From contig CM074804.1 of NCBI GenBank assembly GCA_037447605.1, positions 4,317,909-4,381,908 on the forward strand: a stretch of 64,000 nucleotides of DNA. Direction: 5' to 3'. A program made the position numbers and the translations under genes. This DNA comes from Zygnema circumcarinatum SAG 698-1b. Taxonomy: Eukaryota; Plantae; Zygnematophyceae. This document shows, piece by piece, positions 1 through 64,000 of the stretch. The notes under the pieces were generated by a model. The model saw nothing but the letters and a program-made list of their open reading frames with translations. It did no database searches and was not told where the DNA came from. Numbering within the stretch: position 1 is the first letter of the stretch; each line of letters begins with the position of its first letter.

Positions 1-981
1 TCCTCTCAAATTCTCTTCCTTTCAAGATTCTCAAGATTTTCCTTCAATCTTTTTCGAAACCTTGTTTGAGGTCGCTGTACGGCGCCGCCGCCTCCGTTGG
101 GCCGCCCGCGCTCGGATAAGAAAAGCTTGTAATATTGTAAAAAAAGAAGAGATTAAATCAAAAAGATCTATTTTTCCTTATGGAAAGCTAATCTTTTTAA
201 TATAAACACTCACGAGAATACAATCCTGCCCTTGACTTGCCTCCAGTAAAAGTTCTTATCACTAAAGATCCAATCTTTTCTTTAGGTCCCGTTATTCGTT
301 CCAATTTATCTCGCGCTTCAGATCCGCGGCGGTGCCCCAGGCCGATCTGGAGCGCGAGTTGCGCCGGGACATGCTGCGACTTTCGAAGACTTGGTGATCA
401 GAGTTCGAACCCTCCACTTGGCACAAGTACAAACGAACCTCGAACATGGAAATGTCGTTAGTACTCAAATTTCCAACGAACCTTCGTCACGCTACAACCT
501 GTTCAGTTTCATGGCATGGTACGGTATACGGTGCGGTATCAGGCTTGAACACTCCTTGACTGCCGTCGAAGGCCGCCTTCCGAGCAGGAATCGTCAAATA
601 CGGACTATTTTCTGGACCATTTTGAGTCTTCTTTTCAGGATTTTCGGGACTTTTGGTCATTGATTGACTGGCGAGTTGCTGCTTGAAGCATTGGTGAAGT
701 TCATGGATTCTTTATGCAGCCACACTTTATGGCGAGAAAAATTAGGGGGTATGTCCACTGATGGAGATAGTGATGATGTGATGACATTCGACAGCTGAAT
801 AGTACCACGTCTGTTGTGCAGAAATAGTACGAAAAGGTACAGTACCCCCCCCCCCCTCCCGTAATATTTTCCACCCTAGTTTACTTGCGTTACCCAAGAA
901 ATTCGCCCTGATTTTGAGGAAACCACTTTTAGCGTTAGTGTTAGTGTATGATAGTTAGACATTGTATGGCACACACTAACT

Positions 982-1952
982 TGTTGTGGAACTCAGTTTG
1001 TTGGCATTAAGATCTGCTAGGCGTAGTGCTCTTAGATTTAGGAATGTCGGTGCTCTGACTCAGGTGAGTGCGCCGCGAGTGCGCGGAGTACGAACGAGCG
1101 GCGCTGATTGGACGCGGCGCTGACACATGTGCGCGGAGAACGGACGCGCAACTTTGATTGGTCGAGGCGCGGCCGCGGATTCGCGAAGTACGGACGCGCG
1201 CGACTCTAATTGGTCGCGGCGCGGGCGCGAAACGCGGAGCGCAAAGTTGCGGCGCGGACACGACATGGAATATAGTTGGCGGCGAACCGGAATGCGCCAC
1301 GTGGACCACTCGCAATGTGGGTCCGCGAGTTCGAGTGTACGGCCGAGGTGTCGGCGGGCGAAGACTGGGAAGGAGCGCTGGCGAAACGGCGAAACTATAC
1401 GGACGGATGTACGATCCGACAAGAACTAGGTCGGCGCCGCCGTAGGTTTACGAGGCAGCTAGCTGGTCGCTATTCCTGAGTGCGCCCACTCAGACTTAGT
1501 GCATGGGTTTGCAATGGCGGACGCGACGTGACAGGTGTGTCACGTCACAGACGCCATATTATATAGTGCTTAGTTCTACTATGGGAAACAACCCACCCAC
1601 ACTACTCTGTCATAGTCTCGGGTCTTATTCAGAGCCTGCTCGTGCTGCTAGGCTGCCTACACTTTGTGTCGTGAGGTAGTGAGTAAGAGGGACCTTGAAG
1701 TGGTAGGAGAACTTCATTGTGGGAAGACAGTTTTATTATAAGGAGTTTTAGAGCCGCGAGCTTTCTCCTAACACTCTCTCTTTGTGATTTCCGCTGTGCT
1801 TGTCTTGAAGCTTCATTCTGTTGTTATGGGCGATGAGTGAAGTAAGATAGAGCTTTGAGAGTTGAATGTCTTCATCGGTGGGAACTCAAGTTCCAATGGA
1901 GGGCGACACTCGAGGTGGCGCTGAAAGCGGGGAGCAGACCCCTGCTTCAACA
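982..1952 (+). mobile_element. Candidate solo LTR
   Basis: TGTTG at 982 (or 999) and CAACA at 1948-1952; internal triple ATTGG repeat and TATA-like tattatata near 1557. No matching TSD, PBS or second LTR found. Confidence 0.25.
1082..1240 (+). repeat. Three degenerate ~52-bp tandem repeats, each with ATTGG (CCAAT box)
   Basis: gctgattggacgcggc (~1103), tttgattggtcgaggc (~1154), ctaattggtcgcggc (~1206), each preceded by an acg(g/a)acg motif. Confidence 0.6.
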
Positions 1953-2454
1953 TTTAGTACGGGAAGTCTGTGTTAATGTATTAGGGTGTTAACCTAACCT
2001 GACCTATTTTTCAATACAGAATCTTTTAATCGAAACGGATTTCGAACATGGTTCACACTCTTTCGCTGTACCGTATGTACGATTAAGTCTCTAAATCGTA
2101 CGGTTATACGGAACAATAGAGATCGTGTACAGTAGTTAAACGTACGGTACCAATAGGAGCTCGCGACAGGACCCGCCGGGCGGCCATGCTCCTCCGTACA
2201 GAGAGAAACAGTTCGGCCGCAGGCCGGACTCTAACAGAATACCGCCCGCCTTATTGTTCACACGGACTTCCTAATATTTTCAAATTCCAAGATTTTCGCC
2301 CAATTGCCGAAACCATGGCGAAAATATTAGGGGAGGTACTTGTATATACAAAGTACAGAAAACGTATGCCCTTAATTCCCTTGAACGAAACTCAAAATTA
2401 TCTCTTAATGGAGTTAACACCGGGTTTTATGGGAATTCCTTTATTTGACGATGT

Positions 2455-3340
2455 CTGTAGCCAGCCCGCGGTCCACCCTCCGGGCGGGCGGGCGGGCGGG
2501 CGGCTGCGCTGGCGGACTCGGCGGCACGCCACGCGGCGGCACTCTCACGGGATACACGACAAGATCTGCTTCCTCGTCAAAATCGTACGGTCAAGTGGAC
2601 GGTATGATACGATCCGATCGGATCCGTAGACCCTCCGCAAGCCGCCGCGGGAAGTGACCGCGGGAGGGCGGGCGGGCGACACGACACGACGGCGACGAAA
2701 TTCCAGACCGACCCGACCCGGCCCGACCCGACCCGCGCGCGCTGGCAGGCGGGCGGGCAGGCGGGCGTACGGCTTCGCGTCGGGACTTGGGACGGGCGCG
2801 TGCTCTGACACGCGGCGCCCCTTCGCGCGCCGCGCCGACTTCCGTCTGGATCTGCACGCGGGTACTGGCCGGCCGGCCGTACGGTACTCCGCCGACCCGA
2901 CCATCCCCGGGATCGGGCCACGTGGTCCCACGCCGCGCCCTGCAGACCCTGCCACGCCGCCCGCAGTCTTCGGCCGCCACGTGGCCGCCACACTCCATTC
3001 CCCGCCCCGGCCCGATCCCTCCCTCGGCACGCTTCCCTCCCCCTCCTGTCAACGTGGCGCCCGCTCCGCCCTCCGATCTCGATCTCGATCCGGCCGCGGG
3101 CGCGCGCGATGGCTCTCGGCCTCTTCGAAACGGCGGGGGGGAGGCCGTACGGTCGGGCGGGCGGGCGGCCAGGTGGCGGCCGGTCAACAGGCCCATTCGC
3201 ACGCGCGGGGCCCCAAAGATCGCGCTCTGACGCGCCCGCGCTGAAACCGCCTCCGTCCGACCCCGCCCGCCCGCCCGCCCGCCCGCCCTCCCGCGTGGCG
3301 GGCCGCAGGCATTTCCACTCGGAGGTGGCGAGCAGGCTCC
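2455..3340 (+). promoter_or_regulatory. GC/CpG-rich 5' island upstream of orphan gene A
   Basis: Dense GGGCGG, CCGTACGG and CCACGTGG motifs upstream of the CT tract and ATG 3649. Confidence 0.5.
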
Positions 3341-3344
3341 TGTG

Positions 3345-3572
3345 CTCTCCCTCCCTCCCTCGTTCCCTCCCTCCTTCCCTCCCTCCCTCCCCTCCCTCCC
3401 TCCTCCTCCCTCCTCCCTCCCTCCCTCCCTCCCTCCCTCCCTCCCTCCCTCCCTCCCTCTCCCTCCCTCCCTCCCTCCCTCCCTCCCTCCCTCCCTCCCT
3501 CCCTCCTTCCCTCCCACCCACCCACCCTCCCTCCCTACCTGCCTGCCTACCTGCCTGCCTGCCTGCCTGTCT
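3345..3572 (+). repeat. (CCCT)n microsatellite grading into (GCCT)n
   Basis: Directly visible. Confidence 0.95.
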
Positions 3573-3648
3573 GCCCTGTCGGTTTTTTGGTTTGTTTGTC
3601 CGTCTCTGAGTCTGGCCCTGTCGCCGGTCTCTGGGCGCCCTTGGGATT

Positions 3649-5130
3649 ATGAAGGGAAGCGAAGTGTCGTCGATCCGGGACAGCTTCATTTCGCGGCTGT
3701 TCCTGGACGTGTCGACATATCTGCAGGACGGCGCCGCGGGGAGGAGCGCGCTGTCGGTGCCGCCCCTCCATCATCATTCGGCATGCCGCGATGTAACCGC
3801 AATGACGGTTGCGGAGACCATAGAACGCACGGGGAGCTCCGAGGATGTGCGCAGCTGCTGCAGGCTGGAGCCCGCCTGCAACGCAGAGGCTACGCCACTG
3901 GCGGCCGGCTTCCCCACCATAGCAGGTTCGCTACTCTTCGTTTTTTCAGCTAAATTTCAGCTAGTCAGAATTGTAGGTCAGAAGTTGTAGGTTTGGGTTC
4001 TTCCACGCTGAGAAAAACCACGCACGGTTGGCTATGTCGGACTGAAACCACCCCTCCCCCTCGACCCCGCTTTTCGGTCACCGCCAACCGACCCATTTAT
4101 TTCAGGGTCTGCTTTCCTTTTACGCTGTGACATGTTTCCTATGCAACAGCAAATAATCCCGTCAAAGCTCAATTTTGGAATGGCATGGTAACAGAATGCT
4201 AAAATTTTCTAGTCTTGCTCATTTTCACGGCTACTGCATGTGTATGGTGGAACTTGCAGATGATGTGCTAGAAGTAACACCACAGCTAAAACGCACGCGT
4301 CAGCGGCAGGCAGAGTCTGTTGGGGCGTTGAATTCGGGAATCAACGTTCTTTCAATTTTTAGTAAACAGGCGGGGTTCCAAGGTCCTTTTCCCAGAGCCG
4401 ACTTAAACGCCACTTCACATGACCTTGGAAGGAGAAAATGTGGTTCAGAGCCTTACTTCCTTAGCTACCAAGATTCTTCCCTCCCCCAGGATTTTCTAAA
4501 CCTCGAACCCGATGCTTTAATAATCTCTCCAAAAAATGCCAGCGATTCCGATGACCTGCCACAGACTCCATGGACAACACACTCCCAAGATGACCTTTTC
4601 GATATTCTGGATCGCTTTCGAGGATCCCGGACATGTGCTCTCGAGGTTGAATCTAAAAGCGATGAAGTATCCGAAGTAGGTCATTCGACAGATGTTGAAG
4701 ATCAAGGAAGAAAGAGACGGTGGAGCGAGTATATTGGGCCGCATATGATGGACATGAGGTGCTTAAAGAGGGAGGCGCTCGATCCAGGGGTTGAATTGGA
4801 GTCTTCTCATAGTGAAGGGAAGTTTTGGGGTGAAGAGACGGCCCCTCAAGGCCAGTCGCAATATGTTATGAGCACGACATCTCCATTCCTCAAGGTATGA
4901 TTGAGCAATACACTCAAGAAGTCAAGGTTGTTAATGGAAGAACGCGTCATGCATGTTTGCACCAAGACAGTGTACATATAGTCGAAATATTGCTCGAATT
5001 GTTTGCATTTTGACGTTTGCCTGGTTATGATTTCTAGCTAATATAACGGTATTATTTGGTGGTACGGCTGCAGGCTCAATTGTGCTTCATCGGAGAGGAT
5101 CTGACAATAAATAGCGGACTAGTGACTTAG
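3649..5130 (+). CDS. Orphan protein A, 3 exons (3649-3925, 4260-4894, 5074-5130), paralog of gene B
   Basis: In-phase GT-AG junctions (phase 1, then phase 0). Shares SQDDLF, a KRR patch and YVMSTTSPFLK with the gene at 11607-12965. The terminal exon is less certain. Confidence 0.7.
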
Positions 5131-5690
5131 GAAGAACGTGGGAAGTAGACAATGAATCATCGCGCTTGCTTTCCTCGCAGTTATGCCTTTGATGTTTCGT
5201 GGCATCACGATTCGATAAGCAGATGGTGTATCAACTTTGAACCTGCATTCACAACCACCTGTACCATCATGATTGTAGACCAATCTTTGAATAAGGGCAA
5301 ATAAACTCGGCAGTTTAGAAGCACGCGGCAGTTTGCAGCACTGGCTCAGGGCATGTTTTTCGACTGTACCTTCATGTAATTGTGTTTTTTTGGGTACGAT
5401 ACTTACTGTAATTAACATTCACCTAATAAACTTGTTGTTCGTTGCTGTATGATACAAAACATGCTAAGTGGATTGAGCCTCGTTTTTCAAAAGCGGTTGC
5501 TTGCATTTGTGATCTTGTGCCTCAAAGTTGCGGCCAATTTCCTTTTTACCCGTCCAAAGACTTTTCTTCAAAGAAAAGCGAAGGTACGGCCTACTCTACC
5601 GTATATCACTCCGAGGGTAACACATCCGCAACTTCGCGAGGAGCCTCCATTTCATAAGTTCGCTTCGAAGCTCTGGATAAGCTCCCGGAG

Positions 5691-5785
5691 GTCCTTTGCA
5701 ACCAGTTCCTCGTGGTTCCCCATGCTGATGTTGTTCATGTACATTTCATGGCCTCGCCATCGTGAGACCAATGCCACTTCCTCTT
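5691..5785 (+). repeat. Dispersed hairpin repeat family D, copy 1
   Basis: catgtacattt-atggcctcgccatc-gtgagaccaatgccacttcc, matching copies at ~9560, 10458, 28483, 33795(-), 41245 and 44755(-). Confidence 0.85.
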
Positions 5786-6394
5786 TCAACCTGAATAAGT
5801 GGAATAATACCAATTCCTCCCTTTTTTTGTTTTAGTTTTTGCTGAATAAGTTGAAGGAGACGGCATCGAACAGATATGTTCACCTTTCCATGCGCCATCA
5901 TCGTGTACCACGGCGCCTGGTCCCATTGGTCTGTACTTTGTCCAGCTCTCACGAGCATACAGTACTTGCGACAGCGAATAATTATTCGTACAGTACGGGC
6001 AATAGTGCACGTCTCACTTAAAGACCGTCAGTAGGACTGCGAGCAACTTCCTCAATCCGATACCAAAACGAATACGGTACCCTGCGGGCCTGGCGATCCG
6101 CGTGCAGAGAAGTACTCTAACCACTTTCAGTGCCACGGACGAAAATCTTCCCTGCGATTCTTGCTCTTGCGGCGTCATGCGCTGCCGCAGCGTGGCACGC
6201 GATGTATTGTTGCCGCGCCGCACGTAAAACCGAACAGGTAGAGAAAAAAAGAAATTAAAGATTTTGACTTCTAAAAAAAAAATTCAAAACCAGTTTGATA
6301 AAGAATGGAATGAAGGATGAATTTCAATTTTTTTTTCTGAATACAATTTTTATGGAGAACCAATTGAACATTGAACAATTAATTATCGTTTGTG

Positions 6395-6470
6395 TTCAAT
6401 GTGAGTTTTCGTTGGGTCCACTGATCAACAATGAGATTTTAGCGGATCGCAAACGGTGTGGACCCGGTTG
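6395..6470 (+). repeat. Dispersed repeat family C (second copy ~34015-34095)
   Basis: gttcaatgtgagttttcgttgggtccactgatcaacaatgagatttt vs gttcaatttgacctttgcttgggtccacggatcaaaaaggagatttt. Confidence 0.6.
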
Positions 6471-7182
6471 CCCGGACAGAAATTGTTTATCGGCTTTCGC
6501 GGGAAGAGTCGTACGAAAAAAATGATTCCCGGGTTAACCAGATCCCTCAAATCGCACGGAATCCACACGCGCGACTTTTCAGTAAAACTTTTCGCTTTCT
6601 CAAGTTGAAAAGTTTCGACCTCGAGTGTCCAAAGTTTAACCCTATTCAATAAGATAGAGAATTGAGAAATTAAGTAAATTCATTTAACAATTTCTCAACC
6701 TGTTCGGTTTTACTGTATTTGGAGTGGATCATTTTTGTCGCCATCCCTCTTCTGCCTCCCCGCCTCTTTCTCCGCTACCGGTGCGGTATGAGCGCGGCTA
6801 CTTTTTTGTTTCAAGGGCAAACCCCGACTCCGGCGGGCCGGCTCTCACGGGCGCTTCAGGTCGCAACCGGCCAACCGAGGAATAAAAATGTCGGCGGCAG
6901 GCGGCCGAGCAGCTGCGGAAGCGACAAGCGCGGATCCCGGCGGATGCTGCGCGCGGGCGGCTGCGGTTGGACGCGTTGCCGACCGTACGGGCAAGCGCCG
7001 CGCCCTGTGGCGGCGGGCTGTCCCATGTGCTCGGTCTGTTACGGACCGTACGGTACGGCTCCAGAGCCGACTGCTCGTTCGTACGGGTTCTACAATAGTA
7101 GTACTGTACCCTAGTTAAAATAGTTAGAATCGAGCAGTACACTCGTTGGGTAATGCTAAGTCAAGCTAAGTAATGCTTAGTT

Positions 7183-8154
7183 GGTCCACCCTTTTTGTCT
7201 AGATACAGACCTTTTTTCTTCGGGCAGATTTTAAAATAGCCAAAAAATAATTAAAAACGGAAAGTGTTTTTTACACACCTTTTTGGAATCGATACACACC
7301 TTTTCCAGTCGGGCAGATTTTACCCCTGATTTTTTTTGTGAGGAAAAGATGTCGGCCTGCCCGAATCCGCTCGGAGCGGAAGATCCGTCCACCACGAGAT
7401 CGTTCGCGGGTGTGCGTCCTTCACACTTGCGGTGAATCTCCGCCGTCGATTCTCTTGCAGATCGCACCACGGCAGATCACCGTTGGATCTGCAGCCGGGC
7501 TCGGTCCCAGCGAATGGCACGTGCCCACGTGTCTCACCGAATCCGGCTCAAAAGTGGGTCCGTACAGGAGTCATACGGTCACAGCTTCCAGGAAAGGCGA
7601 AATACCGTCGACATTGAGAGCCTGGACCAATCACAATTGACCATGGCATAAAATAAGAACACGTGGCAAATGTTTGATTGGCGGCCAGTTGCCAATGGCG
7701 AGCCGCCGCAGGCTGGCCGGTCCAGCTCATAATTTTGCGGAGATCTCGGGCCGAGGGACGCACGCACTCGCTCTTATGAGCCGGCTTTTGGTTGGGCACG
7801 TGGGCACGTGCCATTCGCTGGGACCGAGACCGGGTGCAGATCCAACGGTGATTTGCCGTGGTGTGATCTGCGAGAGAATTGACAGCGGAGATTCACCGCA
7901 AATGTGAAGGACGTCACATCCCCGAACGATCTCGTGGCGGACGGATCTTCCGCCCCGAGCGGATTCGGGCAGGCCGATATCTTTTCTCTAAAAAAAAAAA
8001 AGATCGGGGGTAAAATCTGCCGGACGGAAAAAGGTATGTATCGATTCCAAAAACATGTGAAAAAAGCATTTTCCGTTTTAAATCCTTTTTTGTCTATATT
8101 AAAACTTGCCCGCCGTCTGTGTCTAGACAAAAAAGGTGTGAATTTAGCAGTACC
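7183..8154. mobile_element. Non-autonomous long-TIR (Mutator/foldback-like) element, copy 1
   Basis: Arms ~7183-7545 and ~7790-8154 are inverted and homologous to copies 2 and 3. Left end degraded; only a partial flank repeat ttagtt. Confidence 0.8.
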
Positions 8155-8590
8155 TTAGTTTTTGGTCGTTCTCGGAATTGAAATCCTGGAACCGTACATG
8201 CCGGTACTGCTGCCGCATGCAAGAAGTCAGAACGGTTTGCCTTTGACTACATGACAACTGACCCTCGATTCTGTTGCCCGTTGAACTCGGCCTGTGACAC
8301 TGTCCGCTGATTGGCCGTACAGTCTTAGGATTATATTTTATTGCAGACAAAATAGACAATCTTTGTCTGCTGATGGTAGCTGGCAAGTGCTGCCGTGCGC
8401 ACTCGCCAAGTGGCGCGCTCACAGCGTTTCCGCCGCCCGCTCCGCCTGCCGCGCTGGCTCCGGCTGCCCCCCTGGCCTCAACTGCCGTACGAACACGTAC
8501 GGTCGTTGGCCTTCCGGGCAAGCCTCTACGCAAATCCCTTAAACCCCATAAATAAATTTTTGGACGTCCCTTGTATTTTTAAGGGACAAA

Positions 8591-8727
8591 TAGGGGGTGT
8601 CAGACTTAAAAATTGTTCGTAAGTTTGAGACCAGAACGAGTACTTCGGTGACATCGCAATCCTGGTGCGGCGGAGTACTTACAAAACGTTTTTGTTCGTA
8701 AGATTTCGTTAAGTCTGACACCCCCTA
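8591..8727. mobile_element. MITE family B, copy 1
   Basis: Perfect 19-bp TIR TAGGGGGTGTCAGACTTAA ... TTAAGTCTGACACCCCCTA. Confidence 0.75.
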
Positions 8728-9559
8728 ATAATGACATACTGTACAAGAAATAGACGATCACTGTTACGGAAGTCCAGCGACGGCTGAAGCCTCCGTAAGA
8801 CTTACTGACGCATTCTTTGTCTCCCTTTTCATTGGAAGGCATTGTTGAGTGCAAGACGAGGATGTGGCATTGATCTCTGCAAGCAGTTTGATTGTGTGAA
8901 GGCTCGTCGTGAGGTCCACCAGAGGTAGAGCGGGGTAGTGTGGGATGATAAGTTGCTGATAGTCAGAGTTGATATTAAGTTATTGGGTGTGCTCTTAGTT
9001 TGAACAGAAAAGTCATATAAGTATTGTATTACAGGACATTGGTTTGGTATAATTATTGTGTTCTAGTTTTGTACTTTGGTGCTTCACTTTTATGTAGGCG
9101 GTTAATTGAAGCTAGTGCTTGCAGTCCTGGGATGAGCATGTCCAAGTATATTTAAGTTGTACGATTCTTTTTGATATATGAAGGGATTTCATATATATTT
9201 TCTTTCCTGTACTTTTATCATGTAATTCTTTCATCTTTTGCTTTAGTGTAAAATGGGCACATGCATGAAAGCGATTGAAATAATTAGAGGAAATGTGGGG
9301 GCAAGGCTAGGGACACCATCCTGGCCGGCCGGCGTTCAGTCTCTTGTCGGTCATTCAGATCCCTTCCGCCGTCGGTAAATCTTCCGTGACTTTGAGAGAG
9401 AGAGAGAGAGAAGAGGGCCTCCGGGGTTTCGTGCACACCTCTGAACTCCGGCCGCATTCCAACCTGGCAACCCTATGTTCCCATAAACTATGTACAGTAC
9501 CACTAAGTCGCGGCTCTTCTAGTGCCGTGTTGTTGAGCCTGGAAGTAGATTTCCGTTTC

Positions 9560-9662
9560 GAGGCTTTCTCTTTGTCCTTATGTCCATTGTGACCGCTTCT
9601 TCTGGTTCCCTATGTCGATTTTATCCATGTACATTTGATGGCCTTGCCATCGTGAGTTCAAT
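9560..9662 (+). repeat. Family D copy 2
   Basis: ttatccatgtacatttgatggccttgccatcgtgag; very close to the reverse complement of 33795-33905. Confidence 0.85.
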
Positions 9663-9864
9663 CAAACATCTTTTCACCACTAACTATTGTACACTATCAG
9701 TTGGCCTGCGCGCACGGCGTCGAGACGGATGGTCGACAGCCACGTGCCGACGAGCGATTGGATAAGACATGTTTTCTCGTGAACGATTTGCAACACGCGG
9801 TGAGGTGAGGTCAGGTCGGGTCGTTCGGAAGCGTTTTGGTTTCATAACGGGGGCCGCGCTTCCG

Positions 9865-10282
9865 GGGAGGGAGCGAGGGCGGGAGGGAGCGAGGGAGGGA
9901 GGGAGCGAGGGCAGGAGGGAGAGAGAGTGGGAGGGAGAGAGAGTGGGAGGGAGCGAGGGCGGGAGGGAGCCAGGGAGGGTGTAAGCCAGGGAGAGAGGGT
10001 GCCAGGGAGGGAGCGAGGGAGGGAGGGAGCGAGAGAGGGAAGGAACGAGGGCGGGAGGGTGGGAGCGAAGGAGGGAGGAAGCGAGGGCGGGAGGGAGCNN
10101 NNNNNNNNGGAGGGAGGGAGGGAGCGAGGGAGGGAGGGAGGGAGGGAGCGAGGGCGGGAGGGAGCGAGGGTGGGAGGGAGCGAGGGAGGGAGGGAGCGAG
10201 GGCAGGAGGGAGCGTGGTAGCGAGGGCGGGAGGGAGCGAGGGCAGGAGGGAGCGCGGGAGCGAGGGCGGGAGGGAGAGAGGG
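9865..10282 (+). repeat. Purine-rich (GGGAGCGA/GGGA)n degenerate satellite with a 10-N gap at 10099-10108
   Basis: Directly visible. Confidence 0.95.
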
Positions 10283-10457
10283 AGAGGTCAGTTGCGCCGT
10301 CGAGTGCGAACCGCGTTTCCGGGCACCAACGACCGCGGCAGCCGAAGGAGCATATTCTTTGCATTTCTATACTCTATATATGCATACGTTTCATATCGGT
10401 GACCGTCGCGGCTGCTGCGAATGCCGTGTTGTTGAGTCTAGAAGTAGATTTCCGTTT

Positions 10458-10560
10458 ATAGGCTTTTTCTTTTGCCTTAGTTCCTTTCCGACAAATCCTC
10501 GTGGTTCTCATGTTGATTTCATCCATGCCTCGCCGTCGTGAGATCAATGCCATTTCCGAT
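10458..10560 (+). repeat. Family D copy 3 (internal deletion)
   Basis: cctcgtggttctcatgttgatttcatccatg-cctcgccgtcgtgagatcaatgccatttcc. Confidence 0.75.
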
Positions 10561-11606
10561 TCATTTCAATATCCTATACATGGCACAAGAGGTCAACATC
10601 TCAGAAAAAATGGACTCAAGCAAATAGGCCAGCTTTGCACTAGAGTTTGTTCCCATATCGACATGATTAGGGCTTGGGGTATACAACCATTGTACACCAT
10701 TGTTTTATCACCTGCACCATGTCGCGCTTGCACTTTTTTTTAACTATGTTCCACGCGACCTATAAAGTTCTATCGGGCTCAGGTGAAGAATAAGCGCTAA
10801 TCATGTCAGATCCTGTAAATTATTTCGCAGGACTCCATGGTGCTCAACTATACACACCTCATATAGAGGCCTTCAGGGTTGGAGTAACCCTTAGCCCCTA
10901 AAGCGCTCTCTCTGGACACGCACTTGGAGCTACAGCATTTTACTCCAAACCTCCCTAAAAAACCTGCTGTTGACAACGCTATTCAGTCAAAGAGCTACCA
11001 ACAATACAACAGATTGCTTATGCCTATAGCAGACAAGGCCACATTTGTCTGACCATATCTTGTTGAAAACATGGAGGTTAGCTACTCAAGCTCTGCTGCA
11101 AGATACAAAACGGTCTTCTCAACCTTTTCTTCCTACGAAACCTTGTATTTTTCTTCGAGTACAGTCGTCTTGAGCCAACTGCTAGCGCAAAGAACATTGT
11201 TGTGTCAAGTGGCGATTGCTGTAGCAATTTGACCATGAAGGTTGATGTGCTATCGGTTAAAAATGACAAGGATTAATTCACCGATTCATGTGTCCCCACT
11301 AAAGGTCAAAGTATTCGTAACCATTTGATGTCGATAGCCCACTCTTGTCCTTGCCCTTCTTGGATTTGTTACAGCATCTGCTCCTTTAGTTTCCACCATC
11401 CACTGCAAGGATGAAGACTAACTGACAAACCTGACACAACGATGTTATCAACGCGCAGTGGAAGCATTGGGAGAAGTGCGGGGGGAGCCGGACGGGAAGT
11501 GGGGGTGAGAGCGAGAGGGGAGGGAGAACGTGAGTGAAGAGCGATGGGGGGAAAGGCGAGAGAGATGGCTCTGACAGAGAGATGAAGAGAGAGGAAGACG
11601 GGAATC

Positions 11607-12965
11607 TCATGAGAATGGCACGAGGCCGAGTCCGGAAGAGAATTCAGACCCCGCCAAGAGCTGTTGCAGTTGTGACTGCATCCCCAACACCAATAGGCCA
11701 ACATTAGATTACAATATTGGCAATGAATTGAAACCTGAAAAATGTCCAATACGGTAAAAGACCAAACGCAGACTTCTGCAGAACAACTTAAAAAAATAAT
11801 GTCGAAACACCAAGGATCGCAGAAACAGTTATTACCATCCTCACCTTGAAAAAGGGCGATCCCGTGCTCATAACATAAGGTGAAGGAACTTCAGTATGTA
11901 CAAATTGCAGATTATTTACACGACTTCCGTTAATTGCAAGATCGCCTCCGAAATGATTTGAAGAAGATTTCCATCCTATTTTCAACTTCTCCAAATCCGT
12001 TCCATCATCGGAAAACTTATCACTTTCGCGACGCCGTTTGCATCCTCTTCCTTCCTTGGAAAAAGCTCCGGCCGCTTCAAACCCATCCACGACGGAAAAG
12101 AGGTCTTCTTGCGATCGGGAGGAGAAAGGAGGGAGAGGAGGAAGGGGAGACCCCATGGGGGGGAGCTCCTCATCCGAAGTAAGCGAAGGCGAGTCTCTTC
12201 CAGAAGAAGTACACCGGAAAGTAGCAGCCATCTCCTCCGAGCCCATTCCCTGGGGGCGTCTGAAGTACTTTTTCAGGATTTCCAACCATTCCAAAGCAAC
12301 AAAGTTGTCGATTCCCGGCACAATTTTTTCGTCCGTTTCATCTGAAAATTTAGAGGGAAAGTAGGTATTTGAAGACTGGAAATGTTTTTGAGACGAGAAA
12401 ATGTTTCCTCCTTCAAGTATTGTTGATGAGAGGTTTGAGGAGGATGGAGCAGAAGCAGTCGGAGAAGCTCCCTGAGGGAAACGAGAAGTCGCTTCAAAGG
12501 AGAGGCCAAGGCTGCCTTTGCTGGGTGGCGACTCCTCGAGATCACACAATAAGGCCGAATGATCTGCACACAACGTAGTACAGTCAATGATGCTACTTCG
12601 TCGGATTCTCGGAATTCCTTTTAACCTTGTGATTAATTCTCACGTGCTGTAAGAGAAATAGCACGCAAAGAAGTCCGCTCACCTTCTGCGTTTAGATAAG
12701 GTCCGCTTAAGGTCTCGTCTAAAAGTATCACGGGCCGGTCTCGTGCGCCTCCATAAAGGGCGCCATGGCTGCTTGTGGACCGGTCGATGAAAGTGGCATC
12801 CTTGATGGGTTCCGTGGGAAGGCCGGAGGCGAGGCAGGAGATAGGAGGGAGAGCTCTCGCCATGGCGAGAGAGCCTACGGAGTCGAGGTCGCTTTTCCAA
12901 AGGGAAGCGCGGTTAGCAAGGAGCTCTAAATAAACGGAGTAGTCGGGAAGCGGCGTCCGCAGCAT
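11607..12965 (-). CDS. Orphan protein B, 3 exons (12965-12683, 12563-11845, 11675-11607), paralog of gene A
   Basis: Start context GCCACCATG; in-phase GT-AG junctions (phase 1, then phase 0); motifs SQEDLF, KRRR and YVMSTGSPFFK. An alternative acceptor near 11735 is possible. Confidence 0.7.
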
Positions 12966-12974
12966 GGTGGCTGC

Positions 12975-13070
12975 CTCCCTCCCTCTCCCTCTCCCTCTCC
13001 CTCTCCCTCTCCCTCTCNNNNNNNNNNCTCCCTCTCCCTCTCCCTCTCCCTCTCCCTCTCCCTCCCTCTC
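12975..13070 (+). repeat. (CCCTCT)n with a 10-N gap at 13018-13027, immediately 5' of the gene B ATG
   Basis: Directly visible. Confidence 0.95.
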
Positions 13071-14100
13071 TCGCCGCCGCCCGCTGCGTGTGCGCCCACC
13101 CTCGGACCGCTCCGCCCCGTCCCCCTTTAGCCTCGCCCGCCCCGCCTGGGCCGACCGCCTCCTTCGCCGGCCGCCGTACATTGATCGTACAGCCGACAGC
13201 CGGCCGCGGGGGCACGTGGGCCCTCGCCTCCTGCGGCCGCACGTGTGGGCGCGGCCCTCCGGACGCGCGCCTGCCCTGGGGCCCAGCTGGCCCAGGGGGG
13301 CCGTACGGCCCCCCGCACCGCCCGCGCGATCGGCTGCCGACACGTGCCACGTCACGACGCGGTCATCATGCGGCGGGCCGCGGTCAGATCCGTACGGGCG
13401 GAAAATCCGGCGGGGGCTGCCCGGGAATGCGGGGGCCAATGGGGGCGAGCGGAGGAGGCGCCGCGCCGACGTGGATCGGGCAGGAACGGCTCTTGCGCCG
13501 CCGGGCGGGCCGGGACCGTACGGCGGCGGCGGGCGCTTTGGCTGAGGTGGGCGTCCAATATCGTGATGTCACGCGCGCGTCCACCCTGGCGCGTGCGCCC
13601 ATCGCATCGCGCTGCGAATGGCGGTTAGGGTTTCGCGCATTGACGCGCGGCCGGCGGGCAATGGAGGCGTGCCACGTGGAGGATTTGAGCACCACGGTCA
13701 ACGAGGAATGGCGGGCCTGAGCAGGAAACCAGACGACCGAGGGCGGCGGTCAACCTCCCCCGCGCAGCGGACGGGCGGCGACAGTGGTGGGGCGGCGTGC
13801 AAACCTTTTACCTTCTAGTTTCCTGACGTCACCTCGAGGAGGTCAGCCCCGAGGGCGGCACGGCGGTTTGTCGCCAACGTTTCGGGGGGCGGGCGCGGGC
13901 GGATGAATGCGGTCGGCCGGCGGCGGAATGCGGCTGCGAATCGCATCCCGGCGGGGGGGCTCCGTTCCTTCAACGGCCGCCCCACTCTTGCCCGCGCCTG
14001 CAGTTCAAGCGCGGCCCGCGGCCGTACAGTACGGCGGCTGTCCGGTGCGCCAAGAGCCGCCGTCGCCCGAATGGCGACGATCTCCGTCGCGAGATGCGGT
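13070..14100 (-). promoter_or_regulatory. GC/CpG-rich 5' island of gene B
   Basis: Multiple CCGTACGG and CACGTG; telo-box ttagggttt near 13625. Confidence 0.5.
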
Positions 14101-14866
14101 CCGTGCCGCGATTCGGCTTCGTTATTTGGCCTCGCTCCGTGCCGCTCCGTACTGATGACGTGTTCAGAGTGTCGCGTTGCCCACGTGGGAGATCGGATCA
14201 CCTTGGGCGACCTCCCGACGTGCCACGTAGCCAGCCGAGGCCTATCCGGCCCGGTCAAATGCAGCACCTGCCGCGCGGCGACAGATTCACGCCTGGCAGT
14301 AAATGGGCAGCCCGTGTGCGCTACTTGTTTCGTCGACCGTCCACCAATCGGCTTCCAGAATAGGCCCAAACGGGCAGGTAGGGCTGCCCGGAAACAGACG
14401 ACGATGAAGCCCGCGCGCTGCGTCTGCCAATTTGGAGCTACGTGGCGAGCACGAGGCCGAATCCTATGGGACGTGGCGTATCCCCGCAGCGGTCGCTCGC
14501 GGACCGGACCAAAAAGTTACTGCTGTCGTCGCGCTGGCGCCTGCCGACAGCATGCACGATATATTTCCCTTGCGGGCGGCGAGCAGCAGTCGGCGGCTCC
14601 TGATTGGGCTCTGCATCCGTCGCGGACGGAGGTAAGGGATCCCGCGCGTCGATTTGCTAGGAGTGGCCGCCCGCCCGGGGACGTCCGTACGCTGGCGTGG
14701 TTCCGAAAAGGCGACTTTTGATACTGGCCGTGGGGCGAAAAAGATGGGCGGCACTCGGCAGGCAGGCGCATGCCACTCTCGGCGGGCAGGCCAAGCGGCG
14801 GGGCTTTGAGCCAACAAGTTCTCACAGACTGCCGGTACTGCACACGTGTGCGTTATCGCAGTGCTA

Positions 14867-15692
14867 CTGCATAGGTCGGACCATTGGACAACCATTGGAT
14901 GGCAATGGTACGATCCATTGGTTGCGACCATTGGCAATGGTTGTTGCAGTCCAACGGTAATGGTTCGGAACCATTGGATGCAACCAATGATGAATGCAAT
15001 GGTTGGAACCATTACATAGCGCAAAATTCTATCTGCCGACAACCGGATTCGGACTCACGTCTCGTCGTATATGGAAATACGTACTCTAATCATTATGTCG
15101 AAGAGAAAAAAAACCCCGGCAAAAGAACCCGGCAAAAAAATCGATGTAAAAACCCAATTTAATTGACAAAACTCTTGAATCCACATGTTGATGCCACATC
15201 TCTCCCCTTGACTCCAATGATTGGAACCATTGGCAATAACCGGCTGGGCTTGGACTCAATGGCTCGAACTATTGGCAATGGTTGGCAACCATTGAAATCC
15301 AATGGCTCGAACTACTACCAATGGTTGTTTCGACCTGAAGGCAATGGTTGCAAACCATTGCCAATGGGTGGCTACATTTACGAAACAACGGTTTTTTGCA
15401 GCCATTGCATTGGTTGATCCACTGGACAACCAAAGGATGGCAATGGTTGGACGTCCATTGGTTCCAACCATTGGATAGAATATTGGAATGGTTGGCAACC
15501 ATTGAATTCACTTGTTGCGAACCATTGAAAATGAGTCTTTCTGTTTGACACCATTGGTTTGCAAACAGAAGTGTTTGGCAACTATTGAATCCAATGGTTG
15601 CGCCATTGGCAATGGTTGGAAAACAACTACTGGACGCAACCAATAGACGAGTCCAATGACTGCTGCTAGTGGCTGGTTGGAACCATTACCTA
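14867..15692. repeat. CAATGG/CCATTG-rich degenerate palindromic array (possible transposon subterminal repeats)
   Basis: Many CAATGGTTG/CAACCATTG units in two blocks; begins ctgcataggtcggaccatt, as does the copy at 33616. Confidence 0.8.
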
Positions 15693-15827
15693 GAAACGCA
15701 GAAAGAATAAAATTCTGTAAGAGTATGGCAAGAAGGTGGCCGCTGCATGGCGGATTCGAACTGGGAGCAACACGGCATTGACTCATGGCGATATGGCTTA
15801 CGGTAGCCCCGTGAACGCATGGCATAC

Positions 15828-15935
15828 CATACGCATGGCATGGCATGGCATCGCATGGCATGGCATGGCATGGCATGGCATCGCATGGCATGGCATGGCA
15901 TGGCATGGCAAGGCATGGCATGGGATGGCATGGCA
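15828..15935 (+). repeat. (GCATG)n pentanucleotide microsatellite
   Basis: About 20 units, visible. Confidence 0.95.
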
Positions 15936-16192
15936 CAACGCAGCCAACCTGCCTACAAGGTGTCCACGCCATGGCGCCCCTCGTCGCGCAGCTGCCGCGC
16001 GAAGCTGCGAAACTTTTGAAAGGTGTGGCATCTGCTACAGCTTCATGGTCCTTGTTTGCATAACACGCTGCACAGACACCATCCGAAGGTAGGAAAAGTT
16101 CCTGCCAGATTAAGCACATTCGCCCTATTTTTTTGTTTCGAATCAGTTTTTGAATGTCTGTGAAAACATGCGACCTACAGGTCTCTGCGCAG

Positions 16193-19100
16193 GCGGAAGA
16201 GAGGCGCCGGAATGGTGGAGGAAGCCATGGCGGAGAGCAAGCACGCTTGGATATGCTCTCGACCTCACCGACCTCAGGCGAGGCGCAAGCATTTAGGCGC
16301 TTCTTTCTGAGCTCTTCATCTTTATTTATTATTATTTCTCATATGGAGAATTAACAATTCAGATTTAATTTTTCTTTTTTTTAATGGAAAATAACAACGC
16401 AGGTAAAGTTTTTGGTGTTTTGGCTTTTCTGAATCTCACTAAGAGCTTTTCTATATTCTCGTTCTGTCAAAGCCACCCATCAACAACAACGCCTCCGATT
16501 TTTTTTTTTCAACTCCATGAAAATGGTCTTTGATAATGAGAAATTATGCATAATGTATATGCTCGTGCAGGCTTCCGCACACATGGTATCCGTTGGCTCG
16601 TAGCATTCAACGAAAAGTGGTGATCCATGTGGGACCTACCAACAGCGGGAAAACCTACAACGCCTTGCAGCGCCTTCAGGAGTCTGCTTCGGGTCAGCGG
16701 CCTCTTTACTTTTAACAAACCCTAAAGTATCTCATACTAAAGAAAGGAAAAAATAGTAGACTTTAGGCCTTATACCTTGTTTCGTCTATCCTCTCCCCTC
16801 TGCCCTCCCCTCTCCCGCCTCCCCCCTCCCTTCTCCCCCCTCCCCCCTCTCCCCTCCACCCTCCCTCCCACCTCCCTCCGCTCACCTTCCTCCTACTCCG
16901 TAATCATAGAAATGCTTTTTGGTCTGGCTCGGATTTTTCAGGGCTATATTGTGGGCCACTACGTCTCCTTGCGTGGGAGATAGCGGAACGGATCAACAGT
17001 AACGGAGTCCCATGCAGCCTTCTTACTGGACAGGAGCGGCGCCGCCTCCCCGAAGCGCAGCACACGTCCATGACAGTGGAGATGGCGGACCTCTCACGGG
17101 AGTTCGATTGCGCAGTGATCGACGAAATACAGGTGCAACTCTACATACTGCTCTTGATTAAGTCTCCCATTTAAATTCGTTCGGATTTGTCCACACAAGA
17201 TTGAATTGACATCAATTTTCCTGGATGATGCAATGTCACGAGCTGGCTATAGCAGGAAATTCTTGTGTCCCCATGCGGTGCAGATGATGGGCAGCGCCGA
17301 GAGAGGGTCCTCCTTCACCCGCGCCCTCCTCGGTTTGGCCGCCAAAGAGCTGCACGTGTGCGGGGAGGAGGCGGCGGCCGCCCTCGCGCAGCAGCTGCTC
17401 GAACACACGGAGGATACGGTGGAGGTGGAAACCTCTCCACAGCTTTCGTTTTGTTTATAGTATGCGTTTTCAGACAAGGAATTTTGTATACTTGAGGGCT
17501 ATTGAGGGTTACTTTTTGGGGGGCTTTTTCGGGATTTCTTAATGCTGTAGGTAGTTTTTGGTGTCTCAATTGTTGGCGCTTTGAAATTTCTGTGGAAAGT
17601 TGCGAGGTCCATGTTTTTGTAGTACTCCTTTTACTTTCGAACTCGCTGCATTTTACTTTGCTGCTGAATACTTTCTGCGGATGGCCTTCCAGGTAAAGCA
17701 CTACGACCGCTTGTCTCCCTTGCTTGCTTTAGACAAACCACTCGGAAAATACTCGCGCGTGAGAAAGGGAGATTGCATAGTCGCTTTCTCACGCCGAGAA
17801 ATATACTCCATCAAGGTGAGCTTAGTTGGATATTGAGACCATGACTTGTGCAGGTTTTTGCAATTATATTTATACGATAGTGGGGGTTTCTTGCCTTTAT
17901 CATAAAGAGTTGTGCTGCTCATTTGACGTTTCCCTTTCCTTCTGTTGACTTCTCGATGGGTGACATATTGCAGCGGGAGATTGAGCAAAGCACAAACTGG
18001 AGGTGCTGTGTTATATACGGATCTCTACCGCCAGAAACGCGTACTCGCCAGGTCCCCTCCTCTCCCTCTCTCCCCCCCCACTCCTTCTCTCTCTCTGTCT
18101 TCCCCCCACCCTCTGCTCTCTCTGTCTCCCCCTCTCTCTCCTCTCCCTCTCCCTCTCCCTCTCCCTCTCCCTCTCCCTCTCCNNNNNNNNNNCTCTCCCT
18201 CTCCCTCTCCCTCTCCCTCTCCCTCTCCCTCTCCGTCTCTCTCCCACTCTCGATGGTAAGTTCGTCCGGTTTCTTATCCGCCCTCTCCTTCCTGCAGGCT
18301 GCCCAGTTCAACTCTCCCCAGAGCGGGTACGACGTGCTTGTGGCGAGCGACGCGGTGGGGATGGGCCTCAACCTCAACATCCGCAGAGTGGTCTTCTCCG
18401 CGCTTCAAAAGTTCGACGGCAAAATGTTCCGCCCCCTCAAAGATGCGGAGGTGAAGCAAATCGCCGGTAGGCGTTCTTCAACACTCTCAAGTTAGGAGGA
18501 GGAGGCGTAAAAGGAGGGATGTGGAAGGGAGGAGAGGGAGAGAACTTTTGATGTATGGGCTCTCGATAGCTCCGCTTCTCTCTCGTCGACATAAACCAAC
18601 GCCCTCACGTCCACTGCTCGTGGATGTTGAACGGTGTTCTCTCTCTCTCTCTCCCTCTCTTTCGTTCTGTCCCTTTCTCTCCCTCTCCCCCTCTCTCTCT
18701 CTCTCTCTCCCCCCCAGGCAGGGCGGGCCGCTACATGTCACAGTTTCCCAACGGAGAAGTGACTTGTCTCCACGCAGCCGACCTCCCTCAGCTTCACTCC
18801 TCTCTGAGCGCGTCGCCCGCACGCATCAAGGTCCGGCCAATGGACACGTGGCCCTCCTCTTCCGGTTTGAAGGAGAAATCCACTTGCAATTTCTCTCTTC
18901 ACCTATTGGCCGTTGGCTTTACTCCTCTCCCACCTATTCAAATAGTTTGTGTCTTCCAGCACATGCTCCTCTCTGCCTCTCTCTCTCTCTCTGCTTGCAG
19001 GAGGCAGGCCTGTTTCCGTCCTTTGATCAGCTGGCCCTCTACTCCTCCCAATTTCCCAGAAAAACTTTCCCTGAACTCTTGGTAAATGCTCTTTCCCCCA

Positions 19101-20747
19101 TCCCCGTTTTCGTTTTTTCTTTGCAGCTTTTCCTCCTTCTGGGCTCTACTCCCTGACGTTTAGAATATAAAATATTTCAATCCCTAATGCAGGAAGCCTT
19201 TGTGAGCAGCGCTCGCCTCTCTCCCTCCTTCTTCATACGGGACTGCGAAGATATGCTGGTAACCCGCAGACCTCCTTCACATTACTTCGAATCCCTTGAA
19301 CTCGGAATATTTTCAAAAGGGAGATTGGCAGAGCTGCTTCCCTAGTGATATAGATTTTGAGTAAGTGGGAGAGACGTGGGTGGGAGAGGGAGACAGAAAG
19401 TAGCAGCACTGTTGGAGCATCAGCCTCGACTCTCTCTCTCTGACCGCTTCCTCTTCTGCCAGAGGTGCCGCCCTTTCTTTTCTCTCTCCCTCTTTTCCGT
19501 CCTTCGCTTCCTCTCTCTTCCTTCTCCCTCAAATGAGTGGAAAAAAAAACCACCCACATATGTCCGTATGGTGCAATTCTACAAATGGTTTTTGTCCATG
19601 GTTGATATTGTTCTGCGCATAATAAGTAGAGATTCTCCATGTGACTGAAACCAGAAATAGAACTTTGGCCATGTGAATGGGATATGCGTGTGGGCCAGTC
19701 CTGTCGACGTGGACGACCCTAAAGCCATGGGTGCTCTCCTCCAGGTGTGCCCTTCTCCCCACTGAGAGAGAGGAATAGAGAGAGGGAAGGAGGGTGGGAA
19801 TGGAAGGATTCCAACCTTATTGACTAACGAAGGGTCTTTCCTATGTGACAGTTTAGCTGTCAATATGAGAAATATCGGATAGTCCGGCTCTCCCGCAAGC
19901 TGACACCTGGCACTGTACGCATTCCGTCCAGTCCGAGGGATCTGGCAGAGCTCGAGAGTTGGCACAAGGTCCGCTTCCTTTGCCCCCACCTTCTTCATTC
20001 CTGTCCTCTCGCTCTCTTTCCCTCTCCCCATCTCTCGCTTTCTTTTTCTCTCTCTGTGTTTCTCACTCTCTTTCCCCCTTCCTCTCTTTCTTCCTCCCTC
20101 TGCCCCCTTCGCTCTTCTTCCCTCGCTCTCTCCCGCCACCCGCGATCATGCCTTGCAGAGGGAGAGCACATTAGCGTTTTTCGTGTTGGTAGAGAAATAG
20201 AAAATCCATTTTGAATGTTGATCCTGAAGGAGGCTCTCACTGTGCAGATTTTGGATCTTTATTTGTGGCTGGGACTCCGATTGGAAGATGCCTTTACTGA
20301 TTCTCACGTGGCAGAATCTGAGAGGCAGCTTTGTAGCCTGTAAGCTGCTGAACTCTAAAGGCTTTGGATTTCTCGAACTTTGAATAGGTAGTCGAATTTT
20401 CACAAAATTCCAAACCTAGAGAATCTTTTCCTATTCTTTTCTGTCGTAATTATAAAGTACCTTTTGTTAAACAAAGAAAGGAAAGAACTGAAATGAGACA
20501 GTATTTCTACTGTACATCTCGTTTGTTTGATTTGTCGATGGGTATTTGCAGCTTGATTGAGCAAGGGCTGAGAGCAATGGAGGTATCCAAGGAGGACTTT
20601 TCTTCAACCTCCTTCTTCTCAACTATGAGCACAGCAGAGCGTGTTCAAAAGAATAGAGCAAGGAGACAGTTGGGGAGAGGTGGAGCAGAGAAAGGCGAAG
20701 CTGCAAGCGAGAAATGCGACAGGGGAGGAGTGGGAGGAGATGTGTGA
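16193..20747 (+). CDS. SUV3: ATP-dependent RNA helicase SUV3-like, multi-exon (start possibly ATG 15971)
   Basis: Spliced motifs [109 protein letters not shown]|ILDLYLWL; stop TGA 20745-20747. The 5' end is uncertain. Confidence 0.95.
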
Positions 20748-22803
20748 TTAGAGGACTGGTTGAGCAGGGGGTAGGTTCAAGGAGCACGAAGGGATGGTAA
20801 AGGAGAGGGAGGAGAGAGCGGAGATGGAAAGGGAGGTGGGAAAAGCTGATTGTCGGAGACGGAGAGGTGGGAAGCTCGAAGAAAGAGGCGGCTTGCAATC
20901 GGAGGGGCCTCGTCAGAACGAGAGATGCTACCGAGTGAGTGTTTTTTTCTGCTTTTCCTGAATGGAGGCAAAGTTGTGGGAAATGAGGACAAAAGTGGGC
21001 CGATATTTAGGGCAATAGAGAAGCTGCTTTCTCGCTGTCTTGTTAGGGATTGGCTTTTAAGAGAGTCTCTCTTAAAACAAGGGCCTGAATACTGCCAACT
21101 TATTCAGGGTTTGGAAGAGAAGAAGGGAGGCTCTTAGCGCAATGGACGCCTCTTGATACCCTCATCCTACACCAAAGAGAGAGCTCTCCTGCTTGTAGAG
21201 CGCCAGATGTCGCTCTTTTGGTCTCATAATTCTCTTACATCATTCGTCGTAAGGAAATTCATTCGCTTTAAAATTATCCACTTTTAGTTGTTCTTCTTAA
21301 ACTTATTCTCTTTAGGTTATTTCGCCTGAATTTATGCGCTCTCAATCATTCGCTTTACAAATTAACTGAGTCTTGGTACCACGTCTGGGTCTGTCAAGTG
21401 ATTTTCCAGCAAAACTGAGAAGGACGATCATGATTTTTCCTATACGTTTTTTTATCCATGTGTGAATTTTGGGTTTCTTTGGGTAGCAGGAGGACCGAAG
21501 AGGAGCACTTGGTTTCGGGTAAAATGGCGAAGCAAGTGTACTTCGAGCTCCCTCTGTTGTGTGTACATCCGGGAGAGAGGTGTATACGGAACTCCACATC
21601 AGCACAGTCTGTGCAATATTAGGATTTAGCAACCCGAGCCTAAACTTTACAAAACTCTCCGTTTTTAGCGAATAAAGAGCATCTCATTTGATGCAGTTTT
21701 GCGATTTTGATTGAAGCATCCTTTTTCTTGCGAGGCCTGTGTTGGTAGACTTGTAGCGAGCATTTATTCGTAAACTTTACCAACCATAAACCCTCCAAAC
21801 AGCTCGAAAAAAATCCGTAACGGAGCTCACCCATCGCTCGTTATGGAAAGGTAAGGTAATGGGTGCGATCATATTTGCTTCGTACATTTTATTGTTAGCA
21901 CGTACTATGACTTGATGCTTTAACTCATCTAACGAGTCTTATCTTATCCGTTAAAGTGAAGGCCCTCCCCGGCCGCCCGTCTCCCTCTATCTTCCTCCCT
22001 ATCGCTGCCCTTATCCACTTTTCCACAATGCTTGATATTGTTTGATTACCTTATTCCTTCTTGAGATTATATAATTTGAGAAATTTGAATTTTCAGATTA
22101 ACTTGAGACACTCCAACGAGCACGTCAGAACCACTAAGGACATGTATCATGTGACGGGAAAGGAAAAAATATCATCCATCCTCTTGAGTCATATAATTTG
22201 CAGAGAAAAGCACCGAATAGCAAAATTCCCTTCACATAAAAAAAATGACAGAAAATTGCACGTATAATCCCATAGAAGTTCTTGTATTACACTTTGCTGT
22301 TTCCAAAAACTCAACTCAGCATCTCCCCTACGATGGAACTGTAAGCCTCAGGAAAACGTCTCGCCCCTAACACACTACAAACACTTCCTTTATTGCTGCT
22401 TGGTGCAAAGCAGAATTAAATCGCTTTCACCCCGTCCTCCTCAGCCAAGAATACACAAAATGACCCGACCTATGTACAGACAACCGGTTCCCTTCTACCG
22501 CTACATCTTCAAGAGGGGGCACCCAACACGGGCATATCACAGACCCACCCGGCGTAGATGTGGATGGGGTACCCGACATGAAGATCAGCTAGTAAAGTGT
22601 TCTTGCGAACGGATGAAGTGAAGAAAGGAATCCCGATCAGAAATAGAACATTCTGTTCCCAAATTACAATTGTCCTTCGGATTGACGAAGAATAAACGGG
22701 AGCTCGAAAGTTGCTTCGACCCATCAAATGACATCTGACTACTTGAATTGACGCACACTGCCTTGAATTTCAAATTCCGTAGGCCACATGGTATCCCAAG
22801 AAC

Positions 22804-24259
22804 TCAAGCACCGCAGGAAAGCTGACCAGTCACAGCTTGCTGCCGCGCTTTCTCACACCACTGCCCGAACGACTTTTGAAAGTTGGGCCAATCAGATGTC
22901 GACCATGAGTACTCCTCCAACCAACTTGCAAAAATGAGCTCTTGGTCGGTTGCAGAAAGAGGCTCAATGGCCTTTTGTAAAGCATCTTCAGTTTCCTGGA
23001 ACAGCAAAACAAACCAAGAGCAAATCTTACAGATCAGACGACGAGGTTTACGCTACAGCTTCAAAGCCAGACCCAGATTCCACCCTCTATAGCTCTATCC
23101 CTAAATCCTGACGCAAAAATTCTTGAGCGAAAGATTCGCAAGAAATTGATAGGTCCACTGAGGCAAACAGTATGCAACAAAAGCAAATCCGAAAAAAAAC
23201 GCAGACGAAGAGAACGATTAACATGCATTCAACATAGCGGCCTGATCCGATTTGACTGGCCAAAGCAAAGCGAAAACAAAGTCACGCAAAAAGAACCGCA
23301 TATCCTTCCCAACTCCTCAGCTCCTTCAAAACTCCTTTTCCCCAACTGAATACCTGCTTCTCCCAACTGCTGAAAATGGGTCCATCGCCTCCATGCGTCG
23401 CCCGACAGAACAGCGGCAGCCACAGCAGCAGCAGACGGAACTGAACTTCTTTAGTGACAAACACAACCTCGTTTCCAATGGCCCGGCTCAATATGGCAGA
23501 CAATCGTACAAGGCTGCGCTGCACCCTTGGACTCGCAGCCAGAGCCATGGATGCCAGCTGATTCGCCTTGCTCCACTGCCAGCAAACCTCCTCAATTCCC
23601 TCACACTCTCCCATCTTCTCCACCAGCCACAGAAGCTCAAGGGCAAGCTTCTCCGCCTTGCTACCCTCACTGCTCCCGAAGTCACTCAAACCCGTCCAAG
23701 AATACCGCTCAATCAGCTGTCCAAGGCGCGTGGATCCCTGCTCCCTCCGCAGAGCCGTTTCCAAAAGCTGCAAAGTCCGCCTGAAAGCTCGTGCTAGAGC
23801 AGCGCGGTTAACTGCAAGCAAAGGAACTTCCAGGGAGGCGTTATCAGCCAGCACCCTCTCTGCTACAGCCCTTGCAAATGCATACTTCGGAGAGGAAGTC
23901 GGCAGGTCTGTGACAAGGCTTAACGCGTGTGCGAGAGCTCTGCCGATAGCTCCGGCAGGCTGCTGCTTGGATTGGCTGCGAAGGTTCCTGTTCCTGCTGT
24001 CTCTTGCAGGAAGGAGGACGCTTCCCGACAACCCTGAAACAATTGTGTATGGAATGACAAGAGGGAGCACTGCAAGGCCAAGGAGTTGCTCTCCAAGAGG
24101 GCGCCATAGCACAATAGCTTCGGATATGAGCTTCAGGAAGGAGGAGAGGAGCAGTCGCCATAGCACGGAAGAGAAGGTCGTCTGCCTGTCAAGAGATGGA
24201 GTTTCAGCATGGCGGAAGCTGTACGATGCGGAGCGTACGGGAGCGTCTCCTGCCGGCAT
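22804..24259 (-). CDS. Plant-specific protein related to the At3g05675-type C-terminal domain, 2 exons (24259-23354, 22995-22804)
   Basis: Motifs AEKLALELLWL, LLLLWLPLFCRA, QELIFASWL and SDWPNFQKSFGQWC (recalled family); in-phase GT-AG intron. Confidence 0.75.
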
Positions 24260-25204
24260 GGTGCGGGGGAGAGAGGGAGGCGAGGAGGGAGGAGAGAGAG
24301 AGAGGAATTGGCGCCCCGGCCTCGTCGCGGGTACCCACTTCGCTTCCGCCGGCCATGGCGGTGCAGGCGAGCGGGCGGGCGGGCAGGAGGCCGCGCCACG
24401 CAGGGACGGAGGAAGCATCCACTACGTGATCCGCAAAATGTGGATCCTACCGTCGACGTCCTAGTGGACTCCAGATCTGAACACCCGGTGCGATTGGACC
24501 GTCCGATGTCACGATCCGACGGGAATTCATCGAAAGGGCTGAATGTCCATCGTTCATTGAACTCGCAGGTGCGAAGCGATTGGTCGGGTGGTCCAGAGTG
24601 GATCCACGGAGCAGGTAGAATCTGTCCCGTCAAATCCGTTCGCCGCCCCCCTCATTGGACGATTTGGGCGGTCGGCGGGCGAGCGCGCGGGGGCGGTCCA
24701 CGCCCGACCGTACGACTGTACGAACCTGGTCGGCAAGTGCGGGGGGCTGCGCGGCTACGCTGGACGGAACTGCTGCGACAGCGACAGAGGGAGGACAGTG
24801 CCAGCAGCGCCTGCCCGTGCGAGGGCTCCCACAAGGCCCACTTCTCGAGAGCCATGCATATACACGTAGATGCAGCTGAGAATTTTTTAATGCGTAAAGC
24901 ATGGTGACGATATATGTGATAAGTAAAGTTGTGATGCCTTTGCACCATCTCTTGTTTACAGTCAAATTTTTATTACTGAAAACTCTTCGTCGAGAGACAA
25001 AGAATTGGCTATTACATATCCTTTTTACGAGTACAGCCCCCCAGAAGCAAGCTTTTACCATAGTTCCCGATTATATAACCTTTCCCAGCCTACTGTTGCT
25101 TTCTCCTGACATGCCACATCCTTCTCTTTCTCCTGACATCCCGTTGGAACCGCCTCATACGTCCAAGTGCACAAGCACAGAAGCGCTGATGGAAGCGCAG
25201 CAAA

Positions 25205-27572
25205 TCAGTGGCTCTGGGCCACATCGACGACAAGAAAGTGCGCGCCCTGCTTCTCGTCCGCCTTCACAGTCAAGGACAAGTTGCCGCTCTTGGGGGCCAC
25301 CGCCTGCACCACATGCACACCAGCCCTTGTAAGCCCTCTAAAATATTAGACTCTTCAGAACTATTTTAAATCGCGTCGCTGTATGCCTGCCCTCTTGAAG
25401 TCAAAGGACATCCGAACTCTCCCTAACCCTAACCCTAATCCTCATCTTCAAGCGTACCTCGAGCGCGTCTCGAGCCTGCATCACCGTGTCGCCGTTCACT
25501 GTCATGCTTCCCTCAATGCAGACGATGTACGCCTGCCTGCGCCTCTCCACTGCGAGCTGCTGCTCCACTCCCCCGTCCAACTCCGCGACGTAAATGTTGG
25601 CGTCCTGGTGGATGGGGATCACTCCGCTCCCGCTGTCATTCTCCGCGCGGTCAAAGCTGGTCAACACATGCTGAAGCTTGTTGTGTCGGCTCTCCTTGCT
25701 GCATAGCCAGAGAGAGACAGTCAGAACTCAACCATTGTCAGCATTGTCAGCTGTTGTATCCATATGAGGCTTCTTCATCTACGAATGAAACATGCAGCCC
25801 GGATTACAGAACAGGCATGTGCTAAACCCTATCCCCAGTTTGCATGCACAGTCTGTCCACAATCTGAGAGTCAGTGCGATGTCTACACACCTGTACACCC
25901 GAGATCCGTAGTTTGGCTTCAGTCCACGTGCATTCGGCTTTATCCATATTTGCAAAAATCGCAACCTGCAAATGTAAGCCCGTTTTGGCCCCCGAGGATG
26001 ACATTGCCGTCCAACTTCTGTGTACAAATAGCAATGTATTTTTTCTGCTATGAACGACTGCCTCAATGAAGTTCACCTTGCGTCTTAAGCTCCCAACCAC
26101 AAGTCCTATTCGCCCTTGAAGACTGAAGCAACAATAAAGAAAGGAAGAGGACGGCGTTGCAAGGAGGTGGCCTCACAATTTGTTGCTATTGTTCATCTCT
26201 GAATGTGCGACACCTGTCCCCGCACTCATGTACTGCACGCAGCCGCGCCCAAGGGTCTCCGCTGTGCCCATACTGTCGTGCAGAAAAATGCCACCACAAA
26301 AGTTGTGTGAAAACTGAGGACAAGAGGGTCTACTTTTCGACTGTTGATGGTTTCCATGCTGCTTTGTTACCACATAACGATATGCGAAAATAAGGAAATA
26401 TCGATAGTTGCGAAATGTACCTGTCCTTGTGCGTGAGTTCGCCATCAACAATGTATGTAAAAATCTCCATATCCCGATGTGGGTGTGTGTCAAACCCTGC
26501 ATGGGGCTGCCCAACAAAGACAACAGAAGAGACATGCTTCTGACCGACTTCAATCCATCTTCGGAGGTGAACTCTTGCTCGATGCCTACTTCTAGACTAG
26601 TTCTATAGTTCAAGAGTACAGACGCATGAGTTGAAAAGTAATTGATGAAGAATCAACAAGTAATTCAGAAGGAAGGTGCATCGCCTTCTTATGCCAGGCC
26701 AGTGACAGTTCTGCAAACGCGCGCTCCTGAACTTGAAAGACTAGCAACCAGTAAACGCATGTGCTTTCGAGTGGGTACTGCCCTTAAAAGAACTCTTTTA
26801 GCAAGTGATACCATACCTGCACGAGATCGTCATTCATAACACGGAGCGCTCCAAATTCCATGTTGTTCGGGTTGAAATATTCCGCAAAACTGCAAAGACG
26901 TACGCCAAAGGGACCAGCCTTTTAAAGCAGGTAGCTAGCAGCCTCTTCACAGAAATACAGGAAAGGTCCTGTTTTCGTGTCCTATAACTAAGCACTGCAA
27001 GCACATCCAAAGTAGCTTCCCATCGTTTTCCGTAACTATACTCGGAAAAACAGGATAGGCTGTGCTGCAATGTAATAAGTGACGCAGTAACTTTCTCTCC
27101 CTCCCTCCACCTTATCTCGTTCCTTACTTTGAATCCCTTAAAACTAATCAATGTCTTTCACACGTCCGAAGAGGAGCGTCCTTATTTTCCTCCTCTTTAT
27201 CGATGTGATAACGGATGAAAATCTACTTTACCTCTTCTCACGTCCTAATAGCTGGCCAGAACTTGCACATTTTCCAAATTAACGTACTTGGGAGAAATGG
27301 AGTGAAGAAAAAATCAACTCTACCTGAAATGAAAGCGGCTCTCCAGCCACCATGTTGGGGTCGATACGTGCAGCTGCTTGTTGGGAATGTGCTTCAAAGC
27401 CCTGCACTCCACCGTCACACTCCACTTTAAAACAAGGACCCAAATACATCCAGTTTTATTACTAATCACGTAATTCAATCAAGTACAAGACATTAAGCAA
27501 TGCAGTAGACTTCTATATAGACAGAACAACTGTACGATTAACCTGGAAAGAAAAGCCGCCTGAATTCAGCAT
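25205..27572 (-). CDS. Pirin-like bicupin (YhhW-type), multi-exon
   Basis: Spliced: WLESRFHFSFAEY, FGALRVMNDDLV, GFDTHPHRDMEIFTY, HKDSMG, VQYMSAGTGVAHSEMN, FLQIWIKP, IHQDANIY, GAHFLVVDV; stop 25205-25207. Start at 27572 is tentative. Confidence 0.92.
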
Positions 27573-28135
27573 TCAGCATGGATAGTATAAAAAATCCTTC
27601 TGAAATCTGTTGCTATATTTTAAACAAAAAACTAAAAAACCCACATGACGTTTGCGTCTTGGGTTGAAAATGAAGCTCTTGCGAAAAGTAAACTGCCGGG
27701 TCTCGGAGGAGAAGAGTAAGGAGAGACGTCGAAGAAGTGGCGAGAGGGGCGTAGAGACTGCGATAGAGAACGGAGACTGGAGGTGAGGGAGGACATCAAC
27801 TCTCCTTTTCCTCTCGAAAAAACAACACGCTCTCCTTTAAAAACCGCGCAGCCAAGGCTGCCTTTTATAGAGGGGAGAAAGTGGGGAGGTCAAGGGGTCC
27901 GACACGAGAACACGGTGCCTTTGATTGGCTGGAGACGACGCCTGCTGACGGCAGGAAGGCCCGCGATTGGGCGCAAGCTGACGCCATACAACGGGCTGCT
28001 GGGCTGCTTCCAGACGGGGCGGGCGGGGAAGAATGATCGAACGTGCGGCGAAAGCTCACCGCTGCGGAGGGGCAGCGCGAGACGCTTCGGTTTAGATTTC
28101 AATATTAGAACGCTCTAACATCCAAACGTTTCAGA

Positions 28136-28306
28136 GTTTTAGAACACTTTTAGAATTTTCGTACGACCGCCAGAATTGCACAACATGTACGGTCGTACGG
28201 TTGTCTATCTCAATTTTAGGTCTGGTTTTGCCGTTGCGAATGGCGGTGCGCCGGTAGCCCGTCAGAGAGGCTGCCGTACGGCCATTCTAAAAATGTTTTA
28301 TAAAAC
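28136..28306. mobile_element. Small degenerate inverted-repeat element (MITE-like) rich in GTACG
   Basis: gttttagaacacttttagaattttcgtacg ... cgtacggccattctaaaaatgttttataaaac. Confidence 0.5.
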
Positions 28307-28482
28307 GGGCCAACTTTGATATTTTTTTAGGAGAATGCTATTGCACCCCCCCTATTTTGGCTTTCACACCCCCTTTTTTGAAAATTTTGCCTGCCCATTT
28401 TGGTTATGCCAAACTTTTGGCTTAAGCTTAGTTTAGTTTAGTTTTTTGCTCTTAGTTTTTTTATTTTGTGCTTAGTTCATTT

Positions 28483-28570
28483 GCGACCAGTTTCCTATGT
28501 TTCCCCATGTTGAATTCGTCCATGTTCATTTGATGGCCTCACCATCTTGAGATCAATGCTAATCCCCTTT
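28483..28570 (+). repeat. Family D copy 4
   Basis: tccatgttcatttgatggcctcaccatcttgagatcaatgc. Confidence 0.8.
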
Positions 28571-29235
28571 TCTTTTGTCACACAATACTGGAAGTCAGTA
28601 GTGAAAAGGAGAAAGCGGGGGCTGGAATGTCCAAAAAACGAGGAGGGGGGGGCAAGGGAGGGTAGGCAAGGGAGGGGAAGGGAGGGGAGGGGAGGGGAGC
28701 CATTGCCACAATGACCTAACCAATAAAGCGTCACTATAAATTGAATAGGTACTGCAAGAAAATTCTTGGGTGAGAAGAAGCAAAGGAGAATAGTGAAAAT
28801 GTTGCCTCCTCTTCAGTACTCGCCTCCACGTTCCGACACACGGTGCACTTTTTGCCGTCGTCGCTTGCTCACCATTCACTAGGGGAGGCGAGAGGTCGCT
28901 TTGTTCACTCCGCTTTAGGGATGGCTTAGGCGACGGACGGCGAGGGAGGAACCCTAAACCTAAGATAGCCCGCGATTGGCAGGTCGGTGGGTAGGCGGCG
29001 GCCGCAAGGCGCCGAGGCAGGACGCCGCTTCCGCGGTGGTGACGCGGGTGGCGACAAAACGGAGGGCGGCGGGCGCCGCGCTGCGGAGGGGGAGTCAGAC
29101 TTAGCCCTGAGGTGCGAAAGGCTACTAAATTGCTCTGCTGAATTCGCGGCGTTCCAAAATTGTCCAACCGGCGCTGAGTACAGTACTTAAAACCCCCACC
29201 GTACAATGCTTAATTCGCCCGACAGGCTTACTAAA

Positions 29236-30229
29236 GGAAAATTCTATTCTCACACCTTTTTTGTCTACACACAGGCCTCTTTTCGCCGGGCAGATTTTAA
29301 AATAGCACAAAAAAAGAACACACCTTTCACACCTTCTCACCTTTTTTTTCCCACCTTTTTGAAATCGACACACACCTTTCTCCATCGGGCAGATTTTACC
29401 CCTTCTTGTTTTTTTCAAAGAAAAAAACATCGGCCTGCCCGAATCCACTCGGAGCAGAAGATCCGTCCGCCACGAGATCGTTCGCGAGTGGCCGTCCTTC
29501 ACACGTGCAGAAACGATACACCGTCGATTCTAGAGCAGATCACACCACGGCAGATCACCGTTCGATCGGCAGCCGGGCTCGGTTCCAGCGAATGGCACAC
29601 GCCCACGTGTCCCACCCGAGCAGGCTCGAGGACCGTACACAACTCGTACGGTCGCAGCTTCGAGGAAAGTCCTTACATTGCGAGCTTGAACCAATCACCA
29701 TCTGCCGCGTGCTCCTTTTAGACGTGGCAAACTGTGATTGGTACAGGCACTCAACTTTAATTATTACGTTTTTTGACTTTCCTCGAAGCTGCGGGCGTAC
29801 GCCTTCTGTACGGTCCTTGGAGCCGGCTTGGGTGGGACACGTGGGACAGAGCCTGGCTGCTGATCGACCGGTGATCTGCCATGGTGCGATCTGCGTGAAT
29901 ATCGACGGCGGAAATTATTGCACGTGTGAAGGACGGCCACCCGCGAACGATCTCGTGGCGGACGGATCTTCCGCTCCGAGCGGATTCGGGCAGGCAGATA
30001 TTTTTTTCACTGAAAATAAATGATAAGGAGTAAAATCTGCCCGACAGAAAAAGGTCTCACGGCGCTCGGCCGCTCAGGACTAGTAGCGTGTATCGATTCC
30101 AAAAAGATGTGAAAAAAGGTGAAAAAAAAAAAGGTGTGAAAGGTGTGTTCCTTTTTTGTCTATTTTAAAATCTGCCCAGCGAAAAGAGGTCTGTGCGTAG
30201 ACAAAAAAGGTGTGAGAATAGAATTTTCC
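29236..30229. mobile_element. Non-autonomous long-TIR Mutator-like element, copy 2
   Basis: TIR GGAAAATTCTATTCTCACACC...; arms of ~350-400 bp; flanking direct repeat TTACTAAA at 29228-29235 and 30230-30237 (9 bp CTTACTAAA if the right TIR is one base shorter). Confidence 0.92.
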
Positions 30230-30800
30230 TTACTAAATTACTAATTCATTTGGCCATGGGCAAAGTCTGACTCAGAGTTTTAACGTTTTTCCCGTACGCT
30301 CTATAGGGACTTTCTGAGTTTTATCTCGACGATGCCTGGGGGGTGCCCCTGCCGCAGCATTCGATGGAGCCTTACAGCCGTACATTCGTACCTATCCGTA
30401 CGGACGAGAACGAGCACCCAAACGCAAACGCAAATGCGTTGGGAGGCGGGGAGGCGGGGAGGTGAGGGGAGGGGAGAGGGCTGTGGGGCTGCGGCTGGCG
30501 CTCCCCGGGTGGCTTGCATTCCGCGGCGAGCGAGGCAGGAAGCATACACGGTCAAACATTCTAGATTCAGCGGTCAGAGACAGGGATGTCGTTTTTCAGT
30601 GACATTAGACATCGCTCTTTGGTCTCAGTTCCTTCTATTCCCATAATTCTTTCGGCTTTGTTCCAATAATGTGCTCCAATTTGTGCCATCTAAAATGAAA
30701 TTCTGCCTCACACCCTTGAATCTTCTTGGAGCAGCATCGCCCCCCTGCCTACTTGGAACGAGCGCACGCATTCCTTCATGCTACGGGAATTTTCGCAGGC

Positions 30801-33152
30801 ATGATTCTCTGTAGCCGCATTTGCCGCCTGCAGAAGGCTACAAACCTAGGCCTTGGAAGTGGAATTCAAATGCTGGCCTCGTCGCTTAACCTGCATCTCC
30901 CCCCTCCTGATTCACAGATGTCTCCTGCTTTCGCCATGACTCTCCCGCAATCTATTTCCAGCCAGCCTTTCCCTGTTTCCTCAACTCCTGCAACAACATG
31001 GAGACCTCCTTCCACCACCAAACCAGCAACTCCTTCCTTCCCCTTTCTGCCAATCACTGCAATCCATTCTCTACCTCACAACGTCATGACTTCTCAACAG
31101 TTCGCTTCTGATGATGTTGCTTCATCTTCATCTTCCAATTATCTTATTCCTTCCAAACTTATCACCCGATCGCGCCCTTTGTTTACATCTCTCCACCTCT
31201 CATCGCCTAAGGGATCCTCCTTCCAACCAGGTTCTGCAAAAGTACCCCAGGCCGCTGCTTTAGGAGGTCCACCTTCGCCTACAGTACAGGATTCTACAGC
31301 AGCAGCAACAGTAGGAGTTGCAAAGCCTAAAAGAGTCAAAGGAAAGAAAGCTGCAAAGGTTTTTGCTGTAGAAACAGAGCCCAATGATTCCTCGAGGGAG
31401 ACTTCGGCTGCAGCTGCAGCTCTGGAAGAGAAGCCGAAACGAAGCCGAAGAAAAAAGGAGGCAGCAAGTGCTGAGGCAGATTCAAAATCCGCACTTTTTG
31501 AAGGTGAAAGTGAAAGTGTGGGCTTTACTGCATACAAGGCTGCAAGGGAAGGAGAATTGGCTGCAGCTCGTCAAGGAGAGCCCTTCGGCAGTATACATCT
31601 CATTGTAGGGCCGATGTTTGCTGGCAAAACCACGGAACTACTGAGGCGAGCCGCATGGGAACAAGCACAGGGCAGGTAGGAGCAAGACACAAGATTTGAA
31701 CTTCTGAGTACCTAAGTGAGTGATCGTCATGGACATGTAGAATGGCCGTTCAAAGTGATTGTCTGATGTTTTATTCTCGTTAGATTTTACAATGGACTGC
31801 TATCAGCTTGGTTGAGTGCTAAACAGCAGGATAGTTAGAGATGAAACTACAAGGTTTATTTATGTTGAAGTGGGAAACTCGACAAAATTGAATTGGAGAA
31901 ATTATATATGGTCTCCTCGACAATGGTGGGTTTGCTCGTCTACTGCGTCCTAATTCTTTTGCCTAGATCACATAATTTGGGTTCCACGATACCGCGACCT
32001 AACGCCTTACTTCCGACGCCTTTCTATTTTATAACGTCTACTAGTATCTCTCTACATTGCCCAGCAGTTAAATCTCTGGTAAAGCTTTAATGCTATGCTC
32101 TACTCCAAGTCACATTCGCCACTCCTTTTGCCGTTAGCTGTGAACTTCTTGACTTGTGCGAGCATACTTCCTATCTTGTTCTGTAGTTTAACAAACCAAA
32201 TTGTGCTTTTTTCTTGCCTACAGGAAGGTTGCTGTGGTGAAATCCAGCATAGATACGAGATATGACAAAGTGGCTGTTGTTTCACATGACGGGCATCGCA
32301 TGCCCTGCACAGCTGTTGACAGCATGTCCGCATTCGAATCATCACTTGGGTCAAAAAGCCTGCAGGAGGTAAGAGTAGCCCTCTCAATCCCATCTCGTGC
32401 GGCAGAGCTGTCATTCCTTGTTCATGGCTACATGTACATTTGCTTTCTTAGATAGTTCTCTAATTTTGTACGCTGGAGCACGAGTTCAGCCTATTTCTGG
32501 AGCTGTCAGAAGATTTCTCAACCCATAATCTCTCAAAAAGTCAACCTGCTTGAATCACTCACCAGCAATTTTGAATGCTTGTTGCAATGGCAGGTAGATG
32601 TCATTGCTGTGGATGAAGCCCAGTTCATTCGAGGCCTCGCTCAGTGGTGTCTGACGGCTGCTGATGAATACAAGAAGACTATAGTCCTTGCGGGTCTTGA
32701 CGGTGATTTTGAAAGGTACACGTATTGCATCCCGCAACTTCTAGGCCACGTGTATGACCGTCCGTAGCATAGGTTTTAGGGTAACCTTGTTCTTTTTTTG
32801 GCACTAACCTCACTCCTTCGCTTGACCCCCCCCTTGCAGGAAGAAATTCGGTGATCTTGTGGATATGGTACCCATGGTGGACACCGTCACAAAGCTGAGT
32901 GCCAGGTGTCACATTGAGGGATGTGAGCGCCGTGCACACTTTACTTTTCGGAAGTCAAGCGAGACAGCAAAGGAAGTGGTGGGAGGGGCTGAACTTTATA
33001 TGCCTGTTTGTAGGGAGCATTACCGGGATAGGAGGAGGACTATGGCTGCTCTACAGGCCATGGAGGCTCAATTTGAAGAAGCTATGAAGACAAGGCAGTT
33101 CGTTTCATTAGATAACGATGTGGAAGAAAGCCATGCAAAGATGTCCATATGA
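30801..33152 (+). CDS. TK1: Thymidine kinase (TK1 family), 4 exons, long N-terminal extension
   Basis: IVGPMFAGKTTELLRR, KSSIDTRY, VIAVDEAQF, LAGLDGDFERKKFG, KLSARC, EVVGGAELYMPVCREHY; ATG 30801 just after an acceptor-like tttcgcag. Confidence 0.95.
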
Positions 33153-33615
33153 AGTGATGGACATACTTTGAGCTGCTGAGATTCATATGCGTTTCTCATA
33201 TTCGACAAGCTGGAATTTTTTTTTGGAGCGTTGAACCGTAGTCCCAGTGAGTCCAGTGCTTGACATTCTGAAAGAAGTTGACATTGGTCTCGCGTTGGCG
33301 ATGCCGTCAAATGCACATGCTTGAACGACCAAATTCAGGGAGGAGCTATGGGAGGCGGAGATCTCTTGCAATAAAATGTGCGTTGATGGGAGTGGTTCTT
33401 TTGAGACACGAAAGAATCGGCCTCGTTGCATATTCCGCCCAGTTAGGGTTTGCCTCCTGCATGGTTTCTTCTTTCCGAGTTTCAATTTTTGGACGGTTTC
33501 ACGATTTTACATTCTGCACGGTCTGCACGATTTGTGTTTTTGCTCGCTTTCAAACTTCCATATTTTTGTAGTGTTTGGATAATTTTGTGTTCCGCATGAA
33601 CTGAACGCCGCAGTC

Positions 33616-33780
33616 CTGCACAGGTCGAACCATTCCACCATTGGATTCAATCGTCGCCATTGGTTGGCAAACCACTTGCGGGCGTACTTAAAAATGGTTG
33701 GAACTATTGAATGGCGGGCCAGCCAATCATTGGCAATGGTTGCAACCAGTGAATGGCGACCTAACCAACTACCGTAGAAT
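33616..33780. repeat. CAATGG/CCATTG array, short copy
   Basis: ctgcacaggtcgaaccatt start shared with 14867; ccattgg/caatggttg units. Confidence 0.7.
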
Positions 33781-33794
33781 CAATCGCCCATAAA

Positions 33795-33905
33795 ATAGGA
33801 TTGGTCTCACGATGGCAAGGCCATCAAATGTACATGGATAAAATCGACATGGGGAACCAAGGGAATCGGTCACCAAGGACCTAAGGACAAAGAGAAAAGC
33901 CTAAC
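33795..33905 (-). repeat. Family D copy 5
   Basis: Reverse complement closely matches 9560-9662. Confidence 0.85.
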
Positions 33906-34396
33906 AGGTTGAGAAGTTGAATGATTACAAGAATTGGCTTCTCAGAAAAAAGACCTTCCGAAATCAGATTCTCCAAATAAAAACTGTGTACAATTCAGTC
34001 CCTTCACGTTTGAGAATGAGAAAATAAAACCGGTCGAGTTCAATTTGACCTTTGCTTGGGTCCACGGATCAAAAAGGAGATTTTGACAAATCGTAAAGCG
34101 CTCGGACCTTTTTGGGTCCACGCAAGGCAGAATAGAAACTGACACCAAACTGTCCTATAAAAGGTCCACGCGCATTCAATTTTTGCTGCCCTAAAGATCT
34201 GGTACGGTCCTTTTCGTACCGTACGGCGATCGGGTTTTCTCAAAAATGTCGTACAGTACGGCGAAAATCGGGTTGGAGCTGATCTGGAGGGCGCGCGCAT
34301 GGAGCGGACAGGCTGAGAAATTGAACTTCTGTTCATCTTTTTCGCTGTCCGTGCGAGCGAGGGAGCGGCGGAGGCGGAGGCGGAGGCGGAGGCGCC

Positions 34397-37300
34397 ATGG
34401 GGCCGGGCAAGGTGAGGCGGCGCGGGGTGTGGGGGGTGGGGGGATGGGGGGAGGGGGGAGAGGGGGAGGGGGGAGAGGGGAGAGGGGAGAGGGAGAGGGA
34501 TGGCACGGCATGAAAGGGAAGGGCCAATGTGGGAGATGGAGGGAGATGAAGAGGGAGGGAGAGGTGGCGTTAGCGAAGAGGCCATTGGAGAGGAAGGGGT
34601 TAGTATGGACTACAGATATAACCACGTGCCAATTGGCATCCTCCTTAGTACAAGCTGGAAGCTAGAGGTACCTCTGGTCTGCATCGTGTGAGAAACCCAC
34701 GATTGAAGTTGTCTGATGATTTCTCAAGTCCATCGACAGGAAACAAATGGAAGGAGATGTTGGCTCAAACTGAAATGTTACATGATGTTTTAGATGTTGG
34801 TATGAAAGCATCGCCTGGATCTTTAGAGTAAGGCTTTCCTTTTTCCAGAGATCTATAGGGGAACATCCTCTGTTTTCATTTCTTTAAATGTACTCTGAAC
34901 GTATGCACTTCAATGTACTTCGTAATTTTCTAACAGCCGCATACCGTCAAACTTGCGGCAGTATGTTTACTGGTAGAAAAAAATACCGTTTAGAAAGTTA
35001 ACCGCGGAGTTCTTGATGCGTTTCGGAAATAATAATATTGACAGCGCTGACGGCCAACCTGTTTTTCTGACAGCTGTAAAGCAAAATCGGAAGTTTGTTG
35101 ACGAGAAGAAGCTGAGAGCTTAGAATTGGAGTGCCCAGCCTTGCCATGCAAATTTTCTGCGTCGTTACGTTTTTGTTGCTTGGCTTCCACCTTTCCGCTT
35201 CTTCCATGCTTGTTGTCTCCGAACAGCTCCTTAAGGAGACAGCAGTAGAGATAGGGTCAGATTTGTGCAGGTCATGATGAGCAGCATGTCGCAGCAGTGG
35301 TAAACGTGACGCTTTATGCTTGCCCTCTCTTTCTTGTGCTGTGTGAACGCAGGCAAACCAGTCGTCAAAACTCGGCATCGTAGTGTTCGACCTGCTGATG
35401 AGACCAACCGTTTGCGTGATCCTCGTGATTGTGACCGTGCCGCTGATGCTTACAGATTTGGCAACGCTTTGGGGCCACCCGTCTCTCACAACTGACTTAC
35501 ATCAGAAAATATCTTCAGCAGCTGTTGGCTTTTTGCGGAAAAAAGGAGTTATTGTTGAAACAGCACCGCTTGAAGGAGTTAAAGAGCTTTATGATGTAAG
35601 CGCATCGTCCACATTCGTTTGGCTCATTCTAAGAGCTAATCCGCATCCCCTCAGTTTTTTTTTTCAGTGCTGCTAGCCTCTCTACCTGAAACCAATCCAC
35701 CGGAATGTTTAACCCGCAGTCAGATGTCCAATGAAATTCATTGGGACACCTTGTTCACTTTTTGTGTTTCAACCTTCAAGAAAGTGATTGTGCGTTGCTA
35801 GAAACAGAACTGCGAAAAATGCCCAGCGTTGACCAGGCCTTCCGTAATGTGGATCGTAGAAGCTCTTTCGCTGATGTATTCCCTTGTCCGTGTTGTTCGT
35901 GGGTGAAGGTTTGGACACAAATGTACAACCTATCTGGTTCCGACGTTCCTATGAACATCACCCCTCCACTCGGGTGGTTCAAGGGCCGCGAGTATCCTCT
36001 CGCCCCGCATTTAGAAGACTGCGAATTCGTCACTCGGCAGAGAATGGCGTGGGAGACGAGAGGACCCGCTGGGGAGCCGCCGCCCTGGCTGACGCCAAAG
36101 GAAGGCTTGACCGCTGCCGATCCCCCCTGGGTGAGCCCACTCACCCTTTCCTTCCATTGCCCTCCTTATCCCACCCTGCCCAGTGTCCTTTCGTCCCGGA
36201 ACCTTCCTTCACTTTGCCTTCTTTCACGCCGCCCCGGCTCATCCTTTCCCTTTCCCTTCCTTCACGCCGTCCCGTCCCTTCTTCACGGCCTCCCGCCACC
36301 TCCCTTCTCTTCCCCTTCCTTCCCCCCCCCCCTCCCCCCCCGTCTCCCCTCCACTCTCTTCCCTTCCCCTCCCTTCTCTTCCCTTTTCTACACGCCCCTT
36401 CCCCTCCCTTCTCTTCCCTTCCCTCCCTTCATCCCTCCCCCCCCTTCTCTCCCTTCACTCTTCGTCCCTTCCCCTCCCTTCTCTTCCCTTTTCTACACGC
36501 CCCTCCGTCCCCTCCCTTCTCCCCTTCTCTTCCCTTTTCTACACGCCCCTCCGTCCCCTCCCTTCTCTTCCCCTTTCCTCCCCCCTCCCTCCCCCCCCGT
36601 CTCCCCTTCACTCTCGCCCCCTTCCCCTCCCTTCTCTTCCCCTTTCCTCCCCCCCCCCCCCCCTCCCCCACTCTCTTCCCTTCCCCTCCCTTCTCTTCCC
36701 TTTTCTACACGCCCCTCCGTCCCCTCCCTTCTCTTCCCCTTTCCTCCCCCCTCCCTCCCCCCCCGTCTCCCCTTCACTCTCTTCCCTTCCCCTCCCTTCT
36801 CCTCCCTTTTCTACACGTCCCTCCGTCCCCTCCCTTCTCGTCCCTTTTCCTTTCCCCCCCCCCTTCCCCCCCGTCTCCCCTTCAATCTCGTCCCTTCCCT
36901 TCCCTTCTCTTCCCTTTTCTACACGCCCCCTGTCCCCTCCCCCTCCCTTCTCTTCCCTTTTCTACACGCCCCTCCGTCCCCCCCCTTCTCTTCCCCTTCC
37001 CTCCCTTCTCTCCCTCCCTTCCCTCCCTTCTCTCGCTTCCCTCCCTTCATCCCTTCCCTCCCTTCTCTCGCTTCCCTCCCTTCATCCCTTCCCTCCCTCC
37101 TCTCGCTTCCCTCCACTCTCTTCCCTTCCTCTCCCTTTTCCTCCCTTTTCTACACGCCCCCCCCGTCCCTTCCCTTCCCTTCTCTTCCCCTTCCTTCACA
37201 CGATCCCTTCCCCTCCCTTGAAGTGCGCGGCAGGTGCGTGGTGCGGACAGCGACAACCTCGCGGGCACGCGCCACACGCAGGCGCTGCTGTGGCAGCGGC

Positions 37301-39888
37301 AGCACCCCCCGGGGGGCTGCACCGGCAAAGGGCTCAAGTTCGCCATCATGCCATGGCTGCCGCGCATGGCGCACGGCCTCGGCTCCACTCTGCACGTCGC
37401 CGCGCAGGCCATGGCCTACTCCATGCCCGCCGGCCGCATCCTCGTGCCCATGCCCAACTTCGAGCGAGCCGAGTACAGCAAGTGCCTCGGTGCGAAGCCG
37501 CTCTTGCCTGGGGGGGCACCTTGTGGGGGTTTGGGGGTGGGTAGGGAGAAAGGCTCCTCTTGAGTGAACAGGATGGCGACGGTTTTTGGTTCAGTGTGTT
37601 TGGAGGTGTCCTGACAGCTTCTCTGAAGATGAAGGGGCTATGAGGGTTTTTGCGTGGTTTGCTTCATTTGGGATTTGGTAGAATGGTGGAGGTAACTGAA
37701 GGCGAGTCTCTCGGCTGTGCTGTGCATCAGGCGACGCCTACAAATCACTCGACTGCTACTTCTTTGGCATAGTGTCGCAGAGCTGCAGTGAGCAGGCCAA
37801 CCGGCTTCTGAAGAATCAGAGGGATGAGGATCAGAATTGGGATATGGACGAGTGGGAGCGTATGCAGTTGAATGTGACGGTGCTCATCATGCGTCCAGAG
37901 AGAATTCCACGCAACAATTTTTGGGCCCCCCCGTACGATGCAGCTGCACTTGTAGGCCTCAGTGCGCATGATTTGTGTCTGAATAATGGTGACGAATGCA
38001 TATGGATACATTCTCGGCAGCTGTCCCAAATTATCTCCATCAACTTACGTTTCACTCCTTCCAAATCCGCTGTCTTCTGAATTGGTTTCGCTTGTGTTCG
38101 TTTGTCTGACACGCACTTTATGAAAGCTCAACCAAAAACTGAGAAAAAACCCATCTTTTAGAGCAGATAATGTGGTTCATGCTGAATGTCATCCCTTTGC
38201 TGAGCAGGGAGTTGGACGCACCGTGGAAAGCGAGCCCTGAAAGCGTAGAGGAGCTGGGCTATGTGCTCAGCTTTGAGGGGAAGCAGAACCCGGGAGAGCG
38301 GACCATCCCTGAGTTTCTTTTGCAGGTGCGGGGCCTGCTTTTGAGCAAAGATGCACTGTTTTGTATTCGTGTGTTCATTGGTTGTCGAGTAGGTATGCTA
38401 GGTAAATGGAGTACTGTATAAGAGTTGGTCAAAGACTGTCTCTTTTGAGCCAGTAGGGTGCTGTCATCCTAAAGACAATTTTAAGGTCCCCGCGAGCCTT
38501 TTAATTGGCCACTCGAGCGACCTTTACCCTCCTTTGCCATTGGCACATGATTTGAACTTGAAATTCCGCCTCTGAGGGTATTACTACCGCATAGGGGAGC
38601 CTTTTTTCTCTCTCCCTATGACTAACTCCTCGTGCGACAAAGCACTCCGAGAAGGACTCTCTTGGTAATCTAGGTTTGACACGGACTGCAATGTCAAGGT
38701 CCTCGTCTCGCGCTGCTTTGCCTGTAGTTCTAAATGCCGTCCTCGACAATGTTTGCAGAGCGAACTCTTTTTTGCAACCTGCGTTCATGCGTTACTCTTT
38801 TTGGCAATGTTTTTCAGTCCGGTTGGTGGCGCGCCCAATTCAGTCGCTACACGATGCGATGGCCGAGGAAGGAGGTCTGCCATGCGACGAACAAGGCCCG
38901 CCATGAAGTGTACGGAATGGAGGTAGCTGCCGGCGTTGTCTCTTCCCTCCCCGGCCTCCAGCTGGCGGAGCGAGAGAGTGCCGAGTTCACTCCGGATGAA
39001 GGGGACACTTTGCGGTCCATCGATTTGAGCACTCGCCCGTTGGAGAAAACGTTGTGGAGAACGGCTGAGCCGTACGTTCCCCGGCCCATTGCCAGCGTGC
39101 ACGTGCGGCAGTGGGACAAGGGCATCGAGATGAAGGTCTTCTCCATCTCCTCCTACATGTGGCTCGCTGAACGCCTGCGATGGCACCGTCCCGACCTCAC
39201 TCGCATTTGGCTCAGCACCGAGATGCAGGTGAGAATGACCGGCCTCCAAGGGAGGGCTGTCTGTCTGTGTGGGCCGACGGGCTGTAAACTCGGGAGAATG
39301 AGAGGGGGGGAGTGGTTGGGCATGCAAACTCTTGACTTGTAGACGAGCTCTAAAGGAGTTTCTACATATAAAAATCTTTAGCGAGCGACAGCACATTTTT
39401 CCCATAGCACTGGAACAGGATTCACAGTGCACCACCTGAAGTGGTTTTATGCGCACAAACCTCCATTGTGTGGTATCGGGTGTCTAAGCCGCATTCTCGA
39501 GTTCACGGACCTCGTTTTTAGGGCTTTGGATATCTTCGGAGGTTGATGCTGGCCGTCCACTAACCTCATGGAGGGAGAGGCTGTGCGGCTGCCGCAGAGC
39601 GTGGTTGAGCAGGCGAAGCTGTACCGCTCCTGGAAGTTCTACTACACCAACGTCTCCAGGCTCGATGACACAAAATTGGACACAAGGGCTTCTCCAGAGT
39701 CGTTCTTTTCTCTGGATCAGTTGGGAGACCTTACATTGGAAACATTTGTTCAGCTGCAAATCTCGTCAGAATGTGACTACTTCGTTGGAGCCTTGGCATC
39801 CAACTATGTCCGGTTAATTAACGAGTTGCGAGTCACTGGAGGCCGCTTGAAGGCGGGCTATCTAACAGTAAATTATGATGACTGGTAG
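34397..39888 (+). CDS. GT23/alpha-1,6-fucosyltransferase-like type II membrane glycosyltransferase (At5g28910-like)
   Basis: TM segment VCVILVIVTVPLML (~35410-35455); HGLGSTLH, WWRAQ, PRPIASVHVRQWDK, IWLSTEMQ|SVVE, SECDYFVGALASN, TGGRLKAGYLTVN; stop 39888. 5' exon structure uncertain (MGPGK|gtgagg at 34397). Confidence 0.85.
36130..37225 (+). repeat. Intronic pyrimidine-rich higher-order minisatellite
   Basis: Anchor ttctacacg recurs about 8 times within (CT)-rich units. Confidence 0.9.
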
Positions 39889-40796
39889 CATAAGTATCTA
39901 ATTAAATCAGCTGTAGTCTAAGTCGCCATCTTCTTTGTTTTAGGTGTTCTACTTTTTTGGCAGAGTAAAATTCCTGCCCGTCCTTCTCCGCATTGGTAAA
40001 GGCGGATGTGTTACTTGCTGCCGTTGAATGCCTGAATTGGAAAAACAGCACCATGTCCTAAGAGGTAGCATGTGCACATCTTAGAGGTTTCGGACTTGAT
40101 GTTTCGCAGTGGAAGCTGAGCGTGACAAGTCCGGACGAATACCTTGGGGAATGGAAGTTGTGGTTCGGCGGGGCTCGTCGCCATAGGATTTTCTCGAACT
40201 TTGCAATTGCAGGAGTAGAGTCGAAACCTGGATTGATGGGAATCAGAGTTGCCTTCCACACTGACGAACTTTTTTCCAGTCTTAGACCCTCCTATTCCGA
40301 GTTGTTCCCCCTACGCTATGCCATTTGTTGCTTGCGATTTGCGCTTTCGGTGAAGTTGTAGCTGTTTAAGTCATCCCTTGGAGAATTTAGGCACAGACGT
40401 AGGAACAGGTGAGCAAGAGTTCAGTTAGGAGTGCGCAGGGGACGGGCGTGCGAAGGACAGGCACGTGGAACAGCAGTTCGACTTGGATGTCGGGAAAGAA
40501 AACTGGCTTTAGTACCAAAATTCATTATAAAGTTCTGACGCAAGCTGGCGCAGAATATAGACTTTCAAATGTTTCAATTCCAGAAGTTCAGGATGCGGTT
40601 TCCATCTGAATTTTTTATCTTTGAAATTTGTGTATGAGTCTAAATGGACAAGCGCAAAAAAACCAGGTTCAGCATTTTCCCAAACTCTGACTTCGGCTTT
40701 TAACATTTTCAATTTCGTTTTAATTTTTCCTTTTAAATTGCAGTATACGGGTGTGAAACATAGGCGGTATAGTTAGAGCTACCGTAGCTTGTACTT

Positions 40797-41737
40797 TAGG
40801 GGTGCAACTACCGGCAGCAATCTGCACATTGTGTATTGTGCAGTGGTTTTTCTACATTTGTGCCTTTTGTACTTCGCATTATGTATGCAAAATATAATAC
40901 ACAATGCAGAGCGCATTCTCTACATTCTGCCCTGCGCATGCATTCTGCCCTGTTGTATTTTCAGTTTGCATTCAGCTGTAAAATGCAAAATAAAATGCAA
41001 TGAGAAAAATGCAGAGTGCACGGTACATTCCCTACACGTGCATTGTGCATTTGCATTCAAGTGCGATGCAGGAGGCAAATCGAGAAACCCTAATGACGAA
41101 GGGCTCCCAGCGGCAGGTGATGCGGCACAGAGCGACCGTACCGTACCGCGCCCGCGGGCGCGCGGCGGGTCGAAGCGGGGTCTGACCGCCTCTTCGCGCA
41201 ACGGAAAGGCCCTTAATAAAAGAATAGCTCTTTCCTTTCGTCCTCAAGTCGTTTGTGCCCGGTTCCTCTTGGGTTTCCCTGTTTTTGTTCATGTACCTTT
41301 GATGGCATCGCCATCCTCAATTCAATGCCAATTCACTCGTCTTTGCAAAATAATATGCAGAACCAACGTGAACTGGTCACTTGAAAACGAAAATGTTGCT
41401 TCTAGGCCTCACAGCACGGCTCAAAAAACAGCCGCGAAGGTTGCCAATGTGGGGCACACCTCACCTCGCGATGGCCAGTCAGTCTCTAAGCATGGCACAG
41501 TCGTTCCGTTCCGTTTCGTACTGCCGCGCGAAACAGCATCAAGAATTGGGCTGTGCGGTGTTGCTGCCCTGCCCCTGCTGCCGCCGTGGCCTCTAGGGTC
41601 TCCCGACTTGTATGTTGCATCATGCATTTTGTAATTTGCATACAGAATGCACAATACGTGGCACTTCCCAATGCACACCGTAAACAGTGCACAGGCTGCT
41701 GCGCAGTGCAGTGCTGCCGGCTGCCGCTGCAGTCCTC
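40797..41737. mobile_element. Old inverted-repeat element with TGCA-rich arms (hAT-like start TAGGGGTGCA)
   Basis: Left AGGGGTGCAACTACCGGCAGCAATCTGCAC resembles the reverse complement of the right end AGGACTGCAGCGGCAGCCGGCAGCACTGCAC; shared tgtatgcaaa. No TSD. Confidence 0.4.
41245..41335 (+). repeat. Family D copy 6
   Basis: gttcatgtacctttgatggcatcgccatcctcaattcaatgcc. Confidence 0.75.
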
Positions 41738-42804
41738 AAGCGCGAGCTGCAGTCCCGACAAGGCCCGTCCCCGCCTTCCCCCCCCCCTCCCCCGCCCTTT
41801 CCCCCCTCTGTTTGATTAGACGGTCGTCCCGCATGCGTACAGGTCGGTATACCCCCGTTCCTCGTTGTCTCTCTCTCTCTCTCCCCCCCCCCCTTCTCCT
41901 GTTCCTCCAGCCGCCGCCCGCCGCCGCCCTCTCCCTCGCCCGCCCGGCCTCAGCGCCGTACGGCGGCGTCCGCAGCTGCGCCACGTGGCAGTCGCAGTCG
42001 GCGCCCCCTGCGCATGCGCGTCCATCCGCGCGGGAGTTGCGGCGTGACGCGCGTGACGCTGGCCGCCGCGAGCGCGGGTTCGAGCCCTCGCCTGCGCGCA
42101 CGTCCCGCGGCGCTGCGACGACGTGAGTCGCGTCACGCGCCCCCGCCCGCCCTCTCCGCAGGAAGGACAACGTGTTGTGCTCGGGACAAGGTTTTGCGAG
42201 ACGCCACGTTGATGCCACGTGGACGCAAGCCGCGCGCAGCGCAGCCCCTCCCTCCAGCATTCTCCATCCGCTCTCCGTCCCCTCCAACGAGCTCGCACGT
42301 GCGGGCGGTGCAGTTCGCAAGTCGCCGTTGCAGGGTGTGCGCACTGTTGCGTTTCGCGTCCAAGGCAGGCGCCCGCCCGCCGTAACGTGCGGGGGGGCGG
42401 CGGGCGGCGACGTTTGGATCGGCGCGCCGCGCGGCCGAGTGGCCGTACGCGAATAACGACGCGCTGCCCCCGCCCGCACGGCCCGCGCGTGGCCGGCGGT
42501 TTGTCGTTACGCCAACGGGCCTACCGCCCACGTAGCCTGCCCGCTTTCGGCGTTACTATCTCATGGCGGCCAATCGGGAGGCGCCACGTCCACCCCGCCC
42601 TCGCGCGCGCGGGGCCGCTATTTGGGCGCGCGGGAGGGCCCGTACTGCCCCCCGGCAGGCAGGCAGGCAGGCACTTAACGGCCGCGACCCCTCCCGGCCT
42701 CCACTCCTCCCTCCCTCCCTCCCTCACTCCCTCACTCCCTCACTCCCTCACTCCCTCACTCCCTCCCCTCCCTCCGCCCCCCTCCCCCGGGAAGCATGCA
42801 ATCC

Positions 42805-43566
42805 ATGGCGGCCGCCATCCTCCTCGCACTGCTGGCCCTCACGGCGCCGGCGCACTCCGCACGTGCAGCAGCCCAGAAGCTGTCAGCTCTGAGCACTGAA
42901 ACCCTGAAAGCCCCGAGTTCATGCAGTGTGGAACTCGCCGGGTGGCAGAAGCATGAGAACGTGCTCCCTCGGGGGAGCTGGGAGGGGTTTTCCGCAGAGA
43001 GTGCCGCCGCCTGCGCGGCAGCGTGCAGCGCCAACTCCTACCGCTGTGCCGCGTTTGTGTGGAACGAGGCGGGCCGCCTCCCGCACTCAGACAGCGCCAC
43101 GTGTCAGTTCGTCACTGAACTCCGTGGCCTCTCCTCCAGCATGCCCGGAAGCGTCGATCTTTACACGCCCTGCTTCGGTATGCTTCATTTCCTTTCTTGT
43201 GCAATAAGAGGACCTGGGAGCCGTTATTAGAGAGTAGAAGTTGGGGTTTAGAATAGAAGAAATGATTTTTTCATTGGGCTACGTGGCAGGTGGGTGTGGC
43301 GCGGTGATACCCGGCTTTGAGAAGCATCGCAAAACCTTCCCCATGGGGACGTATCAGGAGGTCGCGATGGACAGCGCGGCTGCATGCACGGCTGCGTGCG
43401 CCGCCGGTTGGAAGACATGTGTGGCCGCAGTGTGGCAGGAAACAAAGGCCATGCCGGACGCCGTGGCGGGGAGTTGCTTCCATGTGGAGGAACTGACGGG
43501 GTTCAACGAGTACATGCCGGAGGGCGTGGACCTTTACATGAGCTGCGTGGCGAGGAGCTACAGTTG
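42805..43566 (+). CDS. Small secreted protein with two tandem six-Cys PAN/Apple-like repeats, 2 exons (42805-43177, 43290-43566)
   Basis: Signal peptide MAAAILLALLALTAPAHSA; both repeats show K-H, SAAACxAAC-x6-C-xAxVW, C-x4-EL and MPxxVDLYxxC; phase-1 GT-AG intron at the repeat junction. Confidence 0.88.
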
Positions 43567-44754
43567 AAACTTGAGCATGCGCGGAGATCAACGGGTACGG
43601 GAAGGAGAAGGGAAATCAGTTTGTGGAATGTTCCAACGCTTGGATTGTTTGAGGTCGTGATATACTTTGTTTGTCCTCCTTTGGAATTGTTTGTGCTCAC
43701 CAAGTGTTTGAACGCTTATAGAAGCATCAAGCGTGGGTTTTTCGCTTTGTTACGCGTATTATTCGTGAAAGTTCAAGAATTTCGTATCGTGCATAGTCGG
43801 TAGATAGATGCACCTTAACAGCAAAAACTCACTGACGCACGGCACGTTCGCGCGTCCGCTTGACCTGGTCAGGTTAGTCACGCATCTAATCAGGGAAAAC
43901 GAGTCATAGGCATTCCCCATTTTTTCACTATCTCATTCATTTATGCTTTTCCGTCGCACAGTGCTTCGATGCTGAACACGTGACTTCGTGGTTATCGTCC
44001 TGCAGATACTCTCGGACGACCTATTTCTGCTGGGAAAAATTCCACGCATCTCCGGAGTTCCGGGACACATCCAATAAGCAGCTGGACCTGTGCCCGCGCA
44101 GCGCTGTCGAGGAGATTCAGTTTCCGGCTTCTCCCTGAACTCCACCCCTTTTTTGTGGTTCTTCGTCCGCTCTCGTTTTGCCAGACCGTCATTTTGGTCA
44201 ATGTAGCCATGGGGCAGAGGCGTTGATGCTTTGCCTGGGGGTGGATGGCGGATTATGGAGAGAACGCCCCCCCTCTCTCTCTCCCTCCCTCCCTCTATCT
44301 CTCTCTCTCGTCCACGACCAAGTTATCCCTAAGTGTAATCTGTACGATAGGTTTCGCCCACTTCTGTGGAATTTTTCAATCAAGCTTCCTTGCTCGATGT
44401 AGAGTTGGTTAAATTGTTTGAGCTTGCCTTTAAAACGAGGCCTTCAAACAGAGCAAGAAAAGTTCGGATCATCAACTGTCATGTACCATGATAATGTTTG
44501 TGTTGAATGATATTAAAATGAGAAGTAGAAGTTGGTGCCACTGTCATTATCGCTATCGCGCGTCGCTTGAGAAGTTAATCCAATCTGCTTGTTGCACGTG
44601 AAAATTTGATTATTTATATGTTCATATAGTGAAGCTTAATAGATGTTTGTTGATTTACCTCTCTCGTTTATCACTTCAAGCTCGATTTAACCTTCATTGC
44701 TATTTGCCAATTAACTATCGAAGACACACTCGAAATTGAGTGTTTTGGTCAGGC

Positions 44755-44860
44755 AAAGGAAGTGGCATTGATCTCACGATGGTGATGATGCCATCAAATG
44801 TACATGGACAAAATCATCATGGGGAACTACGAGGAACTGGTCGCGAAGGACCTACGTTAT
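44755..44860 (-). repeat. Family D copy 7
   Basis: aggaagtggcattgatctcacgatgg...gccatcaaatgtacatggac...catggggaactacgaggaactggtcgc. Confidence 0.85.
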
Positions 44861-47006
44861 GGTCCGTTTCCTTGTGCGTACAATGAAGCCATCTCTGACG
44901 TTTTGCGTACGTCAGGAGGACGCAAGCGCATTCCCTTGGTCCAAACAAGCCAATGCGTGCACGTGCCCGCCTGCAGCGCACAGTTAGTTCGCGAGGCAAG
45001 TGGGCGGGCGGGCCCGAACCTGGCCCCGAAGCGCCATCCGGAGCGCGTCCGAGCCACCCGCACACGCCGCGCTTCACGGGCCAAATGTCGTTAGCGCCGC
45101 GCCTGTTTGGCGGTTGGAGGGGCAACGGTTTTACCGGCCGGTGGGCGGCGGCGGGCAACTGCCGGCCAGGCGGTTAACGCGTGGCCTGATGTCCGCCGGG
45201 CTTGCTGACGCTTACGATGATGCCATCCAGCACCCTGTGCTCTTTGCCGGGACGCCTGCAAGCTTGCCACCTGGCACAAAAGACAGACAGGACAGGACAG
45301 GACAGGCGACAGGACAGGACAGACAGGACAGACAGACAGGAGGACAGGAGTCCCGCGATGCCCGCGGGTCGTAGTTTTGTCATTACCAATGACTTCAAGC
45401 ACAGGCAAGGGTCGCCCTGGCGTCAGCGCACTGCAGCCAGCCGACGCAAGCACGCACGCACGCACGCAGCGAGGGCGGGAGTCGGGGCCGGCTCGAGCGA
45501 TTCGGCGAGTGGCGCGCGGAATGCAAGGCTGCCGGCGGGTGGACGCCATGCCCTCGCCGTGCACCCATCAACGCGCGCCCCCCTCGGGCATGCTCGCGGC
45601 AAGCGTCGCCTGGCCCACAGCGCATGGACGTCGCTCGCAGCGCGCCGCGCTTCCATGCTCCTTCGGTCACAGTTGTTAAGGACCGTCTCGGCCGCCTCCA
45701 GCGCGTGTCCCACATTGGCGACCTTCGCAACCAGGCTTTAAAAGCCGTACTGATAGGCTTAGAACTAGACTTCCGCTTACAGTCTTTCATCCGTTCACAG
45801 GTCATTTGCGAGCGGTTGACATTTGATTGCACAGTCTTTTTTCATGTTCATTTGATGGCGATACTGAAGAATAACCTTCCGTAGAAGATAAAAGAATGCT
45901 AAGTCATTTCCCTATATGCTATACCAGCGGTTGCCCAGTCATCAAGAAATAAAAAAAGCTGACTTAAAAGTCCTCGTGATGGTCCAGCCATCTCAAAAAA
46001 AAACAATCTCCGCCGAAGTCCGATATGTTGAAAGCCGTACAACCGGACATGGAGCTGTACGGAAAATTTATACGGAAGTAATGTACGTGACTGTACAAAC
46101 GGATTTACGCGTGTCAAGTGCTAGCAAAGAGTTGTGAATCCCTAGACCTTCGATCGTATGGATCATGTTGTTTTTGGCGGCTGGGTTTTAGGAAGGAATT
46201 GTGTAAGGTTACAGCATTCTGAGACTGTGACAGTGAGCCTCGAGGGACAAGCATAGGATGCTTCTGCTCCAGGTCTGGTTTGGATGAAGACCTTTTGGGA
46301 TAAGTGTGTTGTGTATTGAGTGCTGATCTGAAGTGTTGCATGGTTGAACTTGACTACTATGTCTAAGAAAGGGAAGTCCTCCAAAGATGTAAACAGAAGA
46401 AGCTGTGCAGGAAGCAGGACTCAGTCCACCACGCAACGCCCCAACACCCACACGAGAAAGTGCCAAATACTGTACAAAACAGTACAGTACAGTACTGTAG
46501 TTGCAAAACGAACAAAACTCGAACCCGACGGGTCGACCGCCCGAGGCCAAACGGCGCCCCGCCCGCCGTCCGCCGTACGCCGTCCGTCCTGGCCTTTCCC
46601 TGGCGCCGTCTCCTTCACGTCGGGCCAAAACGTTCCGCCGCCGACCACGTATTGTAACGGGCGGCGCGTCGTGCCTGTACGGCCTCGCGCGGGACAACAA
46701 AGAAAGAACGAACGAAACCACGCGCAAGTCTCGCGAGTCGCGACTAACTCCTCCGAGGAAACCACTTGAAACCACGAAAAGGGTGCGTCAGCCCTACTGC
46801 ATCGGAGTTTAGGTCAAACCAACTGGTGACCCTCCGGTCAAAGCTCCTGCGAACTGTTTCCATGCTGCAGTTCCGCCTGCGGAACAGCCGAAATCGGCAC
46901 ATGTGAAGGGCACTCGACTTGAGGGACGCGTCACGTCACGCGCGGCTCTCCTGCCCCCTCCGCACTCCCCGTCCCCCTCCCGCAGGAGGGGAAGCGCTCG
47001 GACGCC

Positions 47007-50000
47007 ATGGCTGCTGTATCCTTCTCCCGCGCCCTCCCTCATCTCGCCTCCGCGCCTTCTTGCTCAACTTCCGCGTCCTACTCTATATCCCCTTTTCGAA
47101 TAGAAAAACCACGTCCTTTCTACTCCGAAACCCTGAACCCTTGTACCTCGAATGAACCTTCATCCATAGCCAGGTTTAATCCCAGCAGAGGAAACTCGTG
47201 GTTCCCTAGCAGGAGGGTTGACAAACGGCGGAAAGTTGCAAGGGTTGCAGAAGCTTCTGGGAGGAGAGAGAAGAGAGAGGAAGAGAGAGATAGAGGGAGA
47301 CGGAAAGCGAAAGGGAGTGATCCGAAGGCTTCTCCTGTGGAAAGAGAGAAGAAGGGAAGCCATGGCCCTAGCATGGAGAGTAAAGGAAGAGATAGGAGTG
47401 ACCACAGCCACGGCGGTAGCAGCAGTAGGAGGAAAGGGAAAGTGTTTTCGCGGCAAGGGAGAGTGTGGACCTCGGGAGCGATCGAGATAGAGGATGAGAA
47501 GGTGCTACAGGATGAGGTGGGTCAGAAGGAAAAAGGAGTGGGATAGAAAGAGCGAGAATGAATCAAAGACATCAGAACTTGCGCATTTCTTTTTGATAAC
47601 TTTGTGCAATATCTAGGCGCTTTGCATGCGGAGACGCGAGAGAGCTTAAGGATTTCGTTTGAATTCATGGAGTAAGTAAGGCTTTTTGAGAAGGAGGCGT
47701 GTTTGAGTTTGGGCTTCCTGATATCTATCTTAGGTTTAGGGCAGAAGTTCCTGCATTTAGGTTTAAAATGTGCTTGAATTCAATCATTTCTTAACGGAGA
47801 GGATTAAGGAAAGAGCCTATACAATTCAAAACAGGAGAAGTTCGAAATTGCAAAAGTGATTCTGATTAAAATCTCAGCTTCAAACTATCACTGAATATCC
47901 TTTATAAAGAGGGTGAAATTACGATGAATACCAAGTGTTCGATTAATTAACCTTTTGTTTTTCCCTAAAAGTTTTGCATACAAACTTGTAATAACTGTTT
48001 GGCATAATGGAAAGGAAAAAGGTATTAAAACAGAGAATATTGCTCTAGATCTGGAGAAATCCATTTCTAGATTGTTCACGATATGAGCAAATTTATTAAA
48101 TCATTATTAAACCAAATTATTGTGCTCTGCGGAAAAAGGGCGTTTAATACTTTTACTAACCCTTAGGCACCTTTGTATATGTTAAACTTCAAACTTAAGA
48201 AACACCGACTGTGATTTGCCATCTACTTGTACGAGCTCCCTTCAAACCCATTTATATAGCACAGTTCTGCTTGCAAAACTCTCTCCGTTCCAAACTTACT
48301 TTTTGCGTATTCTTGTTGATGTTTACCGTTGCTCCTTTCAGATTCAGATTCTCCTTCTTTGTGCTTGACTGGTGTTAAGATTTCATTTGGGTTCTGGCTC
48401 TCGCATGCAGGAAATCATCACTAATCCCTTATGGACGACTTTCAGCAGCAGCACAGCCGGAGTGTGGAAGGGAGTGGCCGCCTCCTTTTCTCCCATCACA
48501 GGAGAGCTGGAGCCTATTGGATTAGGGTTGAAGGGAGAATATCTATATGATGCCAAGACTACATGCACGGTTACAGCTGAATTGAGTCGTGCACATGCTA
48601 CACAGCCGTTTCCGGTACTGAGACGGGTGCTTACATGGAGAGTAGGAAATTTAAACGGAGAGCAGGTGGAATCCGAAGGGGAAGGTTTCGATAGTGCGGG
48701 AGTGGGAGCAGTTATGGAGCTCACAAGGGAGGATTTGGAGATGATGTATAGGAGGTCAGGCGGCACAGAGGAGGAGGAGACAGAGGAATCCATAGAGGAT
48801 GAGGAAGAATTAGGGGTTGGAGAAGAGGGAGAGGAAGAGATGGATTTTGTCGGTGCTGGGATGGATGAAGACAACGAGGAGGAACTGTTGGAAGAGGAAG
48901 GAGAGGAGTGGGAGGATGGAAATGGAGGGGAGAGAGAGCGCATGGAGCAGTCGAAGGGTCGAGATGTCACCAATCAGGCAGTACCTGCCAGAGAGATGGA
49001 GCCGCCTTTAGTGGAAGGAGGGGCAGTGGTGGCCCAAGTGGAGGAGAGCAGCTCAACCGGTGAGGCGACAGGTGGTGAGGAGGGAGAGGAGGAGGCTGTG
49101 GAGGAGGATGAGATGGGTTGGGAGGCCGGCCTCGTGTTCTTTGAGGTGCTCCACTATGCCTCAAATCGAGGGGGAGAGGTTGGAGTTCGTCAGTCTCGGG
49201 CACTGAAGTGTGGTTTAGGATTTAAGGGGGAAGTGTTTCCAGGTAGCGAAATTGTGAGGGGTTCACATCTCTCCTTTCAACAAACATGCATTTTGCAAAG
49301 GAAGCTGACTCGTTTGCTTCTAACTTTTTACTTCTATGTGTTTGCTGTTCCCTGCAGGATGGTTCGTATTCACGGGGACCTTTAGAGTTGCTGCCGGACA
49401 GAGGGAGGAATGAAGGCAGGTCTGAGCAGGAATATGTCGTACTGCCGACATTCCAATTTGAGCAGGTCAGCAGCTATTGGTCCTGACGTCGTTCTATGCC
49501 GAGCTTCTGTGCGGATCACTGTCAGTTTCCGTTATCTGAGCACATCTAGAAGAAGCCCCACAAAGCTCACAAAAATTAGGAATCTAGAAACCCCGCAAGC
49601 CCTAATAACGAGAAAAGTTGACTTTGCAGTGCGTGGTGAGAGGGGGCCACACGAGACTGAGGATGCAGCACACGATTGCTGTCCACCCTGAGGGAGAGGA
49701 TATGGAGGTGCTGCGTGTGGCTGTGTATGAGGAGGAGTGGATGGGCCCAACCAACATGCGGGACATCAGGTGAGTCTTGTGTGTATGTGAAACAGAGTGA
49801 GCGCGAGAGCGAGAGCGGAGAGAGAGGGAGAGTGCGAGGGAGTAGTGAAAGATGAGGTAATGCGACTTCTCATTTTCGTCTACTTTCCTCTCCCTGACAC
49901 ATCACGTGTGAGAGTGTGGCAGCGATTCTAGCGGTTCGAAACTGAAGCCGTTGTCTGAACGCCCTCGGATCCGACCCGAGTCTCTGAAAGGGCCATGGAA

Positions 50001-50403
50001 AGTCTTTGAAGTGCTGGGTACCATTCTGGAGGATGGGGGAAACCACGAGTCAGGGGCTCAGGGCTTAGGGGTTCAGGGCGCAGAGAAGAGTGAAGGCCGA
50101 CCGACACTTGTACATTCGTGTCGGGAGACTTTGAGAGTCAATGGGGCACCCACTCCTGCTGCCCCGTATATGGACCAATCAGGGACCAGCATTGAAGATG
50201 TGAGCCTCCTTTGGTTGCCAGATGGCATCACGTCAAAGCTCGATGTTGATGAGGAGGATGGGACGTTGACTGTGGGAGTAGGGTGGCTAGCGGAGGACGG
50301 AACAAGGCTGTACATGGAACGGGTGTACGACCCGAATGGTCGGTTGCTAGAAGTTTTGAGCGGCTCGGAGGTGAAGGGGGGATGGGTGGGAGGCCGCATG
50401 TGA
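47007..50403 (+). CDS. Plastid-targeted DUF3598-like protein, multi-exon, with acidic insertion
   Basis: S/R-rich transit-like N-terminus; GVWKGVAASFSPITGELEP, DGSYSRGP, PTFQFEQ|CLV, RVAVYEEEW, WKVFEV, DVSLLWLPDG, GVGWLAEDG, MERVY. Family name from recall. Confidence 0.8.
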
Positions 50404-50751
50404 GCCCTCTATTGTTGGTGCTGGTCGGTGGCTTGGCTTATTTCGGTTTTGACTTTTTTATCGACACATTGGATGGAGATGAGCTTGAGAATAAGAATAA
50501 TGTGCGGCAGTGGAAGGCTTGAGAGGTAGATTTACACGCCGCACATTTTGTGCACTGAGTGACGGCTTTGGGGAGTGGGCATCTTCGTGTGCGTTATCAT
50601 GTTTCAACTTTTATCGTGGGTTGAACCTCAGGCGTTGAAACCTTAGGTGAAGAGGTTTGAGACCCCTGGAATGGAGTTTATCAACTTCAAATCTTCAACC
50701 GGTCGCATGTGGCACCCGGTTGGAATGCGCATGGACATTATTCAACTCCAT

Positions 50752-50832
50752 TAGGGCGTGTCAAACTTAACAAAATGTTACGAATATCGAATTCTTAGTA
50801 TTACGAGAATTCTTTAAGTCTGACACGGCCTA
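50752..50832. mobile_element. MITE family B, copy 2
   Basis: TAGGGCGTGTCAAACTTAA ... TTAAGTCTGACACGGCCTA. Confidence 0.65.
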
Positions 50833-52378
50833 TTGTAAAAAGTGTTTAATTTTCTCAGGCTGTTTGGTTTTACCGCAGTCGTCCGAGAGTCCGAGACACC
50901 AACCGAAACCGAACCGAGACCGAACCGAGACCAAACCGAAACCGTACGACTTTCGAAGCGAATCCCCTCTGATTTTTCCAGAGCTGACTGACTGACTAAC
51001 TGACTGCCTGCCACGCCCTCTTGACCGTTGCGTCACATTTCCTCCGGTGGGGCCGCGCCCCTTGTTGCGGCAGCAGTTGATCAGCCAGGCCAAGCCGAGC
51101 CAGCGGCGACGCTGGCCGGCTAGCCGGCTAACTGAGACTAGCGCAGTGTCTCGGCAGACTGCCACGTGGCGGGATCTGGGTGGGCCACCGGGGCTTCAAT
51201 CCAATCGGCGTCGAGATTTATTTATTGAATCAGTATCTTTCAATTGACTTGGAACATATGCGGAGTATCGATTCTTGGGAAGCGGACAGGGACTGGCTTT
51301 GGAGCTGGAGCTTGGAAGAGTGGCGGAGAGGGCGGGCGGTGTCGGCTGGTTGAATGCGGAACCCTAATTTCGGGTGTGCGGGTGGAAAAGCGAAACAAAA
51401 ATGAAATGGAATTGCAAAAGTGTTGATTAGGAGAGTTGCTTGTGCAAAATTGGTTTCATTTTGAATATTTTTATGTCAAATGTACTGGGAGACAGTGGAG
51501 ATGCTTCTCGGTGTTTTGGCTCGTGGATGTGGGACCGGGTGAGTATGGTACTTGTCTTTTCGCTTTTGGCGAATTGTGCTGATGCAAGTGAGAGGAATGC
51601 AGTAATGTGAGGGTCTGAGACGAAGGAGGTGGAGCCGATATACTCATACTGATACTAGGGTCGAACCGATGCTGATATGGAGATGCAGCATTCTATGAAG
51701 TCTTTTGAAGAGGCATATTTTTCGAAATTCTCGCAGTGCGACATGGAAAGGGACGAAGTAGATTTGAGAGCTTGGCGGTACTGATAGCGTAAATCGGAGT
51801 TCTGAAGTCTTGGCGCATAGAGTGGGATTTCTTGGTGCAAGTTATGTTATCCTAATGATAGTTGGAGGAAACTATCATTAATTTCATAATTTTCACCGGA
51901 ACGACGAGGTCCTGCTATGCCATCGGTCCTGTTGAGAATTGATTGGCCATCCACTTCAGCGCAGATTTGACTGATTCATTCTGCCTGCAATTCCAGAAAC
52001 ATTGTTAATTTTGATTAGTTTCTGAAGCAAGCAGTGTGTTGGAGCCCATCCGCAGGTGACAGCGGCACGGAGCCGGGCAATCAGCAGTAGTAAACGTCAA
52101 TTGAACTGCTCTGAACGTAACTGGAGTGTCATGTGAAACGCTGCTGGACGAGCAAACGTTACGAAGCTCTCGTCATGTGCTTGTTGATATCGCCCTCGTT
52201 GACATCATGGACTTCCACTAACAACAAAGCATTATACGATTTTCCTGAAAATTCCGTACGGTTCCCTGATATCATTTAATTGGATTTCGATCAAGTTCCT
52301 ATCAGGAGTAAAGTGGCAGAAGGCTTTTTGGAGATTTTGTGAGAAAAGAGAAAGTTCTAAAGGCGTGAACAACAACTT

Positions 52379-55300
52379 ATGCCGAGTGTTGGACAAATAA
52401 GAATGCTGGGAAAGCTTCGGGTGCTCACGTTCAACTTGCTGGCACCGGTGAGAAGCCGGAACACTACGTCAACCACTGAAATCCGCATGAAAGGTCACTT
52501 CTCGTGAATTCTCTTCTTGAACGTGTTGCGACAAGTACAGCATGAGAAGTATGAGCGGGCTTTCTTTTCCATCTAAGTCTCGAATGTTTGCCTGAACTTT
52601 GTCGTTCAGTTTCCCATATAACTATATCTCATCATCCGGCTGGAATACTGTTTTGAGCCTTGCAGATATACAAACGAGTGCGAGTGCCAGGAAGGTTCGA
52701 AGCTCGGGAAAGTGATGATGTCGCAGCGTACAAAGCGCGGCATTTGCAGCTCATTCAGCTCATTGCTGACAGCGGGGCCGACATCGTGTGCTTGCAGGTA
52801 TGCAGTCAGTTTGGCTAGGGAGGGGGAAGGAGAGGAGATAAAGGAAGGAGAGGGTTGGGTGGACGGGCGACATGGAGAAGGAAATGGAAGAGGGAAAAAA
52901 TGCGTGGGTCCGTACATGCGTGCATCCTCCTTGTACTGCCTTTTCCATTTGAAGTTAAAGTGATCACAAGTAGCGCTGTTGAGCTCATTTATGAGCCTGT
53001 GGGGTCTTAATCTGCACTGCTTGAAAAGGAAAAATGGAATCTCTGGGGGAAGGTGTTACTTGAGACTGTGAAAAGTAACATGGCTAGGTCAAAAGTCAAC
53101 AAGTGCAACTTCTGACATAGGGTAACGTTAACAAGGCTCTCTGTTGTTCGTGAGCAGGAATTTTGGTTCAATACAGAGCTTATGCAGATGTACGAGGACC
53201 TACTTGGGAGCAGATACGACTTTTATTATTTGCAAGTGAGTAGTCGACATGTTTTACTTCTCAATCCTTGCACAGTTTGCACTTTCTTTCTTTTCCCCCC
53301 TCCACTGAACAGTCAATTATCGCGCAGCGTAACACTCTTAAAATCTGGTGAATTCAGAAGTAATTGTTATGTCAAACTGAGTATCAATATCATTTGAACT
53401 TGGACGAGCTGTTTAATTTCTCCAAAAAATTGTGGATTGTGTTCTTATTGAGCATGTTTTGATAGGCATTGTTTCTTGCACTCTGCCAAAGATGAGTCAC
53501 CTTACAGAGTGGACGTTTTAACTGTCCGTTGTCGCTTCTTGCTGGACAGAGGACGGGACGCAAAGCTGATGGTCTGGCAACTCTCACTGCTCGTACTGTA
53601 GTGGTGGCAGATGTTCAGGTATGATGCCAACCAAGTACCTGCTCCAAATTTAAGGATGATCATTTAGGAAGTGAGGAACGTGGTAGAAATAGTGGTGTGC
53701 TGGTTCGAGAGTGGATAGTTTTGACATCACCACGTTCAACTGAATTGTATTTGTAGAAGCTGTGTTCGTCGTTGACCCTTTGGAACAACGGCAAAAGAGC
53801 TGAACTGACATGCTGAATCGATTGCTGATTTCTATAATATCTATCCCATGAGTCGTTTACGCATTCTTTTTTATCCATGTTAAAATCTGTCTCGTATATT
53901 AGGTGTGCCATTATGTACCTTCTGTACATATACATATATGCATATGCATATATATGTATGTTTGCGTGCATGTATACATGCACGCTATGTATACACTCTG
54001 TATACTTAGTATGAGCTCTTCTTGACGGTGGCTTTCATCAAGTTTAACGACTATGTGGCTGCCTTCATGGCACCAACATTGGGTAAGTGCTGCCATGCGT
54101 TATGCACGAGGATTGATATCCGCTGTTTCCAATGCTCTATGGTTATTCATTCAGGAGCTGCGCATGGGAGGCGGGGATCGAGTTGCGCTGTTACTCTGCC
54201 TTACTCCCACGGCTGCTCAGGTTCGTTGCTTTGATGTCTGAGTTCAGCAGCAGCAATAGCAGATTCGTTGGCTGGACAAAAGACAGTTGCGCTTTTTAGG
54301 ATGTTTGGGAGATTTGGGGTTTATGGAGGGGAGGTAAGGAAATGAGCCGTCAAGTTAGTTATTGTTGTTGCTGTGGAAGGCAAAGAGGGGCAACGATGGG
54401 GATGGGTTTTCAGGTTTTAAACGTTATCTTTTTGGAGTCAAGATTTGGATGTGAGGAAATTGCACTTGTTTGTATAGACTATCAGGAATCATTTAAGGTC
54501 AGGAAGGACCAGAAGAGCAAGTTTGCAGCGCCAAAAGGCTAGCGTGCTGGTGGCTAATATTTTTTTTGTTTTCCCATCCTTTGTGGGTGGATGGATTCAG
54601 CGAGAAGAGACGGTGTTGAACAATTGCTCGTTTTTGGTGCTGAACACCCATCTCAGGTGAGAGTCAATCAGATAGCATTTTTTTGCACTTAATCCGCTCT
54701 ACCATTTACCTAACTGCTCCCATTTGACTGTTTTTAGCCCCTTTGCGGTGAGTATGGCGTATGATGTGCCCCCATTAACGCAGTTTTTGGTATTTTGTGT
54801 TTTCTCCTCCTCTTCGCTCTCCTGTTTTCCCCACCTCCTACCGTGCCCCACTTTTCCCCCTTGGGTTTCTTCCTTGCCTCCTTGTACTTCTCCCCTTTTC
54901 TCTCTCCCTCCCTACCCCCTTCCCTCTCCCTCCATCTCCTCCTTGCTTGCAGCTTCAACCATGGCTCTCTTTGGGACGAAGGTATGCGCGCTCGGCAGGC
55001 GCAACAGATTTCATGGCATGTGGACGAGTATGTCACTAAGCGCAGAATGGAGGCAGCACCTGTCGTCCTGGCAGGGGATTTCAACGGAAGGTTAGCTCTC
55101 TCCCTTCAAGCGCAGACCATGCTAGAATCACAAACTCTTCAAGTTCTCCTTTCTTTCTTCGCCTTTCATCTTTCGTTTGAAGCACGCGAAAACACAAGCT
55201 CATTCCTTTTTTCCATCTCGAAGCGACTTTGCGTAACTTCCATCCTTTTCCACTTCTTTCAGGGGGAGGCAAATGTGGCTTTTGAGCGAGTTCTGCAGAG

Positions 55301-56375
55301 AATTTGAAGCTTGTTGATCATGAAAATTCGCCATCTGCAGGATTGGTTTCCAGTTGGCATTCTTATCATGTCACGCGGGGCCCTTATGGTTCTGTTGAGC
55401 TTGCAGCAATGACGTTGTGACGCAGCATCTTGCCGGCCAAGGCTACCGCTCGTCATACGCAGCCACGGGGGGGCAAGCATCTCCAGTCACACATTTGACG
55501 CATAATAACGATGAGGTGAGCAGCAAGGGGTAAAATCGCCAAAGTCAATCTCTTGGGGCAATTCAACCCTGAACTGCGTGGGCCTTCAAAAACTCTACTG
55601 TAGGTATTTGAGCTGTTGGAAGCAGAGTTGAAAACTCCCTTATTTCTGAGGGACCAGAAGTCGGATCTTTGCTTACTTCAGAAAGCCGAAATTTCTGAGA
55701 TTAGGGAATGCCCCAAAGTTTTTGGGGAGCCCCAGAGAGTGGGATAGTGGATCAGGGAAGACTAAGACGAATGCTCGTACAAAGGGATCACCTTTTGTCA
55801 ATCCTACTTTGTCATTTGCTTGCGGGCTCTGTATGACCCCAAGCAATTTCATTTAGCTATTCCTGCCATCCTTGACATATTCTGTTAAAAGTGGTCCTTG
55901 TTCCCCCCTGCTGTTGACTTGAGTTGACTAGTATCACTTATGTTGACCAATGCCGACCAATGCCGACTCGCCGATTGAGTCACAAAACTCACTCGATGGA
56001 TGGTGCTTACTGATTGTGGCTGACATTGACCGGTCTTGACTGAAACTGACCGAATGCCCGCATGAACCCAATTTTCTGTCGTATGCGCAGCTGCAAGCAG
56101 ACTATATTTTTTTGAGAACGCCCTCAGCACAGGGCAGAAGCAGTAGCAGTGGGGGTGTAGGAGGGGGGAGGGAGTCCTTCACTGGAGGGGGGAAAGCAGG
56201 GACTGTGCGGACATGTGCTCCCCCTGCCCAACTTGTTCTACGGGTCCTGGAATGCCAATTGCTTCCTAAGGAGTTTCCCGTTCATTGCTGGCCCCACGAG
56301 TGTTTTTTGATTTCCGACCATCGACCGCTTTGTACAGATTTTGAACTGGAAACCTTTCCAGTTTTGCCTGCGTAA
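52379..56375 (+). CDS. Endonuclease/exonuclease/phosphatase (EEP, DNase I-like) protein, At1g02270-like
   Basis: LTFNLLAP|IYKR, DIVCLQ|EFW, DGLATL, GDRVALL, LNTHL, VLAGDFNG, THNNDE|LQADYIF, SDHRPL; in-frame upstream stop supports ATG 52379. Confidence 0.92.
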
Positions 56376-57026
56376 GTAGTAGTGCGTACTGGTTTGGGCA
56401 CAGCCTAATAGAACTAGCTGCCGCAGCATTGGAGTGACACTTGGAGGTAGTTTTTTGAAAATTATGTTTTCCTGTATTTAGCCAGCGTCTCGCTGGCTCC
56501 CCTTTTAGGCTTTATCCAGAGTGGGGCTTTTGCGGGGGATAGTTTATCTTTTCCAGGTGAAGGGTTCATGGGACTCCAGTATTGATTAGCTGCAGGTTAT
56601 ACCCGTCAACGGAAGATGTTGTGATAGAGACTGTTGACAGGTGATTTTTGCAACGTGAACGTGCCTTCAATATTAATCTGCTAATCAGGGTGCTGCTCGA
56701 TTAGAGTTCTCCATTCCCACCCTTCTTAACTCGTTCATGTACAGGACGGCGTGTTCACACTGTTTTATGATCTGTGTTACGTGATCATGGAATTTGTTGA
56801 GAAATAAACTGTCTACCAAACATTCGAAGAAATGAGTGAATTGTACGCCCTTGTACGCGCTTGTGTACCATACAAGAATTTCAAAGACAAGCACAGCATT
56901 CTTGAGCATTTGACAACCCTTACCTTGATTTAATTGGCAAAAAATATCTTACAGTTTAACAAGGAGTTGTTTGGTGTGTTGATATTACTTATTTTGGAGA
57001 AAAAAATGTTAATTCTATTTTTAAAG

Positions 57027-57969
57027 GGGTAGTGATATTTCCACCCCTTTTTTGGATCCAAACACCCCTTCCCGGCCGGGCAGATTTCAAAAGGGATTAA
57101 AAACAGAAAATGCTTTTTCACACCTTTTTGGAATCGATACCCACCTTCTTCCGTCGGCTGATTTTATTTTTGCTAACCAAGGAAAATGATACCCCGTCAC
57201 CGCATTTTGAATACTGTCTCCCGCCTCCCTGATTTTTTTTTTTGAGGGAAAGAAATAGATCCTGCCCGAATCCGCTCGGAGCGGCAGATCCGTCCGCCAC
57301 GAGATCGTTCGCGGGTGTCCGTCCTTCACACGTGTGTGTCAATCGCAGCTGTCGATTCCCTCGCAGATCACACCACTGCACATCACCGTTCGATCTGCAG
57401 CCGGGCTCGATCTTAGCGAATGGAAAGCGCCCACGAGTCCCGTCAAAGCCAAATCGCACTTGCGAGTGCGCGCGTCCTTCGGCCCGAGATCTCGTCATTG
57501 TTAGCTCCCAGCCAATCAACATCTGTCACGTGTTACATTTTTGACGTGGAAAATTTTGATTGGTTTAAGATCTCAATGTACGAAATTTTGGGTTCATCGA
57601 GTTGCGACCGTACGACATTTGTACGGACAAACATTTGAGAGGACTTTGGCGGGATACGTGGGCACGTGCCATGCGCTGTGACCGAGCCCGGCTGCCGATC
57701 AAATAGTGATCTGCCGTTTGCGATCTGCGAGGGAATCGACGGCTGCGATTGACCGTAAGCGTGAAAAAAAATTCAGGTAGGCGGGATATTCAAATGGGGT
57801 GACGGGTTATCATTTTCCTTGTTTCGCAGAAATAAAATCTGCCGATGGAGGGTGGTATCGATTCCAAAAAGGTGTGAAAAAAGCATTTTCCGTTTTTAAT
57901 CCTTTTTGAAATCTGCCCGGCCGGGAAGGGGTGTTTGGATCCAAAAAAGGGGTGGAAATATCACTACCC
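57027..57969. mobile_element. Non-autonomous long-TIR Mutator-like element, copy 3
   Basis: TIR GGGTAGTGATATTTCCACCCC...; exact 9-bp TSD TTTTTAAAG at 57018-57026 and 57970-57978. Confidence 0.93.
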
Positions 57970-58299
57970 TTTTTAAAGTGGAGTACAACAATGCCAGTGC
58001 GGCGCCAAAGCTCTCCTGAAACGCGCCAACGCCCCAAATCGACGTTGAGGCTTGGGCGTGGCTTGAGCCCGAAAGTGCCGAAGCCGTCAGTAATGCGAAA
58101 AGTGTCTCCTGCACATTGGAGCTCCGCTGTCAGGCGAAGGGCCTCAGCAAGGTCTATCTTGATAGAGAGGGGAGAGAGAGGAGAGCGGATTGCGAGAGTA
58201 GAGGGAAAAGAACATTGCGTTAGAGAGGACATGCTCGCGCTTACGCACGCATTCCTCTCCTCTTCGTAACATTCTGAACCTTAATCAACGAAGTCGGAA

Positions 58300-61200
58300 A
58301 TGACTCTCTTTCAAAGAGTGAAGCTTCCTTCCTTGCAGTCTCCTTGGGCTGGACTCTCCCCACCCTCTCTAAGCTCGCTGCCCCTCTCTCTTGGCTCCTT
58401 CCTTGCGGGCTGCATAGTCACAGGGTTGTTTTTTAACTTAGGGAATGTGCAATGCGTTTCGAAGGAGTTCGTTGCAGGTTAGTGGCCTTTCAAATCTCAC
58501 GCCCGCAATGTAGGGCATAGGGGGAGCGTTTGGAATAAACAGGAGAGAGAAGATGGAGGGAAGAGAGAAAGTTGGAGTGGGGAGAGGGAGAGGGGGGCGA
58601 GCGGAGGGAGAGGAGGAAAAGGGAAGGGGACGAGGGAAAAGAGGCGCGAGGAGTTAGGGCTTGCATTTGGAGCCTGTCGTAAATGATATGTCGGAGAGAA
58701 GGGGCGTACAATGCAATTGACGTTATCTTCAAGAGCGGCCAATTTTGATGTAAAATGCAGATGTAAACAGTACCCGTAGTCGGAACTCTAAATCAGACTT
58801 AGAAACATAGAGTTGAAAAAGTGTTAGATTTGCTGACAGCTTAAGCTTCGGCACTGGATGTGAGGAATTTCTACCTTTCGGACAACCGTTAATTCTTCTA
58901 CCAGTTTTAAACTATGCAGGAACGAGTTGGAAAGACAAAACACTTTCTGCAATTACAGATTGTTGTGATAAGCTCAATGAAAGATTTCTGGAACTTTCCG
59001 TAAATCTATTCATTTTACGATTTATTTTAAAATCGTTTTGTTAACAGCATTCAACTCGGAAAACTGAACTACATGCAGGAGCCCAATGCTGGTCGTCTTA
59101 TTGATGCTGATCTTCTCCTTTATCTAGATCTTACTCCTGTAATCAACCCTTAGTTTTTTCTGTGATTAAGGTGGGGATAGACCTCCTTTGAACAGCACCA
59201 GAATAACTGCAATTGCACGAGATAAATCTTATGTGCATTATATTGTACGAATGAGTTTTCCCGTTCTAACACCCTAAACAATTTTCATAAGGGAGTTCAA
59301 CTCTAGCCGACTATTTTCGTCTCTCAGAACTTTGCTCTCTTGTCCTGCTTTTTTTGATCCACAGATCATTCAGTATCACCTCTTGACTTTACTTCTTGCC
59401 GGAATTGGCTTCCACCCAACGTCTCCACTGATGACAATGGGTGGGACAACGGTTTAAAGGTAAGCTAAATCATCACCTAAGCTCAAAATACACTTTAACT
59501 TCAAAATGCTTGTTCATACGTAAAGTCGACTTCCAAGTCAATCTGCACACTTAGCAATGCGATCACGTCAAGGCCTAATTAGTTGGCGAAGTCTTTAGAA
59601 TTCCCATGTCTTCGAGGATCAAAGTGACCAAGAATTTGTCAACTGCAATAGTACAAGAAATATCCGGCAACAGTGTGAAGAAGGACATCTGTTTATGGGC
59701 TATTTTGGGAAAAAAACATCATCAATTATCATTCTGCATTCTTAATCATTGTTCCGGTAGCTAACACAACCGGCATCGGTCTGTTCTTCAATCTTTTTAA
59801 CCTAATCCCGTCATGGCGCACGGAACTGTCGCCTGACTGGCAGCACGTGGGACGGCCAGCAGAGTGCTCCGTGAAAGGCTTCCTCATAGAGGAACTCGAC
59901 CCGGAAGTGAATTTTCGGAGAGGATTTGCATACGGACATGTGTCGGATGTGGAGGATCGGACATACCTGTTACCTTACTTTCTCGCCGCAAAAGACCCTG
60001 CATTGCAAAGAAGGTATAGCTCGTGGAGTGTTGAAATTGTCTCAAAGCACCTTTTATTGTGGCCGATCTTCTTTAGAGCAGAGGGCTAAGATGTACTCGT
60101 GTCGAAGGTTGATTTAGATTTTCGCTTTTGTTGGAACCTCATGTGTTCTTATTGCGTTTTTCGTATGGGCTTGGAGATTTAAGGAGTTTGGAAATGGGGG
60201 GTAGAGCTGGTTATGAAGTTGAGTTTTCAATGCAATTTTTTTTCTTTCCTGAATTGCCTTTCAGGAAACGGAAAATCTACTTGGACTTAGGAGGGAGAAC
60301 TTTCGATTCGAGTCTTGAATGGTTCGTGCGTTATTATCCGTTGGACTTTACGGAGTTCCATGTATTCGAGGTGAACATCAGCAGTTTCGTCATTCCTCCA
60401 CTCCATGATAAGCAAGAGGTGAGCTTCTCTCACTCTCATTCTCTCCCTCCCTCCCTCCTTCCTTCCTTCCCCCCTTTCCTCTCTCCCTGTCTTTCTCTAA
60501 CTCACTGTCCCTCCCTTTCACGGGAGGCTTCAAACTCTGTGCGAGATGTGGAACTAAACGCTTGAAGGTTCTTTTGGGAGCAGGAGGCCTTGTCGAGCCT
60601 CACCAAACATTCACTGCGGCGACCGCGCGGTGTGCCCGTACCCGTGACCAACAGCGTACTCGAGAAGGTCAAATTGTATGACGTGTTTGTTTCCAATTTC
60701 GACGGGAAAATGAATTTTCTTCACAATAAAGTGGTAAGCATTGCTGGAATTCCTGTTCAGGTTGAAAGGGAGCTGGATTTTATCTCCCGATGATAGGTGG
60801 GGGCGGAAAAATTTCAGGTGCTACTTTTCTTGAAATGTCGTCTATCTCCTTAAGGGAAGCTTAGGTTCTGAAAAGGAGATATCAGCGTTTCGGAATAGCA
60901 GACAGGAGGAAGTTCCCTCTCTCTCTCTCTCTCTCTTCTCCTCCCCCCTATCGCCCCACACCCTCACTCCCTCTCGTCTCTCATTCGTTCTTAATTTCTC
61001 CTTGTTCTCTTTGTACAACCTATACTGGTTGTGCAGGATGTGTGGAACATCACACGCTTTATCAAGGAGGAATTGAAGGCCACAAAAGACGACACTTTGA
61101 TTGTGAAAATGGATATTGAGGGAGCGGAATACGGCATCCTGCAGGGTACGAAGAAGCTTATCATACGTCATCAAATTTTTATGATAAGTTTATCCCAGTT

Positions 61201-61508
61201 TGTCACATGTGTGGATCTAATTGTGGGCCTTTTCACGTCCTTGATCCCAACATCATGTGCTTGTCAATCTCGCCGTTTAGTCCGTTACTTATTTGTCTGT
61301 TCGTTTTTGAGGTTGCCCTGCAGACTGGGTAAAGGACAGTTCCATGGCCGAAATTGTGGATGAATTATTTGTGGAAATTCACTACTCCCATTGGACCATG
61401 AAGGCGTACCGGTGGCCCTCGCTCTTCAAAGCGCACAGCAGAAATGATGCCACTCAACTCCTCGTAGACCTCCGCAAAGCGGGGTTCTATGTGCATGCGT
61501 GGCCGTAA
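58300..61508 (+). CDS. FkbM-like (Methyltransf_21-type) SAM-dependent methyltransferase with N-terminal TM anchor
   Basis: TM SLGSFLAGCIVTGLFFNLG; KIYLDLGGRTFDSS, FHVFE, IVKMDIEGAEY, VDELFVEIHY, GFYVHAWP-stop; GT-AG junctions, with the middle exons less sure. Confidence 0.85.
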
Positions 61509-61606
61509 TTTTTTTGTAGGAAAAAATCTTTTTATGGTTTCTAAATTTGGGTTTTGGCGATTGTAGTGTCGCCACTTGAAGCATTTGAGTGGTCAAGATT
61601 GAGCCA

Positions 61607-61975
61607 CGCGGCCGACCTTGATTGGTTCAGCTCTGGCCATAGACCACACAACAGGAGGAATGCGCTTGAACAGCTTCACGTCGTGCCATCGACGACAAAA
61701 TCAATCATTGTACAGCTGGTCCATAGGAAGGGATTTTCCAACCGTTGGTTCCGAATGCTTGCCAACCATTGGATCCAGAGCTTCAATTCCTGAACCAGGC
61801 AGTGGTTACGGCGTTGTTTTTTGGTCCTGGTAAAACGTGCCTTTTTCAACAAATAACAATTCTACTCTAGCTTAGGCTGTCAATGGTTGGCAACCATTGG
61901 ATCGAATGGCTCAAACCATTTGATGGAAATGCTTGCCAAGCATTGGCAATGGTTGCAACGTTGGCTAGCCAAACA
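61607..61975. repeat. CAATGG/CCATTG array, third copy
   Basis: caatggttggcaaccattgg and cattggcaatggttgcaac units. Confidence 0.7.
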
Positions 61976-62213
61976 AAGGGAAAACAATGTTTAACGTTCA
62001 CTGCATTTCAATCGATAACAGTTCATGTATGGAGCCCATGCAGAATCGAGCAGTCATGAACAACAAGTGCATGCGCGAGCTTTGCCCTTGTCGAAATGTG
62101 GCCCTACAAGGTACTCTAGCGGCGAGTCGCCTCCTCGTGGTTTGCGTCTTGTTCCGATGCGGCGACGGCGGTCGATTGCCGGCAAGCAGCGCGTCTGCGC
62201 GAGGCGGGTCCTG

Positions 62214-62290
62214 CAACCCTAAAATCTGAAAACCCTAAATCCTAGAACGTTTTGGGCAGCAGACAGAGCATTGCTTTGAACCCTAAATCT
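62214..62290 (+). promoter_or_regulatory. Three telo-box-like AACCCTAAA motifs just 5' of the HSK ATG
   Basis: caaccctaaa, aaaccctaaa and gaaccctaaa are visible. Confidence 0.55.
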
Positions 62291-62301
62291 TGGTCTCCGC
62301 C

Positions 62302-64000
62302 ATGGCGGCCGCCCGCTGCGCCCTGCCTCCCGCTTTGGCGCTGCCTCTCCAGAAGGGCGCCAGGCGTCCTCAGGAGGCTGCCACGTGGCGCGCCGGGAGG
62401 GAAAATGGCGGCACTAAGCTTCTGCTCGCACGCGAGGCGGAGAGCCGTGATTGGAGGGCGAGGGAGAGACGGTTGGGAGAGGCTCTGGTGAGTTCTGGTG
62501 ACTGGTGTGTGTGTTCTGGTGTGTGTCGTGGATTCGCAGTTTCTTTGGAGTAGCACATCATTAAATTCATTTTTACCCTATCATTTCTTGAAGGGATTTT
62601 TGCATCTCTCATGGCTCTGCGCAATAAATGCAGGAAAGGATAAAAAAATCCTAAAGCATGCGCAATTTAAGTTCTTTCCTAGCTAACATGTATGCAGCAT
62701 AAAATGAAGACGGGCTTCAGAGCTACCGGGGTTCTGCATTTTAAGGTTTCTTAAAGTTTCAGTTCTTGTAGTTACGTACTATTTCTTCTTCTAAAGTAAC
62801 CGTTTTTGAATTCAAGTTCTCGGGGTGTTGGGGTCTTAGCGTAAACGAACAGTTTGAGCCTCACATTGACATTTTTTTCCTTACACTGTTAGATTCCTAT
62901 TGTTTTTTTTTCGGGCTTCATCGTGTAACAGACATGCGTGTGTCATTGATAATAGTCTATTTTTACGTTTCTACAAATAAGATTCATCTTTTTGCAGATT
63001 TTTTCTGACAGAGTGAACGTTTCGTCTTTTTCTCACCCTCAGCGTCTCCCACCTTTCTCCTTTCTACTTTCTCGTCCACCCCTCTTGTCCCTCTTCTTAC
63101 TCTCTCGTTCTCATCTCCCCGCCTCCCTATCTTTCCTCCCTCCTCTCCTGACCCTCTCCTCTCCTGACCCCCTATCACTCTCTCCGCCCTCTCCCTCTCT
63201 CCCTCTTTCCTTCTCTCCTCTTCACCTCCACCCTCTCTCCGTCCGCCCTTTTCCTCTCTTCCCCCTATCGCCCTCCTCCTCCCTCTCCACCCCTCGCTTC
63301 CCCCTTCGCCCTTCCCCCCTCCCTTCTCCATCTTCTACCTCTTACCCTCTCCCCTTTCCCCNNNNNNNNNNCCCCCCGACCCCCCAAATGGACTAATCCC
63401 ATCCCGCCACGTGGCAGGTGTGCTCTGCAGCGTCTGCTGAGCTGGCCTTCCCCCCCCTCCAGGCGCTGACAGCTGGCGAGCCGCAGCCTTGCTGCCAGCA
63501 AGTCCGCGCGTTCGCGCCCGCCACCGTGGCCAACCTCGGACCGGGGTTCGACTTCCTGGGCTGCGCGGTGCAGGGACTGGGCGACCACGTCACTGCAGAG
63601 GTCTCACTCTCTCTCTCTCTCGCTCCCTTTCTCTCTATTCGCACACTCGCTCTCCCACTTACTCTTTCTCTTTGCTCATTCGCCATTGCCTCAATCGCTC
63701 GTTTCTCTTTCTATCTCTTTCTCTCTATCCGTGCGCTCTTGCTCCCTTTCGCTCTTACTCTTTGCCGATTTCCCCTGTATTTCCCCGTTCCCCTGCCTTT
63801 CCCCTTTCATCTCCCTCTCTCGGTCGCTTGCTCTTTCTCTTTGTTCTTTTCTTGTTCGGCTAATCTTAATACCTCCCCCCCTTCCTCGCTTCCTCTTACT
63901 CCTCTCTTTTCTCTTTCTTTTTGCGCTTCCGTCTTCTACCAATTCTGACTCTCTCTCTCTCTCTCTTCCCCTCCTCCCTCCTCTCTCTCTCTCTCTCTCT
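62302..64000 (+). CDS. HSK: Homoserine kinase, 5' part (exons 62302-62488, 63418-63600; continues beyond the window)
   Basis: VRAFAPATVANLGPGFDFLGCAVQGLGDHVT is the GHMP motif 1 typical of plant HSK; transit-like exon 1 joins in phase 0. Confidence 0.93.

Follow-up and report, generated by a model that had tools for sequence, protein, structure and literature searches.

XRI1 (X-ray induced 1), a protein of land plants, has no Pfam domain and is largely disordered; it carries a KRRR-type basic cluster and a C-terminal motif of the type PF..K...G..TL.DIN. Proteins of the MS5/TDM1/SDI group (POLLENLESS3-like) have an N-terminal [ST]PYV..K.AQL motif with a CDK site, followed by a TPR domain. The Zygnema lineage is the nearest to land plants, and in a 64-kb stretch of Zygnema circumcarinatum DNA (64,000 nucleotides, hereafter the window) we analyzed two genes, A on the forward and B on the reverse strand. 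Their products are similar to XRI1 in size, disorder, basic cluster, and PF motif, a likeness drawn from the general description of XRI1 only, but HMMER and word-index searches detected no sequence similarity and membership in that family is unsupported. The MS5/TDM1/SDI motif, again as generally described, resembles the segment SPYVMST.SPF.K-SQL. However, MS5/TDM1/SDI proteins continue into the TPR domain, whereas the frames of A and B stop 18 and 22 residues past the motif, respectively. A Pfam scan of the first two exons of A and B reported no TPR domain, and the transcript contigs of gene A end at about position 5451. We therefore rejected membership in that group.

Results

Genes A and B share an exon-intron layout

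The initial annotation proposed that both genes have three exons, separated by a phase-1 and then a phase-0 intron, and we could read this layout from the sequence in each case (Table 1). The phase-1 intron interrupts an Asp codon (GAT) that follows 92 codons in A and 94 in B, and the phase-0 intron lies immediately after S.YVMST.SPF.K in both genes.

Table 1. Features of genes A and B and of the region around them (positions in the window).
Feature	Position	Strand	Description
Gene A, overall	3649-5130	+	three exons, 322 aa
Gene A exon 1, coding part	3649..3925	+	92 codons + 1 base
Gene A intron 1	3926..4259	+	334 nt, GT..AG, phase 1, split codon G/AT = Asp
Gene A exon 2	4260..4894	+	211 full codons past split Asp
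Gene A exon 2 motif SQDDLFDILDRF	4583-4618	+	
Gene A exon 2 motif GRKRRW	4706-4723	+	
Gene A exon 2 motif SQYVMSTTSPFLK	4856-4894	+	
Gene A intron 2	4895..5073	+	179 nt, GT..AG, phase 0, abuts SPFLK lysine codon
Gene A exon 3	5074..5451 including 3' UTR; coding 5074-5130	+	18 codons (AQL...SGLVT)
Gene A stop TAG	5128-5130	+	
Intergenic tandem array (GGGAGGGAGCGAGGGA)n	9865..10284		420 bp; belongs to neither gene
Gene B, overall	12965-11607	-	three exons, 356 aa
Gene B exon 3, coding part	11607..11675	-	22 codons (SQL...SGLGLVPFS), then stop TGA
Gene B intron 2	11676..11844	-	169 nt, GT..AG, phase 0, abuts SPFFK lysine codon; acceptor inferred
Gene B exon 2	11845..12563	-	239 full codons
Gene B exon 2 motif SPYVMSTGSPFFK	11883-11845	-	
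Gene B exon 2 motif GCKRRR	12045-12028	-	
Gene B exon 2 motif SQEDLFSVVDGF	12114-12079	-	
Gene B intron 1	12564..12682	-	119 nt, GT..AG, phase 1, split codon G/AT = Asp; from sequence
Gene B exon 1, coding part	12683..12965	-	94 codons + 1 base
Gene B motif DYSVYL	12944-12927	-	exon 1
Gene B ATG	12965-12963	-	GCCACCATG context; start codon inferred
Second gap	13019-13028		within a (CTCCCT)n tract; the ATG of B follows 54 nt downstream

For gene A, the splicing that the initial annotation wished to see confirmed by RNA-seq was found at both introns, with the two joints present in spliced contigs of four runs from four studies. The joint that removes intron 1 (3925 to 4260, 334 nt skipped) occurs in contigs of runs X1, X2, X4, and X7, and in X1 and X2 unspliced contigs of lower depth point to occasional retention of this intron. 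The joint of intron 2 (179 nt skipped) was present in four of four runs, and no contig covered the interior of that intron. The gene A start codon is the first in-frame ATG downstream of a stop. Its 5' UTR extends to at least 3578 (contigs cover 3578-3925), and its 3' UTR ends roughly 20 nt past an AATAAA at 5425-5430, with contig ends at 5416-5451 in three runs.

For gene B the support is indirect, coming from word share and sequence. Of the 31-mers sampled from 11400-12965, seven runs contain 0.77-0.79, against a share of 0.773 expected if the runs contain exons only, with both introns absent; this suggests that gene B is transcribed and spliced. The start codon in Table 1 is a prediction, because upstream of it the reading frame remains open across the gap at 13019-13028. 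At intron 2, the modelled acceptor (11677/11676) has a context like that of the verified acceptor of gene A (TATTGGTG...TGCAG), and TGCAG is common to all four modelled acceptors of the two genes. If the acceptor instead lay at 11736/11735, the 3' end of gene B would be mis-modelled, and a tail of about 120 aa rich in Cys and Trp (ORF 11369-11749) would take the place of the 22-aa exon 3. That site has the better pyrimidine tract, the frame beyond it is open for 126 codons, and a word share of 0.77-0.79 cannot tell 0.773 from 0.81. However, the modelled acceptor mirrors the verified sequence in gene A, gives an intron of 169 nt, near the 179 nt of gene A, and yields [AS]QL...SGL, as in gene A. 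We thus consider the alternative acceptor quite unlikely.

A and B are paralogs from an old duplication

We compared the two proteins exon by exon. Exon 2 gave a Smith-Waterman score of 79, against 34.1 +/- 5.4 for shuffled sequences (z of about 8; 0 of 2000 shuffles reached it), and a BLASTP E value of 0.001. Exon 1 was at chance level (27 against 24.6 +/- 4.5; 544 of 2000 shuffles), and exon 3 was marginal (20 against 13.8 +/- 2.9; 97 of 2000). With exon 2 far above its shuffles, identical intron positions and phases, and the same split codon, the paralogy proposed in the initial annotation holds. So does its old age: DNA similarity persists over only 35 nt, and 19 of the 33 conserved residues that allow a choice of codon use different codons in A and B. 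We conclude that A and B are protein-coding, spliced, transcribed paralogs, in the case of B on the indirect support described above, and that they go back to an ancient duplication within a streptophyte alga.

Every motif quoted in the initial annotation is present, each once per gene, in a six-frame translation of the 64-kb window, which held no further family members. Not all of them qualify as conserved blocks. DxSxYL, which had been listed as one, lies in exon 1 and, because similarity there is at chance level, is by itself no evidence of homology. DMRCLK/DLEKLK is present in both proteins, but as a weak, gapped match.

The "inverted duplication" that the pair was said to represent has a geometry that spans an assembly gap. 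As assembled, A and B lie tail-to-tail, separated by a tandem array that contains a run of N (10099-10108) with an identical repeat unit on both flanks. This gap, about 1.5 kb downstream of the stop of B and 4.6 kb beyond the poly(A) site of A, affects no reading frame, yet it falls between the two genes. Their adjacency, and with it the inverted geometry, thus depends on that assembly join.

The similarity between A and B is clustered in discrete blocks rather than evenly spread, and these short protein blocks stayed constant while synonymous sites drifted, although with two members only, the apparent conservation may partly be incomplete divergence. Taken further, A and B could be rapidly evolving genes that are particular to this lineage and have hardly any function or none, their shared blocks being mere leftovers. 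The family does have just two members, orthologues were found in no database searched, and exon 1 has already fallen to chance-level similarity. However, residues within the blocks were kept as synonymous sites largely diverged, the similarity sits in discrete blocks, neither gene has a disrupted frame or splice site, and four independent studies show expression of gene A. We therefore regard this explanation as unlikely.

Searches recover no relatives

No Pfam-A family matched exons 1 and 2 of either gene, scanned singly, at E <= 10; exon 3 was too short to scan. Querying a word index of 5.8 billion proteins with exon 2 of A, exon 2 of B, and an alignment of the two returned nothing even at E <= 10, and PDB sequences matched at E > 1 only. 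We also ran an exhaustive HMMER search of 1.84 billion representative proteins with a profile of the conserved C-terminal halves. Its single match, P0001, a 1161-aa bacterial protein, was rejected as spurious because it consists of seven identical tandem copies, each of which adds one weak match to the total score. An ESM Atlas feature search gave low recognition scores and no usable match. In JGI metagenomes, back-translated patterns produced 174 pattern matches, of which 0 were confirmed, and a degenerate DNA pattern for YVMST.SPF.K hit seven loci, all with broken frames, which we rejected as chance matches. The earlier impression that the proteins contain no recognized domain and belong to no known family thus stands across Pfam, word-index, HMMER, ESM Atlas, PDB, and metagenome searches. 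Judged by sequence, A and B form an undescribed and modest family of two members with no detectable relatives.

These searches have a defined reach. Exons were queried separately, so similarity that spans the exon 2/3 junction could escape, and because a match passes the HMMER search only at about 40 bits or above, so would relatives that share motifs only. The latter leaves room for A and B to be extremely diverged members, below detection, of a described family of disordered plant proteins, such as one that is XRI1-like. By eye, the exon 2/3 junction of A (SPFLK-AQLCFIGEDLTIN) partly fits the C-terminal motif described for XRI1. Gene B does not fit and is without the TL-type part of that motif, and neither profile nor single-sequence searches recovered XRI1 or any other named protein. 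We judge such membership highly improbable.

Disorder is predicted over most of both proteins

The A and B proteins are acidic, with net charges of -11 and -7, and rich in Ser and Pro; about 63% of their residues are disorder-promoting. AlphaFold models built from a two-sequence alignment were of low confidence along the whole chain, with a mean pLDDT of 44 for A, with one helix at residues 109-120 that coincides with the DLF motif, and 46 for B, with one B-specific helix at residues 87-99. The disorder claimed in the initial annotation is thus favored by composition, the low ESM recognition scores, and low pLDDT, but the last of these is weak evidence because the alignment contained two sequences. 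We predict that both proteins are largely disordered and have no folded domain.

Three conserved elements stand out. First, at aligned positions A has RKRR and B has KRRR, four consecutive basic residues that match the pat4 pattern, with a conserved RR.S site downstream. Second, both proteins contain an acidic-hydrophobic segment, SQ[DE]DLF.[IV][LV]D.F. Third, the block S.YVMST.SPF.K-[AS]QL, with its conserved Ser-Pro, straddles the exon 2/3 junction.

Discussion

We favor the view that A and B are disordered adaptors or regulators whose function would reside in short linear motifs. The RKRR/KRRR run fits a classical monopartite nuclear localization signal (NLS), and the RR.S site, a candidate target of a basophilic kinase, could gate nuclear import. 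The SQ[DE]DLF segment, preceded by a putative CK2- or PIKK-type serine and predicted to be helical in A, could be a motif for partner docking or one of the activation type, and the C-terminal block carries a candidate Ser-Pro phosphosite. The readings as NLS, kinase site, and LIR- or TAD-like helix draw on general knowledge of short linear motifs and use loose patterns that are common by chance.

The SQ[DE]DLF segment also matches the acidic F-x-x-[LV] pattern of Atg8-interacting motifs. A and B might then be cytoplasmic adaptors, for example cargo receptors of selective autophagy, with [DE]DLF..[LV] as the Atg8-interacting motif and a basic cluster that is not an NLS. Both proteins match [DE][DE].F..[LV] and have a serine upstream of it, and autophagy receptors are often disordered. 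However, this pattern is very common by chance, and AlphaFold modelled the DLF segment of A as a helix, not as the extended strand in which Atg8-interacting motifs bind. We consider a cytoplasmic role of this kind very unlikely.

The nuclear regulator with an NLS, SQ/SP phosphosites, and docking motifs that the initial annotation envisaged is likewise a reading of short motifs, and we keep it as such. As a whole, a nuclear, phosphorylation-controlled adaptor is our preferred reading of the sequences and probably the best explanation for the pair. A more specific and rather doubtful version would make A and B the founders of a lineage-specific, phosphorylation-gated family of nuclear adaptors among the algae related to land plants. 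In this version the invariant block S.YVMST.SPF.K-[AS]QL would be a novel motif that docks a conserved partner, for instance a kinase, a phosphatase, or the substrate receptor of a ubiquitin ligase.

Because no orthologues were found and function is suggested by motifs, the family opens no question of long standing. For now it is chiefly of use for annotation, supplying two gene models that are verified or nearly so, and its motif set can serve as a query in newly sequenced streptophyte algae. If the conserved blocks are functional, A and B would offer a small, tractable case in which disordered proteins preserve function by means of a few peptide motifs as the remainder of the chain diverges beyond recognition.

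A convergent pair of old, diverged paralogs

Genes A and B, the convergent three-exon pair, are a real and undescribed two-member family that arose by an old duplication. The initial annotation had read their anatomy correctly. In both genes intron 1 is in phase 1 and interrupts a G|AT aspartate codon, preceded by 92 (A) or 94 (B) codons, and intron 2 is in phase 0 immediately 3' of the SPF[LF]K lysine, with [AS]QL as the first residues of exon 3. All four modelled acceptors read TGCAG. We can only infer the start codon of gene B, from its GCCACCATG context and by analogy with gene A, because the frame is open upstream through an assembly gap at 13019-13028. A Cys/Trp/Pro-rich ORF of 126 codons (11369-11749, minus strand) overlaps intron 2, exon 3 and the 3' UTR of gene B, and an alternative acceptor at 11736/11735 could fuse it in frame to exon 2.

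Gene models of the paralog pair, in window coordinates
Feature	Position	Strand	Length	Basis
Gene A exon 1	3649-3925	+		read from sequence
Gene A intron 1	3926-4259	+		read from sequence; joint in contigs
Gene A exon 2	4260-4894	+		read from sequence
Gene A intron 2	4895-5073	+		read from sequence; joint in contigs
Gene A exon 3	5074-5130	+		read from sequence
Gene A protein			322 aa	
Gene B exon 1	12965-12683	-		read from sequence
Gene B intron 1	12682-12564	-		read from sequence
Gene B exon 2	12563-11845	-		read from sequence
Gene B intron 2	11844-11676	-		read from sequence
Gene B exon 3	11675-11607	-		read from sequence
Gene B protein			356 aa	

Local alignment of the two second exons scored 79, compared to 34.1 +/- 5.4 for shuffled sequences (0 of 2000 as high), and composition-corrected BLASTP gave E = 0.001. 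The similarity clusters in three blocks, P..[TS][TS].SQ.DLF...D.F, G.KRR.S and S.YVMST.SPF.K. The exon 1 motif DxSxYL is no evidence alone, as exon 1 scored at chance level (27 versus 24.6 in shuffles, with 544 of 2000 matching or exceeding it); the homology of this exon rests on equal length, intron phase and the split codon. Exon 3 was marginal (97 of 2000 shuffles). All that is left of DNA similarity is 35 nt around YVMST...K|GT that are 83% identical and another 14 nt where the basic cluster is encoded, and in the C-terminal half 19 of the 33 conserved residues with a choice of codon use different codons in A and B. Taken together, the significance of exon 2, the scant DNA match and the changed codons show an old duplication, not a recent copy, with peptide blocks that appear to be under selection, confirming the diverged paralogs and shared intron phases first noticed and supporting the family claim. 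Six-frame translation of the 64-kb window revealed no further copies of the motifs.

Gene A is transcribed and spliced

We compared gene A with contigs from one sequencing run from each of four studies. Contigs of 982-1281 nt in all four runs contained both predicted joints (3925->4260 and 4894->5074), mismatch-free and with GT..AG at the intron borders, extending 5' up to 3578 and ending at 5416-5451, ~20 nt beyond an AATAAA. Inside intron 2 contig coverage was zero, indicating that these contigs derive from RNA and not from genomic contamination. Because both joints occur in contigs from four studies, the gene A model is verified in full. Two runs (X1 and X2) also contained unspliced pieces of intron 1 (3926-4259) at lower depth, which suggests that this intron is partly retained; if so, the protein would be cut at 113 residues by a stop at 3988-3990.

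For gene B, a run search with 11400-12965 found seven small data sets, which come from four studies and each contain 0.77-0.79 of the sampled 31-mers. This share fits runs that hold the gene B exons and lack both introns, as 1188 of 1536 31-mers (0.773) lie fully within the three modelled exons; the alternative acceptor at 11735 would predict 0.81, inside sampling error, so the share cannot fix the exact boundaries. The gene B model is thus supported indirectly. Expression is shown for gene A and likely for gene B.

Arrays and gaps around the pair

A run of Ns at 10099-10108 interrupts an array of GGGAGGGAGCGAGGGA units repeated in tandem over 420 bp (9865-10284), with the same unit flanking it on both sides. 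The array is intergenic, ~4.6 kb past the gene A transcript end (~5451) and ~1.5 kb downstream of the gene B stop (11607), and neither reading frame crosses the gap. Because this gap lies between the genes, their status as convergent neighbors depends on the scaffold join and the estimated gap length. The gene B ATG begins 54 nt downstream of the second gap, 13019-13028, which is embedded in a (CTCCCT)n run. Long CT-rich/GA-rich hexamer microsatellites lie immediately upstream of both ATGs, (CCCTCC)n at A (3340-3575) and (CTCCCT)n at B (12979-13072), on opposite sense strands relative to the genes; (GGGAGGGAGCGAGGGA)n forms a third array, and both gaps fall within such arrays.

A ~70-100 bp repeat with core ...CATGGCCTCGCCATCGTGAGA.CAATGCC... 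occurs three times (5700-5790, 9590-9660 and 10490-10555); as all three copies are on the plus strand, they are not part of the inverted duplication. The intergenic region also carries a ~1 kb foldback element with very long inverted arms (7183-8154). Elsewhere in the window, exon-level Pfam searches listed two matches for the pair of loci 30726-31679 (plus) and 23282-24418 (minus): the beginning of a thymidine kinase domain (24.4 bits, above the curated cutoff of 20.6) and a BTB/POZ-ankyrin-like segment (24.4 bits, just under the cutoff of 27).

A family without known relatives

Relatives were sought exon by exon. Pfam yielded no family at E <= 10 for exons 1 and 2 of either gene, and a word-index search of 5.8 billion proteins, with length windows wide enough to admit full-length proteins, found no match for the second exon of A or B, or for the two aligned. 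When a profile of the conserved halves was run exhaustively with HMMER against 1.84 billion representatives, it returned one bacterial protein, an artefact in which seven identical tandem copies add up seven weak matches. The ESM Atlas, PDB sequences and two metagenome scans held no relative. The proteome of this strain was evidently outside the searched libraries, because its own A and B proteins were not returned. In searches so large, kin as diverged as A is from B could score under threshold; the absence of relatives, as initially proposed, is thus solid for kin at close or moderate distance, motif-only kin excepted.

Two known families were weighed. The exon 2/3 junction of gene A resembles the C-terminal motif of land-plant XRI1 (X-ray induced 1). 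Gene B lacks this resemblance and none of the protein searches recovered XRI1; membership is not supported. The SPYV...K.QL string is reminiscent of the N-terminal CDK-site motif of the POLLENLESS3-like proteins MS5/TDM1/SDI. In those proteins the motif runs on into a TPR domain, whereas the A and B frames end 18-22 residues after it, as the gene A transcript confirms; this membership is not supported either.

Probable disorder and a proposed mode of action

Exon 2 is acidic (net charge -11 in A and -7 in B), with 12-17% Ser, 6-8% Pro and ~63% disorder-promoting residues. AlphaFold, run on the shallow two-sequence alignment, gave mean pLDDT values of 44 (A) and 46 (B), consistent with disorder. 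The sole secondary-structure element predicted in A is a helix at exon 2 residues 109-120, exactly the conserved QDDLFDILDRFR block; the one in B, also a helix, spans exon 2 residues 87-99 and is specific to B. Both proteins are probably disordered, and the confinement of conservation to three or four peptide blocks most likely reflects the use of short linear motifs.

Several of these blocks match loose patterns for known motif types. The basic run, RKRR in A and KRRR in B, matches the classical NLS pattern of four basic residues, and the invariant RR.S that follows, a basophilic-kinase consensus, could control import. A serine in SQ[DE]D preceding the DLF block matches both the CK2 (S..[DE]) and PIKK (SQ) consensus. 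The acidic-hydrophobic DLF.[IV][LV]D.F may act as a helical motif of the docking or activation type, and it also matches the acidic F..[LV] pattern of Atg8-interacting motifs. A conserved Ser-Pro is present in the terminal block. On these motifs we favor the reading of A and B as putative nuclear, phosphorylation-controlled adaptors. The functional reading first suggested, nuclear regulators with an NLS, phosphosites and docking motifs, is plausible. As a family, A and B are a modest, lineage-specific novelty.
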